A stretch of DNA of 63,355 nucleotides, counting the filler, from Licmophora abbreviata (taxonomy: Eukaryota), in NCBI GenBank assembly GCA_900291995.1. It is 54 parts of 54 records of this genome, joined end to end, with 100 filler letters (N's around TTAATTAATTAA, not from the genome) between each part and the next. Parts side by side here need not be neighbours in the genome. Positions count along the whole stretch, not along the records: positions 33,422 to 34,491 come from OLMU01006744.1; 53 more parts are not named here. One strand, 5' to 3'. The notes under the pieces were generated by a model, which was given only the letters and a program-made list of their open reading frames with translations, ran no database searches and had not been told where the DNA came from. Numbering within the stretch: the stretch's first letter is position 1; each line of letters opens with the position of its first letter. A program made the position numbers and the translations under genes. Of the stretch, positions 1 to 63,355 are shown in pieces.

Positions 1-1119
1 GAGAGTGGAGTCAGGGTCAGGATTGACGTTTCCTGCAGTAGTCGGAATGCTTGTATTGACGGCACGTTGTTTTTCGGCGTCTACTTGGTGAGCTTCGAGC
101 ATACCTGGAGAGTTCTCCTGAGTGTGGGCAACATCATCGCTTCCAGGGTTTTGTGCGGATATTTCGTGCCATGGTGAATCCGAATTCGGTTCTTGATGGG
201 GGTCAGACACGATGGCCGCCTGTGGTGACAATGATTCTTCGCAGTGTTGCAATCTAACCAGCGGTGTCGCTTCGAAGAAGTTGTACATTTGAGTTTGCCA
301 GTCTTCGTCTCCACCGGGAAGAAGAGGAAATTTACTTTCCAGTGCCAGGGCAAGGGAAGAAGGTGACTTGTGCTTCACAATATGTGCAACTTTCTCATGT
401 GAGTGACTCTCACCATGACTATCAAGAAAGTACCATTCATTCTGTCCACAACAAAAACAAAGAACAGTTTCTGGTGCCTTTGTTATGACAACAGCTACCT
501 TCTGGGGCTGCTTGGTTGCTCTTTGGGCAGCATATTTCCAGGAAGCGTCCAAGGCCTTAAGAAAGCCTTCAAGCCCTACTTTCTCTTGCGTTGGAGGTCC
601 ACGTTCGAGGCCGTGAACTTGGACTGCAAAAGCAGGCAGAGACCATAGGTCTTCTACGTTTGAGTGGCCTGAAACGGCGTGTTGGTGCTTCTGCACACCA
701 AACAGCACCGTCGCATCGAGGTCTTCAGAGGTGAGAGAATCTATGGGGTTGCTCACGGTCTCGTTGTCATATTGAAGCAAGTGTTTTGCTTGAACAAGGC
801 AAATGGATGTGCAAGCTGATTCACATCCCGCTACCCCAGCACTGTACTGAGACAATGATCCACGAGTGATTACTTCGCCATAACTGGAAAAGCTGTTAGC
901 CTTGACTCCTACCTTACGGACGGCCTCTGTATTTGAGGTACCATAAATGTTCGTGGCTCGAGCAGATCTCGAATACGCTTCCAGCTGTTGCTCACGATAC
1001 CCCGGGCAGTCGGTATTTGATCGATACCTCGGCCTGTGGGTATTTGATTTATCTTTTTCAAGAATGATTCGCTCATAGTGAACACCACATTCCTCTTGCT
1101 GCAGGCGCATTGCATACAG
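1..1119 (-). CDS. Partial CDS: putative VTD-type (herpesvirus large-tegument-like, peptidase C76-related) deubiquitinase
   Basis: Manual translation gives a stop-free frame across the whole contig (373 codons). It is absent from the ORF track because it runs off the window. Motifs: RGSLSQYS-AGVAGCESACTSICL, VAVVITKAPETVLC and WYFLDSH. Confidence 0.6.
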   Translation of the reverse strand, partial: MYAMRLQQEECGVHYERIILEKDKSNTHRPRYRSNTDCPGYREQQLEAYSRSARATNIYGTSNTEAVRKVGVKANSFSSYGEVITRGSLSQYSAGVAGCESACTSICLVQAKHLLQYDNETVSNPIDSLTSEDLDATVLFGVQKHQHAVSGHSNVEDLWSLPAFAVQVHGLERGPPTQEKVGLEGFLKALDASWKYAAQRATKQPQKVAVVITKAPETVLCFCCGQNEWYFLDSHGESHSHEKVAHIVKHKSPSSLALALESKFPLLPGGDEDWQTQMYNFFEATPLVRLQHCEESLSPQAAIVSDPHQEPNSDSPWHEISAQNPGSDDVAHTQENSPGMLEAHQVDAEKQRAVNTSIPTTAGNVNPDPDSTL

Positions 1120-1120
1120 C

Positions 1121-1220
1121 NNNNNNNNNNNNNNNNNNNNNNNNNNNNNNNNNNNNNNNNNNNNTTAATTAATTAANNNNNNNNNNNNNNNNNNNNNNNN
1201 NNNNNNNNNNNNNNNNNNNN
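1121..1220. other. Artificial scaffolding linker N44-TTAATTAATTAA-N44 (first of 53; last at 62216-62315)
   Basis: The same 100-nt block recurs every ~1.15-1.2 kb, and the 12-mer gives stops in all six frames. Confidence 0.99.
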
Positions 1221-1712
1221 CCTTGGCCAGATACTCGTCCGTCCGCGCACCCCAGTATTCAGTATCGGTAAACCATAGTCTACCTGGCACCTCTCCAACA
1301 GCAGGGCACCATAATGCAACTGGCATAGTTGGACGGAAGATCCGACTTCCAATTTCTACGCAGCTTTAATCCTGTTGACATATTGCCAATGTGGAGAAAA
1401 GCGAATGTTTCAACAAGGAAACTAGGTGGGCAGTCGGACGTATCAACAGCAAGACCAGGGGTAAACAAGACAGTCCACCCACCGCCAGGATTGAATCATA
1501 CATTTGGGAGGTACCGGTAGCAAAATGATCAACAATGAACTACTTCTACAATCATTTCGACCAGTGTCGCTCGCACTATGAGCAGCGATAAGTCCACCGA
1601 GACGCGATTGACCTCGATGGTCGTCGAGCGTCTTGGTACAGGAGCCTGGAACCTCTTTCGGAACGATGTTCGCCTTGCAGGTCACACGGTCTAGCAAAGA
1701 GAATCCATAGAC

Positions 1713-2243
1713 TTAGATCAACGACCACACAAGAAATGATAATGCCCACAGTCCACGGAACAGCAGCGGCCGCATTGCATCGCTAGTCGGTGATGCTACC
1801 GTCATGTTTGCCACGTTCATCAACGGCGGTGGAGCATCGCTGTCTCCAATAGTCATCGCACCCACCAGCGTCCCCTCGACTGTAACTGTCAAGTTCTTTC
1901 GCTGACTGCCTTCCCCCGTACATGTCCCACACTTGCCGACGGAGCGTGCCAGCCGCACGACTTCACTGTTTCCGAAGGCATCCAGTGCCACAGCTCTCGA
2001 GTAGAAGTCGTCATCTTCGTTCCACACGAGGATTTCGTACCCCGAACTGACGCATTCTGGGATATCTACCAAGCAATGAATGGTGTGGTCGTGTGCATAT
2101 CGGAGCGTCTCCCGTTCATTGTCGAGCATGTCCCCGCGAAGAATGCAGAGCAAGTCCATGGCAACGCCTGTAACGGAGACAAAGGTCTGGGAGCTAGCGA
2201 CCGATAGACACGCAAACAGGAGAACTGCTATCCACTTCCACAT
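1713..2243 (-). CDS. Small secreted, possibly GPI-anchored Cys/His-rich protein
   Basis: Signal peptide MWKWIAVLLFACLSVASS, core MDLLCILRG..LDN..TL..HDHTIHCLVDIPEC..SGYEIL, and a hydrophobic C-terminus. Resembles the domain I recall N-terminal to DOMON/cytochrome b561 in diatom proteins. Confidence 0.7.
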   Translation of the reverse strand: MWKWIAVLLFACLSVASSQTFVSVTGVAMDLLCILRGDMLDNERETLRYAHDHTIHCLVDIPECVSSGYEILVWNEDDDFYSRAVALDAFGNSEVVRLARSVGKCGTCTGEGSQRKNLTVTVEGTLVGAMTIGDSDAPPPLMNVANMTVASPTSDAMRPLLFRGLWALSFLVWSLI

Positions 2244-2544
2244 TCTGACAAAGACCTCACACGTTTCAAAATGAGAGCGAAGGAGAGATGAGAGGAAGAA
2301 CGACGCGGACTGCGTTGAAGTATGGTGGAGGTGCGGGNNNNNNNNNNNNNNNNNNNNNNNNNNNNNNNNNNNNNNNNNNNNTTAATTAATTAANNNNNNN
2401 NNNNNNNNNNNNNNNNNNNNNNNNNNNNNNNNNNNNNTAATACGGTGGTCAATGGAGCAAATGTTACTGTAGTAGCTTATCATAATAGTCTTTACATGGG
2501 CGTAGTCCGAATCGATTCATTCGTTCGGAATAGTTGTGTGTTCC

Positions 2545-3356
2545 TTAGAACTGAATGGGGACCGAGGAAGGGTCGAAGCGATCCTGGGCGAGTCCCAAGT
2601 TGACAAAGATCTCCTTGCCGTTTGTAAGCTCCTGGGCGATGAATCCAGCAGCCGCGAGCATTGCCAAGCGGCCGTTCTGGAGTTCCTTGGTGGACATCTC
2701 AAAGAACTCATCAGGATCCTCGGGTTTGAGACCAAGAGGATCAAAGCCCACATCACCGGGATAGTAGTCATCGTTCAACTCCTGGAAGTAGGCGTTCTCG
2801 CCAGGGGCCTTCCATCCCTGGAGGGCGCGGTTGATCTCCAACGAGCCGATCAGGATAGCGAGCCACTCGAAGAAGTACGGGGAGACGGCGCGAACCTCGT
2901 CAAGGTGACGGATTGCGGGACCAATGTCCTTGACGCTGGCTTCGAACAGAGGGTGGAACTCGATCGGTTCTTCCGTGACGATGATTCCCAGTGCGGCAAG
3001 CATAGCGACACGGCCATGCTGCGTCTCAGCTTCGCGGTACTGTTTGAGCTGTATAGGATATTCGCGGAAGATACGAGTGCGTGCGGTGGTTGAGCAAAAC
3101 GAAGAGAATCAGCGCAAGACTACCGCTGAGAACGAGACAGACGTCCTGCGCGTACCTTTTTCGGGTCTTCACCCCCCTTGCAGAGATTGAAAGGGTCAAA
3201 GAAGCCTACGGGCGGCAAAACTCCGGGCAAGGATTCGGGAGAACTCCAATCGAGCGCATTGAGGCTGATCGTCGTACGACGAGCCGTCTTGGCGGGGGCG
3301 AAGGCGGCCGCGCAGCTGAGCAGAGCAGCGAGAGTAGTTGCAGCAGTGATCTTCAT
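2545..3356 (-). CDS. Lhcx: Lhcx (LI818/LHCSR-type) fucoxanthin-chlorophyll light-harvesting protein; exons 3156-3356 and 2545-3048
   Basis: Bipartite targeting CAAA-FAP, GFFDPF, YREAETQHGRVAMLA, FHPLF...GPAIRHL and KELQNGRLAMLA. A GT..AG intron at 3049-3155 joins the two ORF-track pieces in frame. Confidence 0.93.
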
Positions 3357-3652
3357 GACGACGATGGTGGAAGTGCGAAACGGAGAAAGTGGCTCTGTTG
3401 TGACCGACTGCTGGAAGAGAATATTGAACCCGAGAGAGGTGTTCGAATGTGATGTGGTTTGAAACCCGTCAGGCCCTTCTCGTCAGACAAGACAACGTAT
3501 TGAAGTACGAACTTGAAGTGGGGACTAGAAGTCTGTAGAGATCACATTGAACNNNNNNNNNNNNNNNNNNNNNNNNNNNNNNNNNNNNNNNNNNNNTTAA
3601 TTAATTAANNNNNNNNNNNNNNNNNNNNNNNNNNNNNNNNNNNNNNNNNNNN

Positions 3653-4764
3653 TCAAATCCTTCCCCGCCTGCTACCATGAGCTTTCCGTCGCACGTTTGA
3701 CCATATGCAGCACCGCCCCTACCTTGCGGTATGCTTGCTCTCACTTCCCACAGTCCGCTTGTGAAATTGTAGCAGTCAGTCTCTAGCACTACTGCATCGA
3801 AGAACTCGTCGACGCCACCATCGCGCCCCCCTGCTATGCAAAGCATGTCGTTGACGATGGCACCTCCCGTGTGGTCTCTTGAATGCGGTGCATCGGCCAG
3901 GTTAGTTGTCCACGTATTAGAAGTAACATTGTACTTGTCAAGCCAACCAAGTGCGACTGCATGCTCCCCGTGGCCTCCTCTGTTGCCGTGCGACACGTAA
4001 ATCTCATCTTGGTAGAGCACGGCAGCCGCCCCTCCGCGCCGCCGCCCCTCGGGCAACCCCGCTTCGGTGGACCATGAGTCTGTGACCGTATCGTAGATGA
4101 AAATGCTCTCGACGTTTGTTTCGTACGGATATCCGCCTGTCCAGGCACTCACGATGTAGATCTTGTTGTCGACGGCCACACATTGTGTGTGATGAAGTTC
4201 TTTATCAGGCCCTGTCTTTTGTGTCCAGGACTGGGTGGCGGGATCGTAGACATCGACAGGTTTGATACCACGACCTCCCACGAGATACGCCAGGTCACCG
4301 ACCATTACAAAACAAGCTTCGTGTCTGTTTGTCGGTAGCGTTTGCCCGGTGTCGACGGTTACCCATTCAGAGAATAACACCGTCGGTGTCATACTCTGCG
4401 TGGACGTCGCTAGCGAAGGCCGTGGCGTTGGCGCCCAACTCGACTCTCGGACCCTGATAAGCGACAAGAAAGGGTTCTCCCGCCGCCCCTTGGTAAGCTC
4501 GATCTCGAGGTTGCCGGTTCCGTCGGATTGCACATTGGAGAACGTCACGTCATAGGCAATCCGGCATCCTGCCGCGGAGTAGACGTCAATATCACTGACG
4601 GTTTGATCCGCTACACTCGCATTGAAGATCCTGCCACCGAATTGACAATTGGGCAAGTACGTTTCAGCGAATCCCAGCGTCACATCGTAAAATGCCTGTG
4701 GCTCCAACTGAAGCGTGTACCTAAATGACGCGAACGACCAAACATGACTGGCATATGCCTCGTC
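3653..4764 (-). CDS. Partial CDS: malectin-like domain plus Kelch-repeat beta-propeller
   Basis: YDVTLGFAE...GGRIFN...DIDVY (malectin-like), a PT linker, then repeated Y-x-x-GG...YDP...W Kelch units. Open across the contig. Confidence 0.85.
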
Positions 4765-4864
4765 NNNNNNNNNNNNNNNNNNNNNNNNNNNNNNNNNNNN
4801 NNNNNNNNTTAATTAATTAANNNNNNNNNNNNNNNNNNNNNNNNNNNNNNNNNNNNNNNNNNNN

Positions 4865-5659
4865 CAGCGTCGGTTTTCGACTTCTTATTTTTCCAAGTAA
4901 AAAAAGCAGAAATAAACATTTTGCTACTATTGATCGCGTATTACGTCAAAATAAGACCGCGAAACAATCGCAAATTGTCAGGAAACTGAACCCTATTATA
5001 ATTGGTTGGACTATTTATTTTAGGTATTCGCATTTCTTAACGACAAAAATAGGTGGTTATATGAAGCAAATTTTGTTTAATAAGCTTATGTATTGGGGAA
5101 GAAGGAAACTTAACTCGGCCAACAAATCAATGAGTGTTTATGATAAATTCTGGCACAAAATCGATGGGAGACGACAATTTGCTTTTAAAGATCGTGACGG
5201 TGAATATGTTACAATTTCACTTTATCGAAAAATTGCGAAAGAAGTTTCCCTTGTGAAATATGTAAAAGTTAAAGGAGGTGTTTCGGTGTATAATGGTGAT
5301 CTTAACTACTGGTCTAGAAGAGCAATCATTCCTGATTTAAAAACTCGGACGAGAGCTCAACTGTTAAAGCGACAGAACTATAAGTGTCCGCTTTGTGGAA
5401 AGATCTTTTTACCTTTTGACATCATTGAAACTGATTATATTACTCCTATTGCTAAAGGCGGTTTCTCATAAGATTACTAACTTGCAGCTTTTACATGCGG
5501 TATGTCATGACAAAGAAAGGGATAATTAATCAAAATAATTTTTAGCTGTGCAAAACTTCGAGTTTTCCCAGTGATGCTTGAGGAGCCGTGTGCGTTGAAA
5601 GACGCACGCACGGTTTTGGGGAGAGTTTGGCGGTTATAAAACAGCCATTCGATTCTCTG
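4865..5659 (+). mobile_element. 3' part of a mitochondrial group II intron in rnl (domains IV-VI)
   Basis: 34-nt domain V GAGCCGTGTGCGTTGAAAGACGCACGCACGGTTT at 5583-5616, then a domain VI hairpin with candidate bulged A at 5652, followed directly by LSU rRNA sequence. Confidence 0.92.
4866..5529 (+). pseudogene. Intron-encoded protein C-terminus (maturase X + D + HNH) with damaged endonuclease domain
   Basis: KLNPIIIGWTIYFR, YVKVKG..SVYNGDLNYWSRR and LLKRQNYKCPLCG. ETDYITP stands where DHI is expected. An extra T at about 5463 puts the rest (SHKITNLQLLHAVCHDK) in another frame. Confidence 0.85.
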
Positions 5660-5925
5660 CCTATCTACCATAAGTGTTAAAAATTGAGAGGATTAAACCC
5701 TAGTACGAGAGGACCGGGAAAGGCAAATCTCTGGTGAATCGATTGTCGTACCAACGGCACTGTCGAGTAGCTATATTTGTAATAGATAATCGCTGAAAGC
5801 ATCTAAGCGAGAAACTAACCTCAAAATTTATTTTTTTATAGATGTAATAGATGATTACATAGATAGGCTTGATGTGTGAAAATTGTAAGATTTTAAGCTG
5901 ACAAGTACTAAAAATTTTTAACTAT
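5660..5925 (+). rRNA. rnl: Mitochondrial LSU rRNA, 3' terminal exon (3' end approximate)
   Basis: CCTATCTACC, sarcin-ricin loop AGTACGAGAGGACC (5702-5715) and GCTGAAAGCATCTAAGC, in AT-rich sequence. Confidence 0.92.
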
Positions 5926-6079
5926 ATAAACTTTTTAACTGATATAAGTTTAAAAATATTTTAAATCTATATATTATAGNNNNNNNNNNNNNNNNNNNNN
6001 NNNNNNNNNNNNNNNNNNNNNNNTTAATTAATTAANNNNNNNNNNNNNNNNNNNNNNNNNNNNNNNNNNNNNNNNNNNN

Positions 6080-7093
6080 GGTTTCGTCCATAGCACTTTC
6101 CTTCGCTACAGACTTCCAGTCGCCATCACGGAGCCGCTCAAGCAAGTTCTTTCCGCTTTCGCGTATGCGCTGTCTTGCCTCTTCTGTCACTGGTCGACAC
6201 CCCCCAAAGTCAGTCAACTTGATGTGCCCAGTCTCGGTAATGAGAATGTTTTCCGGCTTGAGATCAACGTAGACAAGGCCAAGATCATGAATGCTCGCAA
6301 GCGCCGCTACGATCTCGCCGACCACAAATCGCGTCGACTCGTCATCGAGCGAACCATTTTGACGAAGCAAAGTATGAAGGTCGCCTTTGCTAGCATACTC
6401 CAACACAAGATAGGCACCATCACGGAAACGAAACGAAGAGACGAGTCGTGCAATACACGGGTGCGACAGTATCCGAAGAGTAGCGATCTCACGCTGAATT
6501 GAGCTTTCGTATCCCATATCGACAATTTTCTTTGTACTGACAATCTTGACAGCATACTCGGGCCAGTGAGACCGAGTCTTCTCCCTTACTATCAGGCGAG
6601 CGTACTTCACAGACCCAAACGATCCTGAGCCCAGATCATGCCCAAACACCAAGTCATGGAACTTCAACGTAGGGAGCAACGTCGGGGATTCTGCCATCTG
6701 GGCCTTTACCCATGACGATGAACTCTCGCTTTCATCGTCTTGTTCTGGTTTCAATCGATTCATATAAGACGTCACATAGCCAAAACCAACATTTTCTTTT
6801 CTTCCGGTCCTCTCTTCTGCGAAAGGATCCAATGCAGGCCCTAGATGGGCGTCCCCTCCATTCCGATTCTCTTGTCGACTGATCGGAGTGGTATGCTGTG
6901 AAGCCCAAGGAGCAACACCGGTAATGCTCAAGGGAGGAGGTGCACCCTGAGATTTGTTGGCCCAAGGTGCTACGCCCGTGACTGTCAAGGGCGGCGACTT
7001 GCCGTTGGAAGCTCCAAGACCTTTTTTTGGTCTTGACCGAGGAGGTAGCATGCGATGCTTTCCCGTCCCTGGCGGTGGTCGCCAATCGCCCAT
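6080..7093 (-). CDS. Partial Ser/Thr protein kinase (AGC group, PDK1-like)
   Basis: GSGSFGSV, YAVK, YVDLKPEN and DFG motifs. The frame may extend to the contig edge at 7184. Confidence 0.9.
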
Positions 7094-7284
7094 GTCACTC
7101 TTCAGTGAAAATTCTCTGAGCGTGCTGGTCGAGACTGGCGCTCTTGCAACCTCTGTTGTGGGAACTGCTTGCTGCGACGATACTNNNNNNNNNNNNNNNN
7201 NNNNNNNNNNNNNNNNNNNNNNNNNNNNTTAATTAATTAANNNNNNNNNNNNNNNNNNNNNNNNNNNNNNNNNNNNNNNNNNNN

Positions 7285-7501
7285 CAGGGGCGACTCGCGG
7301 CGGAACAAGAGACGGAAAAGGAAAAGCAGGGGCGACTCGCGGCGGAACAAAAGACGGAAAAGGAAAAGCAGGGGCGACTCGCGGCGGAACAAAAGACGGA
7401 AAGGAAAAGCAGGGGCGACTCGCGGCGGAACAAAAGACGAAAAAGGAAAAGCAGGCGCGACTCGCGGCGGAACAAAAGACGGAAAAGGAAAAGCAGGCGC
7501 G
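7285..7501 (+). repeat. 42-bp coding tandem repeat, 5 copies plus a partial copy (QGRLAAEQKTEKEK)
   Basis: Unit CAGGGGCGACTCGCGGCGGAACAAAAGACGGAAAAGGAAAAG starts at 7285, 7327, 7369 (41 bp), 7410 and 7452. Confidence 0.97.
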
Positions 7502-8386
7502 GATCAAGGACCAGCGTGACCATTCCATTGGCACTTTCATCGACTCAATGCCACGCGTTTCTCTGAACTCGAGCTCTTCTCCTCATGTTCAGACAGGCTA
7601 CCGAGAGGCGCGCAAAACTATTATTAACTTTCCAAGAGACGAAACACTCGTCGATGCCTTAACGGATTGGTACGGTGCGTCTACATGGGTTCCCTACCAA
7701 GAGGATATTCAGGTCGAAGAAGACGTTACGGTTCAAGTGAACGTTCTCCTAAGAAATATCATTTCGGCTCTGGGACTTGCAGATGTACTGGGTGTACACC
7801 AAAACCGCTCAATAATGGACATAGCGCCGGATCTGCTCATTGTGTACAAGCCTAGCAGGTTGCCGATCGGCACAGTTGAAGTGAAGAAGCCTTGCGACTA
7901 TAATGCAGACCATCACTACCAGATCTTCGGTGAGGGTAACTCGCAGGTGAACGGGCAAGTCTTTGATCAGTTGAGCCTCCTACGCCTCAATGGTCCGAAG
8001 TCACCGATTGGACTTGTTACTACCTGGAACACATGGCAGTTGGTTTCCCTCACGTCAAATTTTGAAGCTCCAACTATTGATGCAATTAAAAAGTACCGAT
8101 CGATCGAAGGCACAGCGTCGAGACAAAAATCCTCGCCAGAAGCAGTCATTGCTCCCGAGCTCGACGATTGTCAACGAATTGTCGTGCATTCGTCGACGTC
8201 TCAAATGAAAGCGGGCTCGAATACAAAAACGTCCAAAGGGTCCAAGGTTCAAGCTCTGTCTAAAGACGCGGAACGGCTGGTATATGCAAGCGAACCTGTT
8301 GAGGCTGGCAAGGCGGTGGGGGCGCTGCTGGCAACAGCAGTGTTGGCGATGGTGCGGTCCTCAAAGGACCGGCAGTATATCGGAAA
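7410..8386 (+). CDS. Partial CDS: coiled-coil repeats plus PD-(D/E)XK nuclease-like domain (Crinkler/RHS-effector-like)
   Basis: Repeat copies 4-5 are in frame with the 7548 ORF. Motifs APDLLIV...IGTVEVKKP...GQVFDQL...GLVTTWNTW. Confidence 0.6.
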
Positions 8387-8756
8387 NNNNNNNNNNNNNN
8401 NNNNNNNNNNNNNNNNNNNNNNNNNNNNNNTTAATTAATTAANNNNNNNNNNNNNNNNNNNNNNNNNNNNNNNNNNNNNNNNNNNNCGGACGGCGGTCGC
8501 ACGCCCACCTTCAAACTGTGGAGCAAGCCCTAGACCTATCGTACCGTATTACAGTACTATTAGCCCAGCATAGTCGACCCGATTCATACTCTTAGACTTG
8601 CTGCGTCCCATATTCAAGAACAAGTCAACTCGTTACAATTGAAAAAAGAGTCAAAGTCCTACTGCGATGCTGAACTGACTACGTCGTATCGTACGCCCCG
8701 CTCCAGTTGATCAGTGTAGGACCTAATGATGGTTCTCACATGATTTACACTTTACA

Positions 8757-9589
8757 CTACGCAATAGTTGCATAGCACCACGACATGCTCAGAAACCTTG
8801 CATTCAAGTCATCGTATCGATCGACATATCCGGTATGAACGGGCACGTCGCCCGTGCAATGAGCATGCTTCAAAACCCCTTCTGCCACGGCTTCATCAAA
8901 GGCTCTTCGTGTTTGTTTTTTGGCCATCATGTCATCCAAAATCATCCTGCCTCCCTTTTTCGTAGCCTTGGCGGCATTGATGATATCAATCTTGGCACCC
9001 TCGTAGCTGTGGGATTATAGGAAATGGTGTGAGAAAATAGGAGACAGTGGTGTGATGATAGTCAGGAACGGGACGCAAAGTGAACGTACCTATGATCCCC
9101 GTCGACCGAAAAGACATCACATTTCTCGTTGGGATGGTCTTTCGTCCACTTCGGCACCACTTCAGTAGAATTTCCCTTGATAAATTCGAAGCGACGGGGA
9201 TATAGCATTTCCACATATTGCTGACCCGTTGGAGAATAAGTCCACATGCCCAAATCAAACACGGTCAAGTTGGCATCCTTCTCTTTCAAACCCGTAGCTG
9301 AAGCTGCCAAGAATATGAGAGCCGAGTGTCCTCCGTTGAACCCAATCTCACATAGATGCTGCAACTTTCCCAACGACCGAAGCCAATCATAATAAAAGGT
9401 CGCTTGCGGTGGACGGTTGCCAATGTGCGACATCATGGCCCAAGCCCGTGTTTCCAAGTGTTTGTAGTCGTCATGATGCTTACTATCAATGTGCAACGTG
9501 AGACCCTCCATGGTGGCCATGAGAAGGTCGTGTTCTCGGGCACTGGAAACGTCGGAACAAGGCATGCAACAGGTATTTTCCGGAGTGGC
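8757..9589 (-). CDS. Partial class I SAM-dependent methyltransferase (Methyltransf_24-like); intron 9007-9089
   Basis: CEIGFNGGHSA, IKGNS and VDGDH|SYEGAKIDI...MILDD. An 83-bp GT..AG intron joins ORFs 9062..9565 and 8757..8945. Confidence 0.85.
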
Positions 9590-9689
9590 NNNNNNNNNNN
9601 NNNNNNNNNNNNNNNNNNNNNNNNNNNNNNNNNTTAATTAATTAANNNNNNNNNNNNNNNNNNNNNNNNNNNNNNNNNNNNNNNNNNNN

Positions 9690-10788
9690 GATCTTTGATT
9701 TATCGGATGCCATGAACCAGTGTCGACACATAGCGGCAGCGATCACAGAGGATGTACCGTTTCGAAGGACCTTCGTCGCGGCTGACCGTCACTCTAAGGT
9801 GACGGCCGAATCACTGGCGGATCGATTCTGCATTGGGCCGGAGCGGGCCAAGAACACCCTGCGTGTGACGACGCAGCGGGGCACACGATCAGCGATACTG
9901 CCAATAAGCCGACGGTACAGAGCCGATCGGTATTTCTCAATCAAGCGACTCAATGGCAAGTTTGCTACTGACACGGCGTACGGTGCAGTGAAATCGATAC
10001 GTGGGAACATTGCATCCCAGATCTATAGCCACAAGTGTGGCTTCAAGAAAGTATATCACCTTCAGAGCCTGGATGGAAACAGTATCGGAAATACTTTGGC
10101 TGAATTTGCTAACGAATTTGGTGCGCCTGAGCACTTAACGTACGATGGTGCCCAGGTACAAGTGGGTACGAGAACCCGTTTCGCCGAGATGATCCGTCGG
10201 CTTGAGATTAAGTATCATGTGTCGTCCCCACGGCGACCGGATGAGAACCCAGCAGAAGCGGGAATCCTTGAACTGAAGAAGCGATGGTACCGTATCATGG
10301 TCAAGAAGAAAGTACCGACTAGATTGTGGGACTTTGGATTCGAATGGGTCTGTGAGACGGGCAACCTTATGTGGAACTCGTCACGCTATTGCGACGGTCG
10401 GACACCGTTGGAGATTATCACTGGAGAGACGCCTGACATCACGGAGTACTTGGACTTCGGATTTTACGATTGGGTCGTATTCAGGAGTAACGCCGGCATG
10501 GGAGAGCCGGAGCTCGGGAGATGGCTTGGCGTGTCTCACCGTGTTGGTCAACAAATGTCGTATTGGATATTACCACCCAGCGGCAGACCTGTATCTGCAG
10601 TCACTGTGCAACGATTGACGAATGCAGAACAGCAAACGGACGAGTGGCGAGCGAAAATGACTGAATATACCACTAACCTTGAACCAAAATTCAGTGCTAC
10701 TAACTCGGACATTTCGAATCTACTCCACGACGTGAACCCATCGAATATCGTTGACATCGATGGTACGATGTCCGAGCTCCGAGATCGA
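9690..10788 (+). mobile_element. Ty1/copia (diatom CoDi-type) pol fragment: integrase core
   Basis: ATDT...TYDGA...ENPAEAGILELK DDE core and GETPDITEYLDFGFYDWV. Confidence 0.9.
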
Positions 10789-10888
10789 NNNNNNNNNNNN
10801 NNNNNNNNNNNNNNNNNNNNNNNNNNNNNNNNTTAATTAATTAANNNNNNNNNNNNNNNNNNNNNNNNNNNNNNNNNNNNNNNNNNNN

Positions 10889-11987
10889 GTGTACACCTTC
10901 CACAAGGAGAAGTGTCGCCGTCGAAAGCCCACTGGATCCAATCGAAACAAATTCCGAACTTGGAACCGGAAGTCCGTCTAGCGTCACGGTTCCCATTGCC
11001 ACGTCCTCATCGTCGGAAATAATGGTAACATAGTGGGTGTTGAATTGGGCACCACCGACAGTTGAGAATGTGTATTCGCTGAGATATTGGTCCGTAGGGA
11101 TCATATTGCCCATGGCCGGGTCTCCGTCGACGGCTCCTGCAGAGGTGACGCCAGTCATGAACTGTACGACGAATATTGGTTTGTCACCCTCAAACAAGTA
11201 GTTGCCCGGCAGCTGAGCTGTCTCGAAGAACTCTCCTTTGTTGAGATTCACCAGTGAGGCGCCATCTTGAGTGACCGAAGTGTTGTCTTCTGCTGCAACG
11301 ATACGGTACACAGACCCGGACGGTCTCTGGGGGAGGTTGGCGACTGCGATGGATCGGCCCCAGGGTTGCACTGGCTGGGCCACTTGGAACGAATGGTCAC
11401 AGAACGCGACACCCTGTGGAATATTCGAGCAGGAATTTCCATTGGTCACAGTGACACGTTGCGATGCCACGATGGTCGATCCCGTCAACGTGGAGGCTGC
11501 GCCAGACTCTCTGCTAACTCGAGCGTAGTACGACTCGCCACGGTCCAGAGTCACGTTAAAGGCACCGTTGACAGCAAAATGGCCAAAGATGTTATTCGTC
11601 GGAGTGATCGTCACTACTGTGCCATCGAACACAGCGGTAACAACAAACCGAGCTCGATTTCTGTAATCCAAGACAATGTATTCTGTGTTGAGCGCGACAA
11701 TGGGAAATGCAAGCGCTGCATCGGATGTTCGTCTAATGCGGTTGATCATGTAAACGATGAAGTCGTCGGCTGCTCGTATTCTTACGGAGTTCGCGTTGTT
11801 AGAGCCCGGAGCCCAACCTTGAGCAGCTTCACTAGGCAGCGTAATGATCGTGATATTGTTGGGATCTACCATGACAGAGGATAGAAAGATCGTTCCAACA
11901 GGATATTCGACAATCACACTGGTAGTCGTATTTATGGAGGTCACATGGAGCTCGACGAATGGAGGATCATAGTTTTCCAAAAAGCTC
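10889..11987 (-). CDS. Partial CDS: IgGFc-binding protein N-terminal-like domain
   Basis: FLENY...LHVTS, SDAALAFPIVALNTEYIV, FVVTAVFDGTVVTI, CDHSFQVAQPVQPWG and GDPAMGNMIPTDQYLSEYTF. Confidence 0.8.
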
Positions 11988-12371
11988 NNNNNNNNNNNNN
12001 NNNNNNNNNNNNNNNNNNNNNNNNNNNNNNNTTAATTAATTAANNNNNNNNNNNNNNNNNNNNNNNNNNNNNNNNNNNNNNNNNNNNTTGCTCCAAAATA
12101 CCCCTCTTTAGTTTATAATATCCTCGGCATCCAAACCGCCTTACATCTTCATGTTGGTAGTAGGTGAGATGTGAGACGGCGCTTAGTCAAAGGCGGCGGA
12201 CGGACGCGCCCGTGGTGAGCTCTACGAGTACTCGTATCATATAGTTTTTGTCATCCAACGGCCAACGGATGACAGTGACGGTGCGATGGATGACCGTGCG
12301 GTCTGCACATTTATGTGATGGGATTGTGTGTTGTGTCACATAATAGACGAGCTTATGATAAACTACCAAGG

Positions 12372-13183
12372 ATGAAGCGAAGCTCCGATCCCCGACCGGC
12401 TTCAGGATCATCGTCCATCACCATCAACCATGCTGGTACCGGTATCATTAGACGACGCCGAGCATACGCCTGTAGTTGTCAAACTTCGAAAGCCATCAGA
12501 GGTCCGTTGCTTGTGATGTGGGTGATGGGGATGGCGACCATGTCTTGGTTTTGGGTGTCGTTGAGAGATAGTATCGACATGTTCTCTCTTTCGCCGGCTA
12601 TCATGCTCTCCAACGAAACCTCGCAAGTCGGCATCCTCAGTAGTCATTTTGATGGAAACGACGAGAGCAGACTACTCAATGCCCAACAAAATGACCGGGC
12701 CCTTTCCAATGAAAACTGCACCTGTGTCGACTGTCCGCAAGACCTGAACTGCGGGGGTCTCTGGAAAGGCGATGCCATAGGAGGGAACGCTTCTTCTTTC
12801 CCTTACGTGTCGATTGTGGTGTCCCATTGTCTTCATTCGCTCGATTGGCTGGCGGGTTTCTTGGAGGGCTTTCCAATTCGCAACGTCACTGTAATTTCCA
12901 AATGCAACGAACCAGTCGAGGGAGCACCGGTCGGATCTACCATAGTACGATTACCCAATGTCGGTCGTTGCGATCACACCTACGCTTACTGGATGGCAGA
13001 GTATGCGAAACGATCTGCTGATACTACTACAACTCAAGAAAAAGAAAACAATGAAGTTGTGGTCTTTCTCAAGGACAATCGCAGCGATGAGAGCATTCAT
13101 CAAATGGGCCTATGGCGCTCCTTGCATGATATGCTACGGATTGCTTCTAAGAATGGCTTTGCCTGTGGCATGGCACCGACTGG
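12372..13183 (+). CDS. Partial type II membrane protein with DUF3431-like domain
   Basis: Transmembrane helix, then IVVSHC..SLDWL, LPNVGRCDHTYAYW and VVVFLKD. Confidence 0.7.
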
Positions 13184-13341
13184 NNNNNNNNNNNNNNNNN
13201 NNNNNNNNNNNNNNNNNNNNNNNNNNNTTAATTAATTAANNNNNNNNNNNNNNNNNNNNNNNNNNNNNNNNNNNNNNNNNNNNCAGTGTTAACACTCACG
13301 AAGTGTTTAGTCTTAGAAAAGACTCTACTGAACGAGAAACC

Positions 13342-14382
13342 ATGACGCTTGTCAGGATTCCCAGGAAACCCAAAAACGAAGCCAAGCGCTCGTTTCGCTC
13401 TCCACCGATCCCCTTGGAACGGCCTGAGGCAAAAACGCTCAAGAAAGGTGAGTACATTACCCTGAAGTGTCGTACGACACCAGGAGACAACACCTCTGAG
13501 CAGTACGAGATCAGCATCCCGTATTTCAAGTCAGGAACTCCGGAGGAATTCCTGATTTTTCGAAAGAATTTCGATAAAATCGTCATCGGGCAGAACCTCA
13601 CTGGAGGCCCCGCAAAGTACGTGATGATGCGCCGCTTGTTGGAGGGAGATGCCCTCGCAGCCTTCAACCAGGCTGCCGCAGCTCACGGAAACGAGACCAA
13701 CCAGAATTTCGATTCTGCGGTCGACGATCTCACCACGCATGTCTTTCCGCAGCGTGCGTTGGCGATCCAGCGGCGCTACATGCGTCGTTACATGCGTAAA
13801 CCCCGCGACATGGGAACACGCCTCTATCTCATTCGTCTCACTGAGATGAACGAGTACCTGCGCCGTTTTCCAGACGGAGGCGACGACGCGGTTCTCACTG
13901 AGGAGGACCTCTGCGACATCTTGGAGTTTGGAATTCCCAACTCCTGGCAGAAGCGGATGACCCTGGATGGGTTTGACCCGCAACTCCATACTCCTACCGA
14001 GGTGATGGAGTACTGTGAACGCTCTGAGCGCACAGAAGATCTCGATTCTGAGACGAAATCTCGCGCCAAAAATGGCGCCGACGCGACGGGCAAGCGCGGT
14101 CGCGAAAACAAAAACAAAACTTCGTCGGAAGTTGGCGATTGCCTTCTTCACGGCCCTAACACGCATCCTACGGATCAGTGTTACTCCTTGAAGAAGCATG
14201 CTAAACGCATGAAGGGCGACAAAGAGACCAAGAATGGACACTCAAAGGGTCGTGGCTCTGACCGTCGTCAGGAATACGATCGAAAGAATTCCGATCGTCG
14301 TCCGTCCTCGTCCGACACCAAAACGCGCAAGCGCGAGCTCCTCGAGATTTTCAATAGCTCGACGGTGAAATCGATCATCTCC
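13342..14382 (+). mobile_element. LTR retrotransposon (probably Ty3/gypsy) gag fragment
   Basis: IPYFKSGTPEEFL, LTTHVFPQRAL..QRRYMRR and a C-x2-H-x4-H-x4-C knuckle (CLLHGPNTHPTDQC) before a basic tail. Confidence 0.75.
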
Positions 14383-14569
14383 NNNNNNNNNNNNNNNNNN
14401 NNNNNNNNNNNNNNNNNNNNNNNNNNTTAATTAATTAANNNNNNNNNNNNNNNNNNNNNNNNNNNNNNNNNNNNNNNNNNNNCAGCTTAATGTGATGGAG
14501 TGAATAAAAGAGACTTTGGGTGCATTACATGTTGCAGGTCGCAGGTCTACTCAAGTTCTATCCAAGCCT

Positions 14570-15577
14570 TTACAAATCCATGTCAAATACAGCCCCGGAC
14601 TGCGGCTTGAAGTGTTTTGGGTCTGACTCATTGTTCTCATGGGATTTGATGAGTTTTCCAAGCGCTCGAATCCCAGCTCCTGGATCAAACTGGACGCCGC
14701 GATATTGCAGCTCTTCACATACAGCAGCTGCATGTACATTCTTCAAATTCCCATAAGCTACCTTGCGCAACACTTTCGCTGTTAAAGTCAGGCCTCTAGC
14801 TCTCTGCCGTACGTTCTTTTGCTTCTGGACGGCCCCGGTAGTCTTGAAGTTGGTAACTCTTTTCTCGATACGTTTGGAACTGAAATGTTTGTCCTCGCGG
14901 ATGAGCAATCCCTTGAGTTGCGAACGTCTTTGCTTGTAAGCCACTGGATCCCTTGCTTCGATTTCGTCCAGCTTTCTGCCCCGGCGCTGTACATCCTTGA
15001 GTATGTATAGTGTCTTTGTTTTTCCTCTGAATCTCTCGGAACCGGATGATTGCTGGTGAAACAACATGCCTGACCGACCGATAGCTACAACCGATCGCAT
15101 CTGTTCCCTCTTGCCGGTCGCGGCAGCAATCTTGGCTTCTTTTACCCCACTCTCCACGAACTGCTGGTTTGAAGGAAGTGGGAGCAGATTATTAACAGCG
15201 AATTTTCGAAAGTTGCGAAGAGTCTCTGACAAAGCATCGACATCGTCTTGCCACATATCCCCGCCGGCTGCGATGACTTGCAATTCATTCTGTAAGTCCA
15301 GGATCTGGGGATGTTGACGCCGTGAGACGTGTCCTTGCGAAGCCAGGAATGTCCGAAAGTCACTGAGATTTACGGTACGACCATGAATTGGTGACTCAAA
15401 CACTACGGTCCATGGTAGCTGCCCGTTGACGGCTTGCTGCATTGAATGGGGGGGCAGGCCGAGGAGATACTGGGCAACGACCTTTGCTGTCGGAGCCTCT
15501 CCAGCAAGAGAAGTAACAATCAACTCGTTTGGCCAGCGCCTGAAGTGCTTTATGAGGGATGCCTTGGCCTCTGTAAG
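14570..15577 (-). mobile_element. Possible DNA transposase C-terminal fragment (hAT-like dimerisation region)
   Basis: KHFRRWPNEL..SLAGE and LPSNQQFVESGVKE resemble the P-S-x4-(V)ER signature. Weak, motif-only support. Confidence 0.35.
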
Positions 15578-15814
15578 GNNNNNNNNNNNNNNNNNNNNNN
15601 NNNNNNNNNNNNNNNNNNNNNNTTAATTAATTAANNNNNNNNNNNNNNNNNNNNNNNNNNNNNNNNNNNNNNNNNNNNTCCCATCAATCACAGCCAATCC
15701 ACCCATGTCACATCCGAGGCCACTACGAACCTATGCGACGAATGCGGACTGCTCCAAGCCCTTCACAAATGCCAATCCCCCACCAAGCCACGATGCCCCT
15801 CCTGCCAAGCAACC

Positions 15815-16771
15815 GTGACGGACTCAAACGTACCGTGCGACCTATGCATTGCTCTCTGGCTTTGCGTCAACAACTCCACCAAGCAACGAACTAGGGCTGT
15901 GCTTGCGACCACATCGACAGCCCCTCCGCCGATGCCACCAGTGTCGACAGCACCCCTCTCAACTGAAGATGTTCGGACTCCCGCCATAGCTCCTCACAGT
16001 GGATGCGATACACATACGAACAAGTCTCCCCTCCTACCAGCAACTCATAATGGTCAAGTCCAACGATATACACAACACGAGCGACTCCGACGACAACGCC
16101 AGGCCATAGTCAACACCATTAACCATCAGGGCCCCAAGACACGAGCCGGTAATATACACCGGAAAAAGCGCCACCACAAGCAGGAACAGCATCGAATTGC
16201 CACACTACAAGAGGCGCGAGCCGCCCGGGACACCCAATTGTCAACCAACCAGCGATCGACAGTCACCTTTGGTACTTCGCTTGTCCTCCGGTACGACAAG
16301 GCGACTTGCCCAGCTTCCCTCCGACAAAAACGAAAGCACTACACGCCTCCACGCCCAGCTCGTAACCTCCAAGCACCTGCACTACGAAAGCGTCGCCGCC
16401 TCATGCCCCTCGGCTCTGTGGACCAGAATGCAATGTCCCCCAATATACCCGGACACCCACCTTCCCTACCGAAACACGTTGTGCATCTTGAGGAAGTTGA
16501 GCACTGCGATACGGATGCCATCCAAGCCCCTCCACTAGACATCCCAACCGAATTCCTTCAATCAACCTACATGCTCCGGGGTCACCATGTGGCTGATTTT
16601 CTCAAACTTGTATTGCAAAAGCCCCGATTTGCAGCAATGCATGCGTCCCTCCTGCATCCATACTTCCTACGAAGCCTCCACGAACGAGGGTGGAGCGACG
16701 ATATCAACCAAAAACACTTTCGAAATGGCTTCATAACTGACGAATCGATCATGACTACTCGCTACCTCCGG
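15815..16771 (+). CDS. Partial ORF of unknown function, probably transposon-derived
   Basis: Long basic, Pro-rich ORF. The last ~70 aa (MLRGHHVADFLKLV...LLHPYFLRSL...W) weakly resemble the start of a Ulp1/C48 protease domain. Confidence 0.35.
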
Positions 16772-16871
16772 NNNNNNNNNNNNNNNNNNNNNNNNNNNNN
16801 NNNNNNNNNNNNNNNTTAATTAATTAANNNNNNNNNNNNNNNNNNNNNNNNNNNNNNNNNNNNNNNNNNNN

Positions 16872-17963
16872 AGAAAGGCTTAGTGGTTTGGCATAGCATC
16901 CTTAGCGACCTAAGGTGCGACGCCACAGGAGTGTGTTGGGAGATGTCTTTTTACCAATTCTAGGCGAAGAAAGCCTCTTGGGATCGATGACCCTCGCTGC
17001 AAAGGCGCAGCTCTCTCAAGCTCACTTCTATCGAATAATCTAGTAGACAACAGTGATTTAGTGTAAGACTACATCCGATCATCCTAGTGTTTGAGCTCAC
17101 TTCCAACATTATTCGATAGAAGCCCTCGGGAGCCCTATCGGAACATAGGAACGAGGTGGCCTTGATACAGGAACATCATCGCCAGAGTCATCGTGCGGTC
17201 ATTCTCAACGGACGAGAATCACGCCCATCGATACATCACATCGCGCCCCATCACATCACATCACGACAACGATAGTAACATCGACATCGTGAGACAAGTG
17301 AACAGCGCACACAAAGCAATCCTCTAACACCATGAGTGGTAGAGGTGGACGCGGCCGAGGTGGCCGTAGCAGCGGTCGAGGACGTGGCCGCGGGAGGAAC
17401 TACACGAGCCCGAGGAAGACCGCGAAGAAAGGACTTTGCGAAGCACTCGGAGCCAACGTGTTTGATTACGGACAGAAGGCGTCCGCAGACCTCATGCGGA
17501 CCACATGGGAGAAATTGGTACAATATGTCGGTATCAATTATGGAACAGAGATCAATGAGGAGTTGAAGACGAAGACGCGAGTAACGATCCCGGCACCCGC
17601 GTATAGCGAAGCAATCATGGCACGCCATGCAGCCAGGGAAGCAATGGTTCGAGCAGGTCAGAACAACATCCAAGCGGTTCGCAGGGCAAAGCTTGCAAGG
17701 CTCCAAGCGGTAGACCCCAGCGACGACCCGGATGCTGACATCAAAGTGGCAAATCTCATGAACGAGATCGCCGAGACGGACTATGAGATGCAACAGGACA
17801 TTCCCGTCAAGCTGACAGAAAGTGAGAAGTCAGAACGGGACAGCGAGCTCCGCACGTATCGTGAACTCCAGAACCAGCTGAAGAAGCAGCGTGGTCAAGT
17901 GTTCAACCTCATGCACGGACAGTGCACTCAGTTGCTCCAGGACAAGATGAAGCAGGATCTTGA
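16872..17963 (+). mobile_element. Copia-like 5' end: putative LTR end (~17108), leader and gag start (17332)
   Basis: Gag begins with an RGG-rich tail, then LGANVFDYG...TTWEKLVQYVG..YG and HGQCTQLLQDKMKQD. The LTR boundary is inferred. Confidence 0.75.
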
Positions 17964-18063
17964 NNNNNNNNNNNNNNNNNNNNNNNNNNNNNNNNNNNNN
18001 NNNNNNNTTAATTAATTAANNNNNNNNNNNNNNNNNNNNNNNNNNNNNNNNNNNNNNNNNNNN

Positions 18064-18352
18064 GGCCATGGTTCAGAATCATAGGATTGTCCACAACTCG
18101 GACGAGGACAGGCAATTTCACGCTCTCCCAAGGTGTTGTTTTAGGGGAGGCCATTGATTGCTCAACGGTCGCAGGTGCACTTTTGCGAACTGTGGCTTTC
18201 TCCCGCGCCTCTTCAATAGCCATGTCAGGGTCAGCGTGAGAGACTACAATGCGGGATATCCTCATCCATTCGAGGCAGAGGCATGACAAGGTACACAGGA
18301 CGGCATACGCCACCCGCCGAGTCGAGCCGCACGCAGCAAAACTGATTCGCAT
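18064..18352 (-). CDS. N-terminal fragment of a type II membrane protein
   Basis: ATG, basic residues, a hydrophobic helix and an open frame to the contig edge. Confidence 0.4.
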
Positions 18353-18788
18353 TGCCTTTCTCCACGACGATAACCACAGTCAGTACTAGCTGGCAGTGGA
18401 CACATGTTGATATTGTGAAGTGGCATGGTTCACGTCAAGCGGATCTAATCACGCTTGATGAGAAAGGGATGATACACCTGTGGTATGACACAGTCGCGCA
18501 GTAGAAGCGCGATGACCCCCGTGAATGATGATGGCGCATCCGATTTTTTAGTCGCTCGGGAATGAAGTGCTAGACGGCCACAGGTAGTCTCCCAGGCGAC
18601 AACGACCATGGTTTCTCGACAACTATGGTTCCGCTGTCGATAAAAATGTGTCCGTGACCTCTTCGTATTGTACAGCCTACATCTACAAGTACATGCACAA
18701 ACAACAGCTAAGACTTGAAGTAGGCACTGCGTACTAGCAGGCACAGATGCTGTTACATACTGCTGCTGGGGGGAGCTCAAACACATCT

Positions 18789-19156
18789 CTATCTAGGTAG
18801 AAGTGAGACATTCAAGCATGCTTTCACTTGACGTTGGAACTTCGCAACTATCAGGTCATGGAGCGCCTGCTCCTTGGCATTCCATGTCCGAATCATGTCA
18901 AGACTCTTGTCATCCAAGCCCTTCTTGCTTTGCGCCCCCTTGTTCGTCTGAGGCATCTCCATAGATCCGGTTCCACTAAAGTAGGCTGGAAGAAGGTTCT
19001 CCAGTATCACTAGCGTGAGCTGGAACTCTTCAAGAATACCAACAAAAAGGTAGCGATCGAGATTGGAAGCTGCAGTGGCAAAGGCTTCCGGCGACAAGGA
19101 CTGTAAACATTCTATTCCAAAACCACAAAAGTACTTGATCCAATTGTTGTTAGCCG
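18789..19156 (-). CDS. C-terminal fragment of a heparan-sulfate 2-O-sulfotransferase-like protein
   Basis: IKYFCGFGIEC...AASNLDRYLFVGILEEFQLTLVILENLLPAYF. Confidence 0.75.
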
Positions 19157-19266
19157 NNNNNNNNNNNNNNNNNNNNNNNNNNNNNNNNNNNNNNNNNNNN
19201 TTAATTAATTAANNNNNNNNNNNNNNNNNNNNNNNNNNNNNNNNNNNNNNNNNNNNTAAGAGGGGA

Positions 19267-19478
19267 TGTAACGCTAGCGTCTGACAGTCACGCATCAAGT
19301 GATGCGGGAACGAATGACTCGTGACTCCAGGAACGTCAGCGGCTAGTGACCTGCCAATGACTGCCCTGCGCGCGACTACACTTTTGAACCCAACACTCAC
19401 AATCAACAATCCACCAGAGGAAGTCATCACGTCGTCGTTGTCTATCGACCCTGTGTGTGTTAGTCTTCTGACGTTACA
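19267..19478 (+). mobile_element. 212-bp 3' LTR with upstream polypurine tract
   Basis: PPT AAGAGGGGA (19258-19266) directly before TGTAACG...CGTTACA, a perfect 7-bp terminal inverted repeat. Confidence 0.8.
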
Positions 19479-19954
19479 CTATTGCAATGGCATTGACGCA
19501 TCGTTACAGATCCAACCAGTGTTGGGTCCCTCTCAAGATGCCTGACAGCATTGTATATTGCAAAATGGTGTAGCGCATCATACAATCGAAGCACGAACCA
19601 AAGTAGGTGCATTTTGGTAGCTGACAAAAATGTCGGATTCCATCGTGGGGATCGATCAAAAATGACCTATTGCAATGGCATTGACGTTTCGTTACAGATC
19701 CAACCAGTGTTGGGTCCCTCTCGTCATGCCGGACAGCATGGTATATTGCAAAGTGGTGTAGCGCATCATACAGTCGATGCACGATCCAAAGTAGGTGCAT
19801 TTCGGTAGCTGACAAAATTGTTAGATTCCATCGTGGGGATCCACTCAAAGTGACCTATTGCAATGGCATTGACGCATCGTTCCAGATCCAACCAATGTTG
19901 GGTCCCTCTCAAGATGCCTGACAGCATTGTATATTGCAAAATGGTGTAGCGCAT
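19479..19954. repeat. 188-bp tandem repeat (satellite-like), about 2.5 copies
   Basis: Units start CTATTGCAATGGCATTGACG at 19479, 19667 and 19855, with scattered substitutions and identical spacing. Confidence 0.95.
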
Positions 19955-20350
19955 AGACCTCCCCAGTTCTTGTAGTATCCTCTGTGAATGCTACCCGCCG
20001 AGGCGTAGATGCTGCCGCCATCTCGGCCATCTTGCAGGTTACTCGCGACGGCGCCGATACCCCGACTCTTCAAGGTAAGTGTTCCTGGTAGAGTAGAAAC
20101 TTCGGCGGTTAACTGGTTGACAGCGGTGGGGTATGTGACGGACTCTGAGTCGACAGCTTGCTGTGCCTTAAGTGCAGCGACTGTTGCAACCAGTCCTGCA
20201 TGTTGAACGCCCTTGGTAAAGAGCCATCTCAATTTGGCATCGTCACTGTACTCTTCGTCCTCTTCACCGAAGATGGTGAACATCTTCTGGGCATGCGACA
20301 GGAAGGTTTTGAATTTCATCGCTCCCTCTCTCTTGTAGTGGAGATTCTCT
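19955..20350 (-). mobile_element. Copia (CoDi-type) gag fragment truncated at the satellite
   Basis: LHYKRERAMKFKTFLSHAQKMFTIF...AKLRWLF...GSIHRGYYKNW. Confidence 0.7.
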
Positions 20351-20450
20351 NNNNNNNNNNNNNNNNNNNNNNNNNNNNNNNNNNNNNNNNNNNNTTAATT
20401 AATTAANNNNNNNNNNNNNNNNNNNNNNNNNNNNNNNNNNNNNNNNNNNN

Positions 20451-20954
20451 CCCAATCGAGCGGAAACGCATGTCATCTTGGGCCATCTCCTCGGTCCTGA
20501 CCTCATTGAACGATACCATGTATACAACACTACTACTAGTAGACAAAGTAGTAGTGTCGAGACCGACACGGATTCAGATAGCAACACCACAATTCCACAA
20601 CATCCACCCGACCTTGTCTTGGCCACGGTCCAGTTTGGTACAAAGGTCGACGGTCATCCCGGCATGGTCCATGGTGGCATACTATCGCTTTTATTGGACG
20701 ATGTCATGGGCTATGCCTTTGAAGCCTTGCAAGTCCCACACGCCGTCACGGCCAATCTCAATGTCAACTATCGGAATCCTGTCCTGGCGGGTACGAGTGT
20801 TGTGATTCGAATACGACTGCAACAACAACAACCACGACAAGGACGCAAGTTGTATTTTGTAGCGCAAATGACCAATCCAGAAGGAAATATACTTTATGTC
20901 GATGCGACGAGTTTATTCATTATTCCAAAGGAGTATTACAATGATGAGACTTAG
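20451..20954 (+). CDS. Partial hotdog-fold acyl-CoA thioesterase (PaaI/THEM4-like)
   Basis: GHPGMVHGGILSLLLDDVMG and TANLNVNYRNPV. Confidence 0.88.
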   Translation, partial: PNRAETHVILGHLLGPDLIERYHVYNTTTSRQSSSVETDTDSDSNTTIPQHPPDLVLATVQFGTKVDGHPGMVHGGILSLLLDDVMGYAFEALQVPHAVTANLNVNYRNPVLAGTSVVIRIRLQQQQPRQGRKLYFVAQMTNPEGNILYVDATSLFIIPKEYYNDET

Positions 20955-21736
20955 CTTGACTCTATTATTCTAAAAAGGAAAGATCATTGCATTCGTTACC
21001 TACTCACTGATGCCACTACAGATACATACAGTGTCGTTCCACTCCACGACATAACTCTCCACCACCACTTTGACCCCCCTCAAAGAAGAGTGCTTTGATA
21101 AAGACCCACCAAGAGTCCCTTTTCTTCGACTGTCGCATTGATGAGTGGAACAAAACGTCCTCGACTTTTGTGCGGGTCGTCGTCGTACCGGTGACATACG
21201 TATGATATTGGAACGGAAAGGAAGTTTGTTTGTCTTGCATGCGTAGGTCGACCGTTAGGACAGACAGACAGACAGACCTAAGAAGGATGAAACGAAACTG
21301 CGCCGACTTCAGTCCTTACGTTTCAAGATTCCGTCCTTCCTACTACATCTATGTATATTGCTACACACTTGTTGGAATGATTCGCTTTCTCAATGGACTG
21401 TTCGCGAACCATCTGCCACCACGCAAAAAAGACATGCTTTTTGTGTTTTGTTCGCGTCTTGCTTCGCGAATCTTGGTCATTCTACACAAAAGATCCCAAG
21501 TATCCAGCAGCTGTCGTTGTGGATTCCACTCTCTCTCTTTNNNNNNNNNNNNNNNNNNNNNNNNNNNNNNNNNNNNNNNNNNNNTTAATTAATTAANNNN
21601 NNNNNNNNNNNNNNNNNNNNNNNNNNNNNNNNNNNNNNNNAAAGACCTTGTTGAACATGTGAGCAAGTTCCAAAGAGCGGGGCTCGATGTACATCTTGAT
21701 CGGGAAGGTCTTGACATATAATGATGGCGCCTCATG

Positions 21737-22723
21737 TCACCAACGTTGAACCAGGAGACGATTGTGCTCGAAGCCGTCGCGGGGAAGGCCCTTGGTGAGA
21801 TAATCGGCACGCTGGTCGACGGAGGCGACCTTGAGGAGCAGGAATTCGGAGGAGTGCTGCCAGAACCAGTGCCACTTGACGAGGAAGTACTTCGTGCGGT
21901 TGGTGACACGGTGGTTGGAGGCGAGGGTGAGTGCACCTTGGTTGTCTTCGAAGACACGGGCTTGAACGGAAGAGCTGATTTCCTGATCGATGCTGAGGGC
22001 GGCAACGAGTTCAAGGAGGATGCGTTTGAGAGGGATGAGTGTTTTCAAAGAATAAGACAAAGCTGAATACTCAGCCTCAAGGGTAGAAAGGGAAATGTGG
22101 GTCTGGAGTTGGGATTTCCACAGTAGGTACGCCGCTCAGCAGGATGATGTATCCCGTGCGCGAGCGCGCAGAGTTGACATCACGCGAATCCTCGCGACCG
22201 TGAAGTGAGCAAAATCGGCATCAACGAACAGGTCAAGGTTGAGTCTTCCTGTTGGTCGGATGATCGTCCCTTCATCACGGGTTCCAGCCAGGTATCGGAT
22301 GATGGTCTTCACGGCTGTAGCGTGGCTCTGTCGAGGAGCGGCGGTGAATCGGCAGACCTGGCTGACGGCGAAGGCGATGTCTGGGCGGCTGTTTCCTGAC
22401 AGGTACAGAAGCATGCCAACGATCGATGGGTAGCTCCATCGCTCGTCCATGGCGGGTCCATCGACATCGGCGCCGAGTGCGAGCTGAGTAGTGGGCAATA
22501 GATTCGGCTTGCAATTTTCTAGGCCGGCGGCTCCAATGACCTTGTCGATGAGTCCGCGCTGGGTCAGTTTATATTCGCGGTCGTCTTGTTGGGTGAACTT
22601 GATGCCGAGGAAGTCAGCGAAGCTGCCTTCCTTGGTGAGATCGAATCCTTTGGCTTGGAGGTCGGAGATGAACTTGTCGGCGATGCCTGGGTGTCGAGAG
22701 GCGATGCCGCGGTCGTCTTGTTG
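21737..22723 (-). mobile_element. Ty1/copia RT-RNase H fragment with frameshifts
   Basis: YPSIVGMLLYL..NSRPDIAFAVSQ, FVDADFA, STLEAEY, EDNQGA and ADYLTKGL. Overlaps the contig at 57741-58786. Confidence 0.93.
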
Positions 22724-22824
22724 NNNNNNNNNNNNNNNNNNNNNNNNNNNNNNNNNNNNNNNNNNNNTTAATTAATTAANNNNNNNNNNNNNNNNNNNNN
22801 NNNNNNNNNNNNNNNNNNNNNNNA

Positions 22825-23909
22825 GAGAAACTACTGCGAGAAGAGCTCGGACGATATTTTGAGCTGAAAGAGGAGAGTATTGGCCCGCCTAGGATTTATC
22901 TGGGCGGAAAAGTACGCAAGGTCCAACTCGAAAACGGCGTAATCTGCTGGGCCTTCAGTTCATCTCAATATGTGCAAGCTGCTGTCAAGAATGTAGAGGA
23001 GTACCTCAAGGAGAAGCATGATTCAGGAGACGTGACATTCGCGCTACCGAAGAAAGCGGAGACACCGATGACCACCTCATATCGGCCGGAACTCGACGTC
23101 ACTCCCGAATTGAACTCCGAGTATTCCTCGTACTATCAGTCGTTGATTGGGATTTTGCGGTGGATTGTTGAGCTTGGACGCGTGGATATCTGCCTTGAGT
23201 GCTCGATGATGTCCTCGCATCTCGCATTGCCGCGAGAAGGGCACCTGCACCAGGTTCTTCACGTCTTTGCACACCTAAAGAAATACCACAACGCTGAGTT
23301 GGTGTACGATCCATCTGTACCGTTTATTGACCATTCACAGTTTGAGGCAAAGGACTGGACTACTAGCGAGTTTGGACACGTACAAGGGCAAGAGGAGCTT
23401 CCGATTAATGCGCCGCCACCACGAGGTCTCGGTTTTTGGATGCGCGCCAAGGTTGACGCTGACCACGCCTCGGATACAATCTCACGCCGATCAAGGACGG
23501 GATTCGTTGTGTATCTGAACTGTGCGTTGGTGTACTGGATGAGTCGCAAACAGACGAGCGTGGAGTCGAGCAGTTTTGGGTCGGAGTTCGTGGCCATGAA
23601 GCAACTTTGTGAGTATCTTAGAGGCTTGAGATACAAGTTGCGTATGTTGGGAATCCCTGTGCTTGGACCAGTGTACATCCAAGGGGATAACCAATCTGTC
23701 TTAGCGAATACAACAATTCCGGAATCAACATTGAAGAAGAAGAATCAAAGCATCGCCTACCACTTCGTGCGCGAAGGAGCGGCCCGAGGCGAATGGCGAA
23801 CGGCGTACGTGAATACGCATGATAACGAGTCAGATTTGTTGACCAAATTGTTGCCGTCTGGAGACAAGCGTCGGTTGTTTGTGAGTCGGATGTTGCACCA
23901 CATCTATCA
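22825..23909 (+). mobile_element. Copia (CoDi-type) RT-RNase H C-terminal fragment
   Basis: YRPELDVTPEL, YQSLIGILRWIVELGRVDI, VDADHA..TISRRSRTG, SSFGSEFVAMK, GDNQSV and SDLLTK. Confidence 0.93.
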
Positions 23910-24189
23910 NNNNNNNNNNNNNNNNNNNNNNNNNNNNNNNNNNNNNNNNNNNNTTAATTAATTAANNNNNNNNNNNNNNNNNNNNNNNNNNNNNNNNNNN
24001 NNNNNNNNNTATCTGCTACTCTGTGCCTTGCCATTTTAACCCTAACCCTAACAGGTGTGGGGCTTTCAGAATATGATGTCTCACTTCCAATTGTTCGCCC
24101 CTCGTGTTTGCGACAGGGTAGTACTGGTTCTGCGGTAGTTAAAGCAGTAGTATAGTTGCATTCTACGGAGTACGAGGCAGTGGCTCCGT

Positions 24190-24960
24190 ATGACCAAGTC
24201 GTCAGGCTCCCGTCTCCCGTTTTGCTTCATGTCAGAAACAGCAATTCGAACGCTTCGTCCGCAATATCGAGCACTGGCATGTGAGGGAGAAAATCGTTGG
24301 CAAAAAAAAATGTCATGAACACGAAATCATCGATAGTCGCCTCTAGATCAAACGGGTTGTCAGGAATGACGTCTCCAGTCTCGAATTCGTATGCCATAAA
24401 GTCTCGAAAGACATTCATGTGCAACCACTCAAAGTTGGCATTGTATATATACATGTCCATGCCTTTGGTATTTCGCTGCAGGAGATTTCGTCTGGTCATA
24501 TCGAAAATATCTTTCTCGCGCAGGAGAACTAGGTTCGGTTCGTGTGTTGCTAGCCCAAGCATGATCCAGTCTCCGTCCCGCCCCATAATGCAATGCCTCT
24601 AATTCGGATCGTAGTTGTCCCGGTATTTTCTCTTTTCGTATGAAGTCCATCATCATCTTGTGTTTGCCCTCCCTGGTACATCGGGACCAGAAAAGATGAT
24701 GGTCAAGTGCTTCCATTTCGGGTTATGAGAAAGCTTGTATTACCGAATGAAATGTTCCATGTGTTTCGTGCACTCTTGGAAAAAGGGAGTTCCTGGAGTA
24801 AGTCAGTCAACTCAATAGCCGTCGTTCTGGAAACTTCGGTCCACTCTATCGACGGCGCTGTCTCTACCGCTAGGACGCTGTCTCTACCGCTAGGACACTT
24901 CACACTCTTCGCCAGAGGTTCTATATCTGGCTCCATCACTCGCGAGCTGACAAGCTCGCA
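24190..24960 (-). pseudogene. XRN1: Degenerate XRN 5'-3' exoribonuclease fragment (boundaries approximate)
   Basis: TPGTPFFQEC, SGPDVP.EG.HK, GRDGDWIMLGLATHEPN and IDDFVFMTFF..NDFLPHMP are spread over several frames. A 20-bp tandem duplication lies at 24856-24895. Confidence 0.8.
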
Positions 24961-25241
24961 CATCAGTTATTTGTAATATCAACTTTCGTTCGCTTGGTTG
25001 AGCACATCGCTCACCGGCGATATCCGGAGCTGGGGTTACCGATAGGTGTTGCGAGCAGGGGCCAACAAAACCATCTTGCGTGAAAGCGATNNNNNNNNNN
25101 NNNNNNNNNNNNNNNNNNNNNNNNNNNNNNNNNNTTAATTAATTAANNNNNNNNNNNNNNNNNNNNNNNNNNNNNNNNNNNNNNNNNNNNGGCCGGTTGT
25201 GGCCCCGCCATTCACGCCGGCCCATTGGGCCGACGCAAATC

Positions 25242-25940
25242 TCATTCCGACGCCGCGTTCGAGACGTCGATGCTGACACCCGGACCCATGGTCGAGGTCA
25301 GCGAAATCTTCTTCATGTAGGTGCCCTTGGCACCTGCCGGCTTGGCCTTGGCCACTGCCGTCACGAAGGCGCGCACGTTTTCCACCAGCTTGGCATCGTC
25401 AAACGACGCCTTGCCGACACCTGCATGCACGACACCGGCCTTTTCGGCCTTGAACTGGACTTCACCGCCCTTGGCGGCCTTGACGGCGTCACCTACGTCC
25501 ATGGTCACGGTGCCGACTTTGGGGTTCGGCATCAGGTTGCGCGGGCCAAGCACCTTGCCCAGACGACCGACGATCGGCATCATGTCCGGGGTTGCGATGC
25601 AGCGATCGAAATCGATCTTGCCGCCCTGAATGGTTTCCATCAGGTCTTCGGCGCCCACGATATCGGCACCTGCGGCCTGCGCTTCTTCGGCCTTGGCGCC
25701 ACGGGCGAACACGGCAACGCGCACGTCCTTGCCGGTGCCATTCGGCAGGCCGACAACACCGCGGACCATCTGGTCGGCGTGGCGCGGATCGACGCCGAGA
25801 TTCATCGAAATCTCGACCGTTTCATCGAATTTCGCGTTTGCGTTGGCCTTGATCAGCGCAACGGCTTCCTCGACGCTGAGGTTTTCCTTGCCAGCGAATG
25901 CCTCGCGTGCGGCGCGGGTGCGTTTTCCAAGCTTTGCCAT
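25242..25940 (-). CDS. rplA: Bacterial 50S ribosomal protein L1 (Rhodobacteraceae-like)
   Basis: [15 protein letters not shown]...[14 protein letters not shown]...[15 protein letters not shown], with high-GC codon usage. Confidence 0.98.
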
Positions 25941-25941
25941 C

Positions 25942-26268
25942 TTACTTCACCTCGATGCCCATGGAACGCGCGGAGCCGAGGATGATTTTCATCGCGGCGT
26001 CAACATCGTTCGCGTTCAGGTCTTTCCACTTGGCTTCGGCGATTTCGCGCACCTGCTTGGTGGACACTGTGCCAGCGGTCGCGCGGCCCGGCGTATTGGA
26101 CCCAGACTGCAGCTTTGCGGCCTTCTTGAGGTAGTACGACGCCGGCGGCGTCTTGATGTCCATCTCGAAAGACTTGTCCTGGTAATAGGTGATTACGGTC
26201 GGGCACGGCGCACCGGGCTCCATGTCCTGCGTCTTGGCGTTGAACGCCTTGCAGAATTCCATGATGTT
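25942..26268 (-). CDS. rplK: Bacterial 50S ribosomal protein L11, 5'-partial
   Basis: [13 protein letters not shown]...KTPPASY...[10 protein letters not shown], directly upstream of rplA. Confidence 0.98.
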
Positions 26269-26369
26269 GNNNNNNNNNNNNNNNNNNNNNNNNNNNNNNN
26301 NNNNNNNNNNNNNTTAATTAATTAANNNNNNNNNNNNNNNNNNNNNNNNNNNNNNNNNNNNNNNNNNNN

Positions 26370-26953
26370 CTATAGGTAGTAAATATTAATGAGGAAATAC
26401 GAAAAAAACGTTGCTGACTAGAGGCACACGTTTAAATAATATATTGGCCCCGAAAATTCGAGATTTTTCTGCGAATGTACCACAGTCAGACGCTCTTGTG
26501 TTTGTTATAGTAGATAAAAGTAAGCTCTCCAGCTTAACAGGTAGTTTGATTTTTGACAAAACTTGTTCAGTCTCACTTGACACAATATTATTTATTGAAA
26601 AAATGAGTAATATGTAAAGACAATAGGTCAACTTTATATAAAGCCGCATTCAGCACGGATAATCTGTTAGCTGCATATGGCCAAATAAAATCTAAACCTG
26701 GAAATTTTAACACTGCACCAAGTGGAGAAAACCCTGCAGGGTACTAGTTTAAAATGGTTTAAGAATCACTAGCAATAAACTACTTAAAGGTTTATTTGTT
26801 TACCCAAAAATGCGTCGCGTTTCCATTCAAATTTTCTTTTTTAATGCTTATAACTGTGGTAATTCCCCCTTAGCTCTAAAGCTAAGGGGTTTTCGGTGAA
26901 AGCTGTATAGGTGAAAGCCTTCGTACAGCTTCGAGGGCATGTTCTGACCCGCT
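26370..26953 (+). mobile_element. 3' part of an internal (nested) group II intron with a decayed ORF remnant
   Basis: Frameshifted RT0-RT1 remnant at 26634-26831 (NLLAAYGQIKSKPGN...KWF...YPKMRRVSI). Domain V AAGCTGTATAGGTGAAAGCCTTCGTACAGCTT at 26900-26931. Domain VI GGGCA-TGTTC-TG(A)CCC with bulged A at 26947. Confidence 0.8.
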
Positions 26954-27449
26954 TATACTTTCGTTTATCTTGTTCGTTCACAATTTATAAAAAGTAAATG
27001 GCTACATAGACATAAGCCTGAGTATAGACTTCAAGGTAGACCTAAACTATATGTTTATCCTTCAAAAACAGCTCTTAAATCTTTTAAAACCTGTTTTAAA
27101 TGTATTATAACAAAAAACCAAAATGTTTCTGCCTATAAATTAATTGCATTTTTAAATCCAAGAATTAAAAGCTGGGTTAATTACTATTCATTTTCAAATG
27201 CCCGAGGAGTTTTAAGCTTTTTACGTAACTGGATTTATGTAAGAGTCGTAATTTGGATGAAACGAAAACATCCGAAAAGTTCAACAATTTGGTTAAACAA
27301 ACATTATTTTTTACTAGAAAATTTTTTAGAAGAGCACAACTTGAAAGAAAATCCTAAAATAGTGGATTACTTCGCAAAAAAAGGTTTCTCACCACTAGTA
27401 AAACAAAATAAATGGAATTTTTATGGAATTGCACGAAAAAGTTGGGAAG
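26954..27449 (+). CDS. External group II intron-encoded RT/maturase, from RT7 through domain X (partial)
   Basis: The frame opens at YTFVYLVR...LYVYPSKTALKSFK...LIAFLNPRIKSWVNYYSF...WMKRKHPK, 101 stop-free codons before the ATG at 27257. Confidence 0.88.
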
Positions 27450-28725
27450 NNNNNNNNNNNNNNNNNNNNNNNNNNNNNNNNNNNNNNNNNNNNTTAATTA
27501 ATTAANNNNNNNNNNNNNNNNNNNNNNNNNNNNNNNNNNNNNNNNNNNNTCGTGAAATTTGAAAATAGAGAGGGGCTAGATGTGCCCTACGGGGGTACAA
27601 AATGACTCAACATCTATATCATTTAGGCCCAAAGGACATTAGCAGCGAGCTATCTGCCTCTAATGCCAGAAACAACTATGCCTCGCTCATTAAAGTATTT
27701 GTATACATACGGTTTTTAAATTCCAAAGATTTATTAAGTATTAAGCCCTCTTTTCCCAGAGTCATTGAGAGGCCGAGACCGTCGATTTTGATGTTTGGAA
27801 GTACGATACTGTGAGCGATGCATACTATACTCTGCACTGAGTAGTAATTACCAACAAGTGCTGTAAATGTCAATCTTGACCTGCGCATTTTTTATTATGT
27901 TCCCAGACGGCAAGTCCATACGGAAGAAGGAGCACAGAAGCAATCATGGTGGCTGTACGGCTATACAGAGAGTATGATGGCACAGAACACAGGACGCAAT
28001 CATTCGCGCTCGTTGCGAACCAAAGATGTCATCGAAAGCTCGTGCTCTATTTTGACGGTTTGCCGGTCGCGCCTACGTACCAATTTACATCAATACATAG
28101 ACGATAGAAGGCTTCTTCTCTCTTTGCACCAACCAACCTATTGCTGCTACGAATACTGTACCACATTGCCAATACTACTATGATACTGCTTTGTCGTAGT
28201 ATGGAACATTTGGGACTATCTATTAGTAGTACATTTTGTTTCGTAGAAGTAGCCGAAGACGAAAAGCATACCGATACACTCTTAGGATAAGAACCTCCAG
28301 AGAGACGCGTTCTGGTACGCTGTCGTGATTTGGCTGTCAAGTGACACTGCATGGTGAGCATCGATCAAAGCTATCAGCAGATATCAAGAAAAGACTATTC
28401 GGTCAGCCTCTGAGACTTCAATCACGTGAATCGCTCCTTGAACTGGACCGTGAGCCTGATCTGGATTCGGATTCAGACCTTGTTTCGGAGTCGGACTTCG
28501 CGCTTGATTTCGTTTCTAAATTGGAAGAATCTGATCGGGAAGATCCCGATGAGGAGGATGAGTTTTCTGAACTAGAAGAAGCCTTTTGCCATGCTCGAGC
28601 CCACCAAGGTTCTGGGGTGGACCCCNNNNNNNNNNNNNNNNNNNNNNNNNNNNNNNNNNNNNNNNNNNNTTAATTAATTAANNNNNNNNNNNNNNNNNNN
28701 NNNNNNNNNNNNNNNNNNNNNNNNN

Positions 28726-29802
28726 TGATTCAATAGCCGAGCTCTTCCACTCGTCAAACCCTCGCGTGGTCAAGTATTTTGATCGAATGAACTTCTCTTT
28801 GTTTGGCAAGACTTTTGTGTTGACAAAGTCCTTCAGCGCTGTGATGTAGGTGCTACCAAAGGCATTGACAACTTCGGTGTCAGTGAAGAACAATTCCATG
28901 AGAATCTTGTACGAGACCTCAAACTCTTCCTCGGTTTCGATCTCCTTTGCCCAGGAGTACAGCCAAGCCTGGAATACATTGCGGAGAATTTTTGCTTCCA
29001 CGGCTTTCTGGGGTGGCCCATGCTGGACTCGGAGGAGCCCGCGACTGAACATGTGCCAGCAACACAGACGGTCTTTGCTGGATGGAAGGTGTTTCGGTAG
29101 AATTGCCCAGATTGGGCCATGTTCACACTCGTCATTGTCAGTGAGGTTGAGAGACACGCGTTGGAGCCCTGGCTTGGGCAGAAGGAACGGAATAGCTACA
29201 TCCCACGTCCAATAGAATGCCCACTTGCACCCTGACGGCATGAATGAGCGCAGAACTGTAAATGTCGGCAATGTCTTGGAGAGGTCGCTTTTCGTCGTTT
29301 GTCTTGTGGACAACATCTGAAAATAGAACTTCTGGGAAGAGAGAGAACATGCGGCGCTCTGCATCAGTTACCCATGCGCATGCAAGCAAGATTTTTGCTC
29401 CTTTGTCTACCATGAGATTCCGTCGCGTTTGGCTCAAGTACTCATGGCATGACTCATCAGCTTCGTTTGACTGTGGATTATCGATCGAATCTGATTCAAT
29501 ATCGAATGTTGGGCCATTGGTTCCGGAGCTACATTGAAGCACAATTGACTTTCGTGGACGGCCGGGATTCTTCTCGGAGAGTAGGGCTGTATCAGGTGGC
29601 CCATAAAGAGCTATGTACGTGATGTCGGGTGTTTCCTCGAGGAATTTCAACAACCTCTCAGCCGGAGTGAGCCCCTCTTCATCTATCGACCCTTTGGTGG
29701 TGCTCAGCTCCATTTTCTTAATGTGCTCCATCTGATGACGGCTAAGGAGGCAGTCTGTCCGATGGTGTATCAGCTTGCGTCCAAGGCTGCTGGCTTGTAA
29801 CG
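28726..29802 (-). mobile_element. Mutator-like (MULE) transposase fragment, frameshifted near 29270
   Basis: LFPEVLFSDVVHKTNDEKRPL, then in another frame TFTVLRSFMPS..W.F.W...LTDND...RLCCWH. Confidence 0.82.
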
Positions 29803-29994
29803 NNNNNNNNNNNNNNNNNNNNNNNNNNNNNNNNNNNNNNNNNNNNTTAATTAATTAANNNNNNNNNNNNNNNNNNNNNNNNNNNNNNNNNNNNNNNNNN
29901 NNCTTCTTAAAAATCTATACTGAGCTGCAGAGTGGTCTCTCTCTCTGCTAGTCTTTGTTGCTTGCTCTCCATTTCTCTATCAGTCCGCCCCCCT

Positions 29995-30645
29995 CTATCT
30001 CAACGCCAAAATCTCCACGTCAAAGGCCAGAGCCGACTCCAGAGCATTCAGCCGATCCATCTCTCGCTGCAGGACCGGCAGCTGTCCTGTCTGCATTCCC
30101 TTTTCCACCAAATCTGCCGGGACGTGAATATGTCGCGCTCCAGTCACTCGCATGCCCAGCAGTCCCTCTTCGAGCGATGGAAGCAATTGCCCCGATCCGA
30201 CGGTGAATTGAGCCGTCGCTCGCGAGAGCATGTTATTGTAAGCATCCTTGACATGCACATGGGCCTTGACTAGCGACCCCTCTTGCACTTGGAGGTCAGT
30301 AGGAGTGTCGTGGCCGACTCGGACTTCCTGGTACGAAACGCCGCTCGCTAGCTCTTGATAGGGCAGCTGTTCGCGACGGAGGGCCTCCTTCTTGAGCTTG
30401 GCCGTGACATGGTAGGCGGCGGGGCTGGCATGAGCCGGGTTGTTTGCCGAAGTACCGAGAGCGACAAAAGCCAGAGCCGTCGACATGAAGTCTCTCCGAG
30501 ACGAAGCATCAGCGTGCTGCTCAATCGCCGGAGGTCCATTCGAGGACATTGGCGAGGTAGGAGTGGGCAAGGGGCCCACGCTAAAGGCTCCTGTCGACGC
30601 GGCCAGGCATGTCAGAACGGCGATCTTCTTGCACGTGTTCGTCAT
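29995..30645 (-). CDS. Divergent FKBP-like protein, predicted plastid/thylakoid-lumen targeted
   Basis: Signal ending TGA-FSV and Tat motif SRRDF...AHA. FKBP-like SGVSYQEVRVG...FTVGSGQLLPSLEEGLLGMRVTGARHIHVPADL...LAFDVEIL. Confidence 0.75.
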   Translation of the reverse strand: MTNTCKKIAVLTCLAASTGAFSVGPLPTPTSPMSSNGPPAIEQHADASSRRDFMSTALAFVALGTSANNPAHASPAAYHVTAKLKKEALRREQLPYQELASGVSYQEVRVGHDTPTDLQVQEGSLVKAHVHVKDAYNNMLSRATAQFTVGSGQLLPSLEEGLLGMRVTGARHIHVPADLVEKGMQTGQLPVLQREMDRLNALESALAFDVEILALR

Positions 30646-31077
30646 GGTCGTCGGGGTTATTGATTGGCGGTGTCTTTCGTCTTAGAAGCAACCAATGGCG
30701 GTCGAACAGAAAGAACAATTCGCACTGTCATCTTGTGAGACGGCAAACAGCTGGCCACGACATCATTCGGGCGCACTTTCGAGGGGATGTACGATACGCG
30801 ATAGAAATTCTACGTAGGATTCTACAGAAAAGACGCGGAGTTGCGCACAGACTGATGTCAGAGCTGATATGGTGATCGGTTCTTGCGAAGACAGACGACT
30901 CGACTGCATCGACTACGAGCGACGTGAGCACAAGTATTTCTGATTCTAGCTACGATAAGTCCAACCACGAGGCTTCANNNNNNNNNNNNNNNNNNNNNNN
31001 NNNNNNNNNNNNNNNNNNNNNTTAATTAATTAANNNNNNNNNNNNNNNNNNNNNNNNNNNNNNNNNNNNNNNNNNNN

Positions 31078-31214
31078 GTGATGGCGGACCCATGTCGGGC
31101 GCCCAATCGTCAGCCGCCCCCGCGACTGTGTGCGGAGAGCGGGCATCACTTTGCCACTGGGGTTTCCCCGGGAAGGCCGATGCCCGCAGTGACCCGCGAG
31201 CCAGGAGACCGGCC
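31078..31214 (+). promoter_or_regulatory. Cobalamin riboswitch (5' end cut by contig edge)
   Basis: GCCCCCGCGACTGT, GCCACTG...GGGAAGG and B12 box AGCCAGGAGACCGGCC, upstream of a metal transporter. Confidence 0.92.
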
Positions 31215-31346
31215 ATACAACGGGCGTTCGCGCCCGGCCCACAAACAACGGACGGGGTGTGCCGTTGAGGGACCGAGACAGGCGCAGTGCGTCTGGCGGA
31301 CCTTCGGACGCTACCCCCCTTCAGCAAAGACCCGAAGGGGACAGAC

Positions 31347-31991
31347 ATGAAGAAATACATCACCATCGCCGCCGCGACGCTTGGCGCGACACCTGCCTTG
31401 GCCCACCACCCGTTGGCCGGACAGCCCATGGACACGTTCGTGCAGGGCCTGATGTCCGGTGTCGGGCATCCGGTTCTGGGCTTCGACCATCTGTTTTTCG
31501 TGATCGCCATGGGCGTTGCTGCGCTGTTCACCACACGCCGCCTGATGGCGCCGGCGGCCTATGTCGCGGCTATGCTGGCGGGCTGCGGCCTGATGTATGC
31601 CGGGATTGCCATGCCGGTGAAGGAAGCGATGATCGCGGTCTCGCTGCTGGCGGTTGGCGGCATCGTGCTGTCGGGGCGCAGCTTGGGCGCAGGTACGGCT
31701 GTGGCGCTTTTCGCGGCCTTCGGCCTGTTCCACGGCTCGGCCTTTGGCGACAGTATCGCGGCACAGGAAGGTGGCGTGAACGCGGCCGTGCTGAGCGGAT
31801 ACCTGATCGGTCTGGGCGTGATCCAGTATGCCGTGGCGATCGCCGCGGGCTGGGCGGCTGAAAAGCTGCTTGGTGCGACCGAGGCGGCGTCGGTGAATGC
31901 GCGCCTTGTCGGCGCGATGATTGCCGGTGTCGGCGTGTTCCTCTGCCTCGAGATCGCGGAAGGCCCGCTGGTGGGCATGATCACCGGCTGA
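31347..31991 (+). CDS. hupE: HupE/UreJ-family Ni/Co transporter (bacterial)
   Basis: RBS GAAGGGG, signal peptide ending ALA-HH, GVGHPVLGFDHLFFV and FGLFHGSAFG. Confidence 0.92.
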   Translation: MKKYITIAAATLGATPALAHHPLAGQPMDTFVQGLMSGVGHPVLGFDHLFFVIAMGVAALFTTRRLMAPAAYVAAMLAGCGLMYAGIAMPVKEAMIAVSLLAVGGIVLSGRSLGAGTAVALFAAFGLFHGSAFGDSIAAQEGGVNAAVLSGYLIGLGVIQYAVAIAAGWAAEKLLGATEAASVNARLVGAMIAGVGVFLCLEIAEGPLVGMITG

Positions 31992-32003
31992 CAAGGATGT
32001 GCC

Positions 32004-32044
32004 ACGGGCGGGTGCGGGCCATGACGGCGGCGCACCCGCCCCGT
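32004..32044 (+). terminator. GC-rich intergenic hairpin (no U-tract; terminator or stabiliser)
   Basis: 11-bp stem GGGCGGGTGCG...CGCACCCGCCC after the hupE stop. Confidence 0.4.
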
Positions 32045-32063
32045 TCCGGTTGATGAGAGAGCC

Positions 32064-32148
32064 ATGCCGCGGAGCGTGATCCTTTTGGCGACAGGTCTGT
32101 TTCTGGGGGTCGGGCTGGGCTTTGTGCTGGGGGCTGGAACGTCACCGC
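32064..32148 (+). CDS. Start of a bacterial exported or membrane protein
   Basis: GAGAG then MPRSVILLATGLFLGVGLGFVLGAG, open to the contig edge. Confidence 0.55.
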
Positions 32149-32248
32149 NNNNNNNNNNNNNNNNNNNNNNNNNNNNNNNNNNNNNNNNNNNNTTAATTAA
32201 TTAANNNNNNNNNNNNNNNNNNNNNNNNNNNNNNNNNNNNNNNNNNNN

Positions 32249-33321
32249 TATCGGCCGGAAGCATCGGTGGGCCGCTGATCTTCCCGGGCGGACTCCCCGT
32301 ATCAGCAAAGGTACTGCTAAGCGGGTTGCTTTTCATCGATGCAGCAAGAGACGAGTCCACACTGCCGTTCTCTGATATTGAATCTTCCTCGTCTTCGCGA
32401 AGTGAGGACATGGTCAAGTGCAGATTGTCCTCTTTCTCGTCCAAGTTGTATAAGCTGTGGAACTCATAATTCGGCAAAAGTCTGCGGCGTTGTCGTTCGT
32501 AGCTCTCAGTCAAGTCAAGCTTCCACCGAGTGACAATCTCCAGAGCAGCCTTTTTGTCGCCCCGAGCATCGTCCTCAAGCAAATTCTTTGTCGGAGCCTC
32601 TTCATTGTTGACAAACAATGCCTTTAGCAAGATCTTTCGAGGAAAAGAAGACTCGTCGCTTTGCCACAACCCGCCTTCCCATATCGAGCATGACCCCTTC
32701 AGCTGACGAAGAAGAATTTTCCATTGCATTGCTCCGGACGACAGATCGTCGAAGCCTTGCCGTTTCCACAAAAGATGGCTCTCTGCAGTCTTCTCATAGC
32801 ATCGCTGATGAAGTTCAGCTCGCGCAAGCCCGCCCAATATCGTACGATCCGAAGAATCCTGCGACGTTAACCGTAACAACATGCTCTTTTGCTCGTTCTC
32901 GATTGCATCCTCGGGAGAACTTGCGGTCGGGGGAGGAAGCAGCTCAACCGCCTTCTCATGGATGCCCAGAAAAACAGTCTCAACCTGAGACGAGTTTCGC
33001 TCGAGCCACTCGAAAAAAGTTCCATACTTTCGTTTTGGGCCGCGACCTCCGATCGAGGACGAGCGACCACCTTTCCGCGGCACGGTCCCTACGCTTTCCG
33101 ATATTGTTGCTGCTTCGTGAGCGACAAGCAATGCACCGAAGCCTCCGCGGTTCATGATGTCAATGGTTTCCATCTTGTCGCCACGCTGCACCTCGGTGAT
33201 CATTAGCTCAGACATCAAAGTCCTTCGTTGCTGCAGCAGAGTAACCACTATCGACACAGCTTTATCTGGAAGCCCTTGTTTCTCGTCAAAGAGCAACGTA
33301 TGTACCTCGTCCATCAAAGAG
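32249..33321 (-). CDS. Internal fragment of a BEACH-domain (neurobeachin-like) protein
   Basis: Long open frame. RWKLDLTESYERQRRRLLPNYEF is typical of the region before PH-BEACH. Confidence 0.7.
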
Positions 33322-33421
33322 NNNNNNNNNNNNNNNNNNNNNNNNNNNNNNNNNNNNNNNNNNNNTTAATTAATTAANNNNNNNNNNNNNNNNNNNNNNN
33401 NNNNNNNNNNNNNNNNNNNNN

Positions 33422-34073
33422 GGAAGATATACCGCTGCCCTTCGAAACCGTAGGTAACGCCACGGATGGCCTTAAGGAGCCAAGAGACATCGCTGGTGTC
33501 GTTGCTATCGTTGTAGCCTTCCAAAGTCATTACCTTGGCCTTCATTGCTTCACTGCATTGGCCCCAGGTGACGGCATGAAGTCCCTTCATGTTTCCTGCT
33601 AGGTGACCCTTCCTCGAATAATAGGAGTCTACCTCTTTCTGCCATAGGGCTGACTGGAGTCGGCTTGCAGCGTCTTCTTCCGAAAGCTCTTCGGGTAACG
33701 GGAGCACGGGGGCATCGAGCGTCTTGAAAAGAGTCGATAAGTCACCGGCGTGTTTCTGTTTCTTGGCTGAGTACTCCGCGAGTGCCTCTAGGGTCTTTAC
33801 AAACTGTTGTGGGTCACTGGACTCCTGAAATGTCTGGAAGACATGTCCGTTCATTCCATCCGTGTTTCCTTTGAAATTCGATGGTTTCTTCTTCTCGGCC
33901 GCTGATCCGCGGGCGAAACGGGACTGGTTGCGGTTACCATTACGATTGCGTGAGGGGCGCTGGGACTGGCCGCTCGCCGACCCTCCTGACTGTTGAGTCC
34001 CGGCCGACGCTCCTTGGTTCTCTCCTGACTCGCCTGTGGCGCCGCTTCCTTGGGCAGGGGTTTCACTGGCCAT
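33422..34073 (-). mobile_element. Copia-like gag N-terminal fragment
   Basis: FKGNTDGMNGHVFQ...QFVKTLEALAEY...WGQCSEAMKAKV...WLLKAIRG. Homologous to 54597-55346. Confidence 0.8.
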
Positions 34074-34413
34074 GATGTTCGATGTTTTGCGGTGCCCTGC
34101 TCGTGTTGATGCCACTGACAGTCCGGACGTGGACACGCTTTGCGGTCACTTTGGTGACAGTTCCAATCCTGTCCCTTTCGGTGACTGTCCGACCACGCAG
34201 TGGGTACTTGACCTCGTTCGTAATGCGCACGATGTCACCGATCCTATACGCCTCAACGCCGGAGTTGGCGGGGCTGTTGTGCGATGCGTTCGTCGCTGAA
34301 CGGATTTCCTGGTCTCTGGCTGCTACCAATCGGCGGATGAGTACGCCTTCTTGGACTCGCAGTTGCTCCAATTGTTGAATGAGCTCTAACACTGAGTCCT
34401 CGGCTCTCGTCAT
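34063..34413 (-). CDS. Conserved 116-aa ORF upstream of and overlapping gag (coiled coil plus SH3/KOW-like domain)
   Basis: ATG at 34413 and YRIGDIVRITNEV...GTVTKVTAKRVHVRT. An intact homologue lies at 54305-54604. Confidence 0.75.
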   Translation of the reverse strand: MTRAEDSVLELIQQLEQLRVQEGVLIRRLVAARDQEIRSATNASHNSPANSGVEAYRIGDIVRITNEVKYPLRGRTVTERDRIGTVTKVTAKRVHVRTVSGINTSRAPQNIEHHGQ

Positions 34414-34591
34414 TCGATGTAGCGCAAAGTTCTTTGATTCTTTCTGTTTTTCGGTTGAAATAATGTTAAAACTCCACAAACCACTGTTATCNNNNNNNNN
34501 NNNNNNNNNNNNNNNNNNNNNNNNNNNNNNNNNNNTTAATTAATTAANNNNNNNNNNNNNNNNNNNNNNNNNNNNNNNNNNNNNNNNNNNN

Positions 34592-35306
34592 ATTCTGTCA
34601 TGTTCTTGTTGTAAAAATTGTTTTTTTCTTTTTTTGTATACGTTATTTTATCTTTTTTTACCTTTTACTCTAATATATTTTGTTTTTACTTTTTTCCTCA
34701 CCACTGAGGTTTTATTTTGTTAACAATATTTTCATATCCTTATTCACACGCGACAATTTACTAATCCTCCCACCCCGATTGGTTACACATTGTTGGGCAC
34801 AAGATTGGTAAAAAGTCGACCTTCTTACCCTAACTCCATTATGAGCCTCTTCTCACATAGAATCCTCGGCCTAACCGTTAGGAATTCTTTAGTCAGCAAA
34901 CCTGGTTTAATTTATAAATGTACGGGATCTCCATTCAGCCTTTTAATCTCTTCTCGAGTCAGTGCAATAGTAATTTGGAAGACTAGGAGTTAGGTTAATT
35001 GTCTAATTCCTCTACTATCTAAGTTCTTTTGGAGAATATAACTTCTGGCACGACGTACCACACTTTAGCCTGGATTTAAGAACTAATCCTTAATCCGCTA
35101 TAAATTTCCTCGGGTTCTCTCAATTTCTTCTCCTTACATATTGAAAACCCTTTACTAGCATGCGTTGTTTCCCTCACGCTTTCGCGACTATTTTGGTTTT
35201 TCTTTTTAAGTTTTGTTGTATTTGGGTTAGCTAGTCGGATTTCGACAGTCTTATGTCGGTAAGCTCTATATGTCTTACTAATCTATAAATCACTCACAGG
35301 TCGCAC
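34592..35306 (-). mobile_element. 5' part of a mitochondrial group II intron in rnl
   Basis: Starts GTGCG exactly where rRNA similarity stops. Collinear with the cob intron at 50858-51508. Confidence 0.9.
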
Positions 35307-35665
35307 ATAAACAGTCGTTGTCCCCGTTTTTGTGTCAGCTTTATAAGGTTGCCCTTATAAAGCTACTCCTTATTCCTAAGTTACGGAGCCATTTTGCCGA
35401 GTTCCTTCAACACAATTTTCTCAAGCGTCTTAATTTACTAAATCTATTCACCTGTGTCGGTTTAGGTACGGTTCTGTAAAAATTTAAAACTATTTCCTGA
35501 AAATACTACATAACCTTTATTTTTCCATTTAATAAAAATTATATTTATATTTTGTCATTTTAAATTATAAAGAAATTTTTATCTTAAACTCATCAAATAA
35601 AACTTTCGCTAATTTTTTAGAGACCGATTAACCCAAGGCAGATTAACTTTTCCTTGGAAACCTTA
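35307..35665 (-). rRNA. rnl: Mitochondrial LSU rRNA internal exon fragment
   Basis: CCGTACCTAAACCGACACAGGT, GAAGGAACTCGGCAAAAT, CCGTAACTTAGGAATAAGG and CGACTGTTTA. Confidence 0.93.
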
Positions 35666-35815
35666 NNNNNNNNNNNNNNNNNNNNNNNNNNNNNNNNNNN
35701 NNNNNNNNNTTAATTAATTAANNNNNNNNNNNNNNNNNNNNNNNNNNNNNNNNNNNNNNNNNNNNCACCATCAGTCACACGTATTGCATGCATTACAGAT
35801 CGTTCCTTACACTAT

Positions 35816-36836
35816 CTAGATGCCCTCGCCATCAATGTTTTCTTCCTCTGCCTCTTCAAACATGGTCTGAGTGTATTTCGACTGTGTCTTGTCAAATTTC
35901 TTGACCTTGACGTTTGTCATGAGAGCCTGAAAGGCAAAAAAGGCGGATGCCGCCACTCCAGCAGCTCCCAGCAGCGGTCGAGTTGCTAGTCCTGCAGCAT
36001 TCAGCAGCAACGACGCAACGACAAGATTCTCCATTCGTCCCTGCGTCAGGGCCATTCGCTCCAGAGCCTTTTCGTTCTCGAGAGAACGTACCCGAATCTT
36101 GAGATTCCCGCTTTCCATCTCACGTAACGTCTCTTCCAAGTATGCAATCTTGCGAGGAGATGTTACTGCAGTCTCAATGTCTTCCTGGTTCAGACCGGTT
36201 GCTCTTTGAAAAACGGCCAGATTCTTCTCGGCTTTGCTCGAGTAACCCTTTTGGATGTCAATGAACTTTTCGAGGAACGGTTGCGCGAGTTTACCAATAT
36301 CGTAGTCCTTGTCGAGCTCCTTGCCGATACCGTCAATGCTCGCGAATGCCCTGAAGATGAAAGTAAACGTACTGGGGAAGCGGAAGACGTTGTTTTCGGT
36401 CAATGTTTGCAGATCTGCTCCAATGGTCGATTTGATGTTCCCCGACGTCTTTCCAAGCTGCTTGTCCTTGAAGGTTCGCATGAAGTATCGCGCCAGCTTT
36501 TCCACCGCGAGACGATCAGCGCCACGTGCCAGCACCCCAGCCTCTTCGACTCCGTCCACGAGTATCTTGGCATTCTTGGCCAACGTCAAGTCGTCCACCG
36601 TCGGTCCGCCGTCAAAGAGCGCCGTGCAGAACTTGCGAAAGCCAGAGCGTACATTGGGCTTCAGCTCGTCCATCATTCCAAAATCGTAGTAGACGAGGTT
36701 ACCGTCGTTGTCACAGCACATGTTTCCGCTGTGAGGATCGCAATGAAAGTAGCCCGTCTCAACAATCTGTCGCAAGAAGGCATCGGCGGTCTGCTTGGCG
36801 ACAGCCTTACGATTCAGACCGAGTTTTTCAATGCGC
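35816..36836 (-). CDS. Partial ABC1/UbiB atypical kinase (ABC1K7/8-like)
   Basis: RQIVETGYFHCDPHSGN, YYDFGMM and FRFPSTFTFIFRAF. Confidence 0.92.
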
Positions 36837-36936
36837 NNNNNNNNNNNNNNNNNNNNNNNNNNNNNNNNNNNNNNNNNNNNTTAATTAATTAANNNNNNNN
36901 NNNNNNNNNNNNNNNNNNNNNNNNNNNNNNNNNNNN

Positions 36937-38006
36937 GAATAGACATGCTCCACCTCGCATCATCCTCGCAAACAAAAGACCAAGCGAACATAGATCGGAC
37001 GCAGCGGTGCTGGCTTCGAAGTCCCACGTACTCTTGTCCCACGCGTAGTACTGATACTCTGCCTCTGCCCTGGCACCAGTACTCGGTCGAGCGACTCTCT
37101 CCAGCCGTGGGCAGCACAGGGTCAAATTTGATCCAGTCATATCATCGGCACAGTTACGTATCCGAAAATTCGATTCACAGATGCCTCCATGGATAATGCC
37201 TTTCTGGTGAGAAGTCGCAAGAAGCCGAATATGCTCCGCATCCATTCCTTGATCGTAGAAAGGGGGAGAGGTGGTGCATCGGGTATCTTGGACTGCTCCT
37301 TTCCACGAGAATAGCAAGGAAGTGTTTTCATCCACTCTTCTAGCGACTTGTCATAATGTGGATACCATAGTATGATGTCGCCTCGACAAATGTCTACGCC
37401 CACCGGGGCATGCCATCCCGAGTCTTCATCATCGGTCATGAAGGCCTCCCCTCGCACATAGTGTGCGTTGGCTAGCTCGCAAAGCACCTCTTCTCTCTTC
37501 CCTTTTCCATGAAAGGTCAACAAGAAAGATTTTCCCGTCGCACGTTCTCGAACAGCGTATGTTGTTGTGTTGGCCCCCTGACAGTCGCCCCCGTAGCGTC
37601 GCCCCAGTTTGACAAAGCCAATCAGATTCGTAAAGGACGTCTGGCTTAGTGTCGTCAACATTTCGCGCCGCCATGGCGATGGGCGCGAGGGTAGACTCCC
37701 ACGAAGCGGCTCGTGTACATGTTCGTGCGAGACTTTCCAAAGGTCGGGAGAGTTTGCCATGGCGTACCACCGCTTGGATACCAGTGTCACGGAGCGGAAA
37801 GTATCGCCATCGACGAGTCCAGAGTCGCCTACCACGAAGCTCAGAAAGTAGAGAAATACGTCGTCGAACATGAGCTGAGAGAAGCGGTCGACAGCAGCAT
37901 CGTTGCGATCAGATTGATGACGGTGACGATGTTTCGCATCATCGGTCTTAGCGTCGCGCTCTTCCATGTCACATTGCTTTCGTCGCTTCCGCGAACTCGC
38001 CACCCC
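36937..38006 (-). CDS. Partial F-box-like plus degenerate kinase-like protein, frameshifted near 37230
   Basis: FDDVFLYFLSFV...VTLVSKRWYAMANSPDLW. WMRSIF continues in another frame as LLATSHQKGIIHGGICESNF and ASDLCSLGLLFARM. Confidence 0.55.
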
Positions 38007-38258
38007 NNNNNNNNNNNNNNNNNNNNNNNNNNNNNNNNNNNNNNNNNNNNTTAATTAATTAANNNNNNNNNNNNNNNNNNNNNNNNNNNNNNNNNNNNNN
38101 NNNNNNGAAGCAATCCGGTCAAAGTTTGTTCGCATCACACAACAATTGGGTGAAGGGCAGCCTTCACAAGAAATGGACACAGGTTGCTCGTGGGTGGTGG
38201 TTCATAGATGAGAAAAACGCTTGCAGGTTTAGAGATGAAGGGAGGTCTAGAACTTAAA

Positions 38259-38790
38259 TGTTTTAGGGACGAGGGCGATAGAAGTTTTCAGTTTAGTCTT
38301 GGCTATTGCTGACAGGAGAGACCTGTGTCCGAATCACTGGCTGAGTTGCTTGAAATACATGGAAAAATTTCAATTGGGTCAGGAAGGCCTTGACAAAGAG
38401 ACCTGTTCACGCAACGCATCGCCCACAGGAAGTTGCCCACAGGAAGCAACTCGGCCCGCTCCGTCGAGGCTTACTGAGTGGTAAACGAAGTGAAGTACCT
38501 ACTACACGTCCAAATCGCAACCGAAAGAGACTTGTCACAGCCCCACAACATCCAACACCATGGCCAGCGCAGCTGCAGGAAACAGTGCAGCTGCTGGTTC
38601 TTAGCAGGCAGACAGTCACAAGGCCCATCCTTAGTCATTCTGGATATTGCACTCGCTTTCACGACAAGGGAGATCGTTCGTTGAAATCATTCTTTGAAAG
38701 GTTTGATCAATCCAATATTTACCGTATCAGTGACAGCTCCCATTTTGAGACGGACTGTTCCATTGTTGTTAACTTGCTGCAACGTCGGGA
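38259..38790 (-). mobile_element. Gypsy-like 3' remnant: integrase tail, PPT-like tract and putative 393-bp LTR (38259-38651)
   Basis: QVNNNGTVRLKMGAVTDTVNIGLIKPF*, then GAAAGCGAG, then TGCAATA...AAAACA. The LTR end is inferred. Confidence 0.55.
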
Positions 38791-39275
38791 ATTTTGCTGC
38801 CTGTTGGAATTGGATAGGCTCGCGCGTAATGCCCCCGCTTGTTTGACGTACCATAACGGTCGGTTGAGCTGGCTTGTCTGTCAGCCTGAGTGTCTTCGCC
38901 CAACCGACACTTCTATTGTTGGCTGTGCGCACACCACAGACACTTCTGTTGAAATACTCGAGTGTTGAAATACTCAAGTGTGACGGTATATTGCCTAGCA
39001 CTGGAGTAGGGTTCAGTGTTCAAAGGGTTCAAAAGATGTTGATAACGTTGTTGTTCGTTTGCTTTACTTGTTAAGATTATGAGCATAGTTTGCCCGAAAT
39101 GTAGATATCAAAAGTAGTGTGGAACAGGGATGTCAAGGCCTTTCTGACAACCACCCATAAGCATCAACGAGAACANNNNNNNNNNNNNNNNNNNNNNNNN
39201 NNNNNNNNNNNNNNNNNNNTTAATTAATTAANNNNNNNNNNNNNNNNNNNNNNNNNNNNNNNNNNNNNNNNNNNN

Positions 39276-40334
39276 TGCAACAGCGGGCCGGCCTCGTAGG
39301 TTTGAAAGTCCTTGTTGTGTACTTGAAGAAAGGTGAACTGACCAGAAGATAAGGCTGGAGGAGGAATTTCGACACGGGCAGTCACTCGCCGCTCCACGCT
39401 GCGACTGGCGGGACATTCCGTCTGTGTCGAAGCTCGCAACGATTTCCCTGTCCCGAAGTGGTGAAGTGCACGAAAGAATCTTCAACCAACGGGAATGCAT
39501 CGACTGTCTCTCACTTCCTGTGGCGTCGAGCCGGCCAGTGCAATCGACACCCAGACAGGGCCGATTGAAACTTTGGCAAGGAAAAGGGCGGAACAAGCCG
39601 GGGAGGTTATTCGCCAAACTCCAAAGTCGGCCAAACGTCGGGCGTAGCCCACTCGCGCGAGTAGAATTTGACGAGAGAATTGTCGGTGGCTGCAAGCATA
39701 GCAAACGAAACGTACGACGCACCGGCCCCGACCTGTGTGTTGATATAGTCTGTCACATCAAACGCAACAGACTCGTACTGCGGGGGATACGTCTTTGTCT
39801 CAATGAGCGCACCAACGGTTGGCTTGTTATTCCACGTCAACGTAGTTTCGTCCCAGTCCGATGTCACTTCATGCAAACTCGTATCCGCCTGTCGGTTCGT
39901 ATAGGCCCAAAGACGGAGACGAACTTGAGGGGTACTGCTGCTTGTGACCCCAGAAATATCAAACTTGAAGTAGGAGTTCCGATCGTCGTTCATTTTCACG
40001 GCAAGGCGAGTTATTTCTCCATAGTTTGTCCCCGCTCTGGTTGCTTTCGCATACGTATCTTGCACCACAGTCAAGACAAATGGTTCAAATGGTGGTGTTG
40101 GACCTGGTGTCGGGCCAGCGGTGGGATTCGATGAAGGATCTGCAGTCGGTGCAGAGGTGGGCTCACTGGTGGGCTCGGAGGTTGGAGCTGGTGTTGGTTC
40201 AGGACTTGGAGCTAACGTTGGGTCTGGCGTTGGAGCTGGTGTCGGTCTAGGGGTAGGTACGGACGTTGGAAGATCTGTGGGAGATTCACGTGGGTGTGTC
40301 TGATGGTCTTCGAGATGGCACCGTGCTCGGACTA
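39276..40334 (-). pseudogene. PT-rich linker + CBM96/DNRLRE domain + PL7 alginate-lyase-like domain, disrupted
   Basis: PT repeats and QDTY..NYG..RNSYFKFDIS..WDETTLTWNNKP. After the TAA at 39607-39609 the frame continues PPFSLPKFQSALSGCRLHWP...GNRCELR, and a shifted frame gives FTFLQVH...GPLL. Confidence 0.7.
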
Positions 40335-40502
40335 NNNNNNNNNNNNNNNNNNNNNNNNNNNNNNNNNNNNNNNNNNNNTTAATTAATTAANNNNNNNNNN
40401 NNNNNNNNNNNNNNNNNNNNNNNNNNNNNNNNNNAGTCCCCGCAGGTTGGAATCGAGTTGCACCCAAGCGATCCGACCTGTAAGTCCCAATCCAGCGAGT
40501 AG

Positions 40503-41351
40503 TCACCACAAAATCCGAGAAAACAAGCACAAGCGACGCTCTCCAACCGTAACCTTGGTCAATGCATCCGCCAAATTGTCTTTCCCGTCAATCCAAGTCA
40601 ACCTAACATGACCTGCCGCCTGCGCCTCTCGCACACAATGGTAGTTCACTGCCTGATGCTTCTTCTTCAACGTTGACTCCGGACGCGTCGAACTCTTCAC
40701 AACCGATTCGTTATCACAGTACACTTTTGTCGACCCATCAATCGGCACGCCCATCATCCTCAGTTTGTATCGCAAACCCTCGATCATCTCAATTGCTTGC
40801 CTCAATGCAATCGATTCCGATCCGAAAGTTGACGATTCCACTGTAGCTTGCCTCTTCGAATACCATAGTATTGGAGCCCTGTTGACGAAAATCAATACAC
40901 CACTGTACGAACGGCGAGTCAACTTACAGCCTGCATGGTCTCCATCCACGAAGCACGTCGTCAAAACACTCGATCCTTGAGCCTCAGGCATGTTCTCCGG
41001 AATAGACTCCTTCACTCCTTGATAGAAGTCTTCCCACTCACACTCATCAAAATCAACTCTGGCTTCGTCCAATCGAAAACCAACGCAGAACGACTGTACT
41101 TCTTCAGATATGCGAACACATGAAATAGCTGCTCCAGGTGCCCCTCTCTCGGACATGCCTGGAAGCGAGCCAACAATCCGACTTCGACAATGACATCAGT
41201 CCGCCCGAGTTCAATACACCAACGCAACACGCCCATCAAGCTCATATAATAACTTGCGCGCCTCTCATCAAGCTCCGGTGTACTATCCAACTCCGGCCAA
41301 TATCCATACGAGTATGCCAATGGCGAACGAACTGTCTTCTTCAGCTGCTGA
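40503..41351 (-). mobile_element. Copia (CoDi-type) RT-RNase H C-terminal fragment with frameshift
   Basis: YMSLMGVLRWCIELGR, FVDGDHAG..LTRRS, SSTFGSE, CDNESV and ADALTK. Confidence 0.92.
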
Positions 41352-41499
41352 CCTAAGATATATAGTTTTTCCCTAAGTAAATAATGGGCGCCCATTAGTT
41401 TCGGCCCGCCATCCTCGCTCCGCCCCTATGTAACTAATGGGCGCCCATTAGCATACATTTATGTCCGCCACGAAGATTCTTATACTCCACCCAACCCCA
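41352..41499. repeat. Terminus of a dispersed element with CTAATGGGCGCCCATTAG palindromes, abutting copia pol
   Basis: Palindromes at 41382-41397 and 41434-41451. The reverse complement matches 61225-61322. Confidence 0.75.
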
Positions 41500-41823
41500 N
41501 NNNNNNNNNNNNNNNNNNNNNNNNNNNNNNNNNNNNNNNNNNNTTAATTAATTAANNNNNNNNNNNNNNNNNNNNNNNNNNNNNNNNNNNNNNNNNNNNA
41601 AGGAATAGATTTTGTGCACTTCTGTCTGGTGATGCTCCTTTCGTACGGAGAGTGCGTTATCCCTACGAGGTACAACTTTATCGCAAACCCGCTGGTAGAG
41701 AAAACGACGACCCAAACAGTTTTATGATCTACGTCGATACTGATACAGAGAATGTCTATTGGAAACATAGACAACATTTTGAACAGATATTGACAAGTTC
41801 GAAAAAGAAAAACTTAACCTTAC

Positions 41824-42660
41824 TCAACAGACAGCCCCACAACAGGTGTCTGAGTCGCCTCCCGTGGTCTCATTCAAACTGGAACTTCCCAACGCCTCTG
41901 GGGCATAACGTCGTAGCTTGTCGATCGACACAGTATCGAGACGGTGGAGGCGCTGAGCTTCTTCATACAATTCGTAGTCAGCTCGATTCCACCGACGCAG
42001 TAGACGGATATCTTGGTCAATGATACTCCTTCGCACACCAGAATTGGAATTGGAATGAAACGGCTCGCCTTGCAGGCCCAACCCGTCACGCAATATCACA
42101 GCCAGGGAGTCCTGGTGTTCGAGAAGCATGATCCAATCAATACTCTGAAGGACTGCCAAAGCACGTTGAAGTATTATCTTGTCATCTCCAAGGTGTCGCT
42201 TGTTTTGAAAGACGGCCTTTTCACTCAATGAACGCACGAAGTAATTATCGGAAATCAAATGAAAGTTCTGTATCATGCGTGTCAGGTTGAATTGGCGACT
42301 GTCTATTGAGGACAACAGCTCTGAGTCGCACACATCAGTGGGGTTATTCACGCTTCGGCAGCGGCGGAACATGTTATTATAGTGCGACAAGATACGATCG
42401 ACGGGATCTCGTAGAATCAAGCTTGTCCAGAACGAGTCGCTACATGCTGTTCCGCCACCCGAGGCACTGCTACCAATCCGAGGGAGGTAGTTTTCCTTCA
42501 TGAGAAATTTGACCCCTTTTTCTCGCGTGTATTGTCGCATAAATTCACATGTCGGGTCGGAATCGCGTTGGTTATTGAAGTACATCCCCTCGGGCATTTT
42601 AAAGTTCTGAGGCTCCTTGTCCATCCAACGCGGACCCGTGCGAAGTGGAGGCCCGATCAA
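41824..42660 (-). CDS. Partial sulfotransferase-family protein
   Basis: LILRDPVDRILSHY (3'-phosphate-binding motif), DNYFVRSL and WNRADYELY. Confidence 0.75.
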   Translation of the reverse strand: MIGPPLRTGPRWMDKEPQNFKMPEGMYFNNQRDSDPTCEFMRQYTREKGVKFLMKENYLPRIGSSASGGGTACSDSFWTSLILRDPVDRILSHYNNMFRRCRSVNNPTDVCDSELLSSIDSRQFNLTRMIQNFHLISDNYFVRSLSEKAVFQNKRHLGDDKIILQRALAVLQSIDWIMLLEHQDSLAVILRDGLGLQGEPFHSNSNSGVRRSIIDQDIRLLRRWNRADYELYEEAQRLHRLDTVSIDKLRRYAPEALGSSSLNETTGGDSDTCCGAVC

Positions 42661-43039
42661 GNNNNNNNNNNNNNNNNNNNNNNNNNNNNNNNNNNNNNNN
42701 NNNNNTTAATTAATTAANNNNNNNNNNNNNNNNNNNNNNNNNNNNNNNNNNNNNNNNNNNNATGTGGCCGAAACTAAACTTTGCTTTCGCCTTTCGAAAC
42801 TTGCTCCACGTGGACGTAGTGCTACGTGGAACCTACCTAGCTTCTAGTAGAGTACGTCAGAGGGCGAAAAACAGTGTGTCCTCCGTCCGATAGAAGGAAC
42901 GACTCACTCGACTCGATTAGTTCGACTCGACTCGACTCACGAATTGGATCCTCGACGAAGACATTCGAACAGATCACAGATCACAGCATACGCCGCCAGA
43001 CCGACAACTGCATCTTGAGCATTCATTTTTGTCTACAGC

Positions 43040-43821
43040 ATGTACTCGGATCTCCTGGACGTCTTGGGCGGTGGTGCTGGTGGTCTTCGCACCAACGATG
43101 GCAGCAATCGCGACAGCGAAAAGCACGTGGCCTTGAAATTCAAGGCTGGCAAAATGAACCAGGCACTGCAAGAAGTGAGTGTGCATATTTCTGTAGTGGT
43201 GTATTGGAATTCTGTATTTCAGCTTTCGATATTTCGCTAGTCCAACGGCATTGAGCGATCATACTGCTTTGACAGCAGCACCGTCGTCGTCGTCGTCGTC
43301 TCACCCTGCAGTGAATCCTCTCTCTTTCACATCACTGTCAATCCACTATTATTAGAACGGCAAGTACTGGGTGACACCGGACACACGCCGCGGCGAGCTC
43401 ATGCTCGTCTGGCAGGACTCGTTGCTCAAGTGGGAGTGGGTCGATCGCCGCCACTCCAACGTCGTCGTCGACTCCTTTGTCGTGCCCACCGCCGGAGGCG
43501 GCACTTTTGAGCGCATCGAGACGCCGACCAGCAGCGACAAGGAGAGAGTCTACTTGTATACGTCGTCTACGACAGAACGGACCATGTACTGGATGCAGGA
43601 CGCCGATGCCACGACGGACGATGACATTATTGCGCAGGTCAATCAGTACTTGATGAATCCGAGGGATGCGGCGCCCGAGTCGGAGAGTGGGGTCATGAGT
43701 GATTCAAATCCAATGTTGACGAGCAGTGCGGATCCAGTCGAAGCGGCGCGTCGTGCGAGCGGCGATGCGACGCAACAGGTCGATGCGCTCAGCAACATTC
43801 TGGAGAATTTGGGAATGCCGC
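43040..43821 (+). CDS. RPN13: Proteasomal ubiquitin receptor Rpn13/ADRM1, partial; exons 43040-43174 and 43356-43821
   Basis: FKAGKM|NGKYWVTPDTRRG...WEWVDRR...RVY...YWMQD (Pru domain), with a GTGAGT..TTAG intron at 43175-43355. Confidence 0.88.
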
Positions 43822-43921
43822 NNNNNNNNNNNNNNNNNNNNNNNNNNNNNNNNNNNNNNNNNNNNTTAATTAATTAANNNNNNNNNNNNNNNNNNNNNNN
43901 NNNNNNNNNNNNNNNNNNNNN

Positions 43922-44980
43922 ATCGTTGACGTGTTGAGTCGGGCCGGTTCGGGCAATCGTCCTCCTCGTACTGCCGGTGGTTCAGAAGTGTGCCTCTCCT
44001 ATCATGTGAAAGGAATGTGCAACTCTGACTGTCGGCGGCGCGCGGATCATCGGGCGCACACCACTGACGAAGACGCGTCACTCCTAGAGTGGTGCCAGCA
44101 GTGGTTTGTGCCTCCGCCGCCCTCCTAGGAGGGAGCGGGGGGGGGACTGGGCCTGACCGCTCAGTCTCCTCTGACGCCGCCCCCTGTGCCAGCTCCACCA
44201 TCGACGATCACACGAACACGCAAACGAAACCACGCATCGATGAAACAGGGCACTCAGGAGGCAGAGATACCAATTAACTCTCTACGTAAGTACATGTTGC
44301 GAGACTCACAACTACTTTCTAGTCATGGCTGGAAACAGTTCGTCCGGCAGCGTCAGGGGATTGGCGATATGGGCCCACTCAACGTCGTCCACCCAGCCAA
44401 ACATCTCCTACAACATCTCTCCGCCAAGGGGGCACCAGTGCTCTTCACCACGCCTCCCTGGGATCCACATCGAATCCACGCAGCCGCTCAACGCGGCCCT
44501 CATCAATCGGCCATCGAACACGAAGAATTTCTCCGTCAAGAAATGGTCGAAATGATTCTCCGGAACCAGTGGGTGGTGCTACCGTATGATACGGTCAAGG
44601 CGCTACCCGGGCTCCGACTCAGCCCTATCGGCGTCGTCCCACAGCGAGATCGTCGCCCACGGACGATAGTCGATTACACTTTCCACGGCATCAATGATGA
44701 TACCGTTCCTTTGGCGCCGGCTGAGGCAATGCGCTTTGGTCAAGCTTTTCAGCGCCTATTGGTCGACATCGTCAATGCCGACCCCCGACACGGACCCGTT
44801 CACCTATGCAAAATTGACGTATCGGACGGTTTCTACAGGATCAAGCTACGTGCTGATGACGTACCAAAACTGGGGGTGAGTTTCCCGTCTGACATAGCGG
44901 GGGAACACGTCGTGGCCTTCCCGTTAGTCCTACCTATGGGGTGGGTCAGCTCACCTCCTTATTTTTGCGCGGCCACGGAG
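43922..44980 (+). mobile_element. DIRS/Ngaro-like retrotransposon fragment: gag end (to 44128) and RT start
   Basis: Zn-finger CLSYHVKGMCNSDCRRRADH. RT motifs LRLSPIGVVPQRDRRPRTIVDYTF, KIDVSDGFYRI and LPMGWVSSPPYFC. Confidence 0.8.
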
Positions 44981-45080
44981 NNNNNNNNNNNNNNNNNNNN
45001 NNNNNNNNNNNNNNNNNNNNNNNNTTAATTAATTAANNNNNNNNNNNNNNNNNNNNNNNNNNNNNNNNNNNNNNNNNNNN

Positions 45081-46137
45081 CTTCTTCCTGCCGACTACTC
45101 TGCCGGACAGATTTCGGTCCCCTATCGGTAACATCACCTCGGCGTTCACATACTGATCGTAGGTATCGGGATCTACGTCGTCAATGTCGGGGACTGGGCT
45201 CGGCTTGTCGTCGCTGTCGTCATCGTATCTATCGAACATCGGCGTATCAAAGTCAGGGTCAGCATCGAAGTCCTTCCGAGAGAAGGGCTCGCCGAACACC
45301 TTCTGTATCTTCGAATCGAAATTCTTTCGAGCCTCCTTCTCATCAGGGCTATCCCACTCGTCCTGTGTCAAGGGACGGACAGTTGACCGGTAGACAATCT
45401 GGCCATTCTCCTTCAGGATCTTCCGAGTCATGGCTGGTCCAACATCAACAGCCGGGCCTAGGTCTCGGCCCAACACCATCTTGTCCTCCGGGAACGGAAC
45501 GGATGCGTCGCGGAACTTCACCCATTCATACCATGCAAACATAGCAAAGGGTGAGATGTCTGCCGTCTCTCCGCTCACAATCGTCTCCGGCACCTCGCCT
45601 TTCAAAGAGAAGATCTCAAGGGCCGTGTTGGATCGGATATACGCTTCTCGTTCCAAACAGTCGTCCCAAAGTCCTTTCGGGCACTTCGAGCGAACCAAGT
45701 TTCGTCCGACACCTCTCTTCAGCTCGCGGATACTGCCTTCTGCAGCGTTCTGCCATGGCGAATGCGGCTCAGTCTGACGAACATGAGTCGCAACCTGACG
45801 ATTCTTCCGACGGAACTGTCCCTCCGTCTGTTCTTTCGATCCGTCCATCACCATGACATTCGGGACTCCCTCCCTCGCATGTAGAAGCGACAGCGTTTCA
45901 TGGGCATCAGACTTCGACTTCATGGGAAATGCACGAGTCCATCCATCCGCTGTGCAATAGATCTGGGCGTACTTGTTACCCTTTCTCGAGGGTGTGCTCG
46001 AGATCATCGTATCCGTGAAGCATGTCACAGGCAAACGCCGGTACCGTAGTTGCCGATCGTTCGTCCTGAATCGTCTCGACAGTGAAGGGTGCAACACGGT
46101 CCGAATTCCTCGCTGCGTCGTCGCCTTCAACGTTCTA
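45081..46137 (-). mobile_element. Copia (CoDi-type) integrase fragment
   Basis: FTDT...VMDGSKEQ...WQNAAEGSIRELK and GETADISPFAMFAWYEWV. Confidence 0.92.
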
Positions 46138-46258
46138 NNNNNNNNNNNNNNNNNNNNNNNNNNNNNNNNNNNNNNNNNNNNTTAATTAATTAANNNNNNN
46201 NNNNNNNNNNNNNNNNNNNNNNNNNNNNNNNNNNNNNATGGAATGTTCCACGTTACTA

Positions 46259-46927
46259 CTAATGAGCTGATTCTTTTCGCTTGGTACCCTTGAAGAATGG
46301 CCGCGCTGTGCGCAGTGCCGCTGTAGCACCAAAACTAATGCCACCGTAGGTCACGACCACATCTGACTCTCCCATCAAATACCAGTCGAGATAGGCCTCG
46401 GCAAAATCTGCTGTTGACGGCCTTCGAAATGTGCGTGTATGTTGACCACGCGACACCGTGGTCAGCACGGTTCTTGGAAGTAGTAGTGATGATGATGATG
46501 ATGATGACGTTGGATGTTGGTCATCATGTCCTCGCAATGATATTCTGCAGTGATCCACTCTTTGACCTCAGTCGAGTCGGAAAGTACCATCCACACGACA
46601 CGAGATACCGGTGTATTCCAATTCTCCTTGAGAAACATGTTTTCAATCGAGAGAGCGCCCCTCGCCGCTCCTCTCGCCCATTTCAGCTGCTCTTCCTTGG
46701 TGAAATGACGGCTGTTTGGTAGAGTATCGTTCCTAGCCGCCTTTTCCATATCAGCCATGTAGTCTGCCATTCCGGTTCGAACGTACAGCGCCATGACGAA
46801 TGTCTCTTTGTCTTGCAGTATAGGGAGAATATCAGTAAATAAGCCTGGCTGGAACGAAGCTGCCCTGGGCGACAAGTGAAAGAGGGCCCCCAGCGAGCAG
46901 GCCATACCCGTCTCCAACACAAAGCCT
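46259..46927 (-). CDS. Partial fucosyltransferase-like (GT-B) protein, frameshifted near a (CAT)n tract
   Basis: ALYVRTG and VWMVLSDS in one frame, DWYLMGESDVVV..GISFGATAA in the next. Confidence 0.55.
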
Positions 46928-48753
46928 GGCAGTGTAGAGAAGCTTCATCTCGGTGGAACGCTCAACTTTTCTTCAGAATGACCTTCGAGACTGACGCCTG
47001 ACACTCGAATTATCTTAGCTTGATGATCGCTTTGCGCTCGAGTCTAGTTCATTCCGGTTGAAATAGGCTACCTACTGCGTGCGTCTTATCAGCCACATGG
47101 AGAGATTCAGTCTCACGTTTTGATTCTATTGAATGGTTCATCCTCTCCTTCGTCGCCGTTGTTGTCACGACATGTCAACTTTTGAACTTTTGACCCCACC
47201 AGGCCCGAGCGATTTCAGATTGGCCCCCGCTGCTGTCGTGCTCATGGTCTATATTCGCGATCTCAAGATCTTTGGATCTTGCGGCGGCGAGTTNNNNNNN
47301 NNNNNNNNNNNNNNNNNNNNNNNNNNNNNNNNNNNNNTTAATTAATTAANNNNNNNNNNNNNNNNNNNNNNNNNNNNNNNNNNNNNNNNNNNNGTCTTAC
47401 TCTTGAATCCTGTCTGGGGTCATTTTGGCTGTTATTAAGTACTACTGGTGGTCCGGAGCATATTTAGAAAAGTAGGGGTGGCTGCTCGTTCGATTCAGCA
47501 GCAGAAATGTACCGCGCGACAGTGGAAGTTCCGCTAGCTTCTGGGACAGGGCGGCCCCCTCTTTTCTTCTTGTTTATTGTTGGTGGCGCGAACATTTCCA
47601 TGTTGTTCTCCACCATTGGGGCGCGGCAATAAAGTGGAAAGACCACTAGCTATATTATATGTAACATGTAATGTGTACTATGGAGCAGAGATTATTCTAC
47701 CTGTATTCGAGGAAGGTATCTTGTTGCTAGTGGGCTGATGGTCCTGCCACTGCGGCTGTTTGGGACTTGTTGCGTTTTCTTAGTCTTTGTTCGTGACGGG
47801 CATGTAAGAGACGTTCAGCTTTAGCTATCCATGCTTGCTGTGTAGCAAGTGGTGAACTCAAAAATTGGTCATTGTTGGCGAAGAGGAGTCCTGGGTCCGT
47901 GTGTAGTTGTCCTCTTCTGGAAACTAGCCCCTGATCCTTTGGTCTGCCTTCTGTTCTTCCTGGGCTTCGTGTATTTGTTGCATTCATCCTGCCAAATTTC
48001 CATATAGGGAAGACAGTTTGTCTTTTCCATGTGAGGCTCAAGTGTGTGTGTTCTACTCTATGTTCTACAACTGGGGCCTGGGCTCGTGGATAGCGGCGAG
48101 CGAATAAAGTGAGTCGTATCAAGTAAACGATGTCATATCTACGTCACGGACAGCTGTTGAATTGTATCTTTCGGAACAACGTTGATCGTGTGGTGTCGCT
48201 CATGTAGAATAAGAACTTCTCACTCTTTTTGAATAGTACCTTGTTACACATTGCCTTTTGTGCTTTCATTCATCTTTATCGCCTCTTATCTGGTACGTAG
48301 CGACGTTTGCCTTGTTTATCAGAACCCACAAAGAATGCTCTATCACGGTCTTGATTCGTCGCTTTTCCCTCCATTTTGCGAGTGCATCAGGACGACGAGA
48401 CTGACGCTACGACAATCTACAGATACTTTGAATGAACACGTTATGAATACGNNNNNNNNNNNNNNNNNNNNNNNNNNNNNNNNNNNNNNNNNNNNTTAAT
48501 TAATTAANNNNNNNNNNNNNNNNNNNNNNNNNNNNNNNNNNNNNNNNNNNNAAGCTCGAAAACTAATGGACGAATACTACGACTATGCTGTTGGACAGGT
48601 GATGACAAGCTGTGAGGAAGAGAAGGGCGCCGACGAGACTGTTGCTGTCGATTTTGCGCCCGATGCGGCAGACGAGTTATAAGTATACACCACGTGCGAT
48701 GCAGACACGATAGACTGTGTTTCGATCTATATCCGTCTGCCCATCCCAACTTT

Positions 48754-49605
48754 TTAAAGTGCTTGTGGGTACTCTCGAAGCAAAGAAAAGATCGTCTCAA
48801 CGTCACAACCATGTCTGGCAGCCAACAGCGCTGGGGGTGCGGCTGTGCTTGGATCCACCATCGTAATCGCCAATGGATATGCCTCGCAGATCTCTCTAAC
48901 ACCATGGCTCCACACTTTCCCACATTTCAAAGCCTCGTGCAACGGTAGGTTGCCCTGTGAGTCTGGTACAGTAGCCGCGGGCGGAAACAAGAGAATCATG
49001 CATCTGAGCGTTTCTCCATTCACGTTGGATGCCTTGACAGCATAGTGCAAAGGTAAATTCCCACGAATGTCCCGAACTCCGCATACAGTTCGACCATGAT
49101 CGTCCATGGCGGTCTGGATCACATCGCTGGGGCAGTTCAGAGCCACAGCCGCGTGCAGTGTGGAGAATGTCTGGCCGTTCCGAGCTATCAGTCTTCCGTA
49201 GTGCGTAGCCCAAAGTAGCGCAGTCAGCTTTTGCCACTGATTTTCATCCCATCTCCTGTGTCGGCCATCGTCAGGGGAGGAGATCGCTGGAGACCTCCGA
49301 TTCTGGTAGATGATCTCCAGAGGAGAGGCACAGTGACGTCGCGTTGTCGTGATGACATCCGAGGGACGAGCCAGCCGGATATCGGTCCTCAGCAGGAGCA
49401 CGACAAGATCTTTTGATACGTCGTTCCGACAGGCCCAATGCAGTGCCGTCTGATTGTTTTCGTCCAGCTCCAGAACTGTGCTCCGATCTTGTTGGATCAA
49501 GCGTCGGACAACCGCGACCGGTGCGTTTCTTCCGCATGCTACGGTCAGGGGAGTGAGGCCAGCATGGCTCTTTCGGTAGACAGCGTTGGGGTATGCCTCC
49601 AATAT
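48754..49605 (-). CDS. Partial ankyrin-repeat protein
   Basis: GLTPLTVAC, QTALHWAC, GNLPLHYAV and GNLPLHEAL. Confidence 0.9.
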   Translation of the reverse strand: MLEAYPNAVYRKSHAGLTPLTVACGRNAPVAVVRRLIQQDRSTVLELDENNQTALHWACRNDVSKDLVVLLLRTDIRLARPSDVITTTRRHCASPLEIIYQNRRSPAISSPDDGRHRRWDENQWQKLTALLWATHYGRLIARNGQTFSTLHAAVALNCPSDVIQTAMDDHGRTVCGVRDIRGNLPLHYAVKASNVNGETLRCMILLFPPAATVPDSQGNLPLHEALKCGKVWSHGVREICEAYPLAITMVDPSTAAPPALLAARHGCDVETIFSLLREYPQAL

Positions 49606-49705
49606 NNNNNNNNNNNNNNNNNNNNNNNNNNNNNNNNNNNNNNNNNNNNTTAATTAATTAANNNNNNNNNNNNNNNNNNNNNNNNNNNNNNNNNNNNNNN
49701 NNNNN

Positions 49706-50757
49706 CAAAGGGAGATTCATGATTGGACATGGCTTCAAGTGCACGATGAAAACGCTCCGGATGAAAAAGGTCTTATAGCTCGAAACGTAAAGGATGAAAT
49801 CCCATACTCCTCCGTTTCAGGTGTGTGCTCGCCGACACGGGCTTCCTGTAGCCAACCGTGATGCTTCTCGGCGTCAGACATTGCAAACAGTCCCGTCCCC
49901 ATCACACTATCCAGCGCCACAGTGCAGTGAGTTGCCTCAATAAGATTTGCTACTGGGTTCATCTTTGCAATCCACTGGCATACTTGTTGCTTTTCTCCTT
50001 CACTTATCAAATCGCACTTGTTGAGAACCACAACATTGGCAAAATCAATTTGGTCACAGAGCAGGTGCGAAATGGTACGTGCATCCTCTGGGTCAGCCTG
50101 CCAGTTGCGTTCCTGCAACGATTCCAAACTTTGCAATTCCGAAAAGAAAAGCGACCCGTCCACGACAGTTGCCATGGTGTCGATGCAAGCAATATCGCCT
50201 AATCGGAGTCCGGTACTGTCAGTGAAGGTAAAAGTTTCGGCAACTGGTAGTGGCTCTGAGATTCCTGAACTTTCAATCAGCAGGTAGTCAAACACACCCT
50301 GAGCAGCAATCTGGGCGATTTCCGTCAACAAGTCTTCACGTAGAGTGCAGCAGATACATCCGTTGCTCAGCTCCACCATATGCTCTTCTCGTTGGTGCAC
50401 TGCGACGCTACTCTTGAGCAAGGCTGCGTCAATGTTGACTTCACCCATGTCGTTAACAAGGACCGCCACACGCAGTCCCTCGTAGTTCGACAAAATGTGC
50501 GTCATTAACGTCGTTTTTCCTGCGCCCAAAAAGCCACTTAAAATTGTGACAGGAAGCTTGCCGTTGCTTTGTTTGGCAAGTTGTGCCTTTTCCAAGGCTC
50601 GTTTGGCTTTGCGTACATCCTGCAAGACATCGGCTTGCTTCGACACAGCCCATTCCTCAATAGAGGCCGCTAGTTTGACAGGACGGCGACCCGCTTGGCT
50701 GGTGTTGGCGTCGCCTGAGAACAATTCTTGTCCAAAGACGCCACCCCATTTCAAGGG
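49706..50757 (-). CDS. Partial COG0523/CobW-family G3E GTPase (Zn/Co metallochaperone)
   Basis: [34 protein letters not shown] and [13 protein letters not shown]. An extra T near 49765 hides the RPFHPERF continuation. Confidence 0.93.
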
Positions 50758-50857
50758 NNNNNNNNNNNNNNNNNNNNNNNNNNNNNNNNNNNNNNNNNNN
50801 NTTAATTAATTAANNNNNNNNNNNNNNNNNNNNNNNNNNNNNNNNNNNNNNNNNNNN

Positions 50858-51508
50858 CATATTTCTATAATTGGTTTTTATCTTTATAAAGAGTTAATTT
50901 TTTTATTGAGTCTTCCTATTCTCACTTATATTGGTTTCCTTATATAAAATGCTTTTGACGGAATTAACCGGGTCCCTAATTTTTAGACGAACCTCCATAC
51001 TATATAAAAACCATTCCTTAACCTGACCCCCTTTTTGGATCTCTTCTCACATAGTAGCTTCAAATGCTGCTACCTTAGTGAGCAAACTTGGTTTCATAAA
51101 TAAATGTATCGGATACCTATTTAGTCTTTAATTCTCATCCCGAGACGGTGTAATAGTGTATAATTGGTGACCTAGGTATTACGTCATGCATATAATACCC
51201 CCACTATCCAAGTTCTTTTGAAGACTGAAACTTTTGGCTTCCTGTGCCACACCTGACCTAGGTTCAAGATCATATCCTTAATCCTTATTTATCTCCTAGA
51301 GACCATTCAACCTTATTCTTCCTAAGTATCGTGGTCCCGTTATCAACATGCTGTGTTCCCCACACGCTTTCACGTATTTGCATTTTTTTCCAGTTTCGGA
51401 TTTTTTGTCGGTTTTTATGTTTTCGGGTTAGTTGATCGAATTTCTGACAGATCGCTGTCGATAGGCTCTATATGTCCTACTAATTTATTTATGAATCACA
51501 AGTCGCAC
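50858..51508 (-). mobile_element. 5' part of a mitochondrial group II intron in cob
   Basis: GTGCG directly follows the FLAM codons. Collinear with the rnl intron at 34592-35306. Confidence 0.9.
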
Positions 51509-51754
51509 CATTGCTAGAAAGATTCCAGAAAGTATTTGAATTACTAAACAAATACCTGCCGCAGACCCAAAACTCCAAGCATAACTTAAATTGATTGATG
51601 TTGGATAATGTATTAAATGGTTATCTATAAATGCTGTTAAAAAATTTTTGTTCCATCTTAATGTTGTTGTTACAAATAAACTTATGGCACTAGGTATTTC
51701 TAATACATTTGGTGCGTAAGATTTTTTAAATGTATCTTTATATTTTAATTTCAT
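51509..51754 (-). CDS. cob: Mitochondrial apocytochrome b, exon 1 (start uncertain: ATG 51754 or TTA 51661)
   Basis: RWNK...[37 protein letters not shown]. Confidence 0.95.
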
Positions 51755-51755
51755 A

Positions 51756-51830
51756 AAAGTAATTTTGGATTCGAACCAAACTATCCTATATAAAATGAAG
51801 CCATTCTTGACCTATTAATTGAATTACTTT
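51756..51830 (-). pseudogene. Degenerate tRNA-like element (CAU-like loop)
   Basis: Acceptor stem AAGTAAT/ATTACTT and T-arm TTTGG-TTCGAAT-CCAAA pair well. The D and anticodon stems pair poorly. Confidence 0.55.
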
Positions 51831-52625
51831 ATTTAAAATAACGAATATTATCGTTTAATTTTACGTACTGTTTTAGCTATTTGTGTGTGTACGTTGACCT
51901 CTAACNNNNNNNNNNNNNNNNNNNNNNNNNNNNNNNNNNNNNNNNNNNNTTAATTAATTAANNNNNNNNNNNNNNNNNNNNNNNNNNNNNNNNNNNNNNN
52001 NNNNNAACGAACGAATGAATTTTAATACCCTTCGACAAGTAGTTGGATGTTGCTCATCTCTGTCCCTCTTGTGTTCTCGTCGTCCGTCATCATCATTGCA
52101 AATCACACCATTGATTCGGGCTCGACTCTCACATCACTCGATTCGATTCATTCATTTTGCATTTTATCACACTACGAGTACGTACAATCTTGACGGTCCG
52201 ACGCGAGGACAGACTGTCCGCGAATTGGAAAAAATGTCGAATTTCGAAAATGTCACAGAATGTCTGATGTCTGAATTTTGATGTTGTGAATCACGCTCGT
52301 GTAGCCATCGATTAAATAAATTCATACACAATAATCAAGCTTAAATATAGAATAATATGTTCAGAGTCATCGCTTATCATTTATTGAGAGATGACCAGTG
52401 GCTTCTATCATGACGGCCCAACGCACCTCTCTTGCCTCACGAGCATCTACGCTCACAAACTGGGAGGATAAGTGAGATATGCCTCTTGTTCCCTCAATTC
52501 GGGAACCAAACCGCAATCTCCACTCTTTCCACCGAGAATGGGACCATTCCATAGTATTTCATCAATCACTTTCGTGATCATCGAGACCAAAGCTTCCTTG
52601 CGGTTGACATCGATTTCGAGCAATC

Positions 52626-53054
52626 ATGATGTTCCTGAACTGGTTTAGCTCTCTCGCTGCTCTTAGCTGCCTGATCGCTTCTTCGACACGGGTGATTGCT
52701 CAGCCGTCGTCTGGAGCACTAATCACACTTAACTTTGGTGTCGATAATGCAAGTGGGGGATACGATCAAGTCGTCAATGACAACTACCATGGCAGTGTGA
52801 ACAAATACCACGGAGGCTCTGCGTCTATTGGCAACACCGAGTCCGATGCAGCGTTTAGGAGCCACATTTGGTCTGGATCATACGCGGGATACATCGTGAA
52901 AAACTTGGTTCCGTACGGCTTCTACGAGGTTACTCTCGGGTTTGCTGAATCCTTCACGCCGAACTGTGGAATCGGGAGGCGCGTATTCGATGCGACGGTT
53001 GGCAGCGAAACGAAGATTGATATTGACGTCTACAAGGAAGCAGGATGCCAAGTG
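52626..53054 (+). CDS. N-terminal fragment of a secreted malectin-like protein (paralogue of 3653-4764)
   Basis: Signal peptide and FRSHIWS...YEVTLGFAESFTPNCGIGRRVFDATV...DIDVYKEAGC. Confidence 0.8.
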
Positions 53055-53154
53055 NNNNNNNNNNNNNNNNNNNNNNNNNNNNNNNNNNNNNNNNNNNNTT
53101 AATTAATTAANNNNNNNNNNNNNNNNNNNNNNNNNNNNNNNNNNNNNNNNNNNN

Positions 53155-54202
53155 AGCTGCGCGTGCGGTCCCCTCTGAGGTTGTAACCATGCCCAACATC
53201 GTTCGCCGGTTCGGCTTCGTCCTCAAGTTCGGCTGGGATTTCCTCCGCCTCGTATGTTTCATCGTCGATCACCACGGGATCCTCTTCATCCGCTCCTGGG
53301 ACCTCGCCATCTTCATTGTCACTCTCGATGTCGACGTTGCCTTGTTCATGGTCGGGGGCAGGGACATCAAACGTTACCGGCTCATCATTATCATCATCGT
53401 CTTGGTCACTATCGTCGTCATAGGCGTCAGCGTGATCGGCATCCTCTTCGTCCCCATTCTCGTCATCCTCAATGATAATGTCTGGACGCCATTCAAATTT
53501 CATGGTACCGCCTTGGATACGTGGTTGTCCCTGGGTTGCCGCCATCGTCTCTACCATTCGGATCACTTCGGAGGTGATGGGGAGTACCGTCCACTGGCGA
53601 CGACTCAGTCTAGCTCCAGTAGTGAGCGACATAAAATAATAGTCACCTTGTTCGTTTCCAGTAGGATTAAGGGCGATTGCACCAGTCATTCGTGTGGCGG
53701 TGGAGTTACTTCCTGGGGAGGGGTTGTTGTCTTCGAAAACTTGCACATACGATCCAAACTCCAACTTCATCTTGTTGTAATCCGGATTTGCTAAACCGGC
53801 GACAATCGATCGTGGGCTGAGTGTCTTTGACACACCATTCTTCGCAGGGAATAGGTTCAGGTTCTTGACGGCGTGTTTAACTATCTCCTTGATAAGAAGA
53901 ACAGGGAGACGTCTGTATGGTAGGCCATGTATCGTGGAACGAGTGCGCTCCTTGATTGTTCGAATGGAGCGCTCCACCTCGCCTACGTGGTCGTCGGCTG
54001 CGGTCACATTGAGAGTTGTAGGCAGGATGTCGTTCCTAATGCATTCAAACTCTCCGTCAGAATGGAAACCTGTTACACGAAAACCTCTTGTCTGATAATG
54101 ATTGATGATGGCTCGCGTTTCGCGAAGCAAAGTGGCTCGCTGTCGGTTCGGTAGAGTTGCAACGGTGCGAAATTGAATCTTTCGGGAGATGGTATGGAAA
54201 AA
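53155..54202 (-). mobile_element. Copia-like integrase fragment with acidic linker
   Basis: HSDGEF...HVGEVERSIRTIKER, FGSYVQV and HGYNLR. Confidence 0.9.
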
Positions 54203-54304
54203 NNNNNNNNNNNNNNNNNNNNNNNNNNNNNNNNNNNNNNNNNNNNTTAATTAATTAANNNNNNNNNNNNNNNNNNNNNNNNNNNNNNNNNNNNNNNNNN
54301 NNAA

Positions 54305-54604
54305 CAGCTGAGAGTCCAAGAGGGTGTCCTTCTCCGCCGGTTAGCAGCAGCTCGTGAAACTGAAATCCGAACCCCCGTGACCTCGTCCAGCGATCGCTCC
54401 GCCCGATCCGGCGTCGAGTCCTTCCGCATTGGCGACACAGTGAGAGTGACCAACGAAGTGAAGTATCCTCTTTTTGGACGCACCGTAACAGAACGAGACA
54501 GAGTCGGGACGGTCACCAAGGTTACGCCTAAACGAGTACACCTTCGAACCATCAGCGGCGTAAACACGAACCGAGCTCCACAGAATCTCGTGCATCATGA
54601 CTAG
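54305..54604 (+). CDS. Second copy of the conserved pre-gag ORF (5'-partial)
   Basis: QLRVQEGVLLRRL...FRIGDTVRVTNEVKYPLFGRTVTERDRVGTVTKVT. The stop codon overlaps the start of gag. Confidence 0.75.
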   Translation, partial: QLRVQEGVLLRRLAAARETEIRTPVTSSSDRSARSGVESFRIGDTVRVTNEVKYPLFGRTVTERDRVGTVTKVTPKRVHLRTISGVNTNRAPQNLVHHD

Positions 54605-55346
54605 CGACGACGCAGCCCAAGCGGGCACTACCACCGGAGAAACAGCCGGAACGGAAACTGGAACCCAGCAGTCAGGTGGAAGCGGAACGAACAACCGCTC
54701 TAAACGTAACAAGTCGCGTTTTTGCCCGTGCATCCGGATCCGAAAAGAAGAAGACAACTTTCAAAGGGAACACTGAGGGAATGAACGCGCACGTTTTCCA
54801 AACCTTCCAGGAGTCTGGAGACCCCCAGCAGTTCGTGAAGACTCTGGAGGCTCTCGCGGAATACTCCGCAAAGAATCAGAAGTATGCAGGAGATCTCGCG
54901 ACTCTCTTTAAAACGCTCGACGCGCCCACCATTCCCTTGCCAGAAGAGCTATCAGAGGAAGAGGCAGAAAGCCGACTGAAGTTGGCGCTGTGGCAGAAAG
55001 AAGTTGACGGCTACTACACGAAGAAAGGACACCTTGCCGGTAACCTAAAGGGCCTGCACGCAGTAACGTGGGGACAATGCAGCGAGGCAATGAAAGCGAA
55101 GGTCATGACCCTAGACGGTTACACTGAGAGCGACGACGACAGCGACGTCTCCTGGCTGCTCAAAGCGATTCGTGGCGTTACCTACGGATTCGAGGGACAA
55201 AGATACATCTTTCTTGCTTTCGACGACGCACTAACTGACTTCTACTCCTATCGCCAGGCTCACGACGAGTCCCTCTCAGATTACCTACAGACTTTCAGAA
55301 CCAAGCTCGATATCTTGAAGCACTATGGAGGTGGAGACTCCATGGG
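54597..55346 (+). mobile_element. Copia-like gag N-terminal fragment (+1 T near 54720)
   Basis: Homologous to 33422-34073. ATG at 54597; the frameshift lies in a T5 run. Confidence 0.8.
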
Positions 55347-55446
55347 NNNNNNNNNNNNNNNNNNNNNNNNNNNNNNNNNNNNNNNNNNNNTTAATTAATT
55401 AANNNNNNNNNNNNNNNNNNNNNNNNNNNNNNNNNNNNNNNNNNNN

Positions 55447-56493
55447 ACTGTCTTCGCCACCTTCGCGAGAGTGGGGGACCACCATCTGCCTCGGCGTCGT
55501 CGGCCAATTTGTTTCTCCCCTGTCCTAATGGCTCTTCCAATGTCGCGGTCGATTTGTTCTTGTCGGTGTTTGAGTTCGGTCCTATGGAGTTGGGTGCTCT
55601 CTTTCCGAAGTAGAGCCTGTCGTTCGATGATGTTGTGGTCGGTCCAGTACTTGCCGACTACCGTTAGAAAAGCTTGTACGTCGCGTGGGTTACTGGAGAC
55701 AAGCCTACGACTGACCGATGCCACTGGATCTTCTGTTTTCCCTGCGAAGAGTATTTCATGGTTGAGGTCAACGTACAACGCTCTGTGATCCGAAAAGATG
55801 CAGGCGTGAAAACCTAACATTCCTGAATTGACGACTGCATCTGCAACTGCTGGGCTCCCCATGACGTGGTCGATTGTTTGAGTTCCTCGGATGTACGTGT
55901 TTGGTGTGGGCCCATCATGTCGAAGTTCTAATAGGTTGATCAAGGCGCAGTCCTGGAGTAGGCGATTGACGCCTTGGGTCTCTCCCGGGTTGAAAGGTTC
56001 GTTGAAGTCGCCCATCACGAGGAGGTCGTGTCCTTGGTTTTCTTTCTGTTGGATGAAAGTGATGATATCGGTGATGAAACTTTCTCGTGGGTCAGGTTTC
56101 TCCAATTCACGGTCTTCTGCCAGTTGTATGTATTGCTGCGTGTAAGCAGTGGTCGATCCGCGCATTTTTGAACTGGAGTGGTGTGCACGGGTTGTTGTAC
56201 TTGTTGGAGGAGCTTGGTCGCATGTTCGATAGGCGGTAATACAAGTGAGTTTTCGTTCTTTGCGTCCTAACATAGTTAGATAGCTCCATCTACCCATGTC
56301 GTCGTATCCTGAATCGATTGTGCGACTGCTCCATTTTCCGGTGGCAGTAAGAGCTGTGCCGCCAGGGAGATATGATCCTTTAGCTTTAGTTTTGCTCGAA
56401 GAGAGTGCAGAACGTGAGCGTGACCATGCTTGGTTAGCAATCTTGGTGTAATCTTGGCGGAGGAGAGGCTGTTTCCAATCGATGTTAGTCTCT
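55447..56493 (-). mobile_element. Non-LTR retrotransposon, APE endonuclease domain
   Basis: ETNIDW, PGGT, MGRWSY, ITAYR, MGDFNE, TYIRG..IDH and SDHRALYVDL. Confidence 0.88.
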
Positions 56494-56593
56494 NNNNNNN
56501 NNNNNNNNNNNNNNNNNNNNNNNNNNNNNNNNNNNNNTTAATTAATTAANNNNNNNNNNNNNNNNNNNNNNNNNNNNNNNNNNNNNNNNNNNN

Positions 56594-56879
56594 GGCCGTC
56601 CAGGATCATCAGGAAGTAGTGGTTCACCATATCAAAGGAACCCTCAACCCTTCTGATATCTTTACTAAGGAGCACAAGTCTCCTGAGTTGTTCTGTCGCC
56701 TCCGCGACTCTTTCATGTCCCGATGCTCGGATGGGGGGTGTCAGACCTCGATGGCACGAGGTCCGAGCTCCGAGATCGAGACTAGCTAGACCGAGGATCC
56801 ATGGATCCATGGATCCTCTCACTCTTTTAGTGTCTGTTGCTCTTGACTGTCGTCTCTAGTGCTTACGCTTAGTCCTACA
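56594..56879 (+). mobile_element. Copia 3' end: RNase H tail, PPT and putative 141-bp LTR (56739-56879)
   Basis: HIKGTLNPSDIFTKE...LRDSFM, then GATGGGGGG, then TGTCAG...CCTACA. Confidence 0.8.
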
Positions 56880-57640
56880 GATCTTAGCGGTCTGATAGAG
56901 GACATCTTCCATGTTGAATTGTCGAACAGGAGGATCAAGGTGTGTAAACCAGGATGATCTCGTAGTCTGCTTACTGTACGAACTGACAGACTCTTGAACA
57001 TGCTCGTGATCCGCAAGCTCCGATCGATCGTAGGATTCATTAGGCGAAGGGAGTTCTTGAGATCCCTCCATATAGAAGGTCCGATGACGTACTCCTGCGT
57101 AGGTGTGACGCTGCCGCAAGAGAATCGCTCGCTTCGTGAGAAGTCCCAAAGTCGTTGTCGTGGACTGATCCTGCTTTGTAGAAGCATGATGACTTAGTAG
57201 TTCGAGGGCACCCCAAATCTCAAAGATGAAGACCGCCAGACAGAAACAGGCGTAGGCAAAGGCGACGCTGCAGGTCCACGTCAATGCCGTTGTTTCCCAC
57301 CAAACTTCACTACTCGTAAACATGAGATAGAGCATGACGAGCAATGGAATGCCGAGGAATGCACAAAAGGCAATCCAATCGACGTAAACAGCATTCCAGC
57401 GTAGAATAGTTCGAAAGAAGTGATGTCCATTCCAGGTATCATGTACAAACTCGGAAGCCATGGTAAGGGCCGAAGCGAGGCCGTAGACGAAAACGGGGAT
57501 GGAGAGAATGACTCCCAGCACGTGAAAGATGTTCAAGCGTTGCTTGCTGGTGAAACCCCCTTCCATGACGAGACTGACAAACAAGAACAAGAGCGTCTGA
57601 AGACAAAAGATGAGCAGGAATCCCGTCATGAGGACAGTCA
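56880..57640 (-). CDS. Multi-pass membrane protein fragment interrupted by the LTR
   Basis: Several hydrophobic helices. The ORF reads into the LTR and stops a few codons inside it. Confidence 0.65.
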
Positions 57641-57740
57641 NNNNNNNNNNNNNNNNNNNNNNNNNNNNNNNNNNNNNNNNNNNNTTAATTAATTAANNNN
57701 NNNNNNNNNNNNNNNNNNNNNNNNNNNNNNNNNNNNNNNN

Positions 57741-57763
57741 ATCACCGACTGCCCATAGAGAGG
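57741..57763 (-). other. Ion Torrent P1 adapter sequence (artefact)
   Basis: ATCACCGACTGCCCATAGAGAGG is the reverse complement of trP1 CCTCTCTATGGGCAGTCGGTGAT. Confidence 0.95.
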
Positions 57764-58786
57764 CGATGCCGCGGTCGTCTTGTTGGGTGAACTTGATGCC
57801 GAGGAAGTCAGCGAAGCTGCCTTCCTTGGTGAGATCGAATCCTTTGGCTTGGAGGTCGGAGATGAACTTGTCGGCGATGCCTGGGTGTCGAGAGGCGATG
57901 CCGCCGTCGTCAACGTAGAGGACGAGGACGAGATCGTGTCGAAAGAAGAGACATGGGTCGACGGCGCTCTGGATGAGACCTAGCTCAAGGATGGCCTTGA
58001 GGAGGTGGTTGAACCAGAGCTTGGGGGCTCGGGCTATTCCATAGAGAGACTTGGTGAGACGTAGGCAGGTTGTTTTGCCTTGGGTGGAGGTGAATCCTCG
58101 AGGGAGGTGGATCCAGATGGGAGTGTCCAGCTTGGCTTGGACGAAGGCGTTGGTGAAGTCGATGGAGATGGCTGTCCATTTTAGGATGAGGGAGAGGGTC
58201 AGGAAGAGTCTTACAGTGGGCCAGCCGACAACAGGTGAGAAATTGTCGTCAGTTGTTTCTTCTAGATCTCCTCTGACGCAATACCTTGCCTTGTATTTCT
58301 TTATCTCTCCATCAGGGGTTCGCTTGCGGCGAAAGGTCCAGGTTCCAGGGAGGATCTTGGCGTTGGCGTCGCTGGTGGGGACTTCAGTCCAGGTGTTCTT
58401 GGCGATGAGGGAGTCCAGTTCATCTTGGGCGGCCTTCTGCCACAGTGGGCGCTCGTGGGAGTGCATGGCTTGGTCGTAGGTTAGCGTGTCTGGGTCAGGG
58501 TTGCGAGAGGCTGCGAAAGAAACTGGAAGACGGAGCTGGTTGGCAAGGAACGTGGAGAAGTGATGGTCCGCAAAGTAGCCGCGTCCTTGTGTGCCGTCGA
58601 AGCCGAGTCGAGTGGGGGCGCGAGGAGACCGGCGAGAGCGACGTGGCGCAACAACAATCAACCGGTCAGAGGGTGGTGTCGTCGTGGGTGCTGGAGACGG
58701 CGGAGTCGTCGCTGTCGTTGGTGGTGTCGTCTCCCTCTGAGGCGACTGTGCGGGGGAGGACAGGCACAGGAGGCTCGACTGGAAGG
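57764..58786 (-). mobile_element. Ty1/copia RT fragment (continues in 21737-22723)
   Basis: KYKARYCVRGD, IDFTNAFVQA, LTKSLYGIARAP and LYVDD. Confidence 0.95.
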
Positions 58787-58905
58787 NNNNNNNNNNNNNN
58801 NNNNNNNNNNNNNNNNNNNNNNNNNNNNNNTTAATTAATTAANNNNNNNNNNNNNNNNNNNNNNNNNNNNNNNNNNNNNNNNNNNNCGTCTCTCAAACCT
58901 CGGTA

Positions 58906-59799
58906 GTGGACCCTGCGTCTCCCGAGCCCAGGTCTTTTTCTCCTATTTTTCACTTGACGAACGAAGCCACTCGTTCCAACGAGAAAGGCTTGGCGTCTAG
59001 TAGCTCTTCTCAGGATTGGAAATCAAAAGAGCCTTCGTCGTGCGGAGAGGTTTCTTTGTTGGACATGCGTCTTGACGAGAAGGAGTGGAACCAGAGAAAG
59101 GAGGTCGAAGATGTGGGCGAACAAGAGAGTGGGTACTCTTACGGCTCCGAAGACAATAAACACAAGGGTGGGGCATCGAATACATCCTCTTCGAATTCGT
59201 TTTTGGGAATGGGTTCTATCGACGCCTCGGCGAACGCGTCGTTCTCCCACGATCGCGTCGCTATCACTGGGTGTCAGGAAGACGACGAGGACAACGAGTG
59301 CAATTCCACCGAGGCTCGGTCAACTTTGACTTCGTCTGATGGACTTCCTTATCTCCTGGAGAGATTCCCCACTCATGGTTTTTATACTCCGATTCGGCTG
59401 AATGGTATTTCTCTCCCTTCTCAGAAGAACGTCGTCTCTCCCGAGTCCGACGAGTCTTGTTTTAGGGTGCCGGCCTCTCTCGAGGACAGCCGTAGGAAGA
59501 ACATGCAGGACGTCCATGAGCAACCGTGTGGGTCCGAAGACAATGAATACAAAGCTGGGGGGTCGATTGCATCCTCTTCGAGATCGATTCTGGGGACGAA
59601 TTCCATCGGCACGTGGTCGAACGCGTCGCTCTCCAAGGATCTCGTCGCTATCATGGGGGGTCAGGAAGACGACCAAGACAACGAGTGCAGTTCCACCGAG
59701 GCTCGGTCACCTGCGAATACGTATTCGGAGTTGGTCCGACTCTTATCGTTGCAGCCCGTAGAGCCCTTTTCGAAGGATACCCATAGATGGCAGAAGTAG
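58906..59799 (+). CDS. Partial Ser/acidic low-complexity protein with a 60-aa internal duplication
   Basis: Diverged 180-bp direct repeats at 59143-59322 and 59530-59709, in frame. Confidence 0.5.
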   Translation: MDPASPEPRSFSPIFHLTNEATRSNEKGLASSSSSQDWKSKEPSSCGEVSLLDMRLDEKEWNQRKEVEDVGEQESGYSYGSEDNKHKGGASNTSSSNSFLGMGSIDASANASFSHDRVAITGCQEDDEDNECNSTEARSTLTSSDGLPYLLERFPTHGFYTPIRLNGISLPSQKNVVSPESDESCFRVPASLEDSRRKNMQDVHEQPCGSEDNEYKAGGSIASSSRSILGTNSIGTWSNASLSKDLVAIMGGQEDDQDNECSSTEARSPANTYSELVRLLSLQPVEPFSKDTHRWQK

Positions 59800-60352
59800 A
59801 AATATACACTGTGTAACTATATACAAAATCAATGATTTATCGTGTCGAATCTCTTCCGCATTTGCGATCAAGAAGCGCCATGTTCGGCGCTTGGACGGGC
59901 CCCTCACGCAAGAACAGTGAGGTGGCAGCCCANNNNNNNNNNNNNNNNNNNNNNNNNNNNNNNNNNNNNNNNNNNNTTAATTAATTAANNNNNNNNNNNN
60001 NNNNNNNNNNNNNNNNNNNNNNNNNNNNNNNNGATATGGCGATGTGAGATTGAAGATATCTGAAGGACGGCGGAGCTAACACACTAAGTAGACCTGGGGT
60101 GTGCAATTGTACAAGTCAACTCACTAAACATCGTCATTAACAAAATTCCTCAGGTGGCCTAGTTGGACAAAAGCGTTTTCTGTCGTACTCGTAGTGGACA
60201 TGAAGTCTGGCGAGAGGCCGGCGTGATCGGTACGACCCGTGTGGCTGATACAGGAGCCTGTAGATCCTATGCGACTCTTTGAATCAAATCTTCAGACAGA
60301 ATCGTCTTTATGGGCACCACTGCATCTCTAAGACAGCGGTTTTACTGCGACG

Positions 60353-61074
60353 TTAGCGTTCCTCGTCCTTGGGTTGATTCGAAATGGTCCCAGCAGGTGT
60401 TACCAGCTGCAACAAGGCTCTCGTGGCCGGTATTTCCCAGCACTCGTCGTAAAAATAGATTTGAACACCTTCTTCACCATCCGGCGGTGGTCGATACCAG
60501 AACTTCGTCCGTCCAATGACATCAATTTTGGGTTTCCACGGCAGGACGTTCAATTTGCCAACCATGTTCCAACGACTCTGGACGTACTCATCAGTCACGC
60601 TGATATCCAAGAGCTTGGATCGACAGGCTTCTGGCGATTCCACTAGGGCACTCACAATGGGTACCAGATTCTGAACATTCGAGACAAACTTGTCACGTCC
60701 GACGAAGCTCAAGGTTGGGTCTGTGAAGCGACAGTTGGGTTCGAATGAGGCGAGATATATGTCACCTGTCCAAAGATAGTTTCGCTCCGTATAGTCCTCT
60801 CTTATGCGATTCATCAGTTCGTCTGGAGAGGATGGAGGGGATAAGGACACTTGAAGAGGGCGATACTGTTGAGATTTGGCCACTGGTTTGCGGAAGCAGT
60901 CGACGATAGATTGTTGGCGGACGTACCTGCAAGCTCGTCGTCAGGTTGTTGCTCACTATTCTTTGTAAGAAAGTTCACAATGCCGGTCAGCGACGACACA
61001 ATACCCTTCGAGGATGCATTGGACGTCTCGAAGGAATCCACTTCGCCATTTCTGCGCTCGGCGAGAACAGATCC
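60353..61074 (-). CDS. Partial DUF2358/SnoaL-like protein, apparent frameshift near 60840-60880
   Basis: YLWTGDI...CRFTDPTLSFVG...RWNMVGKL..LPWKPKIDVIGRT...YDECWEI. Confidence 0.8.
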
Positions 61075-61174
61075 NNNNNNNNNNNNNNNNNNNNNNNNNN
61101 NNNNNNNNNNNNNNNNNNTTAATTAATTAANNNNNNNNNNNNNNNNNNNNNNNNNNNNNNNNNNNNNNNNNNNN

Positions 61175-61322
61175 CTGAGCGAAAGTGATGGGCGCCCATT
61201 TTATTAAAAATATACATCGCTGAAATAAATGTATGCTAATGGGCGCCCATTAGTTACATAGGCGCTGAGCGAAAGTGATGGCCGCCCATTTTTTACTTAG
61301 GCAAAAAACCAAATATCCTAGG
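61175..61322. repeat. Second copy of the palindrome-bearing element terminus
   Basis: CTAATGGGCGCCCATTAG at 61236-61253. CTGAGCGAAAGTGATGG(G/C)CGCCCATTTT repeats at 61175 and 61265. Confidence 0.75.
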
Positions 61323-62316
61323 ATTGCTTCGATAGTGTCATTCTCGTTGAGTATGAGCGCTATTACAAAGACGATTGCTTTCACGGATCGATAGCACCGC
61401 CACCATGCGTTGGGAGTTGTGAGAATTCCTTTGCGACAAGAATTGATAGAGATACGGTCGATAATAGTACATCCTCATTTCAACCACATTTTTAGAACGT
61501 TTTCTACTCTATGGTCTTCAATTGATCACGCACCATTGAGGCGACACCTTTCACGTCTTTATATGACATGTACAAAGCCATGGTAGCAATCAGATTGAAA
61601 ATCTGACAAGTACTGGAGACAAAATGGACTCGACAATGTTTCATTTTTGGCGCTCCAGATAGCTCTAAATGACATTCGCTGTTTGTTGTTCTTCGAGCGC
61701 TTTCTCATTGTCAAATTACACATACGACGGCAGCCACATCTAAGCCACTTCACTAGCGTTGCATGGATATGTCGAGCGTTCGATGGATCAAAAAACTCGT
61801 CCCAAAACGGTCAATCATATTCGTATCTAACAACGCCGACAGCGAAGCACATGTTGCACGGGACGAATCTCCATCGATGCTGGTCCCACGTCCATGCCCG
61901 GTGAATTGTTGTATCCTTCAAAGACCCGTTGGTTAGATGAAAATTTGCGGAAACGTTTTCGGAACTGTCGTCGTCAAAAATAACACGCCTCATTTTTGCA
62001 ATTTGTACTGTCCCCCGTCTGGGAGACAATGGCCGTCGCCTGCCGTGGAGAGAAGACATCCCAGAGCAAATCAAATCAAACACTGTAGAAGAGAGGAATA
62101 AAAACCAAACCAATCGTCAGTCATCCGGTCAAAAGTTTCCGCCCGAAATTCTTGTCCGTCGCCATGCAAATGGCAAGGTGACACACACACCGCAGCAGCA
62201 AGACAAACAAAGCAANNNNNNNNNNNNNNNNNNNNNNNNNNNNNNNNNNNNNNNNNNNNTTAATTAATTAANNNNNNNNNNNNNNNNNNNNNNNNNNNNN
62301 NNNNNNNNNNNNNNNC

Positions 62317-63355
62317 GCCCTTCATCTTAACCTGCCTGGTCTTCAGCGCGATGTGTGTCGCAAGCATCTGAAACAAACCAGACATGCTTCGCTTCACACA
62401 ACTCCCTCTCTCTCTGCTAACGCACATGCTACAACCACACCTTGGATCAGCCTGGCCCTCACCCAAACATCCCAGTGTGTAGTTGCCAACCGTCTTGACA
62501 ACGCCACATATCGCATTGCGGTACAACGCAAGCTGCGTCTTCCTTGTCTCCCGCCAGCTCTTCGGGATCGACTTTGCACCTGTGGCAAAGCGCTTGATCC
62601 ACTTGGGGATCACTTATTCCAGTGCCGCCATTCCAGCAAGGCTCCATTACATCACACCATCCGTGATACACTTACCCTTCTTTGTCGCAAACTCTGCCCT
62701 TTGGCCGGTTATGCGTCCTCCCATCACTGTGTGGTCTCGGAACCAACACACCTCATCCCCGATTCGAACTCCCGGCCTGCCGATGTAGGCATCACGCTAT
62801 CCCCTACATATCTTCCGGCAGCTTCCCTATCTCCTTCTCGGTACGTCGCCATCGACGTTACCATCCCCCCTCCTCCTACACCGTCCTTGCTCACTGCCCC
62901 TACACCCAAAGCGGTTTCCGCTAATACCAGGCACGAGCATGCGGCGAAGCAGAAATTTGAGGGTCGGCGAACAACCCCAACAGTCACCTTGATATCGCAG
63001 CACTTACTGCTAGCCGCATCCAGCTTCTTCCCTTCACAGTTGGCCATCTTGGCGATCTTGGCCACTTTTGCCCATTCCTTTTTGTTTGGTCAGCATGATC
63101 CCTCCTTTCCATGCCCGCCGGCCCCCACCTGGACTTCTGCCTCTTTTACGACTTCCATGGCAGCAGATGCCTACAAACTCGCTTCCGGTTCTCTTGCTGT
63201 TCGCGGCCTCCTCCCTGCCGCCGATCAACATTGGACCCATCAAACCGACCGCTCTCTCTTCTATGGCAACTCCTACCATGAAGCCTTCCCTAGTCACTGG
63301 GCCCTTCATACCCTGGGCCTCAACCTTGTACGCGGCCTCAGTCATCATGTCAATC
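62317..63355 (+). mobile_element. RLE-type (CRE-clade-like) non-LTR retrotransposon C-terminal region
   Basis: Manual translation, not in the ORF track: YRIAVQRKLRLP...CTCGKALDPLGDHLFQC...LHHTIRD...RPADVGI...VAIDVTI...AKQKF. A shifted segment reads LLPFTVGHLGDLG. Confidence 0.78.

Follow-up and report, generated by a model that had tools for sequence, protein, structure and literature searches.

Does the short, AT-rich contig at positions 26370–27449 carry one group II intron inside the protein gene of another? A preliminary description of the locus had proposed this, with an intron inserted at FLG|YTF of the reverse transcriptase (RT) gene of a second intron. The locus was analysed within a window of 63,355 nt, by which we mean the whole stretch of DNA studied, taken from the Licmophora abbreviata assembly GCA_900291995.1. 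The window is made up of 54 unrelated contigs of 1,040–1,120 bp each, arranged in order of length with N runs and TTAATTAATTAA spacers between them. Positions 26370–27449 are one complete contig of 1,080 bp with 32.6% GC. The contigs adjoining it in the window are unrelated and N-spaced, and no sequence common to it and any other window contig was found.

Most contigs of the window have 45–67% GC and are bacterial or nuclear in appearance. Ribosomal protein L11/L1 genes (25191–26269) and a cobalamin riboswitch (31092–31208) were found among them. AT-rich (33–35% GC), organelle-like sequence was confined to four contigs, at 4865–5979, 26370–27449, 34592–35665 and 50858–51905. Two of the other AT-rich contigs hold pieces of an organellar large-subunit rRNA, one of them with a group II intron, as revealed by Rfam. 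The contig 26370–27449 is probably diatom-type mitochondrial DNA. The diatom label was derived from the nearest named relative of its outer gene, which belongs to Halamphora, and from a cytochrome b (cob) fragment in the window, which is nearest to diatom cob proteins.

Several observations were made on the other organelle-like contigs. The contig at 4865–5979 contains the 3' part of another group II intron, within the large-subunit rRNA gene (rnl). Rfam placed Intron_gpII at 5581–5658 with 59 bits, and the rRNA continues from 5678. The HNH end of the rnl-intron gene is apparently frameshifted near 5465–5475, as judged by eye. The cob fragment, at 51485–51811 on the minus strand, is the start of the gene. 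Its best relatives were 88–94% identical, and the nearest named proteins were those of the diatoms Coscinodiscus wailesii, Coscinodiscus granii and Toxarium undulatum.

Reverse transcriptase genes of two lineages

The upstream part of the contig had been described as a decayed RT0–RT1 remnant (IKSKPGN...RRVSI), and translated searches bore this out. Similarity was distributed over four frame pieces (26390–26614, 26615–26705, 26701–26769 and 26753–26827), which were colinear with residues about 87–228 of the protein P0204 and also with P0203, P0205, P0206 and P0207 (tblastn E-values 3e-30 to 2e-14). Three +1 frameshifts, at about 26612–26616, 26705 and 26761, and in-frame stops interrupt the remnant. 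Similarity stops at RRVSI(Q), so that RT2 through the X domain have been deleted.

A protein search with the 69-aa frame containing IKSKPGN...RRVSI returned five relatives. P0207 (705 aa), with the domains RVT_1 and Intron_maturas2 (PF01348), was the only full-length relative of the remnant found. The best solved relative of P0207, which was compared in place of the stub, was LtrA (E 4e-35), with the 6ME0 maturase at 1e-6. The gene behind the inner remnant appears to have been LtrA-like, of the Intron_maturas2 type. No similarity was detected by blastn between 26370–26952 and 13 loci carrying the outer gene, and P0207 had no relatives in the viral_contigs collection. A further inner-type gene copy, P0206 (225 aa), has its RT1 (MRRV) fused straight to RT5 (YVRYADDF). 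This internal deletion was an independent event in the same intron family as the inner intron.

Downstream, a frame starting with YTF 7 nt after a bulged A had been said to run intact into a maturase X domain. Starting at 26954, it is open for 165 codons to the contig end, with no stop or frameshift, and it contains a GIIM maturase domain (PF08388) at 27077–27310 (Pfam E 1.7e-14). From 193 candidates, 56 relatives of this piece were obtained, the best of them 84–77% identical over the full piece. Most are RT/maturase/HNH proteins of 830–900 aa, with RVT_1, GIIM and HNH domains; over the corresponding part, the window piece is 64–84% identical to proteins of this kind. The only named relative belongs to the diatom Halamphora calidilacuna (64%). 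The HNH domain of the outer gene lies beyond the contig end and is known from the relatives. In these, ...NTPFDFLG runs directly into the first residues of the window copy, YTFVYLVRSQFIKSK, so that YTF completes the RT7 motif FLG(Y/F)TF, as had been suggested.

The outer-type protein P0002, with GIIM and HNH domains, had the 6ME0 maturase as its best solved relative (E 5e-70), with LtrA at 5e-25, and the outer gene appears to be T.el4h-like. The assignment of the two genes to two RT lineages, already made in the preliminary description, held at the protein level. P0207 leads to LtrA and Intron_maturas2, which we take to be the mitochondrial, IIA-associated lineage. P0002 leads to 6ME0 (T.el4h) and GIIM, presumably the chloroplast-like, IIB-associated lineage.

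Thirteen metagenome loci were compared, and in six of them (L001–L006) the outer gene is uninterrupted through FLG-YTF. In the 13-kb locus L006 it is fused in frame with cox2 exon 1 (COX2_TM and COX2 domains), and downstream of it come a domain V of 34 nt, a domain VI and cox2 exon 2 (GVNHGFMP...). Domains V and VI of this cox2 intron are almost invariant in all seven loci with which they were compared, and the outer gene of the relatives sits between the CSEIC and GVNH codons of cox2. With the in-frame exon 1, domains V and VI and exon 2 in place, the relatives carry the outer gene as the protein-coding gene of a group II intron in cox2. The window's own copy would likewise lie in a cox2 intron.

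Further features of the relatives were recorded. Their cox2 intron (L006 1385–4232) starts with UGACGAC right after CSEIC in five of the five aligned loci (L001 and L003–L006), a 5' start that differs from the usual GUGYG. Its domain V in L006 (4158–4191) is strongly conserved, with a G-A mismatch at the G of the triad, and was missed by Rfam even at E ≤ 10. L006 also contains two more Intron_maturas2-type RT genes, at 6105–9092 and 11124–13271. One of these extra genes comes after nad7 and is followed by an Rfam-passing domain V at 9107–9170. The other is 35% identical to P0207 and 45% identical to P0204 and P0205 over shorter stretches, and no other gene in the fetched loci comes closer to the inner remnant.

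Selection on the outer gene was assessed over the 165 codons. Pairwise dN/dS against six relatives was 0.11–0.19, and among five distinct relatives, with the near-identical pair L002–L003 left out, it was 0.07–0.15. At 119 sites invariant in five outgroups, the window copy had 14 private amino-acid changes and its sister L001 had one (binomial p 0.001). Private nucleotide changes, counted as nonsynonymous to synonymous, were 15:7 in the window and 2:6 in L001 (Fisher p 0.049), in a small sample and under the assumption, supported by the dS values, that the window and L001 are sisters. The conserved RIRGW is changed to RIKSW in the window copy. Constraint on the outer gene may have been relaxed on the window lineage, and the outer half may be decaying. 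Such a relaxation would fit a gene that was recently disabled, or one reliant on an inefficient removal of the inner intron.

RNA domains and the 3' junction

The features of the contig are collected in Table 1. A domain V with an AGC triad and a domain VI with a bulged A had been placed between the remnant and the YTF frame, and both were recovered by folding. Typical domain Vs are hairpins of about 34 nt with an AGC triad, a 2-nt bulge and a GNRA loop. The domain V found here, 32 nt in length, pairs 9 bp in its lower helix, which carries the AGC triad, and 4 bp in its upper helix, which is capped by GAAA; a UC bulge interrupts the 3' strand. The z-score of its fold was −3.3, and one of 200 shuffled sequences was as stable. 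It corresponds almost base for base to domain Vs of L006 and L002 that pass the Rfam Intron_gpII threshold, with a near-identical lower helix. A regular expression for the domain V consensus, composed after the sequences had been seen, matched twice in the 63-kb window, here and in the Rfam-confirmed rnl intron, and in none of 500 shuffles. The exact domain V string had no match in the genome_contigs collection.

Table 1 Features of the contig, with positions counted along the whole window.
Feature	Position	Strand	Basis
Inner group II intron, 3' 585 nt (contig begins inside the intron; end at 26952–26954)	26370..26954	+	ORF remnant, domain V and domain VI
Decayed RT gene remnant, N-terminal up to RT1 (...RRVSI)	26390..26827	+	tblastn of P0203–P0207; alignment
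Perfect 10-bp hairpin between ORF remnant and domain V	26866..26889	+	Minimum-free-energy and centroid fold
Domain V, about 70 nt after the remnant	26900..26931	+	Fold: AGC triad, 2-nt bulge, GAAA loop
Domain VI, short helix with bulged branch-point candidate A26947	26933..26952	+	Fold
Junction zone, two T's assignable to intron or exon	26953..26954	+	Six uninterrupted relatives aligned; point where the other flank departs
Outer RT/maturase gene, C-terminal part with the end of RT7 (Y)TF and the thumb/X domain	26955..27449	+	Pfam, homologues, tblastn, blastn

The Intron_gpII model, put forward earlier as a check, did not respond: Rfam searches of the whole 1,080-nt contig with RF00029 gave no match at the gathering threshold or at E ≤ 10. 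This miss is weak evidence, since the conserved domain V of the L006 cox2 intron likewise goes undetected by Rfam. With a 116-nt query, the sole group II match was to the D5 model RF04357, the first of three matches, at 18.9 bits against a gathering threshold of 53 (E 0.034). The hairpin upstream of domain V may be a leftover of domain IV, as the folds suggest.

In a group II domain VI, a bulged A is expected 7–8 nt before the 3' splice site. The end of the intron, located by two independent comparisons at 26952–26954, comes 5–7 nt after A26947. In the first of these, blastn similarity of 76–87% to L001–L006 begins at 26953 in all six relatives. The break falls inside GGT|TAT of FLG-YTF, 6–7 nt past the bulged A. 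Were the intron to end at 26954|26955, its removal would leave GGT T|AT ACT, which reads G-Y-T. As expected of a twintron, the sequence directly 3' of the inner intron matches the outer gene in each of the six full-length comparisons, and the intron and gene sides have just 2–4 nt in common at the join. The 12 nt before the insertion site in the relatives are …GATTTTTTAGGTT. The terminal bases of the inner intron would be UU (or GC/CU). Group II introns usually end in AY, and this ending counts against the twintron reading.

The insertion at FLG|YTF of another intron's gene, as it had been proposed, is supported at the 3' junction and by the intron-borne position of the outer gene in cox2 of the relatives. 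The contig starts within domain IV of the inner intron and its ORF, so that the 5' splice site (GUGYG), domains I–III and EBS1 of that intron fall outside it, as does the RT1-6...FLG half of the outer gene. When four outer-type proteins were searched against the window by tblastn, the N-terminal half of the outer gene was absent; the matches were the known piece and a weak X-domain match in the rnl-intron gene (4878–5108).

Another protein was observed to begin close to the insertion site. P0006, a protein of 309 aa encoded on a metagenome contig of 2,821 nt, starts with VYLAKSKF..., three residues after YTF, and runs to a normal gene end. It may represent a second organism interrupted at the same codon, or a contig break at the edge of a repeat.

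The junction and the inner intron in public sequencing runs

Four public runs were compared with the contig, all of them as assembled contig sets, and the runs listed as containing its sequence included no RNA sample. X2 derives from a separate study of a marine metagenome, and substitutions and indels set its pieces apart from the window. One of its contigs, 151 nt in length, spans 26848–26997, with 105 nt on the intron side and 45 nt on the gene side. Sequence across 26900–27000 had been named in the preliminary description as the test for a chimeric join, and this contig supplies it. The junction is real, because it is bridged in an independent run.

One contig each of X1 and X5 matches the window from 26914 or 26891 to 26954, identically or nearly so, and then diverges into a different flank. 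With this other flank, the inner intron is present in two or more genomic places, and its 3' end is pinned to position 26954 or just before it, 7 nt past A26947. The presence of the intron tail at a second site would be the behaviour of a mobile or duplicated intron. A 20-nt motif of the X1/X5 flank had no match in the window with up to three mismatches and no exact match in the 13 loci.

X1 was the best holder of 100%-identical pieces. Its only contig reaching the 3' end of the intron enters the other flank, and none of the X1 contigs returned bridges the intron to the outer gene. Positions 26955–27044 were left essentially uncovered by X1 contigs (depth 0–2.6). This gap does not contradict the junction, since the X1 data are contigs and a hole in contigs proves nothing.

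The copies of the inner intron differ in their damage. The X2 copy has a 56-nt deletion (26796–26851) by which the RT1 remnant is gone, and it is without two of the three 1-nt insertions (26616 and 26705). The X5 copy is without the insertion at 26616. Further diverged copies of the inner intron were found in X1 and X4. The copies form a small family whose members are decaying independently.

Readings of the locus and known twintrons

The contig probably captures a group II twintron of a diatom-type mitochondrial genome at its 3' junction. Its outer member would be a cox2 group II intron whose T.el4h-like gene encodes RT, GIIM and HNH domains, with the 5' half of that gene upstream of the inner intron. 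A second, unrelated group II intron would have inserted into the Tyr codon of RT7 FLG-Y-TF, most likely, as we infer, via retrohoming or retrotransposition. The LtrA-like RT gene of the inserted intron has since been reduced, through frameshifts and deletion, to a stub that stops at RT1. In the RNA of this intron, domain V remains canonical and is followed by a short domain VI, and the intron is present at one or more further sites in related genomes. For the outer protein to form, splicing would first have to remove the inner intron. With its own maturase lost, it would need a maturase in trans from an intact paralogue. A different fate may also be envisaged, in which removal of the inner intron has ceased and the outer gene is being lost.

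Our main reservation arises because the contig displays the 3' junction only, and a rearranged or 5'-truncated relic would look alike. The insertion at FLG|YTF may once have occurred in a locus that is no longer nested, with the C-terminal half of the outer gene left as a dead relic; we regard this as unlikely, though deserving of attention. Recombination between inner-intron copies could have split the outer gene, and the two or more genomic contexts and the diverged paralogues of the inner intron would offer substrates for it. Alternatively, the insertion could have been 5'-truncated from the start. The excess of nonsynonymous changes on the window branch and the absence of the outer 5' half from the window by tblastn agree with such a relic. 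However, the 165 codons have remained free of stops and frameshifts, their overall dN/dS is 0.11–0.19, and the same junction is retained in the diverged X2 copy from another study.

The join could also be an artefact of assembly, a repeated intron end attached to an unrelated maturase-gene contig. The window assembly is highly fragmented into contigs of about 1 kb, the inner intron is a repeat, and the Logan contigs of X1 leave the junction unbridged, but we hold a chimera to be very improbable. X2 bridges the same positions with sequence differences of its own, and the join lies exactly at an intron 3' end and exactly inside one conserved codon. A k-mer-mediated misjoin is implausible, since the 2–4 nt common to both sides are far too little for it. 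The least probable origin, with hardly any chance of being correct, is a single intron after internal deletion and rearrangement, with RT0-1, domains V–VI and the X domain all parts of one element. All pieces do lie on one strand, the first and the last of them in the same reading frame. P0207 is, however, only 22–26% identical to the outer-type genes of L001, L004, L005 and L006, the maturase domains (PF01348 and PF08388) and the best solved relatives differ, and a deletion cannot yield the order in which domains V–VI precede the X domain. A single intron was rejected, as the stub and the C-terminal part come from different RT families.

Beyond the twintron junction itself, a working cross-lineage regulatory twintron can be imagined. 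An ORF-less intron of the LtrA lineage, with a maturase lent by a paralogue, would gate the maturase of the T.el4h lineage and so the maturation of cox2, and FLG|YTF would be a recurrent landing site, as P0006 might indicate. We consider this extended proposal doubtful.

In Methanosarcina, nested group II introns home into related intron genes. A Trichodesmium twintron is cited as reference 261 in PMC8393795. Both systems are prokaryotic. In each, as is proposed here, group II introns have other group II introns as target sites, in their genes or their RNA.

The closest parallel is found in the mitochondria of the red alga Porphyridium, for which PMC8742464 describes group II twintrons, including "a twintron in orf1166". 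There, the nested introns are similar to introns elsewhere in that mitogenome, from which the authors infer self-proliferation, and the intron proteins are related to diatom ones, including that of Halamphora calidilacuna. As is proposed for the present contig, a group II intron lies inside a mitochondrial group II intron there, in some instances within an intron-borne gene. The two cases differ in the host, a red alga with cob, cox1 and atp9 as host genes as opposed to a diatom-type genome with cox2. Moreover, the Porphyridium elements are complete in finished genomes, whereas the present contig offers the 3' junction only and an inner gene reduced to a stub.

Other twintrons are described in PMC8393795. 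In the psbF twintron of Euglena gracilis (Copertino and Hallick 1991), one group II intron is nested in another, as is proposed here, and the outer one can be restored only after removal of the inner. That case differs in being a plastid twintron of very small introns, with the inner intron in the RNA of the outer domain V and not in a protein gene. Lycophyte and hornwort mitochondria contain "zombie" and functional twintrons (Zumkeller et al. 2020). As would be the case here, a hypermobile mitochondrial group II intron invades introns, and some of the pairs are without stepwise splicing, which is one possible fate of the present locus. In contrast, these hosts are land plants, insertion was into intron RNA, including that of the invader itself, and splicing was tested. 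In the mixed twintron mS1247 of Chaetomium thermophilum, the outer intron's protein gene is made whole again when the inner group II intron is spliced, so that the inner intron gates the outer protein, as it would here. There, however, the host is fungal and the outer intron is a group I intron that carries a homing-endonuclease gene.

The preliminary description knew of no twintron described in diatom mitochondria, and full-text literature searches likewise found none; the Halamphora mitogenome paper (Pogoda et al.) may describe nested introns. In the available text of Guillory et al. 2018, the words twintron, nested and cox2 do not occur.

Intron nesting is rare but known, and the 1-kb contig is probably another, half-seen instance of it. 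Nested group II introns show how retroelements spread through organelle genomes when they insert into one another's genes, and how an intron maturase can become dependent on the removal of another intron. If the full structure is true, diatoms would join the hosts of mitochondrial twintrons, and the locus would be a natural case of a mitochondrial-lineage intron inside the gene of a chloroplast-like-lineage intron.

Follow-up and report, generated by a model that had tools for sequence, protein, structure and literature searches.

Copia elements predominate among the transposons of model diatoms and are activated by stress, and in 2009 Maumus already searched these elements (CoDi) for an "ORF1" upstream of the polyprotein and tabulated it (PMC2806351). 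CoDi elements resemble the element studied here in their copia domain order, and an upstream ORF was likewise sought and tabulated for them, for which the available text of that work gives no size, family, fold or translation model. This ORF1 may be the same protein as ours or a split gag, and the bare existence of an upstream ORF may already be on record; the premise of the original prediction that copia elements normally encode only gag-pol was too strong, since such an ORF had already been sought in diatom copia elements. In addition, another source on CoDi elements notes chromodomains and, in its available part, no upstream ORFs (PMC2774666), extra ORFs of LTR elements are described as lying mostly downstream of pol (PMC7264820), and a survey in plants counted only extra ORFs of at least 250 codons, its copia case being a 3′ ORF (PMC6317226). 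Indeed, the ORF described here is easy to miss because its ~115 codons fall below this 250-codon floor and because it has no Pfam family. Within the literature covered, with most subscription journals, GyDB and Repbase lying outside it, we found neither this ORF1 family nor leaky scanning to a copia gag described, and our homologue searches gave no named CoDi reference sequence.

In RTBV and the badnaviruses, an accessory ORF of 110–130 aa lies directly before the capsid-protease-RT polyprotein, with a weak start and no internal AUG, and the downstream ORF is reached by leaky scanning (PMC5902531, PMC3542737). The size, position, weak start and lack of internal AUG are found again at our locus, for which leaky scanning is proposed as well. 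The P2/VAP protein of these viruses has a mass of 14 kDa, contains a coiled coil and binds nucleic acid (PMC4974523). In contrast, the carrier here is a diatom copia LTR element with an integrase, with one upstream ORF instead of two and no movement protein, and the C-terminal part of the ORF product is a predicted SH3-like barrel. No caulimovirid VAP occurred among the Pfam, PDB and BFVD matches, an absence from lists that does not exclude homology. The arrangement appears to work like ORF II-III of badnaviruses and tungroviruses and is not taken as a member of that group, since the element class is another one and no homology was found.

Three other systems share part of this design. The Drosophila Ty3/gypsy elements MDG1/412 carry small selected ORFs (~110 and ~70 aa) before gag, and these sORF1 and sORF2 lie on the full-length RNA, with their translation shown (bioRxiv 2025.03.14.642691). 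However, these elements belong to the gypsy class, their sORF2 is membrane fusogen-like and their sORF1 a predicted helix-turn-helix protein, whereas a membrane or hydrophobic segment was found in 0 of 124 members of our ORF1 family. Bicistronic nuclear mRNAs of green algae also combine a weak first start, a stronger second start and AUG depletion before ORF 2, with leaky scanning shown by mutation (PMC11291117); they are host genes and not a retroelement, and the ORF1 signal is sharper here. Finally, AUGnnUGA and AUGA junctions, as in the TURBS systems (caliciviruses, influenza B) and SART1, are seen in 16 of our 28 elements, but these have no common UGGGA, their junction is variable and their upstream ORF is cleared of AUG. 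We conclude that ORF1 is a real accessory gene, kept under selection in a diatom copia lineage and most likely expressed together with gag-pol by leaky scanning.

Two copies of ORF1 and their host

The window, i.e., the whole 63,355-nt stretch of DNA analysed, consists of 54 contigs of ~1.1 kb joined by N linkers, many of them transposon pieces, and the two ORF1 copies that it contains are therefore unlinked. Copy 1 (34063..34413, minus strand; contig 33422–34491) is, as predicted, an open frame of 116 codons, and no reading frame contains a further AUG before the gag start. Copy 2 (54305..54604, plus strand; contig 54303–55346) encodes the same protein over 99 codons, its 5′ end being lost at the contig edge. 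The copies are 72% identical and differ over 99 aligned codons at 26 first, 12 second and 61 third positions (pS 0.77, saturated; pN 0.17), in agreement with the many third-position changes first reported. The motif first quoted for them was right, and their description as near-identical proteins was correct for the barrel and the helix and did not hold for the linker.

The stop/start overlaps were also found as described. In copy 1, the ORF1 stop and the gag start overlap by 11 nt (34063..34073, minus strand), the gag ATG being located at 34073–34071 with A at −3 and G at +4, and in copy 2 the overlap is 8 nt, with the gag ATG at 54597–54599 on the plus strand. The overlap in copy 1 opens the 5′ part of a copia-type gag-pol gene (33422..34073, minus strand) cut by the contig edge; in relatives on longer contigs, gag continues into zinc knuckle, protease, integrase, RT and RNase H. 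The gag of copy 2 (54597..55346, plus strand) is broken in this assembly, since the reading frame of its AUG ends after 59 codons and the conserved core is encoded in a different one.

A diatom host is suggested by 54 matches to the light-harvesting family in the genome and by two Fragilaria crotonensis hypothetical proteins, which are the only named eukaryotic ORF1 homologues among the matches listed; no named Phaeodactylum or Thalassiosira homologue occurred among them. One homologue filed under uncultured Marinobacter is taken as a misbinned contig. Elsewhere in the window, a contig of 62% GC (25191–26269), with a reverse frame resembling bacterial ribosomal protein genes, is likely bacterial contamination, and two low-GC contigs (4865–5979 and 50858–51905) resemble, by eye, an organellar intron maturase and the start of cytochrome b.

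Selection, distribution and element identity

On the sequence evidence, ORF1 is a real gene under strong purifying selection. The dN/dS between copies, proposed from the outset as a check, has a median of 0.08 (range 0.05–0.42; 39 unsaturated of 55 pairs, 11 copies), far below 1, and frequent disruption was not observed, since 12 of the 13 ORF1 matches retained among 14 candidates in the own genome have no internal stop. Protein searches gave 295 matches and 600 representatives at 50% clustering, and among the matches listed nearly all homologues (several hundred in all) are stand-alone proteins of ~100–150 aa. These data bear on the idea that ORF1 is a mere translational attenuator of gag-pol whose peptide is irrelevant. 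An upstream AUG must indeed divert ribosomes from gag, but the low median dN/dS, the predicted folded domain and the number of representatives all speak for a selected protein, so that the attenuator-only reading appears largely refuted by the selection data and deserves almost no credence.

A metagenome scan yielded 26 loci from 107 pattern matches, and viral contigs gave 14 pattern matches with 0 confirmed. No longer or ORF1-gag fused form was found among 7,998 candidates of 278–2,000 aa, which is weak evidence. Long repeat proteins were rejected as relatives, since only the first strand and loop match (hhalign probability 62% over 44 columns), and their likeness is taken to be at the fold level only.

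Gag lies 3′ of ORF1 in 28 of 28 usable loci. As an example, the ORF1-bearing contig L052 has one frame of 1,509 codons with a zinc knuckle (362–378) and RVT_2 (1157–1389) found by Pfam, and protease, integrase DDE and RNase H motifs recognized by eye in the Gag-PR-INT-RT-RH order. As this frame combines a zinc knuckle with a copia-type RT, the carrier of ORF1 is, by its domains, a Ty1/copia LTR retrotransposon. Note that the HHCC residues usual at the integrase N-terminus are missing (by eye) from L052–L056, whether or not ORF1 is present. A role of ORF1 as a stand-in for these residues was rejected, since elements without an ORF1 profile match lack them too (by eye).

In the gag tree, the ORF1-bearing gags fall on one side of a 96/98 branch against five other gags; given that the set was picked by ORF1 and that the outside branches are long, this topology shows clustering and not a single origin. 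For three of these five gags, with enough upstream DNA, the profile finds no ORF1 there. In the window itself, a gag of another family (16872–17331, plus strand) follows a ~230-nt leader without AUG and without ORF1. Across 20 elements, the distances between ORF1 proteins correlate with those between Gags (Spearman 0.73). The pairing is not strict within a family, since L006 is a recombinant (87–93% like L004 over the first 500 nt and 88–95% like L001 after ~550 nt) that joins the ORF1 of one subfamily to the capsid region of another.

AUG depletion and start contexts

Starts and junctions were compared in the 28 elements having both starts, i.e., 10 of the 13 own-genome and 18 of the 26 metagenome loci, leaving out L009, L012, L029 and L039 (cut off or start missing), L010, L037 and L038 (ORF broken) and L032–L035 (no gag frame after the junction). 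Between the two starts, these elements contain 2 AUGs in 9,573 nt vs 142 in 9,507 nt of gag, and the 13 representatives with less than 60% identity contain 2 vs 66 in gag, over 4,444 nt each (P 8e-18). The interval is free of AUG in 26 of the 28 elements, L016 and L030 having one each, which opens frames of 4 and 8 codons, respectively. Indeed, ATG is the most depleted of the 64 trinucleotides (2 seen, 44 expected) and its complement CAT is not depleted. The depletion also holds at synonymous sites, since codon choice avoids out-of-frame AUG in ORF1 and not in gag: the xAT codon is used before G in 2 of 52 cases vs 41 of 153 before other bases (P 1.5e-4), compared with 93 of 246 in gag, and an A-ending codon precedes TG in 0 of 17 cases in ORF1. 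At the protein level, internal Met amounts to 0.14% in ORF1 (235 of 250 homologues covering the profile) vs 2.2% in Gag.

The start contexts are opposite. Position −3 of the ORF1 start is a pyrimidine in 28 of 28 elements, and gag starts carry a purine there in 26 of 28, with C in the exceptions L011 and L013 (own genome); among the representatives, a purine is found in 0 of 13 for ORF1 vs 12 of 13 for gag (P 3e-6). As a host control, A occupies −3 in 16 of 16 callable starts among 30 light-harvesting loci, one of these calls looking wrong. The role given to −3 in diatoms is drawn from this one host gene family and from general rules, the available texts of PMC12785164 and PMC8397651 giving no diatom consensus.

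The AUG depletion, the opposite start contexts and the variable junction together argue for leaky scanning rather than reinitiation, and we consider it very probable that scanning carries ribosomes past ORF1 to gag. One diatom Ty1/copia lineage would thus have a bicistronic genomic RNA, on which scanning ribosomes would first meet the ORF1 AUG in its weak context; some would start there and produce a 13-kDa ORF1 protein, and the remaining ones would scan the ~340 nt kept AUG-free and start at the strong gag AUG. Low RNA structure was rejected as a scanning aid, as the folding energy per base is similar to that of gag.

Several observations count against leaky scanning: (i) the commonest junction (13 of 28) is an 8-nt overlap with the AUGnnUGA geometry known from caliciviruses, (ii) the gag start has C at −3 in L011 and L013, (iii) the metagenome loci L032–L035, three of them near-identical, have an open ORF1 with 4–8 internal AUGs, and (iv) AUGs, all with a pyrimidine at −3, occur in the LTR part of the leader in 4 of the 10 loci with a putative start-site motif. 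In L032–L035, no gag frame of 40 codons was found after the junction, and these loci are read as decayed copies or, alternatively, as a subfamily with another expression route.

Spliced gag RNAs occur in some copia elements, which counts for the possibility that gag is read from an RNA of its own, either spliced or shortened, or that ORF1 and Gag are fused by frameshift or splicing. However, an ORF bypassed by splicing need not lose its AUGs, the gag AUG is kept in good context at nearly every junction and all three relative frames occur. In addition, in 26 loci no slippery heptamer was found, and in several of them a stop closes the gag frame as little as 2–3 codons upstream. Splicing that fuses the ORF to gag had been named at the outset as contrary evidence, and the candidates of 278–2,000 aa gave no such form, although this remains weak evidence. 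We regard production of Gag by these routes as very improbable.

Junction geometry and reinitiation

ORF1 and gag overlap in 19 of the 28 elements, by 4 nt (three elements), 8 nt (13), 11, 26 or 35 nt, and are separated in the other 9 by gaps of 1, 6 (two elements), 11 (three), 32, 42 or 71 nt. All three relative frames are represented, and the gag start lies −32 to +74 nt from the stop, 5 of 28 being beyond 20 nt. UGGGA, a motif that in TURBS is placed 40–90 nt upstream of the stop, is present within the last 100 nt of ORF1 in 4 of 28 elements, three of which are near-copies, and absent in copy 1 of the window; no TURBS motif common to the 28 elements was found, and the hexamers common to this region are codons of a conserved peptide motif.

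The original prediction proposed a translational coupling to gag, in which ribosomes finishing ORF1 would restart at the gag AUG as in caliciviruses or SART1, either alone or on top of scanning. The 19 overlapping junctions (13 by 8 nt and three by AUGA) fit this proposal, such geometries being known from caliciviruses and victoriviruses, and in 24 of 28 elements the gag start lies at most ~30 nt from the ORF1 stop. In contrast, the scarcity of UGGGA and the 4 of 28 junctions more than 30 nt apart, a range where TURBS reinitiation weakens, do not fit. Moreover, norovirus TURBS reinitiation needed no Kozak context (PMC10275272), reinitiation predicts neither the removal of AUGs nor a weak first start, and badnaviruses share AUGA overlaps yet are thought to scan. 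Given the variable overlap, the lack of a common TURBS, the AUG depletion and the opposite contexts, coupling is not favoured and seems improbable to us, and the stop/start overlap would reflect compaction and not a coupling signal. As a whole, a bicistronic RNA read by leaky scanning together with a nucleic-acid-binding ORF1 protein is likely to be the best explanation.

Fold and putative role of the ORF1 protein

The AlphaFold2 model (mean pLDDT 79, from a 124-sequence alignment) consists of a helix (residues 2–43) joined by a loose linker to a barrel built from five short strands. The N-terminal helix (34285..34410, minus strand), delimited by the model and by column conservation in the 124 sequences, follows a heptad pattern (residues 8, 11, 15, 18, 22, 25, 29, 32) and is likely a coiled coil; the homodimer prediction score of 0.02 in two runs, in which the alignment was not used and controls were not folded, carries no weight either way. 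The basic SH3-like beta barrel (residues 55–113; 34075..34251, minus strand), recognized from the model, fold matches and charge, has a pLDDT of 83–92 over most strands and 70 in the loop, near-invariant columns across the 124 sequences and a positive net charge in all 124 of them (mean +6.7).

Structure search returned SH3/KOW/Tudor/PWWP matches at Z 6–8, the best of which (Z 8.0) is tied among unrelated families, and the fold neighbours also include ribosomal and integrase SH3-like domains with E near 0.01, none of which stands out. Foldseek gave nothing in the PDB at E ≤ 0.001, BFVD gave 2 unnamed matches near E 0.001, and the best ESM Atlas scores were 0.82 (whole) and 0.86 (barrel), both below 0.9. 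By sequence, the best PDB match is a nitrile hydratase beta (E 0.03); both window copies fall below every Pfam cut-off, and SH3_15 matches 11 of the 124 members at E 0.002–0.01. The model, the Z values and the dN/dS support the prediction of an accessory protein under selection, helical at its N-terminus and followed there by an SH3/KOW/Tudor-like barrel. Since the fold matches are generic, its function is approached through charge and analogy only.

A conserved aromatic cage (2–4 residues) is absent from the 124 sequences, as judged from the alignment, in which three columns are at least 40% aromatic (69%, 57% and 40%). This weakens the suggestion that the protein binds chromatin by reading marks, and the protein is probably a nucleic-acid binder and not a histone-mark reader, RNA binding being plausible. 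The simplest reading of the model is an oligomer presenting several basic barrels to nucleic acid. ORF1 proteins would self-associate through the heptad helix, and their barrels would bind element RNA or cDNA, the protein serving as a particle-associated packaging or chaperone cofactor, as proposed for the badnavirus virion-associated protein. We put forward this particle-associated RNA/cDNA binder tentatively, at somewhat less than even chances.

With the same translation, ORF1 could instead antagonize silencing by binding small RNAs, element DNA or a silencing factor. The basic barrel would suit this role, DNMT5 knockout raises diatom transposons (PMC12785164), and some pararetrovirus accessory ORFs suppress RNAi; however, barrel conservation and the tracking of Gag divergence are more in line with a constant partner or with nucleic acid than with an arms race, and the protein was not found to resemble a known suppressor, which makes an antagonist unlikely. 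A guide for integration, either as a Tudor/PWWP-type mark reader or as an SH3-like integrase helper in trans, appears slightly less likely still. The fold neighbours do include PHF19, PHF1, SMN and PWWP domains and a foamy-virus integrase (E 0.015; BFVD rank 8), and chromodomains are described for some diatom copia integrases (PMC2774666), but all fold scores are generic, no cage is conserved and the window's own family is without the Trp of the aromatic columns. We therefore favour the RNA/cDNA binder over both roles.

More speculatively, and with doubt on our side, a widespread diatom copia lineage may have converged on the badnavirus design, with a particle-borne coiled-coil/SH3-like nucleic-acid binder, not described before, whose ratio to Gag-Pol would be set by the −3 base and could be adjusted by stress through the stringency of scanning. 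If true, these elements, known to be activated by stress, would be controlled by it in translation as well. A sharp and testable model of Gag-Pol production follows from the sequence, and if the third protein is required, the minimal set of copia components has to be revised. In addition, such a natural bicistronic cassette could possibly be reused for two-gene expression in diatoms.

Presumed LTR, leader and putative primer-binding site

Upstream of copy 1, the presumed 3′ end of the 5′ LTR (...AACA; 34464..34491, minus strand), identified by likeness, is cut by the contig edge. The same LTR end motif is present in 20 of the 26 loci examined, and in 7 metagenome loci it closes a segment beginning with TGT directly after a polypurine tract. 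LTRs are recognized here from one LTR-like segment per locus, none of the elements sampled being complete with its two LTRs and a target-site duplication. The leader between the LTR end and the ORF1 start (50 nt; 34414..34463, minus strand) has no AUG and has C at −3 of the ORF1 start. It begins with a conserved 9-nt motif at the position of the primer-binding site (34455..34463, minus strand), adjoining the LTR end and not of the TGG type; as in 19 further loci, its first bases are not TGG, and the primer may be an internal segment of a tRNA, unless priming takes another route.

In L016, L018, L021, L023, L024, L025 and L030, a purine tract and LTR start lie 350–400 nt upstream of ORF1. In those of these loci inspected by eye, they are preceded by the pol end, so that one LTR stands between two internal regions, either as tandem elements or as a collapsed assembly. 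Finally, a conserved 24-nt LTR motif starting with TCATT lies ~180–290 nt upstream of ORF1 in L002, L013, L018, L023–L027 and L030 and is possibly a transcription start or a processing signal.
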